IMG/VR virus record: IMGVR_UViG_3300018080_000001
Location: 1 to 64,000 of that record
Strand: one strand, 5' to 3'
From: a virus
DNA: 64,000 bases
The position numbers and the translations under genes were made by a program. Under the pieces are notes generated by a model. That model did no database searches and was not told where the DNA came from. It was given only the letters and a program-made list of their open reading frames with translations. Every line of letters begins with the position of its first letter. Positions within the stretch are counted from its first letter, which is position 1. Of this stretch, positions 1 through 64,000 are shown piece by piece.

Positions 1-265
1 CAGCAACTCCACCCACGGCTTCCAGATGTCCAACGATCTTGGACGGCACGTACTCATTTGCAGCACTTCCACCAATAGCTGTAGATTGCTCGTCATTCAG
101 GGTATCGATAGCAACGGCAGCGAATTTAACTCTTTCGCTCTGAGCTAATTCCGTGGTATTTGTAACGACGTCTGCATGGTCGGTACCGTTGCTTGTTCTA
201 TGTGTAGTTAGCGCCGTGGCTTCAACACCACTTAAAATTTTTGTGGTACTCAATCTAATAGTCAT
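1..265 (-). CDS. Putative virion structural protein, runs off the left edge; paralog of 301..1002
   Basis: Manual translation MTIRLRVPQKILSGVEATALTT...STAIGGSAANEYVPSKIVGHLEAVGGVA resembles SSALGGVVTDDFIPTRILVDTTAVAGGVP in 301..1002; AAGGAG RBS upstream. Confidence 0.55.
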   Translation of the reverse strand, partial: MTIRLSTTKILSGVEATALTTHRTSNGTDHADVVTNTTELAQSERVKFAAVAIDTLNDEQSTAIGGSAANEYVPSKIVGHLEAVGGVA

Positions 266-300
266 CTGTTTCTCCTTTTATCTAAAAAAGCATATCGCCT

Positions 301-1002
301 TTAGACATATGTACCTTGAATAATAACATTGGCAGTACACGTGGTTAGCCCCGCACCGGTATCAGCGGTTGTCACACGAATATGCAACGTGGCATTAGCC
401 GCAATAAGAGGTAAATCACCGGTAATAGCAATTACATGCTTTGTACCCACCGCTGTTAAACCCGTGAGTGTTGTTGCCGGAAGAATCTGGGTTCCACCCG
501 CCGCAGTACCAATAGTAATGGCAGCATCACCGTTAGGAACACCACCGGCCACCGCAGTTGTATCCACAAGAATGCGTGTGGGAATAAAATCATCAGTCAC
601 AACCCCACCAAGAGCACTGCTCGTGTCCGAAGCCGCACTAATGAGGTCTACAGCCTGGGTGGTACTCAACTGCTGATATGCGGGCGTTTCCAAGGCATCT
701 ATGATACCATCATCATCCGCATCATAATCGTCCTTGGGCATATCCCCGCCAACTTTCCAAGCGGTCATCTGCGCAGCAGTCAAAGTAACAGATCCTCGTG
801 TAACTGCTACCTTAGCCGATGTAATCCAAGACGAAAGAGTATCACAGAGAAGTGTATTTCCCTCTACCTGGTTCAGATTGATGTTCTCGGAGTTAGCGCC
901 TGTTGTGTGCCCAATGTCTAGTCGGGGGACTCCTTCATCCCCGACTAACGATAGAACCGTAGAAGTCCTATTAGTCACAGTAATATACGTGGGTAATGCC
1001 AT
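301..1002 (-). CDS. Putative virion structural/decoration protein (T/G/A-rich, beta-strand C-terminal domain)
   Basis: 233-aa ORF, AAGGAAGG RBS, composition typical of structural proteins. Confidence 0.55.
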   Translation of the reverse strand: MALPTYITVTNRTSTVLSLVGDEGVPRLDIGHTTGANSENINLNQVEGNTLLCDTLSSWITSAKVAVTRGSVTLTAAQMTAWKVGGDMPKDDYDADDDGIIDALETPAYQQLSTTQAVDLISAASDTSSALGGVVTDDFIPTRILVDTTAVAGGVPNGDAAITIGTAAGGTQILPATTLTGLTAVGTKHVIAITGDLPLIAANATLHIRVTTADTGAGLTTCTANVIIQGTYV

Positions 1003-1129
1003 GCTAACCTTCCTTTATATTTTGAGTTGTTTACATTCTTTCCCACATCCAAATAAGCACATATTGTGTGCTCAATCCCTTAACACAAGGCTAACATAAA
1101 TGTATTAGATTTTTTAAAAGAAAAAACTA

Positions 1130-1189
1130 TATAAATAAGAAGGAGGGGCTCCAACAAAGGGGAGCACAAAACCCAAGTGGAGCCCCTCC
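1130..1189 (-). terminator. Rho-independent terminator-like hairpin (12-bp stem, large loop)
   Basis: ggaggggctcca (1142-1153) / tggagcccctcc (1178-1189) perfect inverted repeat, followed on the minus strand by UUCUUAUUU. Confidence 0.65.
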
Positions 1190-1299
1190 CCACACAGAAA
1201 GGAGGTTGTCAGGTCTATTATAATATACGATTATAAAAATATAAAGCTTTTAGTTATATTTTAAATAAAAAGACCCGAGTAGAAAATAGTAGAAACTAC

Positions 1300-1563
1300 T
1301 CAGGTCTTAGAGGGTATTCCAGCTCTTCCGCCGAGAATACGTGTAACATACTTATAATCTAGAGAATGGTCAACAGAATTGCTTATAAATAGGGAATAAA
1401 AAGTATACATGATTGTCTTGGGTGGATGCTTCCATACTTCCTTAGTTATATAATCAGAGAGATATATTTTAGAAACTTTACACAAAGTATATAAACTAAT
1501 GTGTATAAGTTCATTAAAGTCTTTATTAAATTTGTATCTAGTGTTTTCTCCTACAGATTTCAT
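1300..1563 (-). CDS. MKxxG-family microprotein
   Basis: Starts MKSVGE. Confidence 0.6.
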   Translation of the reverse strand: MKSVGENTRYKFNKDFNELIHISLYTLCKVSKIYLSDYITKEVWKHPPKTIMYTFYSLFISNSVDHSLDYKYVTRILGGRAGIPSKT

Positions 1564-1580
1564 TTTTTATGGAAGTCCTG

Positions 1581-1745
1581 TTAAATTTTTGTACACCGTG
1601 TCATAAATCGTATCATAGAATTCATCGTCTCTAATTTCAAATAACGCATAAGATATGCAGTTATCTCAGGAGAAATAAAAAACTCAAGTGAAGTATCAAA
1701 ATAAAAGAAGTCTTCTCTATCTATAATTTCACCCAGTACTTTCAT
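1581..1745 (-). CDS. MKxxG-family microprotein, 54 aa, not in ORF track (possibly frameshifted)
   Basis: Manual translation MKVLGEIIDREDFFYFDTSLEFFISPEITAYLMRYLKLETMNSMIRFMTRCTKI*. Confidence 0.5.
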   Translation of the reverse strand: MKVLGEIIDREDFFYFDTSLEFFISPEITAYLMRYLKLETMNSMIRFMTRCTKI

Positions 1746-1747
1746 AA

Positions 1748-1984
1748 CTACAAATCTATAGTATCCTCAAGCAAATTACGTCCTAAAGGATACCCTATAA
1801 TACTCCAGATAAAAGTATTAAGAGATTCATAAATAGATCTAGAAATGCTAGCATGACTATCAAAATCTATTAAGCTAACTACATGGCATACATCTTTTAT
1901 CCATTTTAAAGCATTCTTATCTTTGTATTTAGAGTCATATCTACCTATAAAATTGTATGCAACAGCTTTACCCAAGTATTTCAT
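1748..1984 (-). CDS. MKxxG-family microprotein
   Basis: Starts MKYLGK. Confidence 0.65.
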   Translation of the reverse strand: MKYLGKAVAYNFIGRYDSKYKDKNALKWIKDVCHVVSLIDFDSHASISRSIYESLNTFIWSIIGYPLGRNLLEDTIDL

Positions 1985-1988
1985 ATTA

Positions 1989-2219
1989 TCACCCGATATA
2001 ATTATAAATATGGGATAAAGTAGATAGTCTTATAAAATATGTTATTTCATCAAAATACCAATGTTTACTTATGAAATAAATTCTTACACTTCTAAAAACA
2101 TCCTCCTGCATGGACACTAGTACTAACTTACCCGCGACATCTTCATCCCAGAAACATAGAAACCAAATATTCTGGTACCCATCGGGTAAGTCCCTAACCG
2201 TGTCGCCCAAAATTTTCAT
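1989..2219 (-). CDS. MKxxG-family microprotein
   Basis: Internal ATG at 2219 gives MKILGD. Confidence 0.6.
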   Translation of the reverse strand: MKILGDTVRDLPDGYQNIWFLCFWDEDVAGKLVLVSMQEDVFRSVRIYFISKHWYFDEITYFIRLSTLSHIYNYIG

Positions 2220-2221
2220 TA

Positions 2222-2437
2222 CTAAAATTCCCACCATATTATAGAATTAATATTACGACCACAGCACTCATAAATTAAAAAATCAACGGATCTTACGGAT
2301 ATATCCAAAAATATGGGAAAAACACTAGATACTATATTTTCGGATACCAAATATCTTATAGACTTAGTTGAAACTCGTGAAAAAGAAACCGACCCATATT
2401 CTATTTGCATAGCAAGTTTTTTACCTAATAATCTCAT
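2222..2437 (-). CDS. MKxxG-family microprotein
   Basis: ATG at 2437 gives MRLLGK and overlaps the upstream gene's stop. Confidence 0.6.
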   Translation of the reverse strand: MRLLGKKLAMQIEYGSVSFSRVSTKSIRYLVSENIVSSVFPIFLDISVRSVDFLIYECCGRNINSIIWWEF

Positions 2438-2649
2438 TCTATAATACAACCATTTCCTACCTGCAATTCAATAATATTTTCTACCCAGAAAAAAATCAAA
2501 GCACCAACTGTTTTATCTACAAAGACTTTTATAAGATAATAATAAATAAATTTAGAAACTGAAATATCAAAATAAAAATCAAGTTCATTAGCAAGTACGG
2601 AATTTTCGTACTCTAACTGTAAATCAAGCTCTTTACCAATAACCTTCAT
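2434..2649 (-). CDS. MKxxG-family microprotein
   Basis: Starts MKVIGK immediately after the 36-bp linker repeat. Confidence 0.65.
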   Translation of the reverse strand: MKVIGKELDLQLEYENSVLANELDFYFDISVSKFIYYYLIKVFVDKTVGALIFFWVENIIELQVGNGCIIE

Positions 2650-2682
2650 ATTTTACACTGCCTATACTTTCAGTCTAATTTT
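2647..2682 (-). repeat. 36-bp gene-junction linker repeat, copy 1 (AAAATTAGACTGAAAGTATAGGCAGTGTAAAATATG)
   Basis: Identical to 5759-5794; near-identical to 5230-5265; partial copies at 4671-4690 and 4968-5000. Confidence 0.9.
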
Positions 2683-2862
2683 TATCGTGTATTTTAAATC
2701 ATAAAAAAGATATTCATTTATACTACCAACTATACTAGCAGCTATAACTTTGTAGTATATATTCCAACAAAGTTCGTCTTCTACTTTATTAATAATAGTA
2801 TTAAAAACATGTCCACGAATACTTTCAATATCATATTTAATCAAATTACCCGAAGTTTTCAC
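2662..2862 (-). CDS. MKxxG-family microprotein
   Basis: GTG start MKTSGN; ends KIRLKV* inside the linker. Confidence 0.6.
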   Translation of the reverse strand: MKTSGNLIKYDIESIRGHVFNTIINKVEDELCWNIYYKVIAASIVGSINEYLFYDLKYTIKIRLKV

Positions 2863-3064
2863 GACTCTCCATCCTATAGTATATAGTCTGATATGTAAAA
2901 TCTGATAACGTATTAAATATTAACTCAGATATTCTAAGTGTTCTCCATTCCACAGGAAATCGAATATTCCACATAAGAGAAGAAGAAACATTGTCAGAAA
3001 CATACTTTTTTATTTCATGAGTATAGAACATGTCCAAAGACTTAGATTTTCCCATGGTTTTCAT
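2846..3064 (-). CDS. MKxxG-family microprotein
   Basis: Starts MKTMGK. Confidence 0.65.
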   Translation of the reverse strand: MKTMGKSKSLDMFYTHEIKKYVSDNVSSSLMWNIRFPVEWRTLRISELIFNTLSDFTYQTIYYRMESRENFG

Positions 3065-3073
3065 AGTATTAAA

Positions 3074-3286
3074 TTACTTATTCAAAATAGCCCTAAATAT
3101 TAATCTTTGATATGGTTTTATAGAGTCTGCCCCAAACATATTAATATTCCTCCAAATACGATTTACCCAGCCTATTTTATATTTCAGCCGGTAGCAATCA
3201 TTAGTATGTCTATTATCCTGAAGAAATTCTTCATATAAATCTCTTTGCTTAATATTATTATCACATATTTTGCCGATATAAAGCAT
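3074..3286 (-). CDS. MKxxG-family microprotein
   Basis: Starts MLYIGK. Confidence 0.6.
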   Translation of the reverse strand: MLYIGKICDNNIKQRDLYEEFLQDNRHTNDCYRLKYKIGWVNRIWRNINMFGADSIKPYQRLIFRAILNK

Positions 3287-3290
3287 AATA

Positions 3291-3518
3291 TTAATCCTCA
3301 GAAACCACTATATCCTGCTGATACAAAGGAATACTGGCAACAGGTTTCTCCGGACTAAGAATTATGGTAGAACTCGTGGTGCTCCTATATTCTCTACCAT
3401 TTAAAAAACACTCACAAGTACAATATGTTGAAGGATTTTCCTTACCCTCTATGTCAGTATAAAATGGACTTCCACAATGAGGGCACTGACCAATTTCTAG
3501 GATTCTCGCAGTAATCAT
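3291..3518 (-). CDS. Small zinc-ribbon protein
   Basis: CPHC...CTCEC motifs. Confidence 0.6.
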   Translation of the reverse strand: MITARILEIGQCPHCGSPFYTDIEGKENPSTYCTCECFLNGREYRSTTSSTIILSPEKPVASIPLYQQDIVVSED

Positions 3519-3542
3519 GTTTATACCTCAAAATACTGTGTT

Positions 3543-3752
3543 TTATCCAAATGGTGACCATAATAAATGGTGTAACGAAGTACTTATTACAGATCTTACA
3601 GAATTCTCTGAAAAATCTGTTGCGACTGAATTACTAACTAAATTCCTAGCTGAGTATCTAACTGAATATCTAGAATACCTAACTAAATCACTAACGGAAT
3701 GCTTAACTGAATAATAAACTGAATTCCTAACTTGTTTTCCTATATTTTTCAT
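3543..3752 (-). CDS. MKxxG-family microprotein with SVxx tetrapeptide repeats
   Basis: MKNIGKQVRNSV... Confidence 0.7.
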   Translation of the reverse strand: MKNIGKQVRNSVYYSVKHSVSDLVRYSRYSVRYSARNLVSNSVATDFSENSVRSVISTSLHHLLWSPFG

Positions 3753-3961
3753 TTTACTATTGCATCTTCAGCTAAAGTCCAAACTAAATAACTAACTGAA
3801 TCCCAAACTGAATACCTAACTAAATTAACAACTGAATCACTAACTGAATTACTAACTGAATTACTAACTGAATTACTAACCAAATTCATAACTGAATCAC
3901 TAACTGAATCCTTAACTGAATCCCTTACTAACTCTTTAACACTCTTACCCACGGCTTTCAT
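3749..3961 (-). CDS. MKxxG-family microprotein with SVxx repeats
   Basis: MKAVGKSV...; ATGA overlaps with both neighbours. Confidence 0.7.
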   Translation of the reverse strand: MKAVGKSVKELVRDSVKDSVSDSVMNLVSNSVSNSVSNSVSDSVVNLVRYSVWDSVSYLVWTLAEDAIVK

Positions 3962-4230
3962 TTTTCTGTACTTTCTTTAATTGAATTATAAAATAAAGCC
4001 CTAGCTGAGTAGCTAACTGAATCACTAACTGAATCCCAAACTGAATCAAAAACGGAATCACTAACTGAATCCCAAACTGAATCAAAAACGGAATCAAAAA
4101 CGGAATCACTAACTGAATCCCAAACTGAATACCAAACTGAATCCCAAACTGAATCCCAAACTGAATCACTAACTGAAACCCTAGCCGAATCCCCAACTAA
4201 ACCCGCAACACTCTTACCTATAATTTTCAT
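3958..4230 (-). CDS. MKxxG-family microprotein with SVWD/SVSD/SVFD repeats
   Basis: MKIIGKSV... Confidence 0.7.
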   Translation of the reverse strand: MKIIGKSVAGLVGDSARVSVSDSVWDSVWDSVWYSVWDSVSDSVFDSVFDSVWDSVSDSVFDSVWDSVSDSVSYSARALFYNSIKESTEK

Positions 4231-4427
4231 TGTTCTATATTTTCTTTAAATGAAGGACTAACTGAATACAAAACTGAATTCCTAACTGAATTCCTAACTG
4301 AAGACAAAACTGAATACCAAACTAAATTCCAAACTGAAACTCTAACTAAATTAACAACTGAATCAATAACTGAATTCCTAACTGAATACCTAACTGAATT
4401 CCTAACTTGTTTTCCTATATTTTTCAT
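4227..4427 (-). CDS. MKxxG-family microprotein with SVxx repeats
   Basis: First 12 aa identical to 3543..3752. Confidence 0.7.
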   Translation of the reverse strand: MKNIGKQVRNSVRYSVRNSVIDSVVNLVRVSVWNLVWYSVLSSVRNSVRNSVLYSVSPSFKENIEQ

Positions 4428-4439
4428 TTTATTAAGACC

Positions 4440-4673
4440 TCATAAATTTTTATTAAAATATATATCGTGAAAGATATATTCGAAATGAGTACTACTGGGT
4501 ATAGCCCTTTCCACAAGACTCTTGATTTTATTATAAATATCTATATTTACCTTTAATATAGGATTGGTTATATAAAGTATACCCAGAGCACCAACTGTAT
4601 GAGTACTCTCATACGCAAAAATCTTAATAGCTTGATCGCAGACATTAATTTTTGTCAATCCTAAATCCTTCAT
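4440..4673 (-). CDS. MKxxG-family microprotein (MKDLGL subtype)
   Basis: Paralog of 4993..5232; follows a half linker. Confidence 0.65.
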   Translation of the reverse strand: MKDLGLTKINVCDQAIKIFAYESTHTVGALGILYITNPILKVNIDIYNKIKSLVERAIPSSTHFEYIFHDIYFNKNL

Positions 4674-4690
4674 ATTTTACACTGCCTATA
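4671..4690 (-). repeat. Linker repeat, 3' half (TATAGGCAGTGTAAAATATG)
   Basis: Exact match to the 3' part of the 2647-2682 linker. Confidence 0.85.
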
Positions 4691-4934
4691 TTTCAAAATA
4701 AGCTACCCATGTATCAAGCACAATTTCCAAATTCATAAAAATAAAATCATTGATATTATTCCAGATAATTATTTCCAGGGGCTCTGTAAGAGCATATTCT
4801 ATAGCACAAACCAAAGTAGTCTTACCCGCCTCAACACACAATGCATCGACCATGCTCCAAATACCATGTTTATAGTCATTGGTTACAAAGTATGTATCTA
4901 TGTAATCTTTTCTATTTTTTCCTAAGTGTTTCAC
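4686..4934 (-). CDS. MKxxG-family microprotein
   Basis: GTG start MKHLGK. Confidence 0.6.
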   Translation of the reverse strand: MKHLGKNRKDYIDTYFVTNDYKHGIWSMVDALCVEAGKTTLVCAIEYALTEPLEIIIWNNINDFIFMNLEIVLDTWVAYFEI

Positions 4935-4992
4935 GTTATATAATATACCGTATTAACTTTATCAAGTATTTTATACTCCACATATATTCAGT

Positions 4993-5232
4993 CTAATTTT
5001 TTTCATCAGTATATAAACTAAAAAATATATCATAAACTGTAGCCTCTAAATATGTAAAAGAACTAACACGCTCTTTTAATTTTTCTTCAACCTCTTCATA
5101 TATATCTATCTTCAAGGGCAAATAAGTATTGACTACAAACATAAAACCCAGAGTAGAATTATAGTTCCAATGCGGAACTATCTTAACACCATTATCATGA
5201 ATATACGTAGATACTAGTCCTAAATCCTTCAT
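4993..5232 (-). CDS. MKxxG-family microprotein (MKDLGL subtype)
   Basis: Flanked by linker copies on both sides. Confidence 0.65.
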   Translation of the reverse strand: MKDLGLVSTYIHDNGVKIVPHWNYNSTLGFMFVVNTYLPLKIDIYEEVEEKLKERVSSFTYLEATVYDIFFSLYTDEKN

Positions 5233-5265
5233 ATTCTATACTGCCTATACTTTCAGTCTAATTTT
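5230..5265 (-). repeat. 36-bp linker repeat copy (2 mismatches)
   Basis: catattctatactgcctatactttcagtctaatttt. Confidence 0.9.
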
Positions 5266-5417
5266 TCATATAAATCTTCAGTAATCAAAGTTGCTTCATA
5301 TAAACTACCGCCTTCTGAGATTGTAAATAGCATTATCCTTATTTCAACCCGAGTATTCATGTAATCTTCAGTACGAACATGATCAGTTATACTAATTCTG
5401 TTTCCTGGTTTTTTCAT
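5253..5417 (-). CDS. MKxxG-family microprotein, 54 aa, not in ORF track
   Basis: Manual translation MKKPGNRISITDHVRTEDYMNTRVEIRIMLFTISEGGSLYEATLITEDLYEKLD*. Confidence 0.6.
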   Translation of the reverse strand: MKKPGNRISITDHVRTEDYMNTRVEIRIMLFTISEGGSLYEATLITEDLYEKLD

Positions 5418-5421
5418 TATA

Positions 5422-5613
5422 CTAAGACTGGTTTTTATCTTTATTCAAACCTGATAATTTACTATTAAAATTTTCAGTTTCTTTTTCAATTTCGTTTACA
5501 ATATTTTTTGTAATTATTCTATTTTTACGAATGCTAAAACCTAAAAAAATAACAACAAATATCTGAACAAATAAAAATAAAAAACTAAACAATTCTAAAT
5601 AGCTTCGCATCAC
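5422..5613 (-). CDS. Small single-pass membrane protein
   Basis: Hydrophobic N-terminus, charged coiled tail; AGGAGG RBS. Confidence 0.6.
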   Translation of the reverse strand: MMRSYLELFSFLFLFVQIFVVIFLGFSIRKNRIITKNIVNEIEKETENFNSKLSGLNKDKNQS

Positions 5614-5761
5614 TTAAAAACCTCCTAACAATTTTTTGTAATCCTTTTCACATTTTCTTCTAATAAATCTATACTCTTGGTAGAATCTTATAAATATATA
5701 CACAAGAGTACTATAAAAAAGAAAAATACAAATAAAAAAAAATAATTAAAAATAAATCCAT
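5614..5761 (-). pseudogene. Small membrane protein interrupted by a frameshift in a T-homopolymer
   Basis: As given it reads MDLFLIIFFYLYFSFL*. Removing one T from the T9 run (5734-5742) gives a 48-aa ORF whose stop abuts the next GTG. Confidence 0.45.
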
Positions 5762-5794
5762 ATTTTACACTGCCTATACTTTCAGTCTAATTTT
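5759..5794 (-). repeat. 36-bp linker repeat copy
   Basis: Identical to 2647-2682. Confidence 0.9.
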
Positions 5795-5945
5795 CCCAGA
5801 GATCTCTATACATTAAAGATTTGTTCCTTGCTATACTACACTTTAGTTCAATATGTATATGAATATATGCAGAAATTGAATTTGTTATATGCTTAGAAGT
5901 AGAAATATAAAAAGGAGGAGATACTTTTTTTCCCAGTGTTTTCAT
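5787..5945 (-). CDS. MKxxG-family microprotein, 52 aa, not in ORF track
   Basis: Manual translation MKTLGKKVSPPFYISTSKHITNSISAYIHIHIELKCSIARNKSLMYRDLWEN*. Confidence 0.6.
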   Translation of the reverse strand: MKTLGKKVSPPFYISTSKHITNSISAYIHIHIELKCSIARNKSLMYRDLWEN

Positions 5946-6060
5946 TTTTCAAGTTTGCTTTCAAATTCAAATAAAAAATCTCATGCCATTGTTCTGGTGA
6001 CAAAGCTCTGTTTTTATTTCTATGTTCTTCGTCATCAATTTTCCTCGTAGACACACACTC

Positions 6061-6435
6061 TTAAAACCCTTCACGCTCTACAGTATAAGGGTACATACCC
6101 TCGTCAATAGTATCCTCTTTATCCTCTATCTTGTCCTCAGCTATTTCTCCTGCGTCTTCCATCACGGTAATGGGGTTAGCCGTCCAAGAGACGTTGGCTG
6201 AGTTAACCATTAACCCGGCATCCGCTTCCGCCAAGGACACCGCCTCATGGATGCCACTGGCTTCTATCTCATAGCTCGCCAGAGTCTCCTGAGTATCCTG
6301 GTCAATAGCATCTACCTTGTACTTCCGTAGCACCAAATCTTCACCTTTGATAATTTTTGATACTTTTCTGTAGTCTACCATTTCGTGTTGCCCTCCCTGT
6401 ATTTTACTTTTCCGTCTTTGATTATCACAGTACAT
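6061..6435 (-). CDS. Acidic protein with basic leader (putative virion-internal); true start probably MVDYRKVSKIIKG
   Basis: RKVSKIIKG resembles the KRVAKIIKG leader of 8415..8858; GGAGG precedes the internal ATG. Confidence 0.6.
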   Translation of the reverse strand: MYCDNQRRKSKIQGGQHEMVDYRKVSKIIKGEDLVLRKYKVDAIDQDTQETLASYEIEASGIHEAVSLAEADAGLMVNSANVSWTANPITVMEDAGEIAEDKIEDKEDTIDEGMYPYTVEREGF

Positions 6436-6640
6436 CCTCTATTAGTTTATTCTTAATTACAACGCCAATGCTTTCAACATGCCCCCAAACTGATCCCCAC
6501 GAAGAACTACTAACTGGTCTATAAACTACGCGCGAAACACAATCCTTAATTACAAAATTCAAATTCATTGGTCTGTAGTGCCCTATATGATGTATGATAT
6601 CTCGAACAGAATTACCCGGTGTTTTCAACTTAGCTTCCAT
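6425..6640 (-). CDS. MKxxG-family microprotein
   Basis: (L)KTPGNSVRD...SWGSVWGHV. Confidence 0.55.
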   Translation of the reverse strand: MEAKLKTPGNSVRDIIHHIGHYRPMNLNFVIKDCVSRVVYRPVSSSSWGSVWGHVESIGVVIKNKLIEDVL

Positions 6641-6649
6641 GATATTAAA

Positions 6650-6817
6650 TTACGATGCTTTCCTGATGTTCTTCAATACTAAATTTTTATCCTTCATCTT
6701 ATCTAAGCTCTTCACTGCGTCTTCAAGTAAACTTCTAGATTTCTTAAATAAGTCTTTGGATTTTCTTAGTAGTTCTTCTGGGTTTATATCGTCTTCAATA
6801 ATATGTTGTTCACTCAT
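6650..6817 (-). CDS. Small coiled-coil protein, 55 aa, not in ORF track
   Basis: Manual translation MSEQHIIEDDINPEELLRKSKDLFKKSRSLLEDAVKSLDKMKDKNLVLKNIRKAS*. Confidence 0.55.
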   Translation of the reverse strand: MSEQHIIEDDINPEELLRKSKDLFKKSRSLLEDAVKSLDKMKDKNLVLKNIRKAS

Positions 6818-6848
6818 AATTTAGTTTCCATATCTCCCCCGCCAAAAA

Positions 6849-7280
6849 TTACGTGGCATACAATGTATCCAGTCTCTCCATCATTAAGCTCTCATCCATT
6901 TGTGCAGCTTCTTCCTGCGTCATCTCTTCAGTTACCACGCGGTTAACCAATTCAAAGTCATTGGGATTCAAGTCTTGTCCAAATTCATCTTTTACCTCTA
7001 GATTATATAGAATATTGCCTTCTTCCGTCTCCAGTGCATGTACGTTAATCCATCTATCGCCCGGAGATGGTGGAAACTTCTCATTCTCAAAAGGTCCGTA
7101 TAACGAAACTTTTGCCGCTATATCTTCTAAGTATGCAGGTTCCGGGGTGGCCTCAACACCCACTTCTGTTCCTTCCGGAGTTTCAAGTTCATATTCAATT
7201 GAAACTAAAAAAGGAAGACCTTCAACTGGTTTGTCCAACGCTTGGGCTATCCTTTTCATTCCTTTGTCCGATATACTCAT
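6849..7280 (-). CDS. Leader-bearing acidic protein (putative virion-internal)
   Basis: MSISDKGMKRIAQ leader followed by a strongly acidic body. Confidence 0.7.
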   Translation of the reverse strand: MSISDKGMKRIAQALDKPVEGLPFLVSIEYELETPEGTEVGVEATPEPAYLEDIAAKVSLYGPFENEKFPPSPGDRWINVHALETEEGNILYNLEVKDEFGQDLNPNDFELVNRVVTEEMTQEEAAQMDESLMMERLDTLYAT

Positions 7281-7285
7281 GGCTT

Positions 7286-7687
7286 TTAACTTTCTGCCGC
7301 CGCTAGTTCTAGCACGGACTCTATAGAAAAATAAAGAAGTGCACTAAATTTGTCCATAACCACATTTAATAAACCGCTATTATAATAAGTTTCTATAACA
7401 TCATTAGACAAACTTAAAAAATCTTGTGCCTCCGTATAAGACATATAAGATTGTTCCCATTCTTTCTTCCATAAACTCTCTATTTCAACTCTAACAAAAT
7501 TCCAAGCATCCAATATAGAAAACCAATAAATCCGTGTATGCTGTAAACCATTTATAATTGCGCTGTCATAAATAAATTTTAAAAAAACATTGCGGTCCAG
7601 AACCTTACGCCAAGAAGCATCCTTGTTATATAAGTCATCGCGCCAATCATTTACTAACTTGCTTACAGATTTACCCAGTTTCCTCAT
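7286..7687 (-). CDS. MKxxG-family protein with C-terminal extension
   Basis: MRKLGKSVSKLV...; tail MSYTEAQDFLSL resembles an HTH. Confidence 0.6.
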   Translation of the reverse strand: MRKLGKSVSKLVNDWRDDLYNKDASWRKVLDRNVFLKFIYDSAIINGLQHTRIYWFSILDAWNFVRVEIESLWKKEWEQSYMSYTEAQDFLSLSNDVIETYYNSGLLNVVMDKFSALLYFSIESVLELAAAES

Positions 7688-7689
7688 CC

Positions 7690-7956
7690 CTAAATGTATC
7701 CTTCGGCTCTGGCATCTTCCAACACGGTAGTAACTAACTCGGCGTTATCATATTTCTCCCTGAGATATAATATGATGTCTACTATGGGTACACCCTCATC
7801 CACTAAATTTAGCATGTCATCAAATATCTGGCTATATCCGTCTTCACCCATTTTAAAACCATCGTGGTTAAAAAACTCATCATTATTTATAATAAAAAAA
7901 TCTATTGAATTTTCAAGGTCATTTTCAAGGTTAATTTCTTGTTGCGATGTTTTCAT
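7690..7956 (-). CDS. Acidic hypothetical protein
   Basis: MKTSQQ start, acidic. Confidence 0.6.
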   Translation of the reverse strand: MKTSQQEINLENDLENSIDFFIINNDEFFNHDGFKMGEDGYSQIFDDMLNLVDEGVPIVDIILYLREKYDNAELVTTVLEDARAEGYI

Positions 7957-8020
7957 TTAATATTTCTCGACTCGATGTAATTTCAAGCTTGAATTAATTT
8001 TCAAGCCTATACCTTTAAAA

Positions 8021-8398
8021 TTAAAGGTTGTCATCTTCCGATAGCCGAATAACGAGTTCCTTATTCAAATACTCTGTATAGTCCTCAATAAATTCCCGTA
8101 GTTCGCTTATCTTAAGTTTATCAAAAATGAGATACTTTATTTCTTGTTTCTTTTCATGGACAAAATCTGTAGCCACGTAATTCTCATTCTGTAGATCTTT
8201 ATAATGGGCTGCTAACCTGTCCACAAACATTCGGGTATTGTCCTCCAACTGAGGAACAAATAAATTATCAATTATATCGTTTAGCAAATCTTTTAAATGA
8301 CTTTCTAAACCGAAGATAAAATTGTTAGTCAATTCTTGGGTAACGGAATCGAAGCCTTCGTCCTGAAAGGCTCTATATATTTCTTGGGCTGTAGTCAT
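8021..8398 (-). CDS. Acidic hypothetical protein
   Basis: MTTAQE start. Confidence 0.6.
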   Translation of the reverse strand: MTTAQEIYRAFQDEGFDSVTQELTNNFIFGLESHLKDLLNDIIDNLFVPQLEDNTRMFVDRLAAHYKDLQNENYVATDFVHEKKQEIKYLIFDKLKISELREFIEDYTEYLNKELVIRLSEDDNL

Positions 8399-8414
8399 AA
8401 ATACCGGATGCTCA

Positions 8415-8858
8415 TTATTTCAAACCAAAATATTCCATGGGCTCCATACCAGAACCTTGTGCATCTTCGTACTCACTCATAAAATTATCGGCCATGACTT
8501 GTGCAGCTTCTTGACGAACAGGAACTGGAAATAATTTATGCCAAGGTAGATCGTAACCCTCTAATTGCTGTGCCCACATTTTTGCACCGGCTTCAGCCAA
8601 GTACATCCATATCCTTGGGGCCAGAGATGCATCATAAGTACCCTTCGTTAGTTTACGTATCAAATTCTTTTGTATAGATTTCTTCTGTCCATATAGCTCA
8701 TAGGTATTGTCAATATAGAGTACAAGGTCTTCTGCATCCGGCATATCCTCGGCTTCTTCTTCCATCGTCATTTCAGGTTCCGTAAGTTCTTCTTCCTGCC
8801 CTTTTATAATTTTTGCAACTCTTTTTAGACCTGCATCTGATATTCCTTTGGCTTTCAT
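8415..8858 (-). CDS. Leader-bearing putative virion-internal protein
   Basis: MKAKGISDAGLKRVAKIIKGQ leader plus LVLYIDN...YDASLAPRIWMYLAEAGAK domain. Confidence 0.7.
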   Translation of the reverse strand: MKAKGISDAGLKRVAKIIKGQEEELTEPEMTMEEEAEDMPDAEDLVLYIDNTYELYGQKKSIQKNLIRKLTKGTYDASLAPRIWMYLAEAGAKMWAQQLEGYDLPWHKLFPVPVRQEAAQVMADNFMSEYEDAQGSGMEPMEYFGLK

Positions 8859-8918
8859 TGCTTTACACTCCCTCTACAGTTAGAATTTTAATTATTAACG
8901 TATTCTTCTTAAAAATTT

Positions 8919-9185
8919 TTATAAATTCCTTCTATCTATTTCTTCCCACTTACCATAAGAGCTGCCACCATGATACCAAGCTTTTGCATTGTCATCGAAC
9001 AATTTTATATCTTCCCAAGAAGATATCGGTACCTCATAGAGCTGATTATCTTCTATCCACGTCATTTTTAATCTCGGTTTACGATATGATACATCTTCTT
9101 CTTGCATGGTATCATCAGCTTCTTGAGCTTTTACAACGTTTGCAACCCGTTTTAAACCCTCATCCGATATTCCCCTGGCTTTCAT
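8919..9185 (-). CDS. Leader-bearing putative virion-internal protein
   Basis: MKARGISDEGLKRVANVVKAQ leader. Confidence 0.7.
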   Translation of the reverse strand: MKARGISDEGLKRVANVVKAQEADDTMQEEDVSYRKPRLKMTWIEDNQLYEVPISSWEDIKLFDDNAKAWYHGGSSYGKWEEIDRRNL

Positions 9186-9200
9186 TGCTCTACACTCCTG

Positions 9201-9473
9201 CTACAGTGAAAATGTCCTCAACATTGTATCATGGAAATAAGTTAGAAATTCTTCTTTGTGTGCATTCCAATTTTCTATCAACTCTTGACCCAAGCCACCG
9301 GAAGGCTCAATACCGTACTCGGTAAAAAAAGCAAAAAGCGCGTCGTCTAACATGCTCCCCAATTCCTGAGTACGATAAACCGCGTCTTTGTCCTGCACAG
9401 CGGCATCTCCTTGCGCGGTAATAATTTTAGCTAATTTTTCAATTCCTTCGGTGGATAAACCTTTGAGTTTCAT
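9201..9473 (-). CDS. Leader-bearing putative virion-internal protein
   Basis: MKLKGLSTEGIEKLAKIITAQ leader. Confidence 0.7.
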   Translation of the reverse strand: MKLKGLSTEGIEKLAKIITAQGDAAVQDKDAVYRTQELGSMLDDALFAFFTEYGIEPSGGLGQELIENWNAHKEEFLTYFHDTMLRTFSL

Positions 9474-9480
9474 TTTTCTC

Positions 9481-10311
9481 CTACTTTATATTTAGAACTC
9501 TAGTTCTTAACGAATTTTTCTTAAAAGCTTCGAGTGACACATTTTTCATTATATCATCATCGGATAATGATTCTCCAGTCAAAACACGAAATGCTAAGTC
9601 GTTTAATATATTAAGAAGATACAAAACGCTGTTTACATCTTTTTCTTTAATAGACGCCAGTAAATCCCTGGCTTCTATTTCTAAATCCTCCCACTCTTCA
9701 CCGGCTTGAAATTCTTGTGCTTTCCTAACTTTTATAAATTCCGGTAAAATATTCATCGCATTTCCCTGTTTGTTAACCTGTACTGCTTTCTCCTGCTCTT
9801 CTGCACTCTCGCGCGTAGGATGCCTTCCCAGCAGCTTCTTACCGTCATGGGTATACAAACCCCACAGCTGTTTATCCGCAGGCTTGTCAGGGTCCTTATC
9901 CTTCTCGTCAAGCTTCTTTATAACTGCTTGTCGACGGGCACTTACACCGCTCGTAGGCTGCACAGTAAATTGTCCAGAAAGTTCGTAATCCGGTATTGAC
10001 TTAATACCCGTAGGAATTTCGCCACCCATCTGCAAATCTTCCTTGGGCATCAACACCGTGTCGGGAGAAGCACTATCATTCTCTACCACTACATATTCAT
10101 TATCATAAGTATCGTAGATAGACTCACCGACTTGAACCTCTTGTGGATTAACCGATACATCAGTTTCATACAGAGCTTGCGCATACCTGGTGGCTAATTC
10201 CTCAAATACTGATAGATCCGACATCCTTACTCTCCTGGCAAGTTTTCTCCCGTTCCCCCCTGGTTTTGAAAATAACTCCATGAATTCCTCGTCATCGTTA
10301 TTATATACCAT
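9481..10311 (-). CDS. Modular putative virion-internal protein
   Basis: Acidic modules separated by RYAQ / RRQA / RKAQ. Confidence 0.65.
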   Translation of the reverse strand: MVYNNDDEEFMELFSKPGGNGRKLARRVRMSDLSVFEELATRYAQALYETDVSVNPQEVQVGESIYDTYDNEYVVVENDSASPDTVLMPKEDLQMGGEIPTGIKSIPDYELSGQFTVQPTSGVSARRQAVIKKLDEKDKDPDKPADKQLWGLYTHDGKKLLGRHPTRESAEEQEKAVQVNKQGNAMNILPEFIKVRKAQEFQAGEEWEDLEIEARDLLASIKEKDVNSVLYLLNILNDLAFRVLTGESLSDDDIMKNVSLEAFKKNSLRTRVLNIK

Positions 10312-10352
10312 AGGAGATCTTATCCTCTTTCTAGTAGGATGCCTAAAGATAA

Positions 10353-10508
10353 TCAGCGTAGTAAATCAACCAAGTTCTTTACATAAAAATAAATTTTGTG
10401 TAAAATAGAAGGCTCGAATTCCTTAATCTCAGGCAGCGCTTTATCATAGTCTCCATGAACCAAATAGTATAGATGCCTTGCACTCATTTCAATACGTTTT
10501 GTTTTCAT
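10353..10508 (-). CDS. Small hypothetical protein, 51 aa, not in ORF track
   Basis: MKTKRIEMSARHLYYLVHGDYDKALPEIKEF...; GAAGGGAG RBS, downstream of the promoter at 10540-10590. Confidence 0.55.
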   Translation of the reverse strand: MKTKRIEMSARHLYYLVHGDYDKALPEIKEFEPSILHKIYFYVKNLVDLLR

Positions 10509-10539
10509 AACCACATTCTCCCTTCCATCCAACCGCCTT

Positions 10540-10590
10540 ATATAAGGATAATCATTTTATTTTATCTGTCAATATATTAAGATAAACTTT
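10540..10590 (-). promoter_or_regulatory. Sigma70-type promoter with extended TATTGACAG -35 element
   Basis: aaagtttatcttaataTATTGACAG; same motif at about 14295, 17764, 48624, 48681, 60047, 61429. Confidence 0.7.
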
Positions 10591-10817
10591 TATATCTCAG
10601 ATGGCTTTCCATATTGCATATACGCATATATTTTATCACTGACCTTTACTTCAATTATAGAAGGACAACCATCGGTTTCCAAATCAAAAATCTTGGCGTA
10701 AACAATTTCCAAGTCTTTTATACTGCCGTGCATTTTCTCGTGTTTTATGGCAGCACCTTCCGTCCAAAAACCTCGGCCGCAACCCTTACATTTCCAACAT
10801 TTCGTTTCTATAGGCAT
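10590..10817 (-). CDS. Small C2H2-like zinc-finger protein
   Basis: CKGC...HEKMH. Confidence 0.6.
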   Translation of the reverse strand: MPIETKCWKCKGCGRGFWTEGAAIKHEKMHGSIKDLEIVYAKIFDLETDGCPSIIEVKVSDKIYAYMQYGKPSEI

Positions 10818-10996
10818 CTTGTATCCTCTTTTATTTTACGTTTTACTAAATTCCTAAGATCTATAAATAGATATTGTGGTTTTTCCATAGAAAAATAAAT
10901 ATAATTCCTTAAATTTTCCTGAACCTCTGTAGCAAGATAAGGATAATGTTCAAAAATAGCACCAAAAAACTTCTTTGACCTTCCCAAGATTTTCAT
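10808..10996 (-). CDS. MKxxG-family microprotein
   Basis: Starts MKILGR. Confidence 0.55.
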   Translation of the reverse strand: MKILGRSKKFFGAIFEHYPYLATEVQENLRNYIYFSMEKPQYLFIDLRNLVKRKIKEDTRCL

Positions 10997-11011
10997 GTTA
11001 AATACACCGTG

Positions 11012-11467
11012 TTAAACTCCACTGCACATCCCATAATAAATATCAACCCCATATTTAGTAGTTGTATAATCCCACCCACTATCTTCTATGGACTTGCCCT
11101 CTAATACAGTACTACAGTGCGTGGACATCATACGCATACTACAAGACCACCACGGATAACCAGGAATTTCTTGTTCCCACGTGTTCAACCATTTTACACA
11201 GAACTCGATACAAGTATCTAAATCAGTAAACTGTGATCTTAAATACGTATAAAAATCGGTATCCCAACTAATAGACGCAATAACAGGATACTTTATATTA
11301 AGTCTTAATAATTCTAAAAGATCCTCTAAATATTCCTCGTGCAGAGTATCTAGAATATTATAACTCAAGACACTTCTAATATCGCTCCCAACACTATCGT
11401 CGATATCCCGAGCATTAAAACATTTGGCTAAAAGTACTGTGGACTTATCTGAATTTAACTTTTTCAT
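11012..11467 (-). CDS. Hypothetical protein
   Basis: 151-aa ORF, translationally coupled. Confidence 0.6.
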   Translation of the reverse strand: MKKLNSDKSTVLLAKCFNARDIDDSVGSDIRSVLSYNILDTLHEEYLEDLLELLRLNIKYPVIASISWDTDFYTYLRSQFTDLDTCIEFCVKWLNTWEQEIPGYPWWSCSMRMMSTHCSTVLEGKSIEDSGWDYTTTKYGVDIYYGMCSGV

Positions 11468-11877
11468 TTTAAAAGTATATCCTTATCCAATAAACATCTT
11501 CGGTACTCCTCTAAAGAGAGTCCACTTTGTTCTCTTACAAAATTACGTACTGCTTTTTTCGTTATACTCCAAGTACCTGTTATTATATTCTGATGGCCTT
11601 TTAATCTTCTCTCACTTAAGTATCTTCTAACTGTTCTATCCGGAATATCCAGTATCTTGGCTACTTGCCCACTACTATAATATTCTTTCTCCTCACCTTT
11701 TAGCTCTAGTTCAAGTTTAGTGGCTCTTTTCTCTATATAATCAAGCTTCTTTAATAAGAATAAAGCCAAACACTTCCAACAATACCATTTGCCATCATAT
11801 ACTTGACCGGAAAATGCTTTGTACTTTTCTGAAGTAGTATTCTCGCACTTACAGCATCTAACTATTTGATCCACCAT
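11464..11877 (-). CDS. Zinc finger plus excisionase/MerR-like HTH DNA-binding protein
   Basis: CCKC...CWKC; YSSGQVAKILDIPDRTVRRYL. Confidence 0.7.
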   Translation of the reverse strand: MVDQIVRCCKCENTTSEKYKAFSGQVYDGKWYCWKCLALFLLKKLDYIEKRATKLELELKGEEKEYYSSGQVAKILDIPDRTVRRYLSERRLKGHQNIITGTWSITKKAVRNFVREQSGLSLEEYRRCLLDKDILLK

Positions 11878-12061
11878 ATAAATCCTCCAACAAAATACTT
11901 TTCAAAGAATTTTTTATCCCATTAGTATTACGCCACACAATATCATATACAAGATTCCCTATTTCGACTCGAATATGTCTTTCTACTTTATCCTGAAGAT
12001 TTAAAGAATGACATATATTAGTATCAACTTCATTATTAATCGTTTTTCCTATACATCTCAT
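11858..12061 (-). CDS. MKxxG-family microprotein
   Basis: Starts MRCIGK. Confidence 0.55.
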   Translation of the reverse strand: MRCIGKTINNEVDTNICHSLNLQDKVERHIRVEIGNLVYDIVWRNTNGIKNSLKSILLEDLYGGSNS

Positions 12062-12257
12062 GACGCACTTTCTCTATTTTATTTTTTAAACTATTATGCG
12101 CTAGTTCAAGAACTCTCTCGTTCTCCGATATTAATCTACTATTAGTATTAATAAGTTTTTCTTGTTTTTTTAAATATTCTTCTAAATTATTCAAACTTTT
12201 TTCTAATTTATCTATTTTTTTATTTATCTTATCAATCGCAGCAGCCTCAGTACTCAT
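12036..12257 (-). CDS. Coiled-coil hypothetical protein
   Basis: Heptad pattern. Confidence 0.55.
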   Translation of the reverse strand: MSTEAAAIDKINKKIDKLEKSLNNLEEYLKKQEKLINTNSRLISENERVLELAHNSLKNKIEKVRHEMYRKND

Positions 12258-12276
12258 TAGTTAATCCTTTGTCCAA

Positions 12277-12537
12277 CTACTTCATCTTACGTAATATACG
12301 TTCTAAGGTATCTGCCTGTCTTTTTTGTGATTGCTCTATACTCTCTAAACTCGATGCGATATTCAATTGATGTGTGTTATCGTACGTAGCTTGAGCTTCA
12401 GGAATTACGGAGCATCTGGTTATAAACAAAGATGCTAAGTACAGAACACAAATAAAAATCATGATCTTAAAAAATATATCCGTGTTTTTATATTTCTCTT
12501 GCATGCTAATCCTCCGTGTATCTTTTAGACAAAGCAT
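12277..12537 (-). CDS. Small membrane protein
   Basis: One hydrophobic segment followed by coiled coil. Confidence 0.55.
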   Translation of the reverse strand: MLCLKDTRRISMQEKYKNTDIFFKIMIFICVLYLASLFITRCSVIPEAQATYDNTHQLNIASSLESIEQSQKRQADTLERILRKMK

Positions 12538-12838
12538 TCCTCAATTCATCTACTATAGTCTTTCCCTGGGATTTTAAATAATCTTTACCGCTATAAGATT
12601 TCAGGTCCTGAGCTGGTATTAAAATTTGTGAGTAAAAAGAGTATCCACATCTTCGCAGAGTAGTACGTATAATAAAACCTTGCTGTTCATATAACGCACC
12701 AAAATCTCTTTTGTCTCTAAAATGAGATAATCTTTGAGTTATTTCTATAATAGCTTCGGGAAATACAGAAAGTACAGAGGCTATTATAGCACCTACATTA
12801 TTTGAAAAATCACTTAAAAGTTTATCTTCGTTTTCCAT
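12506..12838 (-). CDS. Hypothetical protein
   Basis: 110-aa ORF. Confidence 0.55.
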   Translation of the reverse strand: MENEDKLLSDFSNNVGAIIASVLSVFPEAIIEITQRLSHFRDKRDFGALYEQQGFIIRTTLRRCGYSFYSQILIPAQDLKSYSGKDYLKSQGKTIVDELRNALSKRYTED

Positions 12839-13010
12839 GTCAGTATCCTAATGTTTTTTACAAAAAACTTCTGTGCTTTTAATTAAAATCTAACACATTA
12901 TTGTATCTTATTTATCTCCGCTGTGGCACCAGCCTCTAGTAGTTTATCTATAGTTCTTTTTAGCCTTTTTAATTTATCTACTGCTTCCATTTTACTCTTG
13001 CTCCTTTGTG

Positions 13011-13193
13011 CTAGCCATTACCGAGTAATCTATTCATTAAATCATGCCATTTTTGAGCACGAGCATAATGACGTTCTGCCAAATCTTTATCATTACGTTC
13101 CATAGCTCGATTGCCATAATACAGCCAGCGGGTAGCCATTAGTTCAGCTTCTCGAAGTTGTTTACATTTCTTTGATGGTGATTTCATTTTCAT
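13011..13193 (-). CDS. Hypothetical protein
   Basis: 60-aa ORF. Confidence 0.5.
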   Translation of the reverse strand: MKMKSPSKKCKQLREAELMATRWLYYGNRAMERNDKDLAERHYARAQKWHDLMNRLLGNG

Positions 13194-13401
13194 TTAACCA
13201 CTCGCTTGCGTTTATGTATTTATTTGGTAAACAGTGAGTTAAATGGTCATCTATATACCAATGCTGACAATGATAACAGTATACCATTTCATAGCCTTCT
13301 AAAATTTCATCCGCATATAGCGCGGCGCATTTTTGGGAACAGAAAAAACTATTTTTTCGAGCCTTTTTACCTTGGCAATAATAGCATTTTGGTTTTTCCA
13401 T
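13162..13401 (-). CDS. Small zinc-finger protein
   Basis: CYYC...FCSQKC, CYHC. Confidence 0.6.
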   Translation of the reverse strand: MEKPKCYYCQGKKARKNSFFCSQKCAALYADEILEGYEMVYCYHCQHWYIDDHLTHCLPNKYINASEWLNENEITIKEM

Positions 13402-13419
13402 TTTACTCTTGCTCCTTGT

Positions 13420-13737
13420 TTATAGCCCAAGATCTTTTTTCTTTTCTTCATACTCGTCTTTGGTGAACTGGACGTTTAGGATCATGTATTTCTTATTTTT
13501 TTGATTGGCACAAAATAAACAGTCATCACAGTGGGAGCACTCATAGCAGTATAGCAGGTTAAATCCGTAGGCACAGTGAAAGCATTTAAAGCATTTCAGG
13601 CTAAAGCAGTTAAAGCAATTAGAGAAATAAGAGCATCGAGAACATCGAGAGCGGGTGGAATCTGCACTAGAAGTTAGCTGTCTAAACTTCGTTTGTAAGT
13701 CCGATAGACTACTTGCTAAAATTGCTTTTTTATTCAT
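13420..13737 (-). CDS. Cys-rich CxxC-repeat protein
   Basis: Many CxxC units ending KYMILNVQFTKDEYEEK. Confidence 0.65.
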   Translation of the reverse strand: MNKKAILASSLSDLQTKFRQLTSSADSTRSRCSRCSYFSNCFNCFSLKCFKCFHCAYGFNLLYCYECSHCDDCLFCANQKNKKYMILNVQFTKDEYEEKKKDLGL

Positions 13738-13993
13738 TTGTCTTTTGCTCCTTGTTTATACCAAAAACTTCATCCATACGTTTTTGCGTTTTTGGATCTG
13801 AGCTTTTATAGTACTCTTCAAAACAATTCTCGCAGACCGGCATCCCGTATGGGGATGGATCTAGATCGTAGCCTTCATCCTCCAAGAAAATAGTGCCACA
13901 TCCACAACGCATTTTTCCGGGTGGTAGACCTTCAGTCATTTCATAATATCGACATTCTGCCGCATCTTCTAAACTCTCTAGAAAGTCTTTCAT
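13730..13993 (-). CDS. Small zinc-binding protein
   Basis: CGCG...CENC. Confidence 0.6.
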   Translation of the reverse strand: MKDFLESLEDAAECRYYEMTEGLPPGKMRCGCGTIFLEDEGYDLDPSPYGMPVCENCFEEYYKSSDPKTQKRMDEVFGINKEQKTNE

Positions 13994-14022
13994 TTTACTC
14001 TTGCTCCTTGTTTTTGCCTTGT

Positions 14023-14226
14023 TTATAGAAGCTCATAAATAGCATCAGCAACAGGTCTCCATAAAGTAGGAGTAATTACGCCTTGCTCTTGTTTAAGCAG
14101 ACGTTTTGCAGCTTTACGAGCACAGGCCCAATCAATATTGACTACTGATGATGAATAGTTTTTAGTCTCTTTAAATTGTTTCGCTAATTCTAAACCGGCA
14201 TTAACTGTTTGACTGAAAGTTCTCAT
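14023..14226 (-). CDS. Hypothetical early protein
   Basis: ATG at 14226 (MRTFSQ) follows AAGGAG. Confidence 0.6.
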   Translation of the reverse strand: MRTFSQTVNAGLELAKQFKETKNYSSSVVNIDWACARKAAKRLLKQEQGVITPTLWRPVADAIYELL

Positions 14227-14265
14227 TGTCCTCGCTCCTTGTTTTTTGCCGCTACCCGCTAGCGA

Positions 14266-14332
14266 CAATTATAAGGTAACGCAGATTTCTGTATCTGTCA
14301 ATATACTGAGATAACTTTTTTTATTTTTTTAT
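14266..14332 (-). promoter_or_regulatory. Sigma70-type promoter with A-tract UP element
   Basis: aaaaaaagttatctcagtaTATTGACAG...ttaccttataat. Confidence 0.75.
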
Positions 14333-14338
14333 TAGAAA

Positions 14339-15082
14339 CTAGATTTCTTCGGAAGTAGCGCCTAATTTACGAGCTAGCCGGGTAATCTTTGCATCGTACT
14401 TATCAGACCTTGGATGCTTTAAACCCTTACCCGGCCAGAGTCTCCAAGATCTCTTGGCCAATTCTGGAATTGTATTATTTTTGTAGAAATGCATAGATCT
14501 ACGATACATCTCTTTAACGCCGATATCCAACCCGGGATTTAAAGTCAGCATATCTTCAAGAGGTCCCTTCCACACTCTTTTCCAGAGCACCTGAAGGCCC
14601 CCAGCATCCACCCAGTTCCATTCTTTTTTCCACTCCTTAGTGCGCACTAGCCTTAAAATATCTTCCCGAGAATGGGAAATCCAAGTGCGTTTACGTGGTT
14701 TCAATAGACCTTTGTCATAGGCCCAAAATCTAGTATGTTTCCCAATCGCACATCTATCAAAAGATGATTCATTGGCCGCAGTTCCTGCAACGCCCCAAAC
14801 ATTTAGACGCCAACCATTTAAATTTTCATGCTTGTCAATAGATTCAATCAGACTGTCTGTCCACGCATATGCCACTTCTTTAACTTCTTCCTGCTTATAG
14901 CGCTTTCCACATTCATTCCAAACGACGACAGACCCTTTTGTCTTCCAACGAATAATACCTTGTGCAAGTCGTTGTCTTACCGATACATTGTCTATATCTT
15001 TTACTTCAGACGCACGGACTACCACGCCAGCAGCCAGTAAAACCAACAGGGTTAATACCATTAGAGTCACAGGCACTCTCAT
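14339..15082 (-). CDS. Secreted lytic transglycosylase (SLT-like) protein
   Basis: N-terminal signal peptide; TAANESSFD catalytic ES motif; GGLQV equivalent of GLMQ. Confidence 0.65.
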   Translation of the reverse strand: MRVPVTLMVLTLLVLLAAGVVVRASEVKDIDNVSVRQRLAQGIIRWKTKGSVVVWNECGKRYKQEEVKEVAYAWTDSLIESIDKHENLNGWRLNVWGVAGTAANESSFDRCAIGKHTRFWAYDKGLLKPRKRTWISHSREDILRLVRTKEWKKEWNWVDAGGLQVLWKRVWKGPLEDMLTLNPGLDIGVKEMYRRSMHFYKNNTIPELAKRSWRLWPGKGLKHPRSDKYDAKITRLARKLGATSEEI

Positions 15083-15190
15083 ACAGACCTCCTTCGTTGT
15101 AGGTTAAAATTTTGAATTTTCATAATAGAACCTCCTAATATAGTTCGTAGTATTTAAAGATCATATCAAAAATTTGTTGGAATTTTAAAC

Positions 15191-15475
15191 TTACTTGACA
15201 GCAACTAAATTACGGGACTTAATTTCTTTATAACGGCATTCCGAACAAAGATCATCCAAATCATGTACGGGATCAAATTTATCCCCGCATTTACAACAGT
15301 CGGCGCCCATATCGGTTTCCCACTTTATATTGACAACGCTATCTTCATATCTAGTATCATTACAATGTAAATCAGAGTGACCTTTTTGTAAAGTACACCT
15401 TACAGTACGTACACTTTCCTCAAAATCATCTGTTAAATACAATCTTGCATCACAGATTTTACCAGAATTTTCCAT
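15191..15475 (-). CDS. Cys-rich hypothetical protein
   Basis: CCKC...CSEC. Confidence 0.55.
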   Translation of the reverse strand: MENSGKICDARLYLTDDFEESVRTVRCTLQKGHSDLHCNDTRYEDSVVNIKWETDMGADCCKCGDKFDPVHDLDDLCSECRYKEIKSRNLVAVK

Positions 15476-15581
15476 TTTTATTTTCTACCTTTTTTAATTC
15501 CCGGAAAAATATTTGCCGGAACTTTTTAATTTTGATCAAAGTTTCAATACTCTTCTTCCTTCTTTTCATAATATACCTCCT

Positions 15582-16190
15582 TCAGCAGTCCAACATTTTG
15601 TATTTTCTGAGCAAAATATTTACTACATTATCCCATTCATTACTATAACAATCAGTATGTTTCATAAAATCAGACAAATTATACCAGTCTCTTCCATTAT
15701 TTTCTTCTTTTGAACACGGATAAACTTCTTCATCTTTATTTATCCGATCATCTTTGATAAGTGCTCTACAAATAGCAACCTCGTATTTAGGCATTCCGCC
15801 CGACATACAATCATAATAAGCATATGCCACATAATCACGCAAAATAGCAGAAGGATCTTTATCCATCAGTTCCTTCTTAAAACTTGCGTATTGCTTTATC
15901 CTAAAAAAAGCGTCCAAAAATAAAGTAAGTTCCGGAACATCTTCATCCAGTTTATCACCGAAATAATCAGTCTTAAGACCTTCTTCCAATTCAGAAGTCA
16001 AAACAGATCGAGAAAGAACAAGAGTGGGGCTAGCTAAAAATAAATCTTTTGGTCTTTGCATGTCCTTAGCATCTTCGTGCTGTACTTCGCTCTTAGTATA
16101 AAGAATACTCTCCATATTATTTATCATATGAGACCATTCAATAATAGTCCTCCAAATCCCTGTTTCTTCTATTTTATTTAATTTGTTCAT
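15582..16190 (-). CDS. Hypothetical protein
   Basis: 202-aa ORF. Confidence 0.65.
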   Translation of the reverse strand: MNKLNKIEETGIWRTIIEWSHMINNMESILYTKSEVQHEDAKDMQRPKDLFLASPTLVLSRSVLTSELEEGLKTDYFGDKLDEDVPELTLFLDAFFRIKQYASFKKELMDKDPSAILRDYVAYAYYDCMSGGMPKYEVAICRALIKDDRINKDEEVYPCSKEENNGRDWYNLSDFMKHTDCYSNEWDNVVNILLRKYKMLDC

Positions 16191-16199
16191 TTTAAAGCC

Positions 16200-16394
16200 T
16201 CACAAATTTTCTCGTATTGTATAAAATATAATCCAACAAATTCTTAGTTTTATTATCGGTGTAACAACATTTAAAACACTATCGTTAAGAAAAAAATATA
16301 ATGATCTAGTAATATCAATTTTCAAATTAAATGGACTGAGATTGAAGCCCTCATAAAAAGAAAAATCTCTTAATTCTTTTCCCAAAGATTTCAT
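16200..16394 (-). CDS. MKxxG-family microprotein
   Basis: ATG at 16394 gives MKSLGK. Confidence 0.55.
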   Translation of the reverse strand: MKSLGKELRDFSFYEGFNLSPFNLKIDITRSLYFFLNDSVLNVVTPIIKLRICWIIFYTIRENL

Positions 16395-16831
16395 TAAGAG
16401 AATTCTCCTAAAATATAATCCCAAGTTCCTTCTCCATGTCCCACACAATGCTTGCCATCTATTTTAGAACGAACTAAACCGTTTGGTCCGCTAACCGAAT
16501 TATTCTCACGATGAAATTCTTTCCAAGAATCATATAAAGCCGGAGGAGGATTTTCGAAATCTCTTGTAAATTCTCTGTTTTTCACCACATTAATAAATTC
16601 AACCCAAGATATGATAGTTCTATATTCGTTTTTTATTATTACATTATCTGTTAACGTATAAAAACGTTCTAGATCATACAAATTATTTATTGACAATTCA
16701 GGATCAACGTGCAAAGCAAAACACCAACCGGCTAATGATTTTCCGAGGTGATATTCTTTTTGCTTTTCTCCCCGGCCACAATGTGGACAGACATCTCCTT
16801 CAGACCAATACATATAATAATTTGTTCCCAT
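16394..16831 (-). CDS. Conserved phage protein (MGTNYY...HLGKS.AGW...EFS type)
   Basis: GGAGG RBS before MGTNYY; motif pattern recalled from phage hypotheticals. Confidence 0.6.
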   Translation of the reverse strand: MGTNYYMYWSEGDVCPHCGRGEKQKEYHLGKSLAGWCFALHVDPELSINNLYDLERFYTLTDNVIIKNEYRTIISWVEFINVVKNREFTRDFENPPPALYDSWKEFHRENNSVSGPNGLVRSKIDGKHCVGHGEGTWDYILGEFS

Positions 16832-16876
16832 GATTTTTCCTCCTTTATTTATTTTATATAACTTCCAAAATTCCAT

Positions 16877-17302
16877 TTATCTTTCATAATTGTATACTTT
16901 TTTATATAAAATACTTCGTGGATTTTTGCCGGTTAATTTACTACGTTTTCTTTTTGAGGGATTATTTTTTCTCCATTCTCTAAACTTTTCTAAATCTTCT
17001 TTAACTTCGCAGCAAGCTTCCTCCCACAACTTATATATTTCGACATTACTAATAAAAAATTTATCTTTAATAAACTTATCTAATTTCAAAAATATAAAAT
17101 CACTTTCGCACAAATCTTTAAAATACGAGCGTTTATAAGATTTAGTTCCATAAAAATTTCCACAATTAAAAGTAATTCTACCTATTTGACAACCAGTACT
17201 ATCTAATACAAATAAATAAACCCAACCTGCACCTCTTTTATGAAGTTTTGTTTGTCCCCCGCATTTTATAACTACATTTTTAGCTTGCTCTATTGTTAAC
17301 AT
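16877..17302 (-). CDS. Hypothetical protein
   Basis: 141-aa ORF. Confidence 0.55.
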   Translation of the reverse strand: MLTIEQAKNVVIKCGGQTKLHKRGAGWVYLFVLDSTGCQIGRITFNCGNFYGTKSYKRSYFKDLCESDFIFLKLDKFIKDKFFISNVEIYKLWEEACCEVKEDLEKFREWRKNNPSKRKRSKLTGKNPRSILYKKVYNYER

Positions 17303-17310
17303 AACAAAAC

Positions 17311-17730
17311 CTATTCCTTAAAAACAGCTTTTCCCAGCTTTCTAACCTTCTTTGCGCAATCAGGACCGTACGCAAAACACCCTTGACTCTCATATGTATT
17401 CGACCAATCAGGTGGATCATTTGAAGAATCGACTTCCCAAACTTCATGAGTAACCGAATGCATTTCGAACCAAACCGCATTTTTATTTTCTAAGGCTTTT
17501 CCGCAAAGTTCACAATAAGCTACTACAACTTTTCTACGTGAATCCAATCCTAATTGTATCGCTAATGAATTAAATTCTCTTGCATTCAAATTATTTAGAT
17601 CTGCATAAATATCAAGAGATCTATCACTATTATGTTCTTTTTTATCAACAGCCCAGTTCAAATATTTATTTAAAGAATTCTTAATGGGGTTTGGTATATT
17701 GGTTGCAGACTTCATTTTGTTTGCCTCCAT
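17311..17730 (-). CDS. Zinc-binding hypothetical protein
   Basis: CELC...GPDCAKK. Confidence 0.6.
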   Translation of the reverse strand: MEANKMKSATNIPNPIKNSLNKYLNWAVDKKEHNSDRSLDIYADLNNLNAREFNSLAIQLGLDSRRKVVVAYCELCGKALENKNAVWFEMHSVTHEVWEVDSSNDPPDWSNTYESQGCFAYGPDCAKKVRKLGKAVFKE

Positions 17731-17739
17731 GTGCTAAGG

Positions 17740-17800
17740 GAAACATAACTCATATTTTTAGGACTGTCAATATATTGAGATAATTTTTTTAATTTTTTAT
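17740..17800 (-). promoter_or_regulatory. Sigma70-type promoter
   Basis: aaaaaaattatctcaataTATTGACAG...TATGTT. Confidence 0.7.
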
Positions 17801-17823
17801 ATCGGTGACACAAAATATGGGAT

Positions 17824-17884
17824 GCTGACGTGATTGGGCTAATTAAAGGCGGGGGAACATTGGGGGCAGACCAATCACGCCAGC
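17824..17884 (-). other. Intergenic stem-loop (14-bp stem, about 33-nt C-rich loop on the minus strand)
   Basis: gctgacgtgattgg / ccaatcacgccagc; the one mismatch is a G-U pair on the minus strand. Confidence 0.6.
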
Positions 17885-17892
17885 GGAAGGAC

Positions 17893-18090
17893 TTACCTTT
17901 TGGCTATTTTTACAGCCTTCATTAAGTTACCGGAACAACTAAGGGTAGCTTTATAATATCTATAATTTAGTTTTTCTATTTTTACTATTTGACAATTTGG
18001 ATACTTATATCTTATAAGTCTTTCCAAATCTTTATCAACACACGATGTAAGTAGTACAATTAGAACAAGAATAAAAAGGATTAACTTCAT
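17893..18090 (-). CDS. Small lipoprotein
   Basis: MKLILFILVLIVLLTSC lipobox. Confidence 0.65.
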   Translation of the reverse strand: MKLILFILVLIVLLTSCVDKDLERLIRYKYPNCQIVKIEKLNYRYYKATLSCSGNLMKAVKIAKR

Positions 18091-19235
18091 CCCTTTTTCA
18101 AGTCCTTTCTCCCCACGACAAACAAAGATCCATCTTCCGTACGAACATAATACTTGTCACCATGTCCATCAAAAAGTGAATCAATCCAACCCGCAGTACC
18201 CTTTTCCACTGTCTTCTTTATACCACCCCATAAAGGTACTACAATATCATTCTTCAACTTCACTGAATTTCCAGGTCCAAAAGTAAGTAATTCGTCCTGT
18301 GGTATTTCCGCTGGATCAAGACCATTATGCATTTGACCCAGTTCTTCCACTTCCCTTTCATATTCAAATTGATCCTCATCATCCTTATTCAGAGCAATAA
18401 GAGGTTCTAACGGCTCTTCAAAGCTTACACCTTCCATAAGCTCAGCAACATCCGCAGCCATCTCCGGAGCTATTTCAATACCAGTTTGAGGAAGACGCTC
18501 CTCTACCTCATTCTTCGTCTTTTGTAGAGTAAGATCAGCCATCGCATTTCTTATCTCTTCTTCCCTCTCCCACTTATCATCCTGGTTCGCATATGCATTA
18601 TGAATAAGTTCATCCACTTCCATCAATTCTTGAATTAACATAATCACTTGCGGTTCTAACCTATGATTTACAAACTTATCCAAAAATCCTTCTACCCAAT
18701 CATAGTTATTAAAACCTATTCTAGGCTTACTCGCCTGAATTATAATAATTTTTTCATTGCCTTTTGATGTTTTCATACGCTCAAAATTTAATTGATCCAA
18801 TTCACTTTCTACTTCTCTTTTCCTCGTATGTAAATCGTCTAATTCTTTATCATAGGATTTCGGTACCTGCAATTCGAGTAACTCTTCCAACAAGATGAGA
18901 GCTTGCTCCGCGTAAGGAGTTCCTCTTAACTGGGAAAACCACTCCTCATACTCAACGGAAGTAAACCAACAACAAGCTTTTTTACTTTTAGCTAGCATTT
19001 GCGCACCTTCTCCCAAAGTTCCACGGCTCGCTTCGAACAAATCAATAGCTGCCTGTGCTGCATAGTTCATTATATCTTCCAGGAGTAAGTCTTCACCCTC
19101 TATATTAATTGGTATATCTTCTTCATATACGACATTTCCGCCTTCCGACAGAATAACATGCATAATCGCAGGGTCTTCGGTCTCCCTCACGTCGATATCA
19201 AACCCGCCCAAAACTAAATCATAAGTATTATCCAC
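18087..19235 (-). CDS. Acidic modular protein with internal duplication and C-terminal SH3-like domain (putative virion)
   Basis: Two similar helical repeats; terminal beta-barrel-like segment. Confidence 0.6.
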   Translation of the reverse strand: MDNTYDLVLGGFDIDVRETEDPAIMHVILSEGGNVVYEEDIPINIEGEDLLLEDIMNYAAQAAIDLFEASRGTLGEGAQMLAKSKKACCWFTSVEYEEWFSQLRGTPYAEQALILLEELLELQVPKSYDKELDDLHTRKREVESELDQLNFERMKTSKGNEKIIIIQASKPRIGFNNYDWVEGFLDKFVNHRLEPQVIMLIQELMEVDELIHNAYANQDDKWEREEEIRNAMADLTLQKTKNEVEERLPQTGIEIAPEMAADVAELMEGVSFEEPLEPLIALNKDDEDQFEYEREVEELGQMHNGLDPAEIPQDELLTFGPGNSVKLKNDIVVPLWGGIKKTVEKGTAGWIDSLFDGHGDKYYVRTEDGSLFVVGRKDLKKG

Positions 19236-19239
19236 TTAT

Positions 19240-20667
19240 CTACTCCGCATCCAGATACATTTTCTTAAATGTTCCCGGCATAGGTTCAATGTCTTCTACA
19301 TGTACTTGATAACGCATACCCTTAGACTCTATAATCAAGTAATCATCTTCCGGATCTACGGTTATAATAGTACCCCGAATAGGTCCATCATTACCAAGAA
19401 ATTTAGCTTTATCCCCTAACTCCATTGGGGCTTTTGTCCCGGGCCACATTCTAGACACAGGTTCTATTGCTTCAGCGTCTTCTATCTCTTGAGCTTTTCT
19501 TCCAAACTTAGCCATAATACAATTTTTAAGATCTTCTTCCTCACTAGTATCTTCCGTACTCAGACAAACTTCAGTCTCCTGAATTTCGTAATTATCAGGA
19601 TCATCCATTTCAACCCATTCTATAACAACACTATCAGCAGGACACATAGAACGGACAAGATCTTCTACATCCATAATCTCGACGTCTGGTTCAACATCTT
19701 CTCCCAATTCTACATAAACATCATACATTTCCTGTGCTTGTACGGACTTCTTTTCATTTACAAAAGTATGGACCGGCCGTCCTCTGTTCTGGCCATAAGG
19801 ATTTAACACATAACCATCATTCATCAAGAATGATTCCCAGTCACTTTGATTCGCAGACCCAACTACCGGAATTATATAAGTCTCATACACGTGCTGCCAG
19901 GACCGGGGGAAATTGTCCTTATTATCCTCAATAGCTTTATCCATAAGGGATTTCACCTCAGAATAAGCACTGGGCAGACCCTTGTCCTTCATGGAACCTG
20001 ATCTATAATCATGAGGACCACTATCCTGATTACTAAAATTCTTATCCGAATCTAAATAGTTAATCATGCGCGGTTGATAACCTATGACATTCCTAGCATC
20101 AACAGCGATAGAAGTATCTTCAAAATCATTAAAAGGATCAAATTCACCGCGCAAAGGTTCCAAAGCATAAGATGTGTTGCGGTCTACAAGTTCATCTATC
20201 AAAGACTGCGAAATAATAGATTCTCTACCATCATGAATCATAATAGAAGGTACTATAATTTCACCCCGATCTATATGCACGGGAATATTTGTGTGAATAT
20301 CAACACCTGAAAAACTAGAAATTTTACAATTTAAATTAATAACACCGGACACGACTTCTTTATTATCGTGCGCAGCGTATCTAATGTTTCTAGGTCTTTC
20401 AGTACTTATTTTAGGGAAAATAGGAAAATTAAATTGAGCTAGTAAATCTGAAGTAACGCTAATAGCCTCTTTAATTAATCCCGGAAGTTTTTTATCTTTT
20501 GAATACTTTGATTGACTGATGGAGAACATGTCGCGCAAGTCACTAGAATCCAAGGCCTCTTTATGCGCTTTGAGTAATTCGCTATCAGCACGCGCTCTTT
20601 CCCTATAACTCGTGATAATAGGATTACATTTTACATGCTTTTTCTTATGCAAAGAATCAGGATTCAT
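19240..20667 (-). CDS. Modular putative virion protein
   Basis: Modules separated by VQAQE and RKAQE; C-terminal SH3/KOW-like domain. Confidence 0.6.
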   Translation of the reverse strand: MNPDSLHKKKHVKCNPIITSYRERARADSELLKAHKEALDSSDLRDMFSISQSKYSKDKKLPGLIKEAISVTSDLLAQFNFPIFPKISTERPRNIRYAAHDNKEVVSGVINLNCKISSFSGVDIHTNIPVHIDRGEIIVPSIMIHDGRESIISQSLIDELVDRNTSYALEPLRGEFDPFNDFEDTSIAVDARNVIGYQPRMINYLDSDKNFSNQDSGPHDYRSGSMKDKGLPSAYSEVKSLMDKAIEDNKDNFPRSWQHVYETYIIPVVGSANQSDWESFLMNDGYVLNPYGQNRGRPVHTFVNEKKSVQAQEMYDVYVELGEDVEPDVEIMDVEDLVRSMCPADSVVIEWVEMDDPDNYEIQETEVCLSTEDTSEEEDLKNCIMAKFGRKAQEIEDAEAIEPVSRMWPGTKAPMELGDKAKFLGNDGPIRGTIITVDPEDDYLIIESKGMRYQVHVEDIEPMPGTFKKMYLDAE

Positions 20668-21065
20668 TTTATTCCCCTTCGTGGATCGTTATTCGATATT
20701 CTCTTAGCAACTTGCCCTATAGTTGCTTTTATACCATTTGTTTCTGTGTTCTTCCTAAGCTCTTCTTTACGTTTTCTTATGTCCGCTAATCGAAGTGGGG
20801 TTTTTCCATTAAGAGCGTCGATAGCTGCTATAGTTTTTATACGAATACCGATATCCATTACATTCTGTTTTTTATCCATTGAAATAAAATATTCAATATG
20901 ATCTTTATCGCTTTTTTCTGTACGTTGTAAATAATCAATAAGATCTTTAGTATCTGCATACGGAGTTAGTACAGAATACACATGATGGCCAATTAAACCT
21001 AACCGATAAGCAAATAATTCTTGATTTTCGTCGCTATAATCCATCTTGAGCCATTTCTTCCGCAA
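20664..21065 (-). CDS. Hypothetical protein
   Basis: 133-aa ORF. Confidence 0.55.
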   Translation of the reverse strand: MRKKWLKMDYSDENQELFAYRLGLIGHHVYSVLTPYADTKDLIDYLQRTEKSDKDHIEYFISMDKKQNVMDIGIRIKTIAAIDALNGKTPLRLADIRKRKEELRKNTETNGIKATIGQVAKRISNNDPRRGIK

Positions 21066-21597
21066 TCATAGCCAAAAAAGATCTTTCTTTTTCAAATTCT
21101 AATAAATCTCTTTTTGTAATGGAAAAAAATGCAAGCTTATCCTGAGTTTCAACTTTATTCTCTTCTATAAAACCAGCATTAAATTCTAAAACGCCATCAC
21201 AACCTGCGCAAGACCATTTATCAGTAGATCCTACTACAGTATTCTCCACCATGTCTATTACTTCGCTATTTCTTAAGAACAATATATCCAGGCTAAAAGG
21301 TACTGTTCCCTGATGAAAAGTTACGTCCGAATTGATATAGGGAAAATACATTCCCTCATTTTCATTCAAACTATTGTAACCTTGAAGACCTTCCCTTTTC
21401 TTTTGTGGTGTATCAGCAGGATAACATTTCGCCCTTACATCTTTTTTCGCCCAAAGAACATGTACATGTAAAATAGGATGCAATGAACCACAAGAAGATT
21501 TTTTAACCCAGCCATTTTCATGAAAAAAAATTTTATTGTCCGATGTTAATAGACCTATATCTTCTGAATATCTTTGTCTGTAAGATCGTACCAACAT
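21034..21597 (-). CDS. DUF192 (COG1430) family protein
   Basis: ADTPQKKREGL...EGMYFPY...PFSLDILFL...VLEFNAG pattern. Confidence 0.8.
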   Translation of the reverse strand: MLVRSYRQRYSEDIGLLTSDNKIFFHENGWVKKSSCGSLHPILHVHVLWAKKDVRAKCYPADTPQKKREGLQGYNSLNENEGMYFPYINSDVTFHQGTVPFSLDILFLRNSEVIDMVENTVVGSTDKWSCAGCDGVLEFNAGFIEENKVETQDKLAFFSITKRDLLEFEKERSFLAMIAEEMAQDGL

Positions 21598-21646
21598 CTG
21601 AAAATCACACGCCTCTTATGTCGTTCCCCCAGTTTCACGATATGAG

Positions 21647-22174
21647 CTATTCGTTTTTATCAACATTTTTAGGAGGTCTTCCACGCTTCTTTTTAGGTTT
21701 TTCCGTAACTTTAGTATCTGAAGCAGGAATTGACTTACGCTCTTCTTTAACTTCTGTTTCCGGTTCAACTTTTGTTTCAACTTCAGGTTCAATTTCTTTT
21801 TTTACTTCAACTTCAACAACAGGCTCTACTTTATCTTCTACTTTATCTTCTACTTTATCTTCTACTTTATCTTCTTTTATGTCAACTTTATCTTCTTTTT
21901 TATCATATTTTTCTATATAATAAATTATACCACGGTCCCTTAATGCTCTTACTTCAGGATTAACCCTTAACTCTTCAATAGACAAACCAGTTCTTTCAAC
22001 CAACTCAACATAATCAGATGGCGTTCTGAGTGTTATCTTGATTTGTGCGGTCTTCGCCGCTTTACGCCGTTTATGCGCAGGCATATCTTCTAGATTTACT
22101 GGGATAAACACTGTAAAAGAAAGTGCACCCTTTGTATTGTTGTGAACTTCGAAACTATCCATAAATTCCTCCAT
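21647..22174 (-). CDS. Hypothetical protein with EDKV repeats and AT-hook-like KRGRPPK tail
   Basis: Translation. Confidence 0.65.
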   Translation of the reverse strand: MEEFMDSFEVHNNTKGALSFTVFIPVNLEDMPAHKRRKAAKTAQIKITLRTPSDYVELVERTGLSIEELRVNPEVRALRDRGIIYYIEKYDKKEDKVDIKEDKVEDKVEDKVEDKVEPVVEVEVKKEIEPEVETKVEPETEVKEERKSIPASDTKVTEKPKKKRGRPPKNVDKNE

Positions 22175-24531
22175 TACCTAAAAAGAGCGGTAAGACCTTT
22201 ATTCTTTACACCAAATAACTCTTCCGCCTCTGGAATAGTCATTCCCGCTTCTGCCACAAGTCTTCGAGTCAATTCTTCTGATTTTGCCGTCACTAATTGA
22301 TGCGTATTAGAAGCATTGATAGGCATCTGCTGCACTTCTTCCAATATTTTAAACGCCTTTGATTCTGGAGTTTCACCTTCCACATCCCCGACTTCCGGTA
22401 CAACCGGAGCGGCCTCAGCAACAGGATCAGCAACAGGATCAGCAACAGGTGCAGTCTGCTGCTCTACCATTTGAGCTTCTACAATTTTCAGCATCTTATC
22501 CATACTGGAAACTACGGGTGGAAGATTTTCTTCCGGAGCTGGAACCGGCTCTTTTGGAGTAGATACCGGTGTTTTCGGCTTCTCTATAGGTTTATCCCCC
22601 GCAGCAGGCATAGGCTTTTTTAGCTTAAGCTGAAGAATACCTTCCTTTTGCTTATCATCCATACCCTTAATATCTTCATCCGTCCACCCAAGGGCTTTAA
22701 CCCCCTCATTACCTGTACCAGGCTTCAAACCCTGTTGAGTAGGAGCAGCAGGGGCACCTGGCTGTGCCGTAGTGGGCGCAGCTGGTTCAGCGGGTGCTGG
22801 CGCAGCAGGAGCTGCTGCTGCGGGTTCTTGTGGCGCAGGAGCAGTCTGTGATGACTTAGAACCCATAATACCCTGCATAGGCGCAGCAAAAGGAATTTCA
22901 AACCACTGTGTGCCATCATGAGACGTAAAAGTACTTACGTTACCTTCGTATTCATATTGATCTATTAATTCTTTAGTTTCTGGTGTTACAGGAATATATA
23001 AATCTGATTCGTGGGTCTCCATGGGAATACCTAATTCCTGTACCACGTTATAAATATCAGATTGCGCTTTTTTTTCTTTGTCTTTTTTGTCTTTTTTGTC
23101 TTTTTTCTTGGGTGCTTTCTCTGTTACATCATCTTCCGTAAGTTCTTTACCATAATCACCGAAATACTTGGTATAGTAATCTTTTGCGTCGTCATCAACA
23201 GCTTCTATGTCACTCTCAGCTTCAGCACTGGCATCTTTTTCCGCTCTAAAAGCCGCTGTCCCATCATCTTCTTCTAAATACCCTACCCCTTGAGCTTCCA
23301 TCATGGGCTCTGCTTTAAAAGCAGACCAGTCTACGTCCTCTCCACCAAAAGCACGAGTCAAAGCGTGTAGTTCTTCTGCGGACTCAGCTTCGATATCTCT
23401 GTCATAAGCACCACCGTCATTCCACTTCTCGCGAAGACGCACAGATTGCTTACCCTTTTGTTCTTTTTTAATATCCCAGGCTGCCGCCCACGGGTTATCT
23501 ACGTTTGGATCTTCCTTTAACTCTTTAACAACATGCTCTAATCCCGGGGGTGAAACAGCCTCAACATTATTCCCGGCACACTCTTGCGCCGACTCTTTGT
23601 CATCATATTGTGCCAATACATTAAGAGCTTGTGTAGCACACCACTTATCCTCGTCCATAATATTTTCTAGTAATTCAGCAGAAGGTCTTTTTTTGTAGTA
23701 ATCTGCATATATTTCTTTAGCGGTAGGTTCTTTATCAATAAAAGTATCTATAATTTTACCCTTTATGTTATATTCTCTTTCGTTAAAATCTTCTGCACCG
23801 GATATTTCTTCTAGATATGACTTTGCTTCCTCTTCAGTATCAAAAATTTCCCAATCAGTTTGATCTAAATAACCCGGAGCTGACAACTGCGCACCATAGC
23901 CCTGCACCAGTTCGCTGACTTGACCCCCTGCAACTATCGCAGGATCACTTTTATACTCTCCCGGCACCCAATAAGATTCTCCATACTCGTCCTCTACTCG
24001 TGCCCATTCCCCATATACTATTTGTGGCTGCATGAATTGAGCTACCTTAGCACCTTCATCAATCTTCGAATCAACTGTACTAGAATCAGGACCTAAATTA
24101 GTATCCGTCATCTTTCCTTCAGGTGCTACATGTTGATTAATTTCTGGAGCTTTTAAGTGCTTATCCCTTGTTGTACTATCCGGTCCAAGAGGATTCTGTG
24201 GTACTGCTACATCATCTTTCGGTGCACTATAATCTTCGGGTGTAGAAATATCCTTTGAAGAACTATCAGGACCCAAAACATTTTTAGGAACCTTTACAGC
24301 ATCCGAAGGCGGTCCTTTAACTTCCGGAATCGGCATCTCTGACTTTTTACAGAAATCAGCTGTTATATGATCAATACTAGATAGTCCTGTAATATAGCCA
24401 TCACCTTCGGGTGGCCACATAACCACAGAATCATTAGCATCTATATAAATAGACCAACCATTTGAAGCCGTTACTGTCTTATCCGCTAAAATAGCAGCTT
24501 TAACCTCATCCATATTATATTGTCTGCTCAT
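22174..24531 (-). CDS. Large multi-module putative virion-internal/scaffold-like polyprotein
   Basis: 3x LGPDS repeats; modules delimited by KVAQ, KKAQ, KSSQ, VEAQ; Pro/Ala linkers. Confidence 0.65.
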   Translation of the reverse strand: MSRQYNMDEVKAAILADKTVTASNGWSIYIDANDSVVMWPPEGDGYITGLSSIDHITADFCKKSEMPIPEVKGPPSDAVKVPKNVLGPDSSSKDISTPEDYSAPKDDVAVPQNPLGPDSTTRDKHLKAPEINQHVAPEGKMTDTNLGPDSSTVDSKIDEGAKVAQFMQPQIVYGEWARVEDEYGESYWVPGEYKSDPAIVAGGQVSELVQGYGAQLSAPGYLDQTDWEIFDTEEEAKSYLEEISGAEDFNEREYNIKGKIIDTFIDKEPTAKEIYADYYKKRPSAELLENIMDEDKWCATQALNVLAQYDDKESAQECAGNNVEAVSPPGLEHVVKELKEDPNVDNPWAAAWDIKKEQKGKQSVRLREKWNDGGAYDRDIEAESAEELHALTRAFGGEDVDWSAFKAEPMMEAQGVGYLEEDDGTAAFRAEKDASAEAESDIEAVDDDAKDYYTKYFGDYGKELTEDDVTEKAPKKKDKKDKKDKEKKAQSDIYNVVQELGIPMETHESDLYIPVTPETKELIDQYEYEGNVSTFTSHDGTQWFEIPFAAPMQGIMGSKSSQTAPAPQEPAAAAPAAPAPAEPAAPTTAQPGAPAAPTQQGLKPGTGNEGVKALGWTDEDIKGMDDKQKEGILQLKLKKPMPAAGDKPIEKPKTPVSTPKEPVPAPEENLPPVVSSMDKMLKIVEAQMVEQQTAPVADPVADPVAEAAPVVPEVGDVEGETPESKAFKILEEVQQMPINASNTHQLVTAKSEELTRRLVAEAGMTIPEAEELFGVKNKGLTALFR

Positions 24532-24564
24532 TGTCGTTTCCTTTTGTCTTGACAGTACAAGCTC

Positions 24565-25215
24565 TTAATCCCCATTAATCAAAGACAAAATAAAATTTCG
24601 CGCTTTTATACAATGGGGTTGATTTCGATCCAGACCATGATCAACAATTACTCTATTATAATCTTCTTGACTATTTATCTTAGAAGCAATCCGCATTAAA
24701 TCCGAAAGTGGTAAAGTTGAATAACCCTTTTTACCTATTTCATCTATAACTGAACCAACAATTGAACGGGGATAATTTCTAGTATAATAAGTTTTAATCT
24801 CTTCAAAAGCTCTTACATTTATATTCGACTCTCTATCTTTTTTCCATTTTTTCTCTAATAAACCTTGAAGAGCTTTTAAACCAATATCCTTTTTATTATC
24901 CGCCGCATTGGCCTTAACAATTTGCAATGCATTGAACACAGAATTAACGGGAAGACCTTCATTCGTAGGTTTATTTTCATTGTCAAGAACTTTAGATAAA
25001 ATAGATCGTACTTCATTCACTACAGCAGGATCTTCCCTATATTTACCCCCGTACTTTATATCATAGTCCTTCTTCTTAGCAGCTTTTTCCCCATAATCAT
25101 TATATAAACGACCTACGTTTATATCCGGAATAGATTTCTGAGAAAGATTTGCCAGATCTTGTTTGATATTTCGCATTTCAAATCTCCTTAACAAGTACTC
25201 AACAAATTCTAACAC
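24565..25215 (-). CDS. Hypothetical protein
   Basis: 216-aa ORF (likely start MRNIK). Confidence 0.6.
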   Translation of the reverse strand: MLEFVEYLLRRFEMRNIKQDLANLSQKSIPDINVGRLYNDYGEKAAKKKDYDIKYGGKYREDPAVVNEVRSILSKVLDNENKPTNEGLPVNSVFNALQIVKANAADNKKDIGLKALQGLLEKKWKKDRESNINVRAFEEIKTYYTRNYPRSIVGSVIDEIGKKGYSTLPLSDLMRIASKINSQEDYNRVIVDHGLDRNQPHCIKARNFILSLINGD

Positions 25216-25245
25216 TAACGATTATGTAAAATCTAAAGACAAAAC

Positions 25246-25491
25246 CTAATCGTTTATTATATCTCTGAGAAAAAATTCTTCCGTGCACTTACTGCATTTC
25301 ACTACCAATGGAATTGAGCCGAATACTATGTTTAACATATTGGCACAAGCCGGACAAATAATTTCTTCGCAGTCTTCGTCCTTCCTGCAATCCTCGTCAA
25401 ACAGCATTTTTGTAAACTCTGAATTTTTTTGTCTCTGTAAATCAGTATGATTTATATCGCGGTATGCGCTATGTTCGAAATCGGACAACAT
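25246..25491 (-). CDS. Zinc-ribbon protein
   Basis: CPAC...CSKC. Confidence 0.6.
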   Translation of the reverse strand: MLSDFEHSAYRDINHTDLQRQKNSEFTKMLFDEDCRKDEDCEEIICPACANMLNIVFGSIPLVVKCSKCTEEFFLRDIIND

Positions 25492-25496
25492 TTAAA

Positions 25497-26321
25497 TCAA
25501 TCATTGGCAGGGGAAATCATCTTGGGAACAACACTAACCCAGTCCTCTCCGTACTTTCCGTAGTATGAGGACCAATACTCAGCAGCAGCCTCATCAACTC
25601 CGTGTTTCTTTAGCCACATTCGAGCCGCATCCGCACGTACACGTTTTTTAACTTCTCGGACAAGTTCCTTACCAAAAGGCCCTGCGTACATCTGCCAATA
25701 TTGTCTAGCTGCCTCGTCCACTGCCAATTTTCTGCTCTCAGGATCTCTGTACTCATCTATAATATTGGACAGGTCAATAGCAACTTTACCGTACTTAGTA
25801 AGAGCTTCTTTTTTATACCCGCGCTTAACTAAATCAAAAGCCGCTTTCATATTCGCATCAACAGTACCAAGATTGTATACTATCTCCGCTGCAACCAAGT
25901 ACGGAATATTAAGATACTTAGACGCAGTTCTCGTACGAACACCGTATGTGATATTCTTCCTAATATCATCTATGTATTCAGCACCAAATGCACGTCGTAG
26001 TTCATCCCAATTATAAATTTTTGGACAAGCCTTTAAATTAACTTTATTTGCTACAATATTAAATCTATTAGCGATAGAATTCGGAATAGAATTAGTTAAC
26101 GTAGCATCATCAACCAAAGATGCTCCGAATAAACCCCAATAGGCAGCGCTAATATTCTTTCGTTCTACACCATTAGACGATTTTTTAGACATAACATCAC
26201 CCTCAGATCTTTTACGTTTAATACGCAAATTACCCGACTCACCGTCCTTACTCATTTCCCAAAGATGGTGCGCTCTTGTTCGTCTCGCTTCTAGTTTTCT
26301 TTTTCTTTCTAAACTATTCAT
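25497..26321 (-). CDS. Putative virion protein with repeated VDEAAxxYWxxYxG motif
   Basis: Motif shared with 22174..24531. Confidence 0.6.
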   Translation of the reverse strand: MNSLERKRKLEARRTRAHHLWEMSKDGESGNLRIKRKRSEGDVMSKKSSNGVERKNISAAYWGLFGASLVDDATLTNSIPNSIANRFNIVANKVNLKACPKIYNWDELRRAFGAEYIDDIRKNITYGVRTRTASKYLNIPYLVAAEIVYNLGTVDANMKAAFDLVKRGYKKEALTKYGKVAIDLSNIIDEYRDPESRKLAVDEAARQYWQMYAGPFGKELVREVKKRVRADAARMWLKKHGVDEAAAEYWSSYYGKYGEDWVSVVPKMISPAND

Positions 26322-26344
26322 TTTTTTACCCGTTTCCCCCTATC

Positions 26345-26659
26345 CTAATAATAGTAAGGATTTTCTGTATTATAAGTATCCCCGTATCCATATTCTGTTT
26401 TCTGCTGTTGCTGCGCTTTTTCCTCACGCTTATCTTTCAACCAACTTTGCAATAGCTTTACTATAGTAGTCAATTTCCAGTCCAACGTCAACAAAGCAAC
26501 AGTCTCAAGACTCTTTAACGCCCCGTCAAGCATATTCTCCCACATAGAATTATCTAAAGGATTCTGTTGGGATTTTTTCCGTTTCAAAGATCTAAGAAGA
26601 CTTGGAACACCTATCCCTTTAGCCAATTTTTTAAGGTATTCTGTTTCTTCTCTCGTCAT
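26345..26659 (-). CDS. Hypothetical protein
   Basis: 104-aa ORF, KKSQ/EKAQ motifs. Confidence 0.55.
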   Translation of the reverse strand: MTREETEYLKKLAKGIGVPSLLRSLKRKKSQQNPLDNSMWENMLDGALKSLETVALLTLDWKLTTIVKLLQSWLKDKREEKAQQQQKTEYGYGDTYNTENPYYY

Positions 26660-26740
26660 TAAACAACACTATAATACATATAAATTTGGAAATTTAAATT
26701 TTGTATAAAAATATCAATTAACAAAATTTTTATTAAAATA

Positions 26741-27346
26741 CTAGGTAATATCAAAATAAATAGGCTTTACATCAATTTTATATAAAACACCTTCAAAATA
26801 AATAGGTTTCCAAAAATATATAGGATCAACTTTCTCTGATTTCTTATATAAAATAGTTTTATTGTATATAGTCTTATTTAATATTTTAGATACTAATTTA
26901 ATAGGAGCATTTGTCATCATATAGTCTTTACCCAGCTCATTTATACACGCGCAGTACCTTTTATCTTTTACCTTTTTAAGTATATAATCAGGTCTACTGT
27001 ATGGAGCACCTTTTATATTAACTAAGTAGCATCTTTCAGATCTGCATATATAGTCCCTCCTAAATTCTTGAAATGAAACTCCAAAATATTTTTTTATCCA
27101 ATGGTAGACTGTTACGAAAGAAACCCCTATATAATCCGCCATATTATTTGCGGAATTAAATAAACGTGCATCCATTATAATATCTTTTATAGGTTTTTCG
27201 TGATCTACTTGAGTATTTAGCACATAACTAGAATGTTCTTTTCGGCATTCTCTGCAAAATACATAATTAAGGTCCTCTTCATCTTCAACAACTATAAAAA
27301 AGCAATTACTACAATAAGGCGTACGGCATTCAACAAAAGACCTCAT
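26741..27346 (-). CDS. Zinc finger plus HTH DNA-binding protein with three C-terminal PIYF motifs
   Basis: CSNC/CREC; MADYIGVSFVTVYHWIK. Confidence 0.65.
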   Translation of the reverse strand: MRSFVECRTPYCSNCFFIVVEDEEDLNYVFCRECRKEHSSYVLNTQVDHEKPIKDIIMDARLFNSANNMADYIGVSFVTVYHWIKKYFGVSFQEFRRDYICRSERCYLVNIKGAPYSRPDYILKKVKDKRYCACINELGKDYMMTNAPIKLVSKILNKTIYNKTILYKKSEKVDPIYFWKPIYFEGVLYKIDVKPIYFDIT

Positions 27347-27355
27347 TTTTTAACC

Positions 27356-28564
27356 TTAAATCCAATTTACATGTTCTACCATACTCTCATAAATTTTATC
27401 ACTGTCTTCAAGACCAATATCAAAAAAATCTACATAGGATTTAACCAAAGTCTTCTGCAACGCATCTTGGAATATATGGCCCTTTAGTTTATCTAGAGCT
27501 TCCTCTTCATTTTGTGCGCCTAATGAATTAAATGCTTTTTTCCTATCACCTTCCGTAGACTTTATCTGATCCTCTAGTGCACGGATAGCAGCATTATCTA
27601 ACCATTTTTGCGGGAATAAAGGCACTCTTACATTCTGTGCTATCTTATCCAAGATGTGATCTGCTGCCATTCTCTTTTTTAAATCTTCCATACCTTTCTT
27701 ATGCTTCGTAACAAAGTCTTCTCGCATTGCAGCTAAACTATCAAAATTAGCGTCTTTTGCTAGATCATCATTTAATTCTGGATAGTTTATAAACTTTACT
27801 CCGTGTATCTTTACTTGGGCGTCCACTGTTCTATCCGCGTCCACATAAGAAATCTCAAACAGATCTCCCTTTTTCTTCCCCACAATAGAAGAAACAAACT
27901 CTGCAATTTCATATTCCCGTAGATTTATCCATTGCATCCTAACAGATGCCGGAGTATAAGGATTTCCATCTACTGTAGCAGTTATATCAACCTGTACATG
28001 ATGATCATCTCTAATTTCAGTGTCTTCGTCGCAGTCTTTAGTAGTAGCGTGCGCTGATTTAATACTCTTACAATATTTCTCCCACTCCATTTCCAATATA
28101 TTTCCTTGCGTAGGATCTTTAAGTTCCCAATTTTTATCTATATCAGATATATCAACTTTTGGCACATTATAATAGATGACTACGAGTACAGGATTCTTAT
28201 CCGGTTCAAAATTATAAAGGTCAAAACCTTCTATAAACATAACGTTATCCATTTTATCTAAAAACCATTCAACAATCACATCACCATATAATTTCTTCAG
28301 ACCTATATTATTCTCAGCAATCTTCTTAGCACTAGACGCTTTACCTCCTTTAGACTTTTTACCCTTTATCTTAAACTTATGCGCAATAGCAAAACCATGC
28401 TCATCCCAAAAAGTATCAAACATCTCCCGAAATTCTTGGTACGATAAATTTTCGAATACAGCTCTAAATGGCTGCGCCATTGGATCTACAGTAAGTCTAT
28501 AATCTCCACCACGCATATCTTCGGATTGAGAATTCAGTTCTTGGTTCTCCGCTGTAGTTGACAT
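27356..28564 (-). CDS. tig: Trigger factor homolog
   Basis: 402 aa, three-domain layout; DHHVQVDITATVDG and IVGKKKGD (FKBP-like); YPELNDDLAKDANFDSLAAMREDF matches the TF PELDDEFAK...SLEELR pattern. Confidence 0.75.
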   Translation of the reverse strand: MSTTAENQELNSQSEDMRGGDYRLTVDPMAQPFRAVFENLSYQEFREMFDTFWDEHGFAIAHKFKIKGKKSKGGKASSAKKIAENNIGLKKLYGDVIVEWFLDKMDNVMFIEGFDLYNFEPDKNPVLVVIYYNVPKVDISDIDKNWELKDPTQGNILEMEWEKYCKSIKSAHATTKDCDEDTEIRDDHHVQVDITATVDGNPYTPASVRMQWINLREYEIAEFVSSIVGKKKGDLFEISYVDADRTVDAQVKIHGVKFINYPELNDDLAKDANFDSLAAMREDFVTKHKKGMEDLKKRMAADHILDKIAQNVRVPLFPQKWLDNAAIRALEDQIKSTEGDRKKAFNSLGAQNEEEALDKLKGHIFQDALQKTLVKSYVDFFDIGLEDSDKIYESMVEHVNWI

Positions 28565-28976
28565 CTCCTTTTATAACCTTTCTACTAGTCTCTTTCCTCA
28601 CTAGTTTGTCATCTTTTAAAATGCTAGCAATACGTCTTTTACTTTTTTTATCTATTATCCCCTGTGCTGCATCCAGAACAATAGCCGGAAGATTATCTAA
28701 ATCTGGTTCATGTTGTTTCTCTAAATAAAAAATGAAATTAACCTCTATAAAATAATCTATAGGCTTATATAAACCAATTTTCTTATATTGTCTATATAGT
28801 TCTATAGAAATTCTATTTCTTTCTTGATCCATTTTTTTAGTATGACCTATAAAACTTATATACTTATTGCCTCTCTTTTTCTTATATATATTTAAGTTAT
28901 TTTTCTGCACTATAGGTTTACCGTATATAATAAAATTTAAGTAATTATCAAAATAAATAGGCTCTACAGATCCCAT
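28497..28976 (-). CDS. rusA: RusA-family Holliday junction resolvase
   Basis: GKP..K, PDLDNL...LDA, LKDDKLV, PRTEFSI. Confidence 0.8.
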   Translation of the reverse strand: MGSVEPIYFDNYLNFIIYGKPIVQKNNLNIYKKKRGNKYISFIGHTKKMDQERNRISIELYRQYKKIGLYKPIDYFIEVNFIFYLEKQHEPDLDNLPAIVLDAAQGIIDKKSKRRIASILKDDKLVRKETSRKVIKGDVNYSGEPRTEFSIRRYAWWRL

Positions 28977-29488
28977 TGCTCCACTTTTCTTAAATAATCA
29001 TAGGTTTCTTTCACCCATCGTGCATCTTCCAAAGCATTGTGCTGGCCTGACTTTTGATCAGGAACTGAGATATTTTCCATATGGTATATTAGTTGCCTTA
29101 CATCCAACGTGTACATCGGCATTCCTTTTGGAAGATCTACCATGCGACCAAATAACCAACTCATAAGCACATGATCATAGTCACAGTAATAACCCCATAA
29201 CTCAACAGGATCGTCTTCAGAAGGATTTAAAAAAGAAAATATCTCATTTCTTATAGTATCTTCTTTCTTCCAAATATTGTTTGAACTTTTATCGGGCAAA
29301 ATAGGAATAACATTACCCTTTACCCAAGAATTTGCCTTTCTCAAATCAGCATCAGAATTACAAGCATAGAATTCTCTACCCTCTTCGCTTATGACACCAA
29401 TACTAATAAGCTGTAAAAATCCAGGTTTCTCCATGAATTCACAATCATAGAAAAACTTCCTTTTGTTTGAAAAATTTATGTTTTTCAT
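28964..29488 (-). CDS. DEDDh 3'-5' exonuclease (DUF5051 / Rv2179c-like)
   Basis: FYDCEF, LISIG, YCDYDHV, HNALEDARW. Confidence 0.85.
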   Translation of the reverse strand: MKNINFSNKRKFFYDCEFMEKPGFLQLISIGVISEEGREFYACNSDADLRKANSWVKGNVIPILPDKSSNNIWKKEDTIRNEIFSFLNPSEDDPVELWGYYCDYDHVLMSWLFGRMVDLPKGMPMYTLDVRQLIYHMENISVPDQKSGQHNALEDARWVKETYDYLRKVEQWDL

Positions 29489-29518
29489 TTTATTTCTCCT
29501 AATTTAAAAAAATAGATT

Positions 29519-29911
29519 TTACTGTACTTCTCTATATCTATCACCTTCTATCACTCTGTATATAGTTTCACGAGAAACACCATATAATGTAGCAAGTTTT
29601 CTCATATCTACATGAAAACACCCGCAACTTTCTTCAGCTTTCTTTGCAATAGCTCTTATAGCTTTAATATCGTCTTCCGTCAATTTAGATTTATAATGAT
29701 TTGTACCTCTAGAACTATTTGATATTCTTTTATCTTTTATATTTTTTTCTAAAAACTTATTTGTTATTTTTTTATGAGTGCGCCCACTCTTAATATAAGA
29801 TATAGCATTTAAACTTACACCATAGTATAAAGCTAAATCTTTTAACTTAGATCCTTTATTCAAAGACTTACAAATATTTATTACATCTTCATCAGTTAAT
29901 TTACGCGACAT
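29519..29911 (-). CDS. Tandem HTH protein resembling the DNA-binding domain of HNH homing endonucleases
   Basis: KLTDEDV...LALYYGVS; RGTNHYKSKLTEDDI. Confidence 0.7.
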   Translation of the reverse strand: MSRKLTDEDVINICKSLNKGSKLKDLALYYGVSLNAISYIKSGRTHKKITNKFLEKNIKDKRISNSSRGTNHYKSKLTEDDIKAIRAIAKKAEESCGCFHVDMRKLATLYGVSRETIYRVIEGDRYREVQ

Positions 29912-29932
29912 AGCTTTAACCTACTATTCCCA

Positions 29933-30313
29933 TTATAATAAGTCTTTATAAGATTTATTATGTTTTAAATTAGTTATAACAGAAGAAGAAACACCGTATT
30001 GCTCTGCTATACAAGATAAATTCACCAAATATAACCCACCATCTTCTATTTCTTTAATTTTATTACGTATATGTTTTACTTCCTCTTCCGATAATTTAGA
30101 ATTGTGGTGTCTTTCACCTCTAGTATTTTTTATCCTTTCCTTCAAATATTTTTCTCCAATATCTTTATACATCTTTTTTGTTGCTATAAGAGAGATGGTC
30201 GTCATAGTCACACCATAATACAAAGCTAAATCCTTTAATTTAGCTCCTTTATTTAAAGCTTTACAAATAGCTATCACATCTTCTTCCGACAATTTTTTAT
30301 TACATTTCGACAT
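29933..30313 (-). CDS. Paralog of 29519..29911
   Basis: KLSEEDV...LALYYGV; RGERHHNSKLSEEEV. Confidence 0.7.
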   Translation of the reverse strand: MSKCNKKLSEEDVIAICKALNKGAKLKDLALYYGVTMTTISLIATKKMYKDIGEKYLKERIKNTRGERHHNSKLSEEEVKHIRNKIKEIEDGGLYLVNLSCIAEQYGVSSSVITNLKHNKSYKDLL

Positions 30314-30315
30314 TT

Positions 30316-30576
30316 TTACTTACATGTCATGCTATTTATTATAGCGCACACAGCTTCATCACCTTTCATCCAAAGTTTATCCATTATATAGTCTCTCTCA
30401 ATAGGACCTCTACTAAACAAATCCCTTACATAACAATTAGAATACTTTCCACTCAACAATATAATGTCATTGTCCCGTACTTCATACTTTACCTTGTCGG
30501 GTTTATAATGTATGCGCTGCGCTTCTTCAGATGCTTTCTCTTTCTTAAGCATCATCTTTTGTTGTTTATTTGGCAC
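30316..30576 (-). CDS. Hypothetical protein
   Basis: 86-aa ORF. Confidence 0.55.
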   Translation of the reverse strand: MPNKQQKMMLKKEKASEEAQRIHYKPDKVKYEVRDNDIILLSGKYSNCYVRDLFSRGPIERDYIMDKLWMKGDEAVCAIINSMTCK

Positions 30577-30967
30577 TGTTTACCTTTATTAGGTCTTCAT
30601 GACTGGGGATAGCTATACCCGCATCCTGTGCATTACAGTACTCTAGCATCTTCTTATATTTATCTAAAATGGGATTTTCTTCCTCTAAAATACAAAACAT
30701 ACTAGACTTAACCATTAATTCATCTAAAATGGATACAGACATAAGAATCTTCCTAAACATAAGATCCATTGAACTTATCTCTCCCGTACGTGGATCTTGA
30801 TTAATTGATTCTCCCAATAACAAAGGTTTTTCCAAAATAAAATCAAAACCCTTTTTAGATAAAACTTTTCCAACTAATAGCTTACCTTCAACAGAAACTA
30901 AAAGAAATTGTCCGGGATATGCATTTCTTTCTAACTCCACCTCAAGGCATTCTCGCGATTTATTCAT
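30566..30967 (-). CDS. Hypothetical protein, possible Sm-like fold
   Basis: LVSVEGKLLVGKV...FILEKPL pattern. Confidence 0.5.
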   Translation of the reverse strand: MNKSRECLEVELERNAYPGQFLLVSVEGKLLVGKVLSKKGFDFILEKPLLLGESINQDPRTGEISSMDLMFRKILMSVSILDELMVKSSMFCILEEENPILDKYKKMLEYCNAQDAGIAIPSHEDLIKVNSAK

Positions 30968-30968
30968 T

Positions 30969-33026
30969 TTATACCTCCAAAGTTGTATTTCCTTCTCTTT
31001 TTCTTGCTATCCATGTTTCATCAAAATTTATGAGATTACTAGCTTTGCCCGAATTATCGGTTATTATTATAGTACCTTGGCAACTCATGTTATTAAAATT
31101 ACCTGCTAATTTTTGACTATTTTCCTCATCCATATAAGAAAATATTTCATCCAATATTTGTATATTACAACCGCACCCATATTCTCCAGCTATATCATGT
31201 ATAGCTCTATTAATAGCATTAGAAAACCTACCCACTTCTCCCTCAGAGCACAATTTAGGGTCTATGACTTTACCCCCATCTATAATAGATACAGCAATAT
31301 CACTTTTCAAAATATCAGATAAAAAGGCTTTATCCTTCTTGTTCTTTTTCTCTTCGAATGCCTTTATATCTATTAACGCCGTATCACCCGCGCTATTTAA
31401 ATAACCATTTACATAATTTACCAGATTAATAATAGAAGCCGATAGCTTATGTAATTTAATAAAGGGAATATTACCTATAACCCATTCATATATATAGATA
31501 TCATCACTTATTTTATTTTTGTCTTCATTTAATAAACTTAATTCCTTTTTCCTTTTATTCAGGTCTTCTTTTAAATTTTCCAATTTTGATATATTGGATT
31601 TAGCTGCTTCAATAGCATTATTACTCAAATCTATTTGACCTTTATAATCTCTAAAACTATCCTCCAATACTTTAATGTCTTTACTTAGTTCATCAATTTT
31701 ACTTCTATTTTTATGTATGAGTTTAGAAGTTTTCTCATGCTGCTTAGTAAAAGTCTCTATCTCACCATTAATCAAATTTATCTTTTTATCATTATCTTTC
31801 ACAACTTTCTTAGATAAATTATCTAGTCTAAGTTTTTCTTCTTTTAGAGACTCATTTTTTTTATTATATTTTTCTGTTATATCCTTTAGATCTTTTTTCA
31901 AATTTATAATACGCGAATGAAGCTCTTCTTTCTTTTCCTTTGTTATTTCGGACTCGCACATCGGGCATATGTCCAAATCCTTTACTTTTCCAATTCCGCT
32001 ATTAAAGGCTTCTAACTTACCTTTTATAATATTACATTCAGAGGATAAAGATTCTAACTTTTTATTTATAGCATTCAATTTTTTATCATCCACGTTTATC
32101 CTACAATTATAAACAGCGGATAGCTCTAATTTCAACCTATTTATTTCCTTATTCACATTTATAAATTCTGAGGAATTAGAAAGAGTCTGAAGATCCTTTT
32201 CTAAAATTTCTACCTCTTTACAAAGAAGATCCCTGTTATTAATTTCCTTATCCAAATCTTTGCTCAAACTCGCTATTCTCGACTCATGCTTTACAATAGA
32301 TTCATGCCAATTGACAGAATCTAACTCTTTAAAATTATTTAAAATAACATTCAATTCGCCTTCCTTAAAGGAAATTGATTTATCTTTACTCTCTATATCC
32401 GATTTTAAATAATTCCTTTTCTTCCTAAAAATATCTAATACTTTATCCCACTTATCGACTCCAGTTATACCCGATAAAATATCGATCTTATCTTTATTTG
32501 TACCGCGCAAAAATTTATTAGAAACTCTTGGAGACATATAAGATAAAGCTAGAAATCTTTCATATGTAATACCTAATATATCAATTACTTTAGTTCTAGT
32601 ATCCTTTATACTGGATTCTCTCTCATCTATCCAGCCTCCATCATATCTATCTAAAAATAAAGCAGGCCCTTTACTCTTATAAGAAATATTATTATTGTTA
32701 TCCACTGGATAATATTCCTCATTCCAACCGCGAACATAAGTAATACGGTAATGAATATTAGATATTATAAATTCTACACGAGCGCAACATCCATTACCCC
32801 AAACTACGTTTAAAGCACCGGAACCATTCGCACCCGAAGGATTCTCTCCGAATAAAACTTCACAAAGAGCGTTAAATAAAGAAGATTTTCCCGCAGCATT
32901 GGAACAACCATCTTTATCTTCGTTTATCCCAACTAAATGAACAATTTTATTATCGGGGAATACTATATTATTTGTTCTAGAATAAGAAAATAAACCAGTA
33001 GGGTTTATGTACTTTATATAAAGCAC
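30969..33026 (-). CDS. sbcC: SbcC/Rad50 (gp46-like) ATPase
   Basis: Walker A NAAGKSS, CPMC zinc hook in coiled coil, CSEGE signature, ILDE Walker B. Confidence 0.92.
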   Translation of the reverse strand: MLYIKYINPTGLFSYSRTNNIVFPDNKIVHLVGINEDKDGCSNAAGKSSLFNALCEVLFGENPSGANGSGALNVVWGNGCCARVEFIISNIHYRITYVRGWNEEYYPVDNNNNISYKSKGPALFLDRYDGGWIDERESSIKDTRTKVIDILGITYERFLALSYMSPRVSNKFLRGTNKDKIDILSGITGVDKWDKVLDIFRKKRNYLKSDIESKDKSISFKEGELNVILNNFKELDSVNWHESIVKHESRIASLSKDLDKEINNRDLLCKEVEILEKDLQTLSNSSEFINVNKEINRLKLELSAVYNCRINVDDKKLNAINKKLESLSSECNIIKGKLEAFNSGIGKVKDLDICPMCESEITKEKKEELHSRIINLKKDLKDITEKYNKKNESLKEEKLRLDNLSKKVVKDNDKKINLINGEIETFTKQHEKTSKLIHKNRSKIDELSKDIKVLEDSFRDYKGQIDLSNNAIEAAKSNISKLENLKEDLNKRKKELSLLNEDKNKISDDIYIYEWVIGNIPFIKLHKLSASIINLVNYVNGYLNSAGDTALIDIKAFEEKKNKKDKAFLSDILKSDIAVSIIDGGKVIDPKLCSEGEVGRFSNAINRAIHDIAGEYGCGCNIQILDEIFSYMDEENSQKLAGNFNNMSCQGTIIITDNSGKASNLINFDETWIARKREGNTTLEV

Positions 33027-33211
33027 TAAAAACCCTCTCTATCTAAATAATTCCATCTATGATTATTATCTTTCCTGTCATTCTTTACTAAATTTCCTCC
33101 ACAGATACACTTCCTATCCAATGTTTCAGGCTTTACTTCGGTATCACTAGTAAAAAGTTCTTCATCCTTTGTGCCGCATTTATCGCAGACATAACCTACC
33201 ATTCTAGCCAT
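33026..33211 (-). CDS. FmdB-like zinc-ribbon protein
   Basis: YVCDKCG...CICGG. Confidence 0.6.
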   Translation of the reverse strand: MARMVGYVCDKCGTKDEELFTSDTEVKPETLDRKCICGGNLVKNDRKDNNHRWNYLDREGF

Positions 33212-34319
33212 TTTCTAACTCCTTTACTACCCCCACTACTTTTTCTTTTACTTTACCCTTCATTTCCTCTGTGATATTAGAAAAACCGCTTTCCAAATAC
33301 AAATGAAGGTCTTCAATAAAATTAGAAGATTCACCTATATTAATAACAACAGCATCTTGTTCAACTTTATATTTTTTAGCTATATTTATTTTGCGTGCAT
33401 TATAAAAAGTTTCATAATTCAACCATCTTTTATCCGCTGCAATTCTATCTACATCACTTTTAGACCCCACTAAAGCAATCTCCACATACTGATCAGTTAT
33501 TAAGGATTCGTCCAAATGTAAACCTTCAAATCTTGAAGTTGCGTCTACTTCAAATTCTATCTTAGAAAAAAAGTTACGAGTTGGTACAAATTTTTTATCT
33601 ATGTGCCATTGTCCATTTACTAAAGTAGCCTCTATATCCAACCAACCACGGGCATCATTAGCATCTGCCATAGTACGTTGAATAACAGATCCTACATAGC
33701 CGCCTTGAGTATTTTTAAAAGATATCATTTGCGGAATGTGAATATCACCACCAAAAACCATATTAAATTCAGGAATATCAATAGAACTTCTCTCCATTCC
33801 GAAATCTGCTGTATAAGAACCACCATCAAGATAAGACCCATACAAAATATCGTGGAATATAAATATCTCAAACTTACCTGTATTCCACCCATACCCTTCT
33901 GGGTCAAAATAACAACCCGCTGGCAAAGCTTGTATAATCATATATTCTGAGGGATAAGATCCTGGCTTATCCATAATAATAATATTAGGAATTCCTAATA
34001 AAGATTCTGAAGTATGCCAGCTTTTATTATTCTTTGTCCAATCATGATTACCAATCAATCTATAATTAGGGCAATTCTCAAGTAGTCCCTCACCCCATGC
34101 ACGTAGTAGTACTCTGTCCGCCCTTGTTTTTATTTCATCTTCTGGATCTCTTTTCAAAAATCTATCACCACAAAAAATAGTAAAATCCATATTATTTTCT
34201 ACAGCATGGGATAAAACTCTAGACTCCGCACTCTCGCAATCTTCTGTAGTAATACAACCAGCACCCAATCTGTCATAGTGTATATCAGAATACACAAGAA
34301 ATTTTATGCGGTCTTTCAT
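33204..34319 (-). CDS. sbcD: SbcD/Mre11 (gp47-like) nuclease
   Basis: SDIH, GD, GNHD, GDIH phosphoesterase motifs. Confidence 0.9.
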   Translation of the reverse strand: MKDRIKFLVYSDIHYDRLGAGCITTEDCESAESRVLSHAVENNMDFTIFCGDRFLKRDPEDEIKTRADRVLLRAWGEGLLENCPNYRLIGNHDWTKNNKSWHTSESLLGIPNIIIMDKPGSYPSEYMIIQALPAGCYFDPEGYGWNTGKFEIFIFHDILYGSYLDGGSYTADFGMERSSIDIPEFNMVFGGDIHIPQMISFKNTQGGYVGSVIQRTMADANDARGWLDIEATLVNGQWHIDKKFVPTRNFFSKIEFEVDATSRFEGLHLDESLITDQYVEIALVGSKSDVDRIAADKRWLNYETFYNARKINIAKKYKVEQDAVVINIGESSNFIEDLHLYLESGFSNITEEMKGKVKEKVVGVVKELENG

Positions 34320-34577
34320 GCTTCAATATCCGTATTCACAGATTCAGAATTTATTACGGAAATAAACGTAACAATAAAAGAAAATCTATCGTTTATAAAT
34401 TTTTTCAAACCTTTTATCATAGTAAGCTCTGATACACCCTCAATAGCAAGGGGAGAAGTTTTCAAATACCGTATAACTATATATTCTGCTAAAATATTTA
34501 AATCTTCGGCCAAAAATTTATCATCTATTTTACCTGTAAAACTATCTATAATAATGGCTAATAATTTTTGCTCCAGT

Positions 34578-35573
34578 TTAAGATCCATAAGCGTCAATAA
34601 CCTCTTTTTCCAAGGCTGACAAGCATTCTTCATTAGAATTAAAATAAGCCCACGTATTATTCATCCCCTGTCCTATCTTTTCATCCCTCCAAGAAAACCA
34701 AGATCCTGATTTCTTTACTATGTCCTTACCCAAAGCTAATTTTATTAAGTCTAAAGATCTGGGAACACCTAAACCAAATCTAAGCTCTGTTTTCCTCTTT
34801 CTGAATGGGGGAAATATTTTATTCTTAGTAACATGGTACTCTACTTCATTACCAACAATTTGATCTTCCCCGTCAATCTTCGCCTTTATCTTCAGTACTC
34901 TCTTAACCTCCACCCGCTGTGTAGCGTAGAATTTTAGAGCCTTTCCCCCTGTCGTAGTCTTAGCCCCCATTATTTGATTTCTTTCCTGATTCACAAATAT
35001 AAGTATCACACCGCTCTTGCTTATAGCTCCAGCCAACTTACGCATAGCCTTACTCATCATACGAGCATGCTCTGCTACTTTCTGGTCAGATATTTCTCCA
35101 TCCAGTTCCGATTGCGGTATTAGAGCAGCTACACTATCAACTACAATTATATCACCGGCATTCATTACAGAAGACAGGTCTATAACGGTGTCTAAACCAT
35201 TTTCCCCGCTATCAGGTTGCTGAATTAAAAGATTATCAATATCTACACCAATATTTTTAGCATATACAACGTCCAAAGCATGTTCTGCATCCACAAATGC
35301 CGCAATACCACCATTTTGTTGAGCCGCGATTATGGCGTGAAGGGTTGTAGTTGTCTTACCACCCCCTTCAGCACCATAAATCTCAATTATCCTCCCATGA
35401 GGATAACCTTTTCCAATTACCCCTGTAAGGACTAAGTCCAAAGACGATATTCCACTTGATATCGTTGGTACTTCATGCACAGAAGTACCAGACATCAACA
35501 TTATATTATCAACACCCTTCTTCTGAAGCTCTTTTAATACTTCAGTAGCCCTTATTTTTCTTTCTTCTGACAA
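34578..35573 (-). CDS. recA: RecA recombinase
   Basis: GRIIEIYGAEGGGKTT, DAEHALD, VVDSVAAL, GGKALKFYA. Confidence 0.97.
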   Translation of the reverse strand: MSEERKIRATEVLKELQKKGVDNIMLMSGTSVHEVPTISSGISSLDLVLTGVIGKGYPHGRIIEIYGAEGGGKTTTTLHAIIAAQQNGGIAAFVDAEHALDVVYAKNIGVDIDNLLIQQPDSGENGLDTVIDLSSVMNAGDIIVVDSVAALIPQSELDGEISDQKVAEHARMMSKAMRKLAGAISKSGVILIFVNQERNQIMGAKTTTGGKALKFYATQRVEVKRVLKIKAKIDGEDQIVGNEVEYHVTKNKIFPPFRKRKTELRFGLGVPRSLDLIKLALGKDIVKKSGSWFSWRDEKIGQGMNNTWAYFNSNEECLSALEKEVIDAYGS

Positions 35574-35586
35574 TGTAGACTCCTAA

Positions 35587-36903
35587 TTAATCCCAAGATC
35601 GTCTTCCTTGTACCGGAGAATTATCAGGAGGATTTCTATCTGGTGTAGGGGGTACGGACGCTGCTTCTGTCTGCGGTTGCGGCGGCACAGGCTTTGGTAC
35701 GTCTCCACCAATAGGAGCAGGCATAGGTGCATTCTGCGTAGTCTGAGGAACAAAATTCGTGGGTGGAGCAGGAACAGGGGCAGAAGCTGCCGGATTAGTG
35801 GGTACAGAACCCTGTACAGGATCAGGCGCTGGAGAACTATTTGAAGCAGAAGATTGAGCAGGCGGCATATTCATTGAAGGAGCCGGTTGACTAGACGGTT
35901 GAGTTGTAGACTGCGGAGTGTTAGAATGTGTGGTCTTTTCTTCACTAACGCCTAAATAATATTGCATCTCAGACTTACTGGCCAACTGGATAAACTTAGA
36001 CGGATCTGACATAGCTTCTACATTGCTAATATAATCCAGCCATTGCTTATCAATACTAACCTTATTCCCGGATACTACAGTATACGCAGTTTTAATCATA
36101 TCATTACCAACACACTTTGTAGTATCTTTCTTAATCGTGACAATCATTACTTCCGGGTTTTCTGTATCATAGAACTCAACCCCATTCTCATGTATTGCAT
36201 ATAAACCATCAAAAACAGACTTAGGCGCAATCCAAAACTGATGTTGAACAAATTCCTGACCATCATCCATTTTTCTATTTCCGATCATCTTATCATAATC
36301 AAAAATAGGTATAATATAACGTTCAGTAGCTTTATAATCACGTGCAGTTTTTCTCGTGGTCTTTAGCAACTTATCACCGTCTACAAGAGCCCGATAAGAT
36401 TCCGTGTCCAAAGACTTTTTCCTATCTTCATCATATCCCAACTCTTCAAGTCGAGAATTAAATACGTCCCAAAGCTCTTGTTCCCTATTACAAAATTCGC
36501 AATGATCCGTTTCAAACAATTTATCATATTCAAGAACACCTCTAAGATAATAATTCATCTTATTGGGACAAAATACGTACGAAAATCCGATTGTTCCATC
36601 AGCACGCTGAAAATTAGGAACTCTGTGTACAATAACCTTAAAATAAAAAGTGTATAAATCCTCGGGTATCGCTATGAGACCACCATTATTATCCACTAAA
36701 CCGTAACGCTGTACCATTTCCTGATCAGGATTAAATAACTTCCAATTTGCAGGACGCAACAAGGGTATAATAACTTTGTTACTATGTACTGCACCAGCTT
36801 TATCCGGCAAAGGTCTCCAAATCTCGGGAACAGCATCAAAAGAAGATCCGCCCCCCTTTTCTTTACTCTTCTCTTTCTTTATTGGCATATTAAACTTTGA
36901 CAT
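35587..36903 (-). CDS. gp32-like single-stranded DNA-binding protein with Pro-rich tail
   Basis: Position before recA; H...CP...CEFC Zn-type motif, ERYIIPIFD; low-complexity C-terminus. Confidence 0.6.
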   Translation of the reverse strand: MSKFNMPIKKEKSKEKGGGSSFDAVPEIWRPLPDKAGAVHSNKVIIPLLRPANWKLFNPDQEMVQRYGLVDNNGGLIAIPEDLYTFYFKVIVHRVPNFQRADGTIGFSYVFCPNKMNYYLRGVLEYDKLFETDHCEFCNREQELWDVFNSRLEELGYDEDRKKSLDTESYRALVDGDKLLKTTRKTARDYKATERYIIPIFDYDKMIGNRKMDDGQEFVQHQFWIAPKSVFDGLYAIHENGVEFYDTENPEVMIVTIKKDTTKCVGNDMIKTAYTVVSGNKVSIDKQWLDYISNVEAMSDPSKFIQLASKSEMQYYLGVSEEKTTHSNTPQSTTQPSSQPAPSMNMPPAQSSASNSSPAPDPVQGSVPTNPAASAPVPAPPTNFVPQTTQNAPMPAPIGGDVPKPVPPQPQTEAASVPPTPDRNPPDNSPVQGRRSWD

Positions 36904-36905
36904 TT

Positions 36906-37553
36906 CTAACCCTTTCCTGAGAGTCTATCCATCAGCTCTCGTTCACTTTTTGGTTCGATGTTATATTTCTTAGCCTTAATTAAATCCAAATATTCTTTCA
37001 TATGAAAAGACCGTGAATTTAATCTATCTGCAAAAACCTGTACTAACTTAGAGTCTTCTTCCAATTTATTTTGTGTCCGCACTACGTATTCAAAATACCA
37101 AATTGGATCTAAAGAGATCCATAGCATCATATCTTTTTTAAATTGGTCTTTACTAACTTCTATATTCTTTCCTTTTTTATATGCTTCCCACGCTAAATCT
37201 ACATAACTAATTATTTTTTCTTTAGCATCTTCAGAATAAACTAACACCGTCATGTCGTTTATAGCATTTACAGTAGGGCTTTTTTCTCCCTGTGCTTTCA
37301 AAATTAATTTTGCGTAAATCCTATTATGCGCCCACCACTTTTTTACTATCTCAGCTTCAAAAGCTTCGGATTTCTTCTTCAACTTAATAGCGAGTGCTTC
37401 CCAATAAGCCTGATGTCCTGCATGGGTTTGTAAAAGTTCCTCTATCATAGTTTCATTAAAACTCAAATGTTTTAATACATCCGTTTCCTCTACAAACTCA
37501 TCCAACTTTATAGAAACATTATTCGGGGATACCGATATTCTAAAATCTGGCAT
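36906..37553 (-). CDS. Helical protein, possible UvsY-like recombination mediator
   Basis: Coiled-coil character and context upstream of SSB/recA. Confidence 0.4.
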   Translation of the reverse strand: MPDFRISVSPNNVSIKLDEFVEETDVLKHLSFNETMIEELLQTHAGHQAYWEALAIKLKKKSEAFEAEIVKKWWAHNRIYAKLILKAQGEKSPTVNAINDMTVLVYSEDAKEKIISYVDLAWEAYKKGKNIEVSKDQFKKDMMLWISLDPIWYFEYVVRTQNKLEEDSKLVQVFADRLNSRSFHMKEYLDLIKAKKYNIEPKSERELMDRLSGKG

Positions 37554-38056
37554 TAATCACTTGATTCATCTAGTATTTCTGAAGAAAAAGAACCACTTGC
37601 CCACCTAATACCATAAATAGAAAGAATTGGGGCAAAGTCTTTTATATTATGACGCTCGATTCCCTCCATATTCTGCTTTATATGCATTAATTCATGATGT
37701 ATAATACCCCGCTCTAACATTTTTATATCACCACCAGTTAATTGCAAATTATCTTCATGTATCGCAATTATATAAGATACATCTAAAAATTTAGTGTATT
37801 CAACATCCGTATCCGCTGGAATATAGTCTTTCAAATAATCAAATACAAAATGAGAAATAATAGTATAAGGGTCTTTTACATAATAGCACTTACCCAACCA
37901 ATCAGCTTTTCTTCCTCCTACGGTCCTTACGAATATAACGTGCCGCAGGTCTATGTGACCCAGGCTTTCCGTATATTCTGTCACCAACTCCGCTGCCACC
38001 TCTTTCAGACTTTCGTCTAGCTCCCAAACTGATCCGTTCTGTCCTGAAATTTCCAT
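37553..38056 (-). CDS. Putative phage metallopeptidase
   Basis: IHHELMHI (HExxH), LGKC, HNIKDF...YG. Confidence 0.75.
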   Translation of the reverse strand: MEISGQNGSVWELDESLKEVAAELVTEYTESLGHIDLRHVIFVRTVGGRKADWLGKCYYVKDPYTIISHFVFDYLKDYIPADTDVEYTKFLDVSYIIAIHEDNLQLTGGDIKMLERGIIHHELMHIKQNMEGIERHNIKDFAPILSIYGIRWASGSFSSEILDESSD

Positions 38057-38316
38057 CTACAACTCCAATAGTTTCTAAACCTTCTGGTTTTATTATCTTC
38101 TTTTTAGGTTTATATATAGATATCTCTTCTACCTTAATATGTTCTTCCCACCCAGGTTCATCCCAAAATGGGGTAAATATATTAATGGATAAAGCACTAC
38201 CCTTTTTGTAACCGCCGCACCAACCACAGTATAATTCATAGTAATGCTTATATTCATTTACCCAAATAATCTTTCTAGGTCGTAAATACTTACCGCAAAG
38301 ATCGCATTTAACCTTA

Positions 38317-39396
38317 CTATCCCATGGATTTAAACACATTTATGAAATAAACTTCCCACATAATCTTACTATTAGAAGATTCCCGCATCATGTGCTCTAT
38401 ATTCTCCCATTCATTTGAGAATAAAGATACATCCTCTAAGTTAGAAGTTAAATTACGTTTTAAGGAATCGTGACTTATTCCACTTTTATAATATATAGAC
38501 TTAGAATAAGCCCCACTTAAATAAACTGCAAAATCCCTTAATAAATTAGGAATACCTTCTAAAAATAAATATTGAAGATCTACCCCCTCCCTATACCAGC
38601 GTTCTACTTCCTCCAATGAAAACTTTAAATCTTTAGCACATAAAACGGCGGCTAAATCTTTATATCGGTCTACTGATATAATTCCTACAGATTCTTCTAA
38701 ATACGATATATCAAGGTCAGAATTATGTGAAGCAATAATCAACTGTTCTAAAATTTGATAGGTATCCCTTAGAGACCCATCACATCTCGCTGCCAAAGAA
38801 TCCACGAAGGGTGCAGTAAAGTCTTTCTCTTCCCCATCTAGTACACGACGCACACCAATACCTACGTCAACAGGAGAAAGAGCCCTGAGTGGCATAGAGA
38901 GACAGCGAGAACGTACAGTAGCTATAAGTTTATCAGGGTTTGTAGTTACTAGTAAAAATATAGTACTCCGATTAGGCTCTTCTAACGCCTTGAGCAAAGC
39001 ATTTTGCGCGGATTTAGAAAGCATATGACATTCATCCAATATCACCACATTATATTTATATATCGGAACTTGGTTTATAAGAGACTCAATTTTCCTTATA
39101 TCATCCACACTATTATTAGAAGCAGCATCGTATTCCATCACAGATTGATGTTTTTTACTAAAATTAACACACGAAGTACACCCGTTACAAATATCTCCTA
39201 ACTGCATAAAATTATCACAGTTCAGAGCTTTACCATATAATCGGGCTAGAGTGGTTTTTCCAACTCCGCGCATACCGGATAAAAGCATTGATTGAACTCT
39301 ACACATTAAAATAGAATTAATCATTATACGAACAGAAATATTCTGCCCGATAACTTCAGAAAATTTACTTGGGCGATATTTATTTGCGATAGACAC
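38317..39396 (-). CDS. dnaX: DNA polymerase III gamma/tau clamp-loader subunit
   Basis: KYRPSKFSEVIGQ, GMRGVGKTT, DAASNNSVD, LDECHML, NALLKALEEP, SRC. Confidence 0.95.
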   Translation of the reverse strand: MSIANKYRPSKFSEVIGQNISVRIMINSILMCRVQSMLLSGMRGVGKTTLARLYGKALNCDNFMQLGDICNGCTSCVNFSKKHQSVMEYDAASNNSVDDIRKIESLINQVPIYKYNVVILDECHMLSKSAQNALLKALEEPNRSTIFLLVTTNPDKLIATVRSRCLSMPLRALSPVDVGIGVRRVLDGEEKDFTAPFVDSLAARCDGSLRDTYQILEQLIIASHNSDLDISYLEESVGIISVDRYKDLAAVLCAKDLKFSLEEVERWYREGVDLQYLFLEGIPNLLRDFAVYLSGAYSKSIYYKSGISHDSLKRNLTSNLEDVSLFSNEWENIEHMMRESSNSKIMWEVYFINVFKSMG

Positions 39397-39689
39397 TAAA
39401 TTGCCGATATTTTTCTACAAAAAACTTCTTTCTCATCATTAAAATAATAAAAAATAAAGTCTTCAAATCTAAAATTGGAGTTAATAACCTTTATTTTTAT
39501 TTTTTTATCGCCAATTGTTAAAATTCCAATGTTTCCTTTTCGTACTTCTTCAATACTGGTTACTGGATCAATCTCAGGAATAGGAGTCTTTAACAAACTG
39601 GACAACATTTTAGCTTCTATATGTATAACCTCCAATTTATTATTATCTTTAATAATTTTTTTAAAAAAATCCATATCCAACTTTGACAT
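39396..39689 (-). CDS. Hypothetical protein
   Basis: 97-aa ORF, coupled. Confidence 0.5.
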   Translation of the reverse strand: MSKLDMDFFKKIIKDNNKLEVIHIEAKMLSSLLKTPIPEIDPVTSIEEVRKGNIGILTIGDKKIKIKVINSNFRFEDFIFYYFNDEKEVFCRKISAI

Positions 39690-39691
39690 TA

Positions 39692-39979
39692 CTACTTCTC
39701 CTTTTTACTTTCTTTTTGCAACTTCCTCATTCTATCCGCTAAAATTTTCCTTTGTTCCTCTGACGGACCACACTCGGACAACAACTGTTCACCCACCCGC
39801 TTAGGGTGATATTTTATCCATTCCAAATCAGGTTGGTTTTCCTCCAACCTAAAAGGCATCCATGTATAAAACGGACAACGACTATTTAAGCAATCCTGCC
39901 TTCCATCAAGATAATAACCCATGCACCTATGACAATGAGCTAAAATTGCATTTTTATAAGTAACTTTTAAATCTTTCAT
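39692..39979 (-). CDS. Cys-rich small phage protein
   Basis: AILAHCHRC...DCLNSRCPFY. Confidence 0.6.
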   Translation of the reverse strand: MKDLKVTYKNAILAHCHRCMGYYLDGRQDCLNSRCPFYTWMPFRLEENQPDLEWIKYHPKRVGEQLLSECGPSEEQRKILADRMRKLQKESKKEK

Positions 39980-39994
39980 AAATACAAATCTCCT

Positions 39995-40357
39995 TCAAAA
40001 AGGGATGTCATCTTTATTAGTAGAAACCCCAGGATCTTCACCACACACATTTTCCCAGTCCTTATCAGAAAACGGAAGAGTTTTCCTACAATTTGGAAAA
40101 TCAGTGCAACCCCAAAAAAGATTTCCATTTTCTCTATTAGACAACTTCCTCATGCTACTACCGCATTTAGGACATTTAGGTTCAGATCCATCTGATTTTC
40201 TAGTAATGAACTTAGACGGAGAATAAAAAACGATAACTTGTGCCGATCCTGCTACGCATTTATTAATATAAATATTACCCGCTATATTAAGCCAAGAATT
40301 AAGTTCCGCTTCTAATACTTCAGGTCTAAGAGATAGATTAAAAACTTTAGCTTTCAT
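39995..40357 (-). CDS. Topoisomerase-type C4 zinc-finger protein with SSB-like DDIPF tail
   Basis: CPKCGSSM...FWGCTDFPNCR; ends KDDIPF. Confidence 0.75.
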   Translation of the reverse strand: MKAKVFNLSLRPEVLEAELNSWLNIAGNIYINKCVAGSAQVIVFYSPSKFITRKSDGSEPKCPKCGSSMRKLSNRENGNLFWGCTDFPNCRKTLPFSDKDWENVCGEDPGVSTNKDDIPF

Positions 40358-40379
40358 ATCTTATCCTCCCAGCAACCTA

Positions 40380-41357
40380 TTATTTATAGTACTTCAAGTC
40401 TATACCCTCTAAATCCACACCATAGAATTCTTTAATAGCTGGTTTAATTCTTGTAATACGGGGTTTACCTTTTCCCGCTTTGTACCTTCTAGAATTCCAA
40501 CCCCAATTAGCATATGCCGTTTTATTTAACCGCCTCCAAACTATATCAAAAAAATCCCAAGGATCGGTAGAAATATTACAAATTCCATTATTAAAATCTT
40601 TGGCAGAAGCCACACCCTTTATCGTAGCTGTACGCCAAGATCCTAAAAATAATTTATAAGCTCCAGCAGGAGAATTCTGCCACAAATTAAAAAATATTCC
40701 GGGCACTGGAGTTTCCCATAAAATCTCTGGTAACAAATTATCTATGGTCTTCACTTTACCCAAAGGTTTTCTCTTATAACCTAGAGACCTTTTAAATTCA
40801 TGCTTCGCAAATTGTATTTGAGCCGCCGCTGCTTCCGGAGAATCCATATCAGCAAATAACTGAGCAAGTCTCATGGCAAACATTTTTTGATCTTTAAAAG
40901 TATTAAAAGATTTACCCAAACAAATATCGTTAATTCTTTTTTTATTTTTAGCAGGGTCCAAAACCGTTGCTCTAGACACATCCACAAACCTACCTGTTCT
41001 AATTTCAAACCCAAATTTTTTAAATAACTGAGTACCACCATTATAACAACAAAGATCATCAAACAGTGTACAAACAGAATCTTCCTTTTCACTTGTAAAA
41101 TCATAATGTGGAATTGATTTAAAAGACTCTAGCATTTTTTGAAGTCTACCGCTAGTAAATGTCCACTGAAGAAAACCCCACGTCACCCCAGTCCCATCAT
41201 ACATAACCACAGTATCATGATTACCTTCGCATCGTGCAACAACACCCATTACTTTAGTCCAAGGACCCCAAGGTTTAGGAGGGTCATATTTATGTTTACC
41301 TCTATATCTAGGACCTTGGTGCTTATCGTTATACTTTACCCATTTTATATTTCCCAT
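40380..41357 (-). CDS. Lysozyme-like peptidoglycan hydrolase (putative endolysin)
   Basis: CEG...YDGTGVTWGFLQWTFTSGRL muramidase-like motif. Confidence 0.6.
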   Translation of the reverse strand: MGNIKWVKYNDKHQGPRYRGKHKYDPPKPWGPWTKVMGVVARCEGNHDTVVMYDGTGVTWGFLQWTFTSGRLQKMLESFKSIPHYDFTSEKEDSVCTLFDDLCCYNGGTQLFKKFGFEIRTGRFVDVSRATVLDPAKNKKRINDICLGKSFNTFKDQKMFAMRLAQLFADMDSPEAAAAQIQFAKHEFKRSLGYKRKPLGKVKTIDNLLPEILWETPVPGIFFNLWQNSPAGAYKLFLGSWRTATIKGVASAKDFNNGICNISTDPWDFFDIVWRRLNKTAYANWGWNSRRYKAGKGKPRITRIKPAIKEFYGVDLEGIDLKYYK

Positions 41358-41395
41358 TTTAATTCTCCTTTTAATGAAATTACTTTCAAAAAATA

Positions 41396-43597
41396 TTAAT
41401 CTTCTTTTTCATGTTTATCTATCCAGCGCTGCACTATTTCAGTATCGACCACTAGAGGTACACTAAAATTCATAAATTGTTTCATATAGTCACTCATATA
41501 ATAATCCATTATGTTATTAGCTTGATCCACACAAGAATCTTGGGCCAAAACTGCAATCTCGTCATGAGTATTCATGAAAACTGCCGCATCCATTTGCTGT
41601 TTCCTAAATTCCCTACCTATATAATACATAGCAAGAGAAGTTGCATGCGCTCCAGTTCCTTGGACCGGAGCATTAACCGCTCGTCTTTTTGCGCTATTAA
41701 CGCGGCCACTAATATACTTCACGTATCCGTTTATTATACATGACCTCATGTGCACACAATCAGCGCATCTATACACATTTTTTTTACCAATTTTTCTTAC
41801 TCTTATTTTAAGATCCGCTTCATTAATATAATGGACATCTTCAAAATCTATATTCAAATCTTTTAAAATCGGCCCTTTTCTATAGCACTCAGGACGATCA
41901 AATTTTTTAGGCCAAAAAGTTCCTTCAGGTATCATTATCTGAGCATCAGGCAAGTGCCTCCGTCTTCCGAATAAATCGCAGACATATCCTTCCGCAATGA
42001 CAAATTGGTGCATATCCTCAATCCATTGCTTAAGCACAGGAGCCGCACCAAAATAATCTTCGTACACTAACTTTTCGGCTTCTTCCAAAGTTATTCCTAA
42101 AGATACCGAAAGAGCAAATGGAGATCTGCCGTATGCTATACCAAAATTAACGGCTTTTGCCTTACTACGAGATTCTTTAAAGTGTTTCTTAACATAACTT
42201 ACATCACAATCTGGATGCCAAATCCTTTGAGCCATTGCAGCATGCATATCATGGCCATTCAGGAAACCTTCGATCCATACAGGTTCTTGAGAAAAATGTG
42301 CAATAATTCGCAATTCAACTTGAGAAAAATCTTTAAATATAAACTTATATCCAGGAGGTGCCACATACATAGATTTAACAATATCACCACCATTTTCTGG
42401 TCTTGGCAACGTATTAAGCGTAGGATCACTCATACCTAATCGTGGTGTGACATTCATCATAAAATAAGTAGGGTGAACCCACCCTATTGTACCTTCATTA
42501 GTAACTTCTTTAATATTAATTAAAGAGGGTACAGCATAAGTACCTCTTATTTTATCAGCCCTTTTATATTTTGATAAAACAGATACTACGGGATGATCCA
42601 AATCTTTTAATGCGTCTGCATCCGTTATCCACCTACCGTGTTCATTACGCGTACCTTTTAATCCCATTTCCTCGAATAAAACTGCACCCAATTGCTTAGA
42701 AGATCCTACATCAAATACCTTATTACATAGCCTATGTACTTCTTTAGCCGACTCCTGCATTATTCTTTCTTGATCTTCTTTAACTTTTGTAGCAACATTT
42801 ATATCAACAGGAACTCCATGTAATTCCATCATAGTTAATTCATGCTGAATAGGCATCACTACATTAGAAAACATCCATGACATTTCTTCTTCTTCAAGCT
42901 TTTTCTCAAAAATATGTTTTAAAGCCAATGTGTAATCGGAATCACTACAACCATAGGGATACAGGGTATTCAAAGGAACTTTAGAATATCTCTTATATAC
43001 GGGATCATAAAAATTCAACTCTTCATCCATATCCTCTTTAAACTGTGAGGCAGACGTATCCAAATAAGCGTCAGACATTCCCAATTTAACTATATTACCG
43101 GTTGACTGAGAAAACTCAGATTTTAATTTATGTGAAGAAACTAAGTTTTCTTCATCTAACATAACATGTGCGAGCATAGTATCAAAAGTAAAATTTTTGA
43201 CCCTAATATCCTCCAATTCGCATAACTTTCTAACATCAAATTTTCCATTTTGAGCTATTTTGTCCGCAGGGGAAGATAGTATTTCGGATAACCTATTTAA
43301 TACAATATCATGCCGGGATAACCAAAAAGAAGAATCGTCTGCTTTACGTATAGGAAGATACGCCGCTGTACCCGGTTGCCAAATATCAAAGTGTTTGTGA
43401 TTCCAGGCAAAAGATATACCCGTTAATTTCTCTACAAAACCGTCTGGTATTTTCTTGCTCTTAGATGTTGGATGGTTAGTCTCTATATCAAACGCAAACT
43501 CACACGTATTCATAAGCTCGTTACAAAGCCACGATAACTTTTTAGGGTTATTTATTAAATAATATGTGGAGGGTATTTTCTTATCAGAAAAGAACAT
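41396..43597 (-). CDS. polA: Family A DNA polymerase with 3'-5' exonuclease domain
   Basis: FDIET (ExoI), QNGKFD, YGCSD; DFSQVELR, RSKAKAVNFGIAYG, THDEI. Confidence 0.96.
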   Translation of the reverse strand: MFFSDKKIPSTYYLINNPKKLSWLCNELMNTCEFAFDIETNHPTSKSKKIPDGFVEKLTGISFAWNHKHFDIWQPGTAAYLPIRKADDSSFWLSRHDIVLNRLSEILSSPADKIAQNGKFDVRKLCELEDIRVKNFTFDTMLAHVMLDEENLVSSHKLKSEFSQSTGNIVKLGMSDAYLDTSASQFKEDMDEELNFYDPVYKRYSKVPLNTLYPYGCSDSDYTLALKHIFEKKLEEEEMSWMFSNVVMPIQHELTMMELHGVPVDINVATKVKEDQERIMQESAKEVHRLCNKVFDVGSSKQLGAVLFEEMGLKGTRNEHGRWITDADALKDLDHPVVSVLSKYKRADKIRGTYAVPSLINIKEVTNEGTIGWVHPTYFMMNVTPRLGMSDPTLNTLPRPENGGDIVKSMYVAPPGYKFIFKDFSQVELRIIAHFSQEPVWIEGFLNGHDMHAAMAQRIWHPDCDVSYVKKHFKESRSKAKAVNFGIAYGRSPFALSVSLGITLEEAEKLVYEDYFGAAPVLKQWIEDMHQFVIAEGYVCDLFGRRRHLPDAQIMIPEGTFWPKKFDRPECYRKGPILKDLNIDFEDVHYINEADLKIRVRKIGKKNVYRCADCVHMRSCIINGYVKYISGRVNSAKRRAVNAPVQGTGAHATSLAMYYIGREFRKQQMDAAVFMNTHDEIAVLAQDSCVDQANNIMDYYMSDYMKQFMNFSVPLVVDTEIVQRWIDKHEKED

Positions 43598-43881
43598 TAT
43601 CCGGCATAATTACTTTCTTCCCTCTCCATTCTTCTATTATGTCGGATCTTATCCCCGATATAACCTTTAGCCATCAAAATTGCTCTCAAGGCATCATCCA
43701 TATCACGTTGCTGTAGCATAGGAGATCTTTTTACTTCCTCAGAATTCCAATCCCGAAATTCACGACAAAGCTTTATATCATAGTATATTCGTTCTCCCTG
43801 CATATCCTTTTCAAAAATTTCAACTACTACAGATCCCTCTTGAACTTCATGAATCTTCACCTTAGATCTCTCCTCTTGCAT
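43597..43881 (-). CDS. Small protein, possible PC4/whirly-like ssDNA-binding fold
   Basis: Beta-strands followed by a C-terminal helix. Confidence 0.4.
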   Translation of the reverse strand: MQEERSKVKIHEVQEGSVVVEIFEKDMQGERIYYDIKLCREFRDWNSEEVKRSPMLQQRDMDDALRAILMAKGYIGDKIRHNRRMEREESNYAG

Positions 43882-43924
43882 TTAAACACAGCTCCTTTCA
43901 ATTTTTTTAATAACACAGATTATA

Positions 43925-45457
43925 TTATTCTGCACTACTTTCAACAGAGGTATTATCCGCGCCAAAACTATTTTCTGCCAAGGATTCATCTGAGGACGTG
44001 CCGTCTCTTTCTTCTATAGGCTCTATAGTAACAGGTTCAGAAACAGTAGGTTCTGAAGTAACCTCAATCGATGGTTCTACGACACTCTTCTTTCTTCCGT
44101 GAGTTTCTTTCAACTTCAAGATATCATCTTCCCTGAGATATTTTTTACCATCTCTTTCAGTATTTTGAACATTGTTATTCTTAACATGAGCATACATATT
44201 ATAATAAGAACAACCGTAAAAACCAGCTGCTTCAGTTACTGTGTATAAACGCACACCATCTTCATCAAACAAAGGACCCTTTTCCTTCTTCTTCCTCTCT
44301 ACCTTTCTCTGACTGCCGGATATTTTCTTTTCTTTCCTAGCTAAGACTTCGTCACGATGTACATAGATTCTACTACCAACTTGAGTCTTCTTCAAGTTAC
44401 CTTTGTTTATATGTACGTGTATATTAGGAGCGGAACACCCATAAAGTTCCGCCGCCTCTTTAACTGTAATCAAGTCCTGATCAGCAAGAGGAATCTCTGT
44501 CATTAAACTAGACTTCTCCTCATTTAGATCCGCTTCTACAGGAGGAGCTACAGGAGGAGCTACAGGAGGAGCTACAGGAGGAGCTACAGGAGGAGCTACA
44601 GGAGGAGCTACAGGAGCTTCAGTACTACGAGGAGCATCTATAACAAGAGGCTTTGCAGGAGGAGGAGCAGCTGGTGTAGTAGCCGCTACAGTAGTCTCCA
44701 CATTTGAATCGTCAGATGACGATACAACAGGCTGAGAAACCTCTACCTCATTATTCTCTTGTTGAGAAACAGTACCATTTTCCACATTTTCATTAACATC
44801 TTTGTTAAGATCCTCAGTAGAAGATCCTCCCCCCGGGGGTTTTACTTCACACATTTTTCTTCCTTTCTTTAATTTCAAATCCAAAACATCGGATTTCTTT
44901 ACATACATTTTTCTATTTAGCTCCACTTTAGACAATTTGCCGTTAGTCACTTTAGAATGCATATTACAATATGAGCACTCATATAATCTCGCCGCCTCCG
45001 TAATAGAAATCAGCTCTTCTTCCTTTTCTTCATCAACAGCATATAAATTAGTTTCTTTATCAGATTTCTCAGATTTATTATCTTCTTCCACAACAGATCT
45101 GTTTATAAGCGTACCAACTTGTTGGATCAGACTTTTATATCCAATTTTTAAATTTTTATCCACAGCCGTGTTTAAATTTTCCCCGCCTATCCCCAAACGA
45201 TAGGCAAAAACAGCTAAACAAAACTTACTAACATGACACGTAACCTTACAAATATTCAAAGGACTATTATTACAATACCTACATTTAACACCCCCCGCGC
45301 TCAAAGCCAAAGGGTTGCATTGATGCTTATCCAAATTCGGGTGTGAAAAACACTCCCAGTACAAATACTTACTATTTAGATCCCAATTGTAATTGGCATT
45401 AATCTTCTCGTATATAGCTTTATCCAAACTAACTTTTGGTTTAATCTTATATAACAT
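43925..45457 (-). CDS. Multi-HTH (excisionase-like) DNA-binding protein
   Basis: Three units: ISITEAARLYECS, ITVKEAAELYGCS, YTVTEAAGFYGCS; PPVA-repeat linker. Confidence 0.8.
   Translation of the reverse strand: MLYKIKPKVSLDKAIYEKINANYNWDLNSKYLYWECFSHPNLDKHQCNPLALSAGGVKCRYCNNSPLNICKVTCHVSKFCLAVFAYRLGIGGENLNTAVDKNLKIGYKSLIQQVGTLINRSVVEEDNKSEKSDKETNLYAVDEEKEEELISITEAARLYECSYCNMHSKVTNGKLSKVELNRKMYVKKSDVLDLKLKKGRKMCEVKPPGGGSSTEDLNKDVNENVENGTVSQQENNEVEVSQPVVSSSDDSNVETTVAATTPAAPPPAKPLVIDAPRSTEAPVAPPVAPPVAPPVAPPVAPPVAPPVEADLNEEKSSLMTEIPLADQDLITVKEAAELYGCSAPNIHVHINKGNLKKTQVGSRIYVHRDEVLARKEKKISGSQRKVERKKKEKGPLFDEDGVRLYTVTEAAGFYGCSYYNMYAHVKNNNVQNTERDGKKYLREDDILKLKETHGRKKSVVEPSIEVTSEPTVSEPVTIEPIEERDGTSSDESLAENSFGADNTSVESSAE
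44535..44620. repeat. 12-bp tandem repeat (ctacaggaggag) encoding PPVA
   Basis: About six perfect units. Confidence 0.9.
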
Positions 45458-46548
45458 TAAACACTCACCTTTACTAAGAGCGAAACGTCATCCCGCTCTT
45501 GATTAGAAATTACCAAAGGCTTTTCGTCTAGATTATGTAATATAACTTCACCTTTATATGTTTTAATTATATTCAAACAATCTTTTTTATTTATGATTAT
45601 AGCTTCATTATCCACCACCCCTTTTTCTGTACACGATATTATTTCTCTCGCAAATCTACCATTCAAAGAACTTCCCTCTACAGACCATATAGGTATATCA
45701 TCACTAACTCCTACACATCTTAGATTTACGAACAAGCCGTCCTCACCCAGCACAGAAGACACAGTCTCTACTGCATTTAAAAGATCCTCGCAATTAAATT
45801 TATAATTATTATATATATCTGTATTAACTACAAATTCTTCATTCTTAAGTCCTAGTACAGATAAGTATTCTTCTGGATACGAATCATATATCAAGGATAA
45901 ACGTACTATAATATCGCCTTTCATATATAAATAAACACTATTAGAGTTAAAAGCTATTGTATTTATATTATTTTTCATCAGACTTAATAGACCAACTGTT
46001 TCTTTACCCAACGCAAAGCGGTACTTATAATCAGAATCGGATATAGATGTAAATATTTTAATTGAACTAGAATTTATCTTACAAACACGCAAAAATTCAT
46101 TATTGTCAATTAGCAATCCATCATATCCAGATTTAACAGATGTGAAATAATTACACTTACTTGACGAATCTACAATAAATTTTTTATCCGCAGTACTTAA
46201 AAACTTATCAGGTTCTACCCAAGAAAGAGGCTCATAATCACATATAGGTATTTCTATATTTATATTGTCCTTTTCCAAAAAAAGTTTATTCTCTGATACA
46301 TTAAAAATAACTTCATCATACAGTTTTTTAAAAGAAGTATAAAAAATATCAAAAGGAATTCCCAAATTAAATTCTTCATCGCATGCAACAGGATGGCTTA
46401 ATACACAAGTAACATAAGATGATTGCACATGTAAATAAAAAATCTTATCAGAAATATACATAAATATATTTCTAATATCCTTATCAGCCTTTTCCACACA
46501 TCTACAAAAATCTAAAATAGATTCTTGATCCATTAAAAAATTAATCAT
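45457..46548 (-). CDS. Divergent sliding clamp (DNA Pol III beta-like)
   Basis: 363 aa, beta-clamp-like length and alpha/beta pattern, KPLVIS near C-terminus; dnaX in the same module. Confidence 0.55.
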   Translation of the reverse strand: MINFLMDQESILDFCRCVEKADKDIRNIFMYISDKIFYLHVQSSYVTCVLSHPVACDEEFNLGIPFDIFYTSFKKLYDEVIFNVSENKLFLEKDNINIEIPICDYEPLSWVEPDKFLSTADKKFIVDSSSKCNYFTSVKSGYDGLLIDNNEFLRVCKINSSSIKIFTSISDSDYKYRFALGKETVGLLSLMKNNINTIAFNSNSVYLYMKGDIIVRLSLIYDSYPEEYLSVLGLKNEEFVVNTDIYNNYKFNCEDLLNAVETVSSVLGEDGLFVNLRCVGVSDDIPIWSVEGSSLNGRFAREIISCTEKGVVDNEAIIINKKDCLNIIKTYKGEVILHNLDEKPLVISNQERDDVSLLVKVSV

Positions 46549-47572
46549 CCCAACTCCATAAATACATCGGTTTCGGTTCTACCGTATCCATCTTAATCAA
46601 TTCCGACAAAACAGGTCTTTCTTCTTTAACATACGCACCATTAAAATAAATAGGAACTGGTTCTACCATACCCTTTTTTATAACTTCTAGCTTGTCCTTA
46701 TCCAAGATTTCATTGGCCTTCACATATATAGGGTCAATCCCAGGGATCTTTTCTTCCTGCAAAAAAGGAATTGCTCGTTCTATTTCGCACTTAGCATATT
46801 TAACTTTTCGCACAAATAAATTTAGCTCTCTGGCCAGAGCATTAACGCTAATACCTGGATTTTCCATCATACATTTTAAAACTATAGACCCTTCTTCAGA
46901 TATTTTATCAGCAATTTCATTTACATACTGCAAAAAGATTACATTATCTTCCGCACTAGAAAAATCACAAACAGGTGAGCATTCTTCACCATCCAAGCTC
47001 ATAACATCTACAAACTTCTCTACTTTATTTATATCCCTACGTTCTTGCTTAACCCCGTCTGATGCACTACTTACCTTTACCAATTGATTCTTTTCAACAA
47101 CCTTTTTGAAGCCATTCTTTTTTGTAAAATAGCTATTTATAATATCACAGGAACATTGTTGAATTTCTCTATATATTGCAGATCGGAATTTACCCTTCTC
47201 AACGGTTAATACAAGATTCTTGTCAACTCGTATTTCTTTTTTCTCTCTCTTATTAAAACGTGGTGTACGCAGTACTACTTCATTCCCCGCCTCTTCTACA
47301 AATTCGTAGACAGAACCTTGGTATCTATAGAGATCAACGTCATACATACTCTCCACTTCCGAAACAACCGTCAAAATCTCTTGCAAAACATCATCAGGAT
47401 TCTTTTTGGTAACATAACAAATTTTTCCCACAGTACTAGTTAATAAAGGCCTCCATTTCTTCAAACTATCGGACAAACGAGGATTACTTACGGATAAACC
47501 CTTTATGATCCTAGACAGCTTTGGAGAAATTACTTCAGCCATATACGACATCAGTTTCACCGATCCTTCCAT
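46541..47572 (-). CDS. Sigma70-like transcription factor
   Basis: WRPLL...PDDVLQE...YD and FRSAIYREIQQ...D (region 2-like); ISVNALARELNL HTH (region 4-like). Confidence 0.55.
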   Translation of the reverse strand: MEGSVKLMSYMAEVISPKLSRIIKGLSVSNPRLSDSLKKWRPLLTSTVGKICYVTKKNPDDVLQEILTVVSEVESMYDVDLYRYQGSVYEFVEEAGNEVVLRTPRFNKREKKEIRVDKNLVLTVEKGKFRSAIYREIQQCSCDIINSYFTKKNGFKKVVEKNQLVKVSSASDGVKQERRDINKVEKFVDVMSLDGEECSPVCDFSSAEDNVIFLQYVNEIADKISEEGSIVLKCMMENPGISVNALARELNLFVRKVKYAKCEIERAIPFLQEEKIPGIDPIYVKANEILDKDKLEVIKKGMVEPVPIYFNGAYVKEERPVLSELIKMDTVEPKPMYLWSWDD

Positions 47573-48491
47573 TCAAATAGAAAAACAAATCCTGATCTAT
47601 CTCACCGGGGTCCATATCCTCTTTCAAATAAATAATTTTAGAATACAAATCCATAGAATATAACTCATTAAAAATATCTAGAGAACAATCAAAAGTCTCA
47701 CCTCTAGCATCACCGTCCAAACATAGTACTGGAGTTAAATTATATGATTTACAAAGAAAATTTATTGTACTAAGTTGTCTATCCGTAGCATTTTTCGTAA
47801 ATAATCCTACAGCCTGCTCCCCCAAACGATATAAATTCCATACATCACTAGCACCCTCTACAATCCACAAATAAGGTGTTCTATTATTTACAAGCCAACC
47901 TCCGTACAAAAGCCTTTGAATACAACTATCTTTAGGATTATTCCACCTGAGTTTAGATACACCAAGATACCTAACTTGAAACGTAAAATAAGTACCATCA
48001 TAATCAAATATAGGTATAACCAAGCTATTTCTAATATTTACTCCATCAAACTCCGCATCAACACCGTAAACAATACCAAAATAGTCTAGTACATCTGAAT
48101 TCAATGATCTTTCTTTTAAATAAGGAAGATCTAAATTTATATTACGAATAAAAGGTGTTATTGGAAAATCGTTTATCCTAAAATAATTATTTTTCTTAGT
48201 CTTCTTATTACCAAGTATTTGCTCCAAATTTGCAGATACTCTAGTTTCCTTACCCCCTAACCTCGCATATACATCTTTCCAACTGGAAAGATTTTCCATC
48301 ATCTTATAGAACTTGAAAAAATTACCCGTTACCCCGCATCTAGCTGACCGACAAATAAATAATCCGTCTTCCGATATATCGAAACTTGGACTTTTATCGT
48401 CGTGAAAGGGACAGCAAACATGCAGCTCGCCCTTAGAACTAAAATCGTCACCAGAAAACTTAGAAAGTATATAGGATCTCTTATCAATCAT
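47535..48491 (-). CDS. dnaG: DNA primase
   Basis: CPFHDDKSPSF CHC2 finger, IVEGASD and LDGD TOPRIM motifs, DPGE. Confidence 0.92.
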   Translation of the reverse strand: MIDKRSYILSKFSGDDFSSKGELHVCCPFHDDKSPSFDISEDGLFICRSARCGVTGNFFKFYKMMENLSSWKDVYARLGGKETRVSANLEQILGNKKTKKNNYFRINDFPITPFIRNINLDLPYLKERSLNSDVLDYFGIVYGVDAEFDGVNIRNSLVIPIFDYDGTYFTFQVRYLGVSKLRWNNPKDSCIQRLLYGGWLVNNRTPYLWIVEGASDVWNLYRLGEQAVGLFTKNATDRQLSTINFLCKSYNLTPVLCLDGDARGETFDCSLDIFNELYSMDLYSKIIYLKEDMDPGEIDQDLFFYLNGRIGETDVVYG

Positions 48492-48518
48492 AAATCGAAC
48501 CCAAAAAATCACCACAAA

Positions 48519-48542
48519 ATTTTGGACTTTTTAGTCCAAAAT
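48519..48542. other. Perfect 10-bp hairpin upstream of primase
   Basis: attttggact-tttt-agtccaaaat. Confidence 0.6.
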
Positions 48543-48599
48543 CCACTTAGTAACCCCCACAATGTATGCTAAGATATGATCTAGCTCAATATATCACCA

Positions 48600-48712
48600 T
48601 ATACATACATTCTCTTCATTACGCTGTCAATACCATATTTCTCTGCCAGCCCAAGAAAATAATAACTACAAAATAAGTAGCTGTCAATACTTTAAGGTAA
48701 TTTTTTCTTCTT
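48600..48712 (-). promoter_or_regulatory. Two tandem TATTGACAG promoters
   Basis: ctgtcaata at 48624 and 48681. Confidence 0.65.
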
Positions 48713-48735
48713 ATTCTGCGATATACTAGAATGAA

Positions 48736-50079
48736 CTACTTTTTAATATAGGGATTTACTCTTTGAGCATGCTCCCACAAACGGTACATGGAAGGATCTA
48801 TCTGCATACGAGGTATATCAGTATCCAAAACCACGTGCGGTATCTTTATCTCACCACTACGAACAAACTGGGGTGATAAAACCAAAATACCTTCCTGCTT
48901 CTCCTGCTTTGTCTGATCTATAGCTATAGAAATATCCAAACCCTGCGATATATCAATGGCCTTACCCCTGTGCTCCAATTCCAACCGGTCTGCGCTAACA
49001 CCACCCATATTTGTCTGACCCGCCGTAAAAATAGCTACATTATATTTATCTGCATGACCTTTTAGATCCCACACTGCTTGCGCTTGGTCATGACGCTCTT
49101 CTCTATACCGCTTAGACGGCGCTATAATATTGAGATAATCCCATATCTCGAAATCTGGAGAGAAATTATTAGTGTCTTCCAATCTTTTTATTCGATCTTC
49201 TACTTCTTTTACCGTTGTTTCCCTGGATTTACATTTTATAATTTTTAGCCGGTTGCTCCAAGATTTAATCCATTCAAACATCCTATCTAAATTATCTTTT
49301 TCTTCCTGGGTAATAATCATATTAGAAATTCGATTAAAATTTAGACCAGAAAACATAGAATCGTACCTATCTGAAGTCAAACCGTAAGAATTTTCATAAG
49401 TAACATGTACACAATTAAAACCTTGTAACGAACCCGCATAACCCAAAGCGTTCAAGATAATTGATTTAAATCTTTTAAAAGGTGCTATGAACTCGACAAG
49501 CATTGGAGCTTTTATTATAAATTGTTCATCTAAACCCCTTATACCTGTTAATACTCTTGGATTTAAACTAGGATTATCTCTAATAGAACGCCGCATTTCT
49601 TGACGAGCATCGTAATCATCCGCAAAATCATGTACCTCTAATTCAGATTCAGATATAATACTCTTAGCTTCTACCGCACTAGACTCTAGCTCATCTGTGA
49701 GTAAATCAATACGACCTGTTCTGTTATAACCTTCGAAAGAAGCCGTTACCGCAGCATTTACTTTGCGATAAGCAACAAAAGCTCTAAACTTCTTATGCGC
49801 GTCTTTTTGAAATGTTATTTCTCTATCGTATAAACTACTTATTTGAATCTTATATTTAGAACGGGAATCTTCATCAGTAATGGAAGAAAGTTCCTGGTCA
49901 ACTAACCCTTTTGGTACAGGTTCCCAATCCCTTTCAATAAGAAGCTTTACAAACCATTTATAGGAATCTACAGAAAAATAATCAGGTTCTACTGATTTTA
50001 ATAAAGAATTATCAATATACGAATATTTTTTTAAAACAGAAGCTAGAAACTCTGCTTCAACTTCAATGTCTAAATGCAT
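48736..50079 (-). CDS. dnaB: DnaB-like replicative helicase with atypical Walker A
   Basis: TGIRGLD, TYEN, IWDYL, TAGQTN; Walker A reads APFKRFKS. Confidence 0.82.
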   Translation of the reverse strand: MHLDIEVEAEFLASVLKKYSYIDNSLLKSVEPDYFSVDSYKWFVKLLIERDWEPVPKGLVDQELSSITDEDSRSKYKIQISSLYDREITFQKDAHKKFRAFVAYRKVNAAVTASFEGYNRTGRIDLLTDELESSAVEAKSIISESELEVHDFADDYDARQEMRRSIRDNPSLNPRVLTGIRGLDEQFIIKAPMLVEFIAPFKRFKSIILNALGYAGSLQGFNCVHVTYENSYGLTSDRYDSMFSGLNFNRISNMIITQEEKDNLDRMFEWIKSWSNRLKIIKCKSRETTVKEVEDRIKRLEDTNNFSPDFEIWDYLNIIAPSKRYREERHDQAQAVWDLKGHADKYNVAIFTAGQTNMGGVSADRLELEHRGKAIDISQGLDISIAIDQTKQEKQEGILVLSPQFVRSGEIKIPHVVLDTDIPRMQIDPSMYRLWEHAQRVNPYIKK

Positions 50080-50795
50080 TATACAGGCCAGCTGCTATCA
50101 GAAAGCCTTAGATCTTCCCCTCCACCCAATTCTACTTGTCTATATAGTTTTCCTCCTATATTTCCATCAGGCCCTATCTCTAATAATGAATCAACCAAAC
50201 CATTATAAATAGAAGATATATCCGAAGGATGATAGTTAGAAGTTATTATAGTAGGCAATTTATTATCCCTTCTGTAGTGCAAGAGTTGCTGGAGTGAAGA
50301 TAAAAATAAATCAAACTTCCAAGGTGCTGATCTATCTTCACTACCTAAATCATCCAATACGTAATAAGTAGATTTCCAGTTATCCTCAGAAAATTTTGCA
50401 TTTTCCAAGAACTTATCTACACGCTCAAAGCACCAATCTCTGTTACGATCATAATGATCAGTCCTCATAAAGTAACAAGCAATATTATATAGAAGAGAAT
50501 GTGCCAACGTAGTTTTACCCCGACCTTTTTCACGAGAAAATATGTATAAAGATAATCCTTCGTTCTCTATTAAAGCTGGACTATTCATGTATAAGTCTAT
50601 GCATTCACTACCGGAAAGGACAAAAGGTATTTCATAAAAATCAGAAACCAAATATAAATTATTTAGATTAAAACCACCGAAAATTAATCTATTAAAAGCT
50701 CTGAATTTTAAAATACAAGGACATACTCTACCCTCATAAACTCCCGTCCGATTACACAGATTGCAGCTATCTATAATGTCATCCTTAAGTGTCAT
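50079..50795 (-). CDS. DnaC/IstB-like helicase loader ATPase
   Basis: N-terminal CNLC...CPC, GRGKTT, LDDLG, PTIITSN. Confidence 0.85.
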   Translation of the reverse strand: MTLKDDIIDSCNLCNRTGVYEGRVCPCILKFRAFNRLIFGGFNLNNLYLVSDFYEIPFVLSGSECIDLYMNSPALIENEGLSLYIFSREKGRGKTTLAHSLLYNIACYFMRTDHYDRNRDWCFERVDKFLENAKFSEDNWKSTYYVLDDLGSEDRSAPWKFDLFLSSLQQLLHYRRDNKLPTIITSNYHPSDISSIYNGLVDSLLEIGPDGNIGGKLYRQVELGGGEDLRLSDSSWPV

Positions 50796-51190
50796 TTTCC
50801 TTCTAAAATATTCCGTTCTCTATCCAAATCTCTATTCAAAGCATCTTCCTCAGTAAATTTATCCCCGTATCTACTTCTAAGCTTTTTTACATTCTTATCC
50901 CATACAGACTCCCAACTCGTAAAATGTCCTTTCACGCGCATAGCTTGAATAGCTAATGATTGATACCAATTACTATCCCCTAACTCTTCTTCCGCATTAA
51001 CAAAATCTAGGTCTTTACCATAGAATATATGTTTCTTTAGCATATCCAAAAGCTCTGTCGATTCTGTAACCATTCCCATAGCAGCATGCAAAAGATCAAT
51101 CGTTGATCTATTGTCCAACCTTTTTCCAATGGCCTCATAGTCGCCTGAAGCGGTCTTTAAAACATTTTTGATATATTCCTCTGATTTCAT
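50792..51190 (-). CDS. MazG-like nucleotide pyrophosphohydrolase
   Basis: LLHAAMGMVTESTEL...EELGD..WY...N..KL..RY. Confidence 0.85.
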   Translation of the reverse strand: MKSEEYIKNVLKTASGDYEAIGKRLDNRSTIDLLHAAMGMVTESTELLDMLKKHIFYGKDLDFVNAEEELGDSNWYQSLAIQAMRVKGHFTSWESVWDKNVKKLRSRYGDKFTEEDALNRDLDRERNILEGK

Positions 51191-51435
51191 TTTTCAACCT
51201 TTCCAATTGCTATATTTGAATTTTCAGATAAAGGCAAAAACATAGAATTTATTTTAAAATAAACGGAGTAATAAACATCCAAAGGATCTCCAAAACTCAT
51301 TTTAGGATACGCCCATCGTTCAGACGGCATATTATACTTTTTCTTTACGTCAACGATTAACTGCATCGCCGCTAAAAAATGAGTTTTTGTCTTTGACGTG
51401 GTATTATTATAAATAATACTCATCTTTTCCTCCAT
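51187..51435 (-). CDS. Hypothetical protein
   Basis: 82-aa ORF. Confidence 0.45.
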   Translation of the reverse strand: MEEKMSIIYNNTTSKTKTHFLAAMQLIVDVKKKYNMPSERWAYPKMSFGDPLDVYYSVYFKINSMFLPLSENSNIAIGKVEK

Positions 51436-52532
51436 TTAACTGATTTCATCCTACCGTTTGTACTATTTCCGTCTTCATCCCACATATCATTATGAATCGC
51501 GTACTTGCTATATTCTTCCCATGTGGGCTTAGCCATTAGCATTCTCTTATCACGCCACCGATCCTTAAACATTAAAAAATTATCGGGATTACACTTTATA
51601 CCCAAATAAGTATTTGAGGCATAGTGTCTCTTCCCCCTTCTTTGCTCGCCCGTAGGGTAGTAATAAAACCCATCGCCCCGCACTCTTACAATATCTTCAG
51701 ACTTAGAAAAATCTCCATTAGATGGATACCAGCCCTTTGGGATATAGCCATCAGGAAACTCGCACTTACTCGATAAACTAAGGAACATTCGTATTTCACG
51801 CCAGGGATCGTTGGTTAGTTCTTTCAATTCGTCTAATTTAGGGTCTAATCCATTCGTATTAGAAATAGTACGCAATAAAACTATGTCATCAGGTTTAAAA
51901 TCAATACAATTCTTAAATTTTAGTTCTAGCCATAGAATAGGATCAATTTCTTTTTCCCCCAAATCTTTAATCCTATCAAAAATGCTATTATAAGTTCCAA
52001 AATTTTTTGTTCTATTACTATCGTGCACCCTACTAATAATATTCCTACGCGCTATAAACGCGTGCCCCATATGCTCAATTTGCAATTCCATAAAACGAAC
52101 TAAAAAATCACGTACGGCTCTTACCGAATCTCTACTACCTGCGTACTGTCGAAATCTCTTTAACATAGCAACCAAAGATTTATTGATACCGAATAAAGAA
52201 GACGGTCGCACGTACTTATCGTAATCATGTAAAACACCGAGCAATATACAATAAGATTTAAGATCTATATCTACATCTGTAATAAATTTTATCACAGATA
52301 AAAATGACTTCTGATACACATTAAACTCTTTCCTACTATCTTTATTGTGCCACGGAGTTGTATAACCTGTATAATTAAAATAAGTCCAAAGCATGGTTGA
52401 CACTTCATACATAATCTTGTAGCAGCGCTCCATACTCTCTCTATCTAAACTATAATAATATATAGGCCTCCTTCCGTCATCTTCAGGAGCATCTACCTTC
52501 AACATTTTCCGCATATGAATTAAATTACTCAT
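51420..52532 (-). CDS. Hypothetical protein in replication module
   Basis: 370-aa ORF, no recognised motif. Confidence 0.7.
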   Translation of the reverse strand: MSNLIHMRKMLKVDAPEDDGRRPIYYYSLDRESMERCYKIMYEVSTMLWTYFNYTGYTTPWHNKDSRKEFNVYQKSFLSVIKFITDVDIDLKSYCILLGVLHDYDKYVRPSSLFGINKSLVAMLKRFRQYAGSRDSVRAVRDFLVRFMELQIEHMGHAFIARRNIISRVHDSNRTKNFGTYNSIFDRIKDLGEKEIDPILWLELKFKNCIDFKPDDIVLLRTISNTNGLDPKLDELKELTNDPWREIRMFLSLSSKCEFPDGYIPKGWYPSNGDFSKSEDIVRVRGDGFYYYPTGEQRRGKRHYASNTYLGIKCNPDNFLMFKDRWRDKRMLMAKPTWEEYSKYAIHNDMWDEDGNSTNGRMKSVKWRKR

Positions 52533-54373
52533 GATGCCATCTTCAAATAGTCGATTAAATCTTTTCTCCCAATCTCTATCAATTTTTCATCACTGGTAGT
52601 TATTGCATCAGACATATCCGTCTTACCCAACAAGATGTCTCTTATTAAAACATCTATAGTACCTACCGCATCCAAAAAAATAAGAGATGCGGGTTGAGAT
52701 CTAATTCGATCCAACTTAGATAAATTACCTACAGTTTTTACACGTCTATGTATTCTATCCATAGACTGTTTATATAAAGTAAAAGAGTAGGGACGATCTA
52801 CGTATATGGCAGTTCTAGCCCGAGCAAGAAAATCAGTGCCTGTTCCTGCTTTCTCCGCTGTACATACAGCAATTCTAGGATAATCCTCGTTCTCAAATAT
52901 TGGAGCTACACGCGACATTTCGTCACGAGGCGAATCCCCATATATTTTTACAGCTCCGTACTTCTTATTAAATAAGTCATAAATATTTTTAACAGATTTC
53001 CTAAAAGCAGTCCAAATCACGACTTTTTGTTCTGGATCTACAAAAAGCTCTTCCAATATCTTATCAATTTCTTCATATTTAACAGAATTCCCTTCAGACT
53101 CTATAAGATTAGGATGATTCAATAATTGTCTTAGCTTTAAAGCCGTGGCATTCTTCTTTAAAAAATTTCTTAAATTTATTTTAGCCCCTTTAGGTATCTC
53201 TGATATAAATCTATCGCACAAAGACTTATATAACTTAAGTTGCTTTCCTTTCAGCACAACATCTCTAATACTAGATGTCTTATCCGGAAATCCTTTCATT
53301 TCATCTTTTGTTCTTCTAATAGATACGTGCTCAATCCGAGTTTTCAATTCATCCAAATGTCTATAACCCGCAACCTTTTCTATCCGCCTCTTTATAGCAT
53401 TTCCCTTTCTATCCTTAGTCCAAATTTCGACTTCTTCCTTCCTACAAAAATAGTTTTCAAAAACAAAAGGGTTATATAAAAAATCAAAGCCTAGTGCCTT
53501 CAAAACACTATAAGAATTTACAGGAGATTCTGAAACAGGAGTACCTGTCATTATAAGTAGCCTTGGATATTTTCCCTCAGAATTTCTGGCTTCTTTCAAT
53601 ATCTTAAATACACATGCGGATCTTTTCTTATTAACATTTTTATACATATGCCATTCATCAACAATAATCATATCCCAAGGTCTGGTAATCAAAAAATTTG
53701 TATTATCCCCGTCTACCCTTTTACCTTTCCTATTTATAAGATTTTCTGGATGTATAAGTTGAATATCCCACGGAGATTCACAAGTATCTTTCAAAAATTC
53801 TAAAGATTTTTTAGTTCCTGAAGGAACAGCTACTCCCTTTAAATACGTATGTTTTTCTATTTCACGCATATAACCAAAAACAACGTTATTCGGACATATA
53901 ACCAAAGTCCTTTTTACTTCGTTCCCTAGCGCAACTATAGAAGCTAAAGAAATTAAGCTTTTTCCCGATCCCATGTCATCAAATAACCCAGCTCTAGGAT
54001 TATTAACAATATAAGATATAGCTGAATACTGATCTTCGTAGGGAATAGTCTTCAGCTTATCTTTCAATAATAATTTTATAGTATCATTATAGATACCCTT
54101 CTTCACAGATTCGTTTTTAACATGTTTTCCGTCCAACCAATCCAAAAAATTATATGCCCCATCACTAATAGTGCAATAAGGTAATAAATTCAACTTTCGC
54201 AACTTATCTTTTAAAAAGGTAACATCTTCATACCCAATGGAAAAAACATTACCTCGGGATAATTCTACAGTCGTTAATAAGGATTTAACCACAGGAAAAA
54301 CTGTAGAAAAATAAGAGTGCTGAGGGTCCAAAGCCACATAGAACCGTTTCTTTTCCATATAAACATCAAGCAT
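52529..54373 (-). CDS. SNF2-family helicase
   Basis: DDMGSGKS, DEWH, MTGTP, QSMDRIHR. Confidence 0.92.
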   Translation of the reverse strand: MLDVYMEKKRFYVALDPQHSYFSTVFPVVKSLLTTVELSRGNVFSIGYEDVTFLKDKLRKLNLLPYCTISDGAYNFLDWLDGKHVKNESVKKGIYNDTIKLLLKDKLKTIPYEDQYSAISYIVNNPRAGLFDDMGSGKSLISLASIVALGNEVKRTLVICPNNVVFGYMREIEKHTYLKGVAVPSGTKKSLEFLKDTCESPWDIQLIHPENLINRKGKRVDGDNTNFLITRPWDMIIVDEWHMYKNVNKKRSACVFKILKEARNSEGKYPRLLIMTGTPVSESPVNSYSVLKALGFDFLYNPFVFENYFCRKEEVEIWTKDRKGNAIKRRIEKVAGYRHLDELKTRIEHVSIRRTKDEMKGFPDKTSSIRDVVLKGKQLKLYKSLCDRFISEIPKGAKINLRNFLKKNATALKLRQLLNHPNLIESEGNSVKYEEIDKILEELFVDPEQKVVIWTAFRKSVKNIYDLFNKKYGAVKIYGDSPRDEMSRVAPIFENEDYPRIAVCTAEKAGTGTDFLARARTAIYVDRPYSFTLYKQSMDRIHRRVKTVGNLSKLDRIRSQPASLIFLDAVGTIDVLIRDILLGKTDMSDAITTSDEKLIEIGRKDLIDYLKMAS

Positions 54374-55007
54374 CCAAACTCTTCCAATTAAGCCAATCTA
54401 AAATTGTGGGAATATTAGAGGTAATTCTTCTTTCTTCCATCTCTTCTCCATACCAAAAAGCAACGCAGTACTCTTGAGCAATATCAGTCTTTCCATCTCC
54501 TGTGAAAGAAGGTCTAGGATAAAGAATAGTAACTTTTGCCGGAGGTCTATAATCCCAGATCTTTGAACGATTCTTAGTCGCAACCATCGATAGTTTTCCC
54601 AACAATGCAAAAACACCATTACTAGTCAAAATATCGATGCCTTTACGCCAAAAAGATATTAACTGAGAAAATGGCGGATTAGTTGCTATGATATTAAATT
54701 TTTCATCATAAAAATCATGAGTAAGGAAATCAGTATTACTATGAATAAAAATATTTTCCCCATGCATAACAGAATCTCTAATATCTATACCTCTAACACT
54801 ACCTATACCATAGCCCTTAGCCGCTATAGCAAAAGGAAAGTAATCACCGCATCCAGGTTCTATAAAACGGTATTTATCAATACCTCGTACCCTATCTCCT
54901 ATATCACTAAGACCAATACACCGTTCTACAATCCACTTAGCAATAGACGGTGGTGTTTGATAAAAATCCTTTTCTTTTCTTTCACCTTTTCTTTTCAATA
55001 ATTCCAT
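54366..55007 (-). CDS. N6-adenine DNA methyltransferase
   Basis: DFYQTP, EPGCG, NPPF. Confidence 0.85.
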   Translation of the reverse strand: MELLKRKGERKEKDFYQTPPSIAKWIVERCIGLSDIGDRVRGIDKYRFIEPGCGDYFPFAIAAKGYGIGSVRGIDIRDSVMHGENIFIHSNTDFLTHDFYDEKFNIIATNPPFSQLISFWRKGIDILTSNGVFALLGKLSMVATKNRSKIWDYRPPAKVTILYPRPSFTGDGKTDIAQEYCVAFWYGEEMEERRITSNIPTILDWLNWKSLDA

Positions 55008-55018
55008 AACAGCTCCTT

Positions 55019-55447
55019 CTAAAACTTATCATCGTTAAGAAAATCAGAAAGCTTCTGATTTCTCTTATCCATCTCAGAAACAGATCCCAATTCTAGTACT
55101 CTCCCTTTTATTAAAGGATAACCTCGTTTTCCCACGCCAGTCATTAGTATTTCTCTTACAGGTATTTCTTCCTCTACATAATAAATAGATTCAAAAGTGC
55201 GATTTTCATCAACACCAATATTCCTCATATATGTTTTTGCTTCAATCCTTATTATATCGTCTTCATTAATGTCTGTTTCCCATAAATACCAGAGGATTCC
55301 TTTGGATGACTCAACCTTAGACGTTATATATTCTCCACAATCGTCATTCCAGCTACACTCTTCATCGTTTATATACGCCTTAACTGTTTGTCCGTACTTT
55401 CTATATCCCATAGATTTTTGATAACCTATTTGTATAACTACACGCAT
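55019..55447 (-). CDS. Hypothetical protein
   Basis: 142-aa ORF. Confidence 0.6.
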   Translation of the reverse strand: MRVVIQIGYQKSMGYRKYGQTVKAYINDEECSWNDDCGEYITSKVESSKGILWYLWETDINEDDIIRIEAKTYMRNIGVDENRTFESIYYVEEEIPVREILMTGVGKRGYPLIKGRVLELGSVSEMDKRNQKLSDFLNDDKF

Positions 55448-55450
55448 TAA

Positions 55451-56017
55451 TCAATCAGAAGAAACAGCTATCTCTAAAGATTCTTCGTAATCCGTTGATC
55501 CTTCAGAATTTTTAGATAATTTAGCTGTAGGCAAAAAATTCAACTCCATATACTTCATCACCATATCAATAATTGACTTACAAAAAGGCACGCCTTTTAC
55601 ACTGGTAATCCCGCGTGGATCAAATTGCCAGGCTTTAAATTTTTCATAAATCTTTTTTGGATCTACGCCGTATTGCAAAAGCATGCTTATAGCTTCAGCC
55701 CATGCATTTGCAAAACCGTGTAACTCAGTTCCCATTTTATCCAAAAATAATCTAACTTCTCCGGGATAGCCATCTTCATAAAAATCTATAATAAAATATC
55801 CTTTTATTTGCGATACTTTATTAAAACCTTTATCATCCAACTCGGGAAGAGCCGCTGTAACCGTAAATTTTACGGTTCTACTTTTAACATCTTCATTTAA
55901 ACTATATTTTACAGGATGTGAATCTTCCAACGGAGATCTATAGACTACTTTATTTCTCTCCTCCAAAGGGCATTCTTTATTGCACAACTTTCCTATAACT
56001 TCGGATTTCCCACTCAT
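55451..56017 (-). CDS. Stand-alone TSCPD domain (class II RNR C-terminal-like)
   Basis: YEDGYPGEV...AISMLLQYGV...FDPRG...CKSIID. Confidence 0.8.
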   Translation of the reverse strand: MSGKSEVIGKLCNKECPLEERNKVVYRSPLEDSHPVKYSLNEDVKSRTVKFTVTAALPELDDKGFNKVSQIKGYFIIDFYEDGYPGEVRLFLDKMGTELHGFANAWAEAISMLLQYGVDPKKIYEKFKAWQFDPRGITSVKGVPFCKSIIDMVMKYMELNFLPTAKLSKNSEGSTDYEESLEIAVSSD

Positions 56018-56616
56018 TTTTTCTCCGTTTCAACTAAAAAGTCCTTCACATTTCTGATTGCGTGGTTCCACTCGGCATCACAACGATTACTGCGCAACAC
56101 AGCAGAGGGGTGAACGCAAATAGCCACTCTAGCATCAATTTTTATTCCTAGCCTGCTACTCTTTGGTTTATTCAACAGTTCTCCGCAATGTCTCATAATT
56201 CTACCAGTATAAGGCGTAACCATAGACATCGCTTCGGCACCAAAAGATATTATAAATTTAGGCTTTATAATTTCTAGTTCCGCTTTAAAATAATCAGAAC
56301 ACGATACTATTTCTTCATACATAGGCGGTCTGTTATTCGATGAATAGCACTTACAAGTATTGGTTATCCAGCAATCTCTCCTAGAAAGCCCTACAGCGAA
56401 CAGGAACGTGTCCATCTTCTGTCCCGCTCTACCTATAAAGGGTCTTCCCCCAACAAGCTCATCATACCCTGGGTTTCTTCCTAGAACCATAATCTCTACG
56501 TCGTTATAACCTTCAGGAAGAGTAGGTCCATAAGAACCGCAGTCTTTATATAGCAAACACCTTTTACAAGATTTTATAGCGAGATCTAAACTTTTTAACG
56601 AATTAAAATTCTGCAT
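56014..56616 (-). CDS. udg: Family 4 (Fe-S) uracil-DNA glycosylase
   Basis: CKRCLL, GRNPG..E, GRPFIGRAG, TNTCKC, HPSA. Confidence 0.88.
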   Translation of the reverse strand: MQNFNSLKSLDLAIKSCKRCLLYKDCGSYGPTLPEGYNDVEIMVLGRNPGYDELVGGRPFIGRAGQKMDTFLFAVGLSRRDCWITNTCKCYSSNNRPPMYEEIVSCSDYFKAELEIIKPKFIISFGAEAMSMVTPYTGRIMRHCGELLNKPKSSRLGIKIDARVAICVHPSAVLRSNRCDAEWNHAIRNVKDFLVETEKK

Positions 56617-56793
56617 TCAACAGCTCTTCTCGTACAATCCTATACGAGAATATACCGTTTCAAAAAAATATAGATTCAAACATTATTAAAGATAAGACAA
56701 ATCACAAAGAATAAAATAACTAGTAAAGGTACAACAGATCTTTTAAGTAAAAAATATCGTTCTACCGATTTAATTTCTTTATCCAATTTTTCA

Positions 56794-57633
56794 CTAAATA
56801 TTATCATCTCTCGTAATATTAAGACTGAATCTATCCTTGGTCATTTTCTCTACTTCAACAGACGATGAAAATTCTACAGGAACCTGACCCGATTTCTTAA
56901 GCTCTTCCCATAAATCTACGTTTAACATTTGACGAACACAATTAGCATGGCCATTGTCCAAACACCACTGGACGATTTTATTATCCTCACGCTCCAGATA
57001 CGGCTTTCCGGGCGTTCTTTTCATCAACCCTATGAAACCATAGTCCTCTAATTTAGCGTCCCCCTTACCCTCTTCTGACTCCTTACCCCGTTTAAAAATG
57101 AAGGACTCTATGATAGGTCGACACTCTTTGGATACTTTCCGAAGTTCCTTTTCAATGTCCAACTTCTTATCCCGTATTTCTACATACTTATTAGCAGCAT
57201 CTTTATAAAGTTGGATCTCTTCAGCATCAACAGTTTCTCTTCGTCCAGCCTTCGGCTTACCTCCTACAGGGGCGAGATACTTTATCTCCATTTCCCCGGA
57301 GAGTACTCTACCTTCCTCAACAGCCCATACGCAGTCTCCATTCCTGTTCACAGAAACACAAATAAGATTGACACCCTCTTGAGCCTTTACCTCTACCTCC
57401 TCATTAACTACGTGCATTCCCTTCCAAGCATATGTCTTAGGATCTTGGGACCACACATGTCCGTTTAGCATGATAGTGGAACCAACTGTAATGTGCAAAG
57501 TCTGATCAACAACAGTAGTTTCTGAATTTTTTTCCACACCAGAGTCTGCATTCACATTCGGTGTACAAACTTTCCTATGACGATCCAACCAACCTTCTCT
57601 TTTAAATTCTTTTCCACATTCACAGATAAACAT
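56794..57633 (-). CDS. Zinc finger plus coiled-coil hypothetical protein
   Basis: CECGKEF...HRKVC. Confidence 0.65.
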   Translation of the reverse strand: MFICECGKEFKREGWLDRHRKVCTPNVNADSGVEKNSETTVVDQTLHITVGSTIMLNGHVWSQDPKTYAWKGMHVVNEEVEVKAQEGVNLICVSVNRNGDCVWAVEEGRVLSGEMEIKYLAPVGGKPKAGRRETVDAEEIQLYKDAANKYVEIRDKKLDIEKELRKVSKECRPIIESFIFKRGKESEEGKGDAKLEDYGFIGLMKRTPGKPYLEREDNKIVQWCLDNGHANCVRQMLNVDLWEELKKSGQVPVEFSSSVEVEKMTKDRFSLNITRDDNI

Positions 57634-57651
57634 TTCTCTCTCCTTTTTTAT

Positions 57652-58050
57652 TTACTCTTCCTCAAAAATGGACTTGTCTACATACTTCATAGCGTCTTTA
57701 TTCTGTTTCACAGCTTCTATACAAATCTCAGGAATTTTATTTTTTACGTGTATACGTGCACGACCATCCTTCTTTACAGCTTCCATACAAATCTCTGGTG
57801 TTTGGTTTTGTACGTATTTAAGTGCCCAACCATCCTTCTTTACAGCTTCCATACAAATCTCTGGTGTTTGGTTTTGTACGTATTTAAGTGCCCAACCATT
57901 TTGTTCTACAGCAGCCATACAAATCTCTGGTGTTTGGTTTTGTATATACCTAAGCGCACAGCCATCCGCTCTCACAGCTTTTAAATCTTTCTCCTCTTGA
58001 GTTTCAGTTTCAAGAACTCCTACCTTCTTACAAAATTCACTAAACTTCAT
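57652..58050 (-). CDS. DUF4116-like 22-aa repeat protein (4 repeats)
   Basis: QNQTPEICMAAVxxxGxALxY repeats. Confidence 0.85.
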   Translation of the reverse strand: MKFSEFCKKVGVLETETQEEKDLKAVRADGCALRYIQNQTPEICMAAVEQNGWALKYVQNQTPEICMEAVKKDGWALKYVQNQTPEICMEAVKKDGRARIHVKNKIPEICIEAVKQNKDAMKYVDKSIFEEE

Positions 58051-58064
58051 TTTTTACTCCAGTA

Positions 58065-58475
58065 TTATTCTTCCTCAAAAATGGACTTGTCTACATATCT
58101 CGTAACATCTTTATTCTGTTTCACAGCTGCTATACAAATCTCTGGAGTTTGGTTTTGTATATATTGAAGCGCCCAACCATTCTGTTTCACAGCAGCCATA
58201 CAAATCTCTGGAGTTTGGTTTTGTACATATTGAAGTGCATGACCATTCTGTTTCACAGCAGCCATACAAATCTCTGGAGTTTGGTTTTGTATATATTGAA
58301 GTGCATGACCATCCTTCTTTACAGCAGCCATACAAATCTCTGGTGTTTGATTTTGTACGTATTCAAGTGCCCAACCATCCTGTTTTACAGCTTTTAAATC
58401 TTTCTCCTCTTGAGTCCCAGTATCAGGAGCTTCTACCATTTTACAAAATTCGCTAAATTTCATTTCTTCCTCCAA
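58065..58475 (-). CDS. DUF4116-like 22-aa repeat protein (4 repeats)
   Basis: Same N-cap MKFSEFCK and C-cap KSIFEEE. Confidence 0.85.
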   Translation of the reverse strand: MEEEMKFSEFCKMVEAPDTGTQEEKDLKAVKQDGWALEYVQNQTPEICMAAVKKDGHALQYIQNQTPEICMAAVKQNGHALQYVQNQTPEICMAAVKQNGWALQYIQNQTPEICIAAVKQNKDVTRYVDKSIFEEE

Positions 58476-58477
58476 AA

Positions 58478-58762
58478 TTATTCTTTGTAACCATAAGGAT
58501 CTACGATCACTTCCTCTGAATCATTCTCGTCCAATATTTTTTCCATACGATTAAGTAAGCTACGAGAAATATAAATACGGTGCAAACCCACTTCAAAGCT
58601 CAACAATACCCCTTCCTCCGGAGCCGGTTTACCAAACCCAGCTCCAGCACCTCTGATAGGACATACTAAAGTATCAGATTTATCTACTCTCTTCACCGTT
58701 ATTAGAGGTGATTTTGATTTCCTTATATTTAGATCTTCGTATTTTGTTCTTTCGTAACCCAT
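58478..58762 (-). CDS. Hypothetical protein
   Basis: 94-aa ORF with AAGGAG RBS. Confidence 0.6.
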   Translation of the reverse strand: MGYERTKYEDLNIRKSKSPLITVKRVDKSDTLVCPIRGAGAGFGKPAPEEGVLLSFEVGLHRIYISRSLLNRMEKILDENDSEEVIVDPYGYKE

Positions 58763-58781
58763 TTTATCTCTCCTTTTTTAT

Positions 58782-60020
58782 TTACTCTTCTTCAAAAATA
58801 GACTTATACACGTACTTCATAGCACCTTTATTCTGTTTCACAGCTTCTATACAAATCTCTGTAGTTTGGTTTTGTACGTATTTAAGTACGTAACCATTTT
58901 GTTTTACAGCTGCCATACAAATCTCTGGTGTTTGGTTTTGTACAAATTCAAGTGCCCAACCATCCTGCTTTACAGCTGCCATACAAATCTCTGGAGTTTG
59001 GTTTTGTACAAATTCAAGTACCCAACCATTTTGTTTTACAGCTTCTATACAAATCTCTGGTGTTTGGTTTTGTACGTACTTAAGTACCATACCATCCTGC
59101 TTTACAGCTGCTATACAAATCTCTGGTGTTTGATTTTGTACGTATTTAAGTGCGTAACCATTTTGTTTTACAGCTGCCATACAAATCTCTGGAGTTTGGT
59201 TTTGTACGTATTTAAGTGCGTAACCATTTTGTTTTACAGCTGCTATACAAATCTCTGGTGTTTGGTTTTGTACGTATTTAAGTGCCCAACCATCCCGCTT
59301 TACAGCTTCTATACAAATCTCTGGTGTTTGGTTATGTACGTATTGGAGTACGTAACCATTCTGCCTTACAGCTTCCATACAAATCTCTGGTGTTTGGTTT
59401 TGTATATATTCAAGTACCATACCATCCTGCTTTACAGCTGCCATACAAATCTCTGGAGTTTGGTTTTGTACAAATTCAAGTACCCAACCATTTTGTTTTA
59501 CAGCTGCCATACAAATCTCTGGAGTTTGGTTTTGTATATGTCGAAGTGCATAACCATTCTGTTTTACAGCTTCTATACGAATCTCTGGAGTTTGATTTTG
59601 TACATATACAAGTGCATAACCATCCTGCTTTACAGCTGCCATACAAATCTCTGGTGTTTGGTTTTGTATATATTCAAGTACCATACCATCCTGCTTTACA
59701 GCTGCCATACAAATCTCTGGAGTTTGATTTTGTACATATACAAGTACCCAACCATTTTGTTTTACAGCTGCCATACAAATCTCTGGTGTTTGGTTTTGTA
59801 TATATTCAAGTGCGTAACCATTTTGTTTTACAGCTTCTATACAAATCTCTGGTGTTTGATTTTGTACGTATTGGAGTGCCCAACCATTTTGTTTTACAGC
59901 TTTTAAATCTTTCTCCTCTTGAGTTTCAGTCTCAGGAGCTTCCACCTTCTTACAAAATTCACTAAATTTCATTTTTTCCTCCCAATTTTCCAACATTTCA
60001 TCAACTCTCATACTGTTCAT
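58782..60020 (-). CDS. DUF4116-like 22-aa repeat protein (16 repeats)
   Basis: 16 QTPEIC-type units counted. Confidence 0.88.
   Translation of the reverse strand: MNSMRVDEMLENWEEKMKFSEFCKKVEAPETETQEEKDLKAVKQNGWALQYVQNQTPEICIEAVKQNGYALEYIQNQTPEICMAAVKQNGWVLVYVQNQTPEICMAAVKQDGMVLEYIQNQTPEICMAAVKQDGYALVYVQNQTPEIRIEAVKQNGYALRHIQNQTPEICMAAVKQNGWVLEFVQNQTPEICMAAVKQDGMVLEYIQNQTPEICMEAVRQNGYVLQYVHNQTPEICIEAVKRDGWALKYVQNQTPEICIAAVKQNGYALKYVQNQTPEICMAAVKQNGYALKYVQNQTPEICIAAVKQDGMVLKYVQNQTPEICIEAVKQNGWVLEFVQNQTPEICMAAVKQDGWALEFVQNQTPEICMAAVKQNGYVLKYVQNQTTEICIEAVKQNKGAMKYVYKSIFEEE
58830..59905. repeat. 66-bp coding tandem repeat array
   Basis: atacaaatctctgg recurs every 66 bp. Confidence 0.95.
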
Positions 60021-60021
60021 A

Positions 60022-60085
60022 AATCAATATAAACCTCTTACAGCAGCTGTCAATATACTGAACCAACTTTTTTTATTTTTTTTAT
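60022..60085 (-). promoter_or_regulatory. Sigma70-type promoter with UP element
   Basis: aaaaaaagttggttcagtaTATTGACAG-...-TATATT. Confidence 0.75.
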
Positions 60086-60102
60086 ATTAGGTAGACGATA
60101 AA

Positions 60103-60495
60103 CTAAGCAGACAAACTGGCTTCCACAGATTCAACAATTAACTCGGTCTTAGTTATATTTCTTTTCGATGAAGCCTCGGACAAAGCTGTATGTACATCTT
60201 TGGGAAATGCTACTACCATCTTCACTGAAGGTTGTGGCTGATAAGACGTATCCAAAAGAATCCATACGCCTTTACCTCGTTGATACTGAGAATCAACTAC
60301 GTGCATGCCCTTCAAAATACGAAGATTATTTCCTATTTTTTCTGCTGTAATACTATTACCTGCAATATCGTACAGATTATCATTATTATTTATATAATTT
60401 AATATGTCATCTGATGACACCCACTCATCCATACTTTTCATAGATTCAATAATACAAAATCTAAGATTAGCAATAAAATTATCTTTTTCTGTCAT
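60103..60495 (-). CDS. Winged-helix plus ribbon-helix-helix DNA-binding protein
   Basis: ITAEKIGNNLRIL; MVVAFPKDVHTAL...ITKTELIVESV. Confidence 0.6.
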   Translation of the reverse strand: MTEKDNFIANLRFCIIESMKSMDEWVSSDDILNYINNNDNLYDIAGNSITAEKIGNNLRILKGMHVVDSQYQRGKGVWILLDTSYQPQPSVKMVVAFPKDVHTALSEASSKRNITKTELIVESVEASLSA

Positions 60496-60569
60496 TTTAC
60501 TTCAATTCCCCTTTCAATATTTCAAACTACATCTAAATATATCAAGATGCAAAAATAAGTCAACAAAAA

Positions 60570-61364
60570 TCATTCACCCCAAATATGAACATTATCAATT
60601 GACCAATCATAATTATCATTCCCTGTGTATTGAAAAATAATTCTGAATATATTTTTATCTAACCAAAGATACCGATCTAAATCGTGTACTTGATCTTCTC
60701 CATTACTAAAGGTAAAACTCTGTCTAATAACCCAATTGGGCTCTAATCCGGAGAATTGAACACCCACATTAGCAATATCATCAGAAGATTCTGGATCATC
60801 ATCATAATCATGTTCATACTCCAGTATTACCTTGTCGCAACCTGTCGCATCCAACCATGGAGATGCTAGTCTTACAGAAATTTTAGTACCAGATTCTTCT
60901 GAAGAAACTTCCATATAATACTCAGAAAAAATATTCAAACATTCCCAATTCCCCGTAGTATCCCATCCTGAAGAAAAACAATTACTAAAATTATCAAAAA
61001 ACTCTAAATTACAAATATCTCCTGTATCACTGTCTGTATCAGAATCTACGTCACTATCAGTATCACTGTCTGTATCACTGTCTGTATCACTGTCTGTATC
61101 ACTGTCTGTATCACTGTCTGTATCACTGTCTGTATCACTGTCAGTATCACTGTCTGTATCACTGTCTGTATCACTGTCTGTATCACTGTCTGTATCACTG
61201 TCTGTATCAGAATCTACGTCACTATCTGTATCGCTATCCGAATCTCCGTCTACATCAGAATCAACATCAGCATCAGAATCTCCCCCATCTTCCACAATAA
61301 AAGAAGAAGCCTCTTCTCCGCAGCCAAAAACCATAAAAACACAAAAAATAGTTATATAACGCAT
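60570..61364 (-). CDS. Lipoprotein with DSDT acidic linker and jelly-roll (cleaved-adhesin/MAM-like) domain
   Basis: VFGC lipobox; (DSDT)n; LASPWLD...WSIDNVHI. Confidence 0.75.
61022..61280. repeat. 12-bp tandem repeat (tgtatcactgtc) encoding DSDT
   Basis: More than a dozen near-perfect units. Confidence 0.95.
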
Positions 61365-61399
61365 AGATCCCCTCCTTTAGCAGGACTTTTTAATAACTC

Positions 61400-61453
61400 C
61401 TAACTAAAAAATAACAATAAAAAATAATCTGTCAATATGTAAAGCTAACTTTT
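61400..61453 (-). promoter_or_regulatory. TATTGACAG promoter upstream of the lipoprotein gene
   Basis: aaaagttagctttacaTATTGACAG. Confidence 0.6.
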
Positions 61454-64000
61454 TAGAAAAATACAGGCGTCCACGAACCAAACGCATCCCAACTATCTAC
61501 TAAATTGTTATCATTACCACCAGCAGTAGAATAACTGGTAATACCAGGTATAGTATAAAGAACAGCAAAATTAACAGTATAAGACGCAACCAAAGCGTTA
61601 TTATTCGCGGTAATCCAACTAGCTCCAGTAGGAGTAGCTACACTAAAAGCTTGTGCGCTACCCGTATCATTATGAACAGTATTATCTCTAATATGTCCTC
61701 TAACATTTACCGGAGCAGCGCTCACATCAACATATAAGCCTACCCCATTACCCGAAGGGGCTATATTCCAAATTTCATTATCACCCACAGTCCATTGACC
61801 GGAATGATCATCATCTATAAAGATGTGTGTTATAAGTCCAACCCCGGATATTCCGGTATTTAACTGTCTTGTTGTATTTCCTATTATAGAAAAATCACTA
61901 CAATTTATACTTACAAAAATGTTAACACTACCGGCATAAATATTAGCACCAGCATATCCTTTCAATACCACACTATTATTTGTAATATCAAAAGAATCAC
62001 CGCTAACCCAAATACCATAACAAGCAGCCGTATTATCTACAGGATCAATCGTTACATCGTTCTCACAAATACTTTCATGTTCAACACCCGCCGTATAAAT
62101 ACCAAATCTCCCAGCTATAATCTTATTATTTCTAATAACTCCGTAATCCACTCTTCCAAAAACACCATAATGTGTGGAACCAATAGTATTACCACTAATA
62201 TCTAAATTAGTTGGACTATTTATAACAGTCTGTATGCCGTACGCTGTATTAGCAGCCGGATTAACATCTATATAAACAGTATTCTCATGAATACTTACTT
62301 CACCAACATTTAAATCCCCAGTAACAGACCTTGCATCGTAAACAATACCGTGTGTATTACTAGCCACATTTTTAGCACAAGAAACGTTATTATTGCAAAT
62401 ACGTACGCCGTTAACACTTGGTGTAGAAGTATCAGGATCATCAGGATATAGTTTCAGATATATTCCATATAAATCATTCCCCGCTTTGCTTATCTCACTA
62501 ATAGTATTATTATCTATGGATAATCCATGTATCTCCGCATCATCACCCGCCCCACTTCCAGAAATATCTACATGAATACCGTAACAATCGTTTAAACTAT
62601 ACAAATCAGTTAATTTACTTATATTATTATTATTAACAATAACACCACGAATCTCATCTAAAGTTGCACTAACCGTTACAGCAATATCAATCGCTTCAAG
62701 ATTAAGATAAGAACCACTCGCAGAATTATCCTTATACCCATCGTATATATTATTATCACAAACTTCGAAACCTGATAAAACTGTAGCCCCGCCATAGGAT
62801 GCACTAATATCTGCACGAATACCCCGTTCGTAACAACCAAATATATTATTGTTCTTTACCGAAATATAATCAGCACTTTCCAAATAAATGCCGGTACCAT
62901 TATAAATGGAATAGTTATTATCTAATGATCCATTTGTACTTTGTCTAATAACATAACCAGAAGTATTATTTCCGCTGATAAAAACTGGAGCATAAGTAAT
63001 ACCACCAATAACAGTATTGCCTGATATATTGAAATAATTACAGGCAAATAATTGTATTCCCCAATTTGTAAAACCAGAATCATACTCTACAAACACAACA
63101 TTATCTTTGATATTCACATTATCAACACCAGACAATGTAACAGCAACAACATAACTAAGCGCATCTGTTTTAGCGATAATAATATTATCCCTTATCCAGA
63201 AAAAATAGTTATTTGCAGAAGTGCTACCGATGTCTAAAAAACTTTGTGCACTCGTTTGTCCACCACCCTCAAAAATATTTCCCACAATATATACACTGTT
63301 AACATCAGTAACAGCATCAAAATTCTCAAAAATATCACCCGTACTATCTACATAATTATCAGAAATATAAACATTAGAAAGAGTGCCACCACCTAATCTA
63401 AAATTAAATATCCTATAACCATTGGAAATACCCGCAGATAAAGCAGAATATATAAACTTGCAATTATCTACTTTAGTATCATTCGCCATCAAGAAAACAT
63501 TTCCGCTATTATTAACATCGGTAATAGCCGCATTAAAACGTAAACCAGATACTCTACAACCCTCTGATAAAACCCATGCGGCAGAGCTATCTACAGCATA
63601 ATCCCACGTGATAACATCAGAATCCTTAGAAATTCCCACGACATCAACGTGTGTCGGCTGTGTTATAGGATAACCCTCATAAATAAAATTATCTCCCGTA
63701 ACCTTTATTTCAACTCGTTCCACCTGCTCACGATCCATAGTCTTGTGAACACGTGCATGTAGAAATGCAGCCCATAAATTATCAAATGCCGCTAACTTAG
63801 TTGGCGCAAGCAAAGTAGCTTTATGCCACCGTCTGTCCGCGACAGACCAATCATCTACAGGACCATTAATATTACGAGAAACATCAAGCCAACCAGTTAT
63901 AACCCCGGCAGATGCTTGCACGTAGTAAAGAGGCACACCCTTTTCCGCAAAATCCCAATCCCCACTAATATAAGGACTGTCTATATCCGCGTTCCTATTA
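61453..64000 (-). CDS. Right-handed beta-helix tailspike/depolymerase-like protein, 5' end beyond the window
   Basis: Many I.NN.I / ISGNTI parallel beta-helix repeats; the frame stays open from 63936 to the window edge. Confidence 0.8.
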   Translation of the reverse strand, partial: NRNADIDSPYISGDWDFAEKGVPLYYVQASAGVITGWLDVSRNINGPVDDWSVADRRWHKATLLAPTKLAAFDNLWAAFLHARVHKTMDREQVERVEIKVTGDNFIYEGYPITQPTHVDVVGISKDSDVITWDYAVDSSAAWVLSEGCRVSGLRFNAAITDVNNSGNVFLMANDTKVDNCKFIYSALSAGISNGYRIFNFRLGGGTLSNVYISDNYVDSTGDIFENFDAVTDVNSVYIVGNIFEGGGQTSAQSFLDIGSTSANNYFFWIRDNIIIAKTDALSYVVAVTLSGVDNVNIKDNVVFVEYDSGFTNWGIQLFACNYFNISGNTVIGGITYAPVFISGNNTSGYVIRQSTNGSLDNNYSIYNGTGIYLESADYISVKNNNIFGCYERGIRADISASYGGATVLSGFEVCDNNIYDGYKDNSASGSYLNLEAIDIAVTVSATLDEIRGVIVNNNNISKLTDLYSLNDCYGIHVDISGSGAGDDAEIHGLSIDNNTISEISKAGNDLYGIYLKLYPDDPDTSTPSVNGVRICNNNVSCAKNVASNTHGIVYDARSVTGDLNVGEVSIHENTVYIDVNPAANTAYGIQTVINSPTNLDISGNTIGSTHYGVFGRVDYGVIRNNKIIAGRFGIYTAGVEHESICENDVTIDPVDNTAACYGIWVSGDSFDITNNSVVLKGYAGANIYAGSVNIFVSINCSDFSIIGNTTRQLNTGISGVGLITHIFIDDDHSGQWTVGDNEIWNIAPSGNGVGLYVDVSAAPVNVRGHIRDNTVHNDTGSAQAFSVATPTGASWITANNNALVASYTVNFAVLYTIPGITSYSTAGGNDNNLVDSWDAFGSWTPVFF

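Follow-up and report, generated by a model that had tools for sequence, protein, structure and literature searches.

Repeated joints between small accessory genes, among them the PeSLs (promoter-early stem-loops) and the SAS/ESAS repeats, are proving to be common in large phages, and their origin is rarely visible. The Start-Associated Sequences (SAS) and extended SAS (ESAS) of Cluster K mycobacteriophages are short asymmetric repeats that occur among non-structural small genes only; the SAS consensus, GGGATAGGAGCCC, contains a full AGGAG core 3 to 7 bp from the start codon and is suspected of a translational function, and in the ESAS an imperfect inverted repeat, the spacer of which varies, is found upstream, with little support for an RNA hairpin (PMC3203893). 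The PeSLs of T4-type phages are near-identical short repeats between the ORFans of a hyperplastic region (PMC2839356, PMC4122927), and in these phages a homology of under 50 bp is enough for recombination, which gives mini-circles (PMC2839356). The two systems are the closest known parallels of the 36-bp linker described here, which lies in a window of 64,000 nt (positions 1 to 64,000 of the IMG/VR virus record IMGVR_UViG_3300018080_000001, to which coordinates refer unless given as genome positions). Like the PeSLs, the linker is a near-identical short repeat between ORFans; like the SAS, it occurs in one orientation among small non-structural genes only, directly before start codons that are mostly ATG and belong to unrelated genes, and often contains the stop of the gene upstream.

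Linker copies within a microgene array

The phage is uncultured, and its circularly assembled genome of 170 kb carries its genes on one strand. It encodes a family A DNA polymerase and a DnaB-type helicase, and most of its large proteins have no PHROG or Pfam match. About 80 small MKxxGK microgenes, arranged head to tail on one strand, form an array that is specific to this lineage, and all seven linker copies lie inside such arrays on the coding strand, which throughout the linker region is the minus strand. Sub-array A (1300..7687, minus strand) holds every copy in the window, and sub-array B (genome 153808-169000) is headed by two tandem copies that occupy its sole true intergenic gap, at the array head. 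A terminator scan placed a GC-rich hairpin core with a T-run at the end of sub-array A (1177..1193, minus strand); on the minus strand sub-array A has no other terminator-like site, the scan's second one being upstream of the array (9861-9882, minus strand), and no terminator was found ahead of the AT-rich block at 5940-6070. The obvious promoters of the phage form a separate class, TATATTGACAG, and the other junction repeats of the same genome are plain modules of a Shine-Dalgarno (SD) site and an ATG.

We confirmed that the 36-mer occurs exactly at 2647..2682 and 5759..5794 and with 2 mismatches (TATAGAAT replacing TGTAAAAT) at 5230..5265, all on the minus strand; no shuffled sequence yielded a 36-mer match. 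Of the two further copies listed in the first-pass annotation, one proved to be a half copy (4671..4695, minus strand) that consists of TGAAA-TATAGGCAGTGTAAAATATG and lacks the AAATTAGAC block, being identical at 20/20 positions over 4671-4690 and at 25/26, with one gap, when extended to 4695. The other (4967..5000, minus strand) is a diverged, type II relative built as AAAATTAGACTG, 11 nt and GAGTATAAAATA, or in outline AAAATTAGACTG..GAGTATAAAAT; it has no ATG, and the gene that follows starts at GTG 4934, 58 nt downstream. The full-genome search that the annotation had called for added two more type II relatives, which fall beyond the window (genome 169051-169082 and 168996-169028). Two of the type II copies lack an ATG. 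The four type I copies each end in an ATG (ORFs 2649, 4673, 5232 and 5761), which opens ORF 2434-2649 (MKVIGK...) at the first site and ORFs 4993-5232 and 4440-4673 (both MKDLGL...) at the mismatched and half copies. At 5761 the ATG opens a reading frame of just 16 codons (MDLFLIIFFYLYFSFL; 5711..5761, minus strand). A T9 run within this frame has the same length in independent assemblies; with one T removed, a 48-residue membrane-like ORF would result, ending just before the SD site and start of ORF 5422-5613. The stub K-V-I-G is identical before genes with different N-termini.

As previously noted, all three stops of the linker are used: the first TAG terminates ORFs 5787-5945 and 4993-5232, the TGA terminates ORF 5253-5417, and the last TAG terminates ORFs 2662-2862 and 4686-4934. 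A fourth stop, TAA, stands in frame two codons before the linker ATG, which is therefore the first possible start. The description as a stop/restart module held in so far as the linker ends one ORF and supplies the first usable ATG of the next. The SD-like site of type I copies is AGGCAG, the AGG of which lies 11 nt from the ATG; the 168996 copy alone has a TAGGAG, at a distance of 6 nt from its ATG.

Possible origin of the linker

In our reading, to which we assign a probability of roughly one half, the linker is a worn-down ordinary microgene joint that now serves as a stop-and-restart spacer and perhaps as a weak promoter. Its first 13 bases (GAAAAATTAGACTGA) would derive from an old C-terminal tail, E-K-L-D plus a TGA stop, and the overlapping start codon of the ancestral junction would have mutated to CTG. 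The following AAA GT. ATA GGC may represent the opening codons, K-(V)-I-G, of a family gene, the rest of which disappeared or which was duplicated only in part, and the last 12 bases (GTGTAAAAT-ATG) the A/U-rich start region of the gene that follows. When the CTG was aligned to the ATG of 56 family gene starts, the 5′ half matched them at a mean of 11.96/24 positions, compared with 7.31 ± 2.14 at random ATGs, and the best match, gene 167956, reached 20/24, with a null maximum of 14 (3000 samples). The tail of ORF 5253-5417, GAA AAA TTA GAC TGA (EKLD*), resembles the GAA AAA TTA GAA TGA (EKLE*, with an ATGA overlap) upstream of gene 167956, and its EKLD-TGA looks like the ancestral frame. In the 168996 copy, the SD site TAGGAG directly duplicates codons 3-6 of the following gene over 10 nt (ATATTAGGAG).

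The flanking ORFs belong to no Pfam or PHROG family that we could find. Their reported lack of relationship is true of the proteins except the pair 4673/5232, and does not extend to three upstream C-terminal tails, which are related when A-run length differences are allowed (RDLWE(K)LD, EDLYEKLD and YTDEK(LD)). Far-reaching homology of the flanks, the mark of an ordinary recent duplication, was not seen, as DNA homology between copies ends within 24-41 bp. The paralogues 4673 and 5232 share 34% protein identity and are nearly identical from −20 to +17 around the ATG, which, together with the block comparison below, bears out the earlier view that conservation acts at the nucleic acid level.

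The stops in all three frames, which the first-pass annotation took for a "universal" design, are expected by chance: 19% of random 33-mers with the composition of the array contain them, as do 30% of motif shuffles. The decayed gene junction and A-run slippage account for them, and the case cautions that stops in all frames need not mean design. The joint can be traced to the stop/start overlap of the array and the stub of a duplicated gene start, with one SD site copied from a gene's own Leu-Gly codons, which suggests concretely how coding sequence in fast-evolving gene arrays may give rise to regulatory spacers and ribosome sites.

Candidate functions of the conserved blocks

The blocks AAATTAGACTG (block 1) and AGTRTAAAAT are invariant, at a fixed spacing of 11 nt, in all four lineages of the element, and are more conserved than the spacer (Fisher p = 1.3e-4, the four lineages not being independent samples). 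This points to a constraint at the DNA level and makes a protein-binding role, as promoter or operator, possible; a relic alone would not account for the invariant block 1, so some function of this block lies outside that reading. A protein probably binds the linker as well; host RNA polymerase is the simplest candidate, for which TAGACT-16-TAAAAT could form a weak internal promoter. Were TAAAAT the −10 box, transcripts would begin within codons 2-3 of the adjoining gene, so that only genes further downstream would be served.

Promoter activity and translational restart are both predictions. On a long early polycistronic transcript, ribosomes would halt at an in-frame stop 12-25 nt before the ATG, and the unstructured A/U-rich 3′ half, with the vestigial AGG of the relic Gly codon, may permit them to restart there. 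Tight coupling within the array is supported by 26 ATGA stop/start overlaps and by fewer SD-like sites (41% of array genes vs. 63% elsewhere in the genome). The weakness of the AGG and its distance of 11 nt count against restart, and the two type II copies without an ATG cannot be start regions.

It is possible, though doubtful, that the linker is mainly an internal promoter, dependent on host sigma-70/sigma-A or on a phage factor, with AAATTAGACTG as the −35 region, TAAAAT as the −10 box and the adjoining ATG incidental, which would boost transcription in the downstream part of the microgene arrays. The bipartite conservation with a fixed spacer length, the A-tract upstream, the persistence of both blocks in the two copies without an ATG, and the tandem copies that head sub-array B, where no TATATTGACAG promoter is present, all argue for it; TAGACT-16-TAAAAT moreover fits TAnnnT, and the variant copy keeps TAGAAT. 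However, the sigma-70 match of 9/12 does not exceed that of shuffles, sigma-70-like sites in the AT-rich DNA numbered 50 vs. 40.5 expected, and in 5/7 copies the −10 box touches the ATG or overlaps with it. Even without a −35 block, the half copy at 4671-4695 is perfectly conserved, and the nearest relative lacks the motif although it shares the TATATTGACAG promoter class. No phage sigma factor (Sigma70_r2) or single-subunit RNA polymerase (PF00940, for which the family controls were silent too) was detected in the phage. A T7-like single-subunit promoter, considered because of the AATTAG..TATAGG likeness, was rejected, as its spacing is off by one and the type II copies lack TATA-G. Still less probable is an operator for a host LexA-like protein, or for a phage repressor working as at the stoperators of Cluster A mycobacteriophages, on the imperfect dyad TTAGACT-N13-AGTRTAA, even though each of the four lineages keeps the spacing, a complementarity of 6/7 positions between the arms and an invariant TAT at the centre, the three conserved segments are spaced at about one helical turn, and type I copies carry ACTG-N10-CAGT. 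Every copy has the same central mismatch, which was never corrected, the seven copies are confined to one gene family, no regulator was identified, and the phage looks virulent and has no integrase. The CTG-N10-CAG that had prompted comparison with LexA boxes is restricted to the three near-identical type I copies; the diverged copies lack it, type II copies having GAG in place of CAG, with the reservation that the LexA consensus of the host may differ.

The 100% identical copies with sharp homology edges between unrelated ORFs, the shared K-V-I-G stub and the T4-type precedent for short-homology recombination would suit a PeSL-like or integron-like joint for the excision, insertion and reshuffling of microgene cassettes, with the 36-mers either providing short homologies or forming a recombinase site. 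We regard this as quite unlikely, since the complete 170-kb record has no match to the tyrosine recombinase family PF00589 (controls positive) and the genome contains no serine recombinase, and since the linker carries neither a stem-loop nor a terminator and is entered by upstream ORFs. Four or five independent assemblies from several samples show the same gene order and differ only by 36-bp and 12-bp repeat-number changes elsewhere, an observation that also speaks against cassette gain, loss or reordering with breakpoints in the linker, although at about 99.99% identity the assemblies lend little depth to the gene-order test. The proposed integron-like cassette site finds no footing in the fold either: the reported inverted repeat exists but is weak as RNA (−4.4 kcal/mol, z = −0.74), its fold is not common to the type II copies, and Rfam gave no match at the motif. 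Logan contigs that end inside the 36-mers were attributed not to recombination but to assembly breaks, the repeat exceeding the assembler k-mer in length.

No diverged relative carries the array, which again weighs against a recombination joint. INPHARED megablast returned no close relative, scans of IMG/VR with the motif in exact and in degenerate form yielded nothing beyond chance matches inside an epimerase-like ORF, and a metagenome scan for the motif recovered only the same phage. Protein-based locus searches yielded no close relative for cassette comparison; homologues of a 233-aa protein occur in unrelated contexts, and the nearest portal relative (63% identity) has neither the motif nor the MKxxGK family. 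A portable "plug-in" start module, in which a fixed-geometry protein site and a start codon, derived from a duplicated gene 5′ end, are copied by short-homology recombination to sites before unrelated microgenes, is likewise unlikely, if somewhat less so. If true, it would be a terminator-less counterpart of the PeSLs in a phage lineage unrelated to T4, and would both drive expression and mark shuffling points.

Comparison with known repeat systems

Stoperators are 13-bp sites, present in dozens genome-wide, that are bound by the immunity repressor of temperate Cluster A mycobacteriophages. The linker resembles them as an oriented short repeat at gene boundaries that often overlaps stops and starts; unlike stoperators, it has only seven copies, and no repressor or lysogeny genes were seen in the phage. 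With integron cassettes it shares small, mostly promoterless ORFs in the same orientation and a repeated, imperfectly palindromic joint. Here, however, there is no integrase and no attC-like extended hairpin, and the joint is just 36 bp long and derived from coding sequence. The linker does not amount to a new kind of mobile element.

The likeness to PeSLs extends to a length, 36 bp, sufficient for the proposed short-homology recombination, and perhaps to a bipartite signature of sigma-70 type preceded by an A-rich tract. Against the −35/N17/−10 promoter of PeSLs, the linker matches at 9/12 positions, no better than its shuffles, with blocks that are invariant at fixed spacing. In contrast to PeSLs, it has no stem-loop terminator, none of its copies carries a terminator-like site, and upstream ORFs end inside it; in type I and the 168996 copy, TAAAAT lies directly before or overlaps the ATG, with no leader or SD site between. 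PeSL-type indels were absent from the linker among the collinear, nearly identical assemblies, and the nearest relative has no array. The host phage, with its family A polymerase and DnaB-type helicase, is not of the T4 type. From the SAS the linker differs in its unrelated sequence and in its vestigial SD site (AGGCAG, 11 nt away), and is set apart by its seven copies in one paralogous array and by its recognisable origin in a decayed gene start.

The linker and the microgene array

As the first-pass annotation had reported, the 36-nt linker AAAATTAGACTGAAAGTATAGGCAGTGTAAAATATG has two exact copies on the minus strand, 2647-2682 and 5759-5794, and a third that carries two mismatches, 5230-5265, and the stop codons it had assigned to the upstream genes all proved correct when checked against the sequence and the ORFs. 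Shuffled sequences gave zero matches to the 36-mer. The genome-wide scan for further copies that had been proposed revealed four, two of them outside the window: a half copy, TGAAA-TATAGGCAGTGTAAAATATG (4671-4695, minus strand), a diverged copy (4967-5000, minus strand), and two tandem diverged copies (genome ~169051-169082 and 168996-169028). In all four type I copies, that is, the half copy and the three nearly identical ones, no start further upstream is possible, given the in-frame TAA two codons before the ATG. At the DNA level the copies are homologous over only 24-41 bp, and the flanking proteins, for which a family search returned zero matches, are unrelated except for ORFs 4440-4673 and 4993-5232 (34% identical). 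At 5711-5761, a T9 homopolymer run, identical in three assemblies, splits a would-be 48-residue membrane-like ORF; the remaining 16-codon ORF may represent a pseudogene, a slippery site, or a genuine mini-ORF.

The linker copies lie in an array of ~80 minus-strand ORFs that follow one another closely and are 25-133 codons long (50-90 in most cases); it occupies 1300-7687 (sub-array A) and genome 153808-169000 (sub-array B). An M-K/R-x-x-G N terminus, usually MKxLGK, is found in 56 array ORFs, many ORFs are made up of four-residue (D/N)SV(W/R) repeats, and stop and start overlap as ATGA at 26 junctions. Shine-Dalgarno (SD)-like sequences are rarer in the array (41%) than elsewhere in the genome (63%), and the Leu/Ile-Gly codons of the N-terminal motif are themselves generally SD-like (TAGGA/TAGGT). 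At 12990-14300, several small ORFs follow another junction repeat, TATAAACAAGGAGCAAGAGTAAAATG; it is a plain SD, spacer, and ATG module, read in frame as KQGAR in some ORFs. The paralogous starts at 8858 and 9185, ACTGTAGnnGGAGTGTAnAGCA-ATGAAAGCCAnnGGAATATC, have the ribosome binding site and N-terminal codons in common and are similar to the linker's 3′ half (AGTGTAAA).

The window covers the initial 64 kb of the virus record, which is 170,099 bp long. The record's 124-bp "direct terminal repeat" results from overlap in the assembly; an independent metagenome contig (L013) spans the record ends with 99.9% identity. Practically all of the ~280 ORFs lie on the minus strand. A family A DNA polymerase, helicases of the DnaB and other types, an SbcC-like protein, a portal, and a large terminase are among the proteins encoded by the phage. 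Most of its large proteins had no family match in Pfam and PHROG searches. Known phages are distant, the polymerase being at most 31% identical to that of any INPHARED record. The AT-rich sub-arrays are separated by two genes that are richer in GC and have strong SDs (301-1002, and 2-265 continuing to genome ~169125); the C-terminal half of the first recurs in proteins from other phages, and one of these has a T4 gp9/10-like domain hit.

Origin of the linker and its stop codons

The 5′ part of the linker may be read as the tail codons GAA AAA TTA GAC TGA (E-K-L-D-stop), after which would come a dead start, CTG, and then AAA GT. ATA GGC, or K-(V)-I-G. An intact version is present at gene 167956, where GAA AAA TTA GAA TGA overlaps ATG AAA ATC ATA GGC. 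When the linker CTG was placed on the ATG of family genes, 20 of the 24 anchored positions matched at gene 167956, and mean identity to the linker was 11.96/24 over 56 family starts, compared with 7.31 ± 2.14 at random ATGs (maximum of 14 among 3000 random sites). ORF 5253-5417 keeps the tail in what looks like its original frame, ending in EDLYEKLD-stop. The same tail is frame-shifted in ORFs 5787-5945 (RDLWEN-stop) and 4993-5232 (YTDEKN-stop), which stop at the TAG because the A-run has 4 or 7 bases rather than 5. The stub of the copy at genome 168996-169028 is CTG CGT ATA TTA GGA GTA TAA. In this copy, ATATTAGGAG directly repeats, over 10 nt, codons 3-6 of the following gene, 168998, and supplies that gene's SD site, TAGGAG.

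If the linker is a decayed gene junction, its stops in three frames would therefore have mundane origins: the TGA as the stop of an ancestral ATGA overlap, the first TAG as the tail read out of frame, and the last TAG as frameshifted Ile-Gly codons.

Role of the linker

The linker is not merely decaying. The paralogues 4673 and 5232 share 34% protein identity and are near-saturated at the DNA level, yet the region from -20 to +17 around their ATGs is almost identical. Across four linker lineages, only 1 of 21 columns varies in the two blocks, AAATTAGACTG and AGTRTAAAAT, whereas 8 of 11 vary in the spacer, whose 11-nt length is constant (Fisher p = 1.3e-4). Given these conserved start surroundings, the fixed blocks, and the ATG as first start, we infer that the linker serves chiefly as a stop/restart region between the cistrons of a polycistronic transcript. 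This retains the core of the module proposed in the first-pass annotation; the stops in all three frames are ordinary, being found in 19-30% of random 33-mers of matching composition.

Of the reasons why the two blocks keep a fixed geometry, the likeliest would be a putative internal promoter of low strength (TAGACT-16-TAAAAT, preceded by an A-tract). Consistent with this, the tandem copies that head sub-array B lie in a 123-nt intergenic gap without the phage's usual promoter. However, the TAGACT-16-TAAAAT match is at chance level, the putative -10 box adjoins the ATG, and the half copy lacks block 1, AAATTAGACTG. Moreover, the linker differs from the clear promoter class of this phage, AAAAA..TTAnCTCAnTATATTGACAG-N16/17-TATGTT (~13 copies). 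This strongly conserved family (an A-tract and TTAnCTCAnTATATTGACAG-N16/17-TATGTT/TATAAT), followed by SD leaders, occurs on the minus strand at window positions 10575, 14304, 17773, 48633, 48690, 60056, and 61438 and genome positions 146159, 146486, 153565, and 161380, and on the plus strand at 110200 and 110452. The nearest relative, IMGVR_UViG_3300017971_000008, has the TTAnCTCAnTATATTGACAG class, with four occurrences of the core ATATTGACAG (zero in the control), but not the linker motif.

An integron-like recombination site, also suggested initially, is disfavored: searches of the genome for tyrosine and serine recombinases found neither, the folding of the dyad is weak and not present in all copies, and an Rfam search at the linker gave zero matches. 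The phage is present in samples ERZ27256796, ERZ27256773, JGI 3300017991, and SRR6963352. Gene order is unchanged in the assemblies of three or more samples besides that of the window, and their only differences from the window are a 36-bp deletion (4019-4054), a 12-bp deletion (3839-3850), and one SNP; since these assemblies are almost identical, their collinearity is weak evidence against shuffling. Both deletions fall in genes with 12-bp (DSVW-type) repeats and are the only structural differences seen between samples, representing a population polymorphism; the ENA assemblies ERZ27256796 and ERZ27256773 lack these 12 and 36 bp, so that the proteins have 66 and 78 residues rather than 70 and 90. 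The nearest relative (63% portal identity) has zero MKxxGK genes. Logan contigs L030, L033, and L034 (SRR6963352) have ends that fall within the exact 36-mers (5759-5794 and 2647-2682); we rejected these ends as recombination junctions, as they reflect repeat-induced assembly breaks where the repeat exceeds the assembler k-mer. The LexA-like operator reading fared no better, CTG-N10-CAG being confined to the nearly identical copies.

Comparison with known systems

The closest functional parallels to the linker are the Start-Associated Sequences (SAS) and extended SAS of Cluster K mycobacteriophages, oriented repeats located just before the ATGs of unrelated nonstructural genes, often with the upstream stops inside the repeat and an imperfect inverted repeat upstream (PMC3203893); their sequence is not shared with the linker. 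A second parallel is offered by the PeSLs of T4-type phages (PMC2839356, PMC4122927), from which the linker is set apart on three counts: it has no terminator stem-loop, it has no leader, and its carrier phage is not T4-type. The particular feature of the linker here is that it can probably be traced to a decayed gene start.
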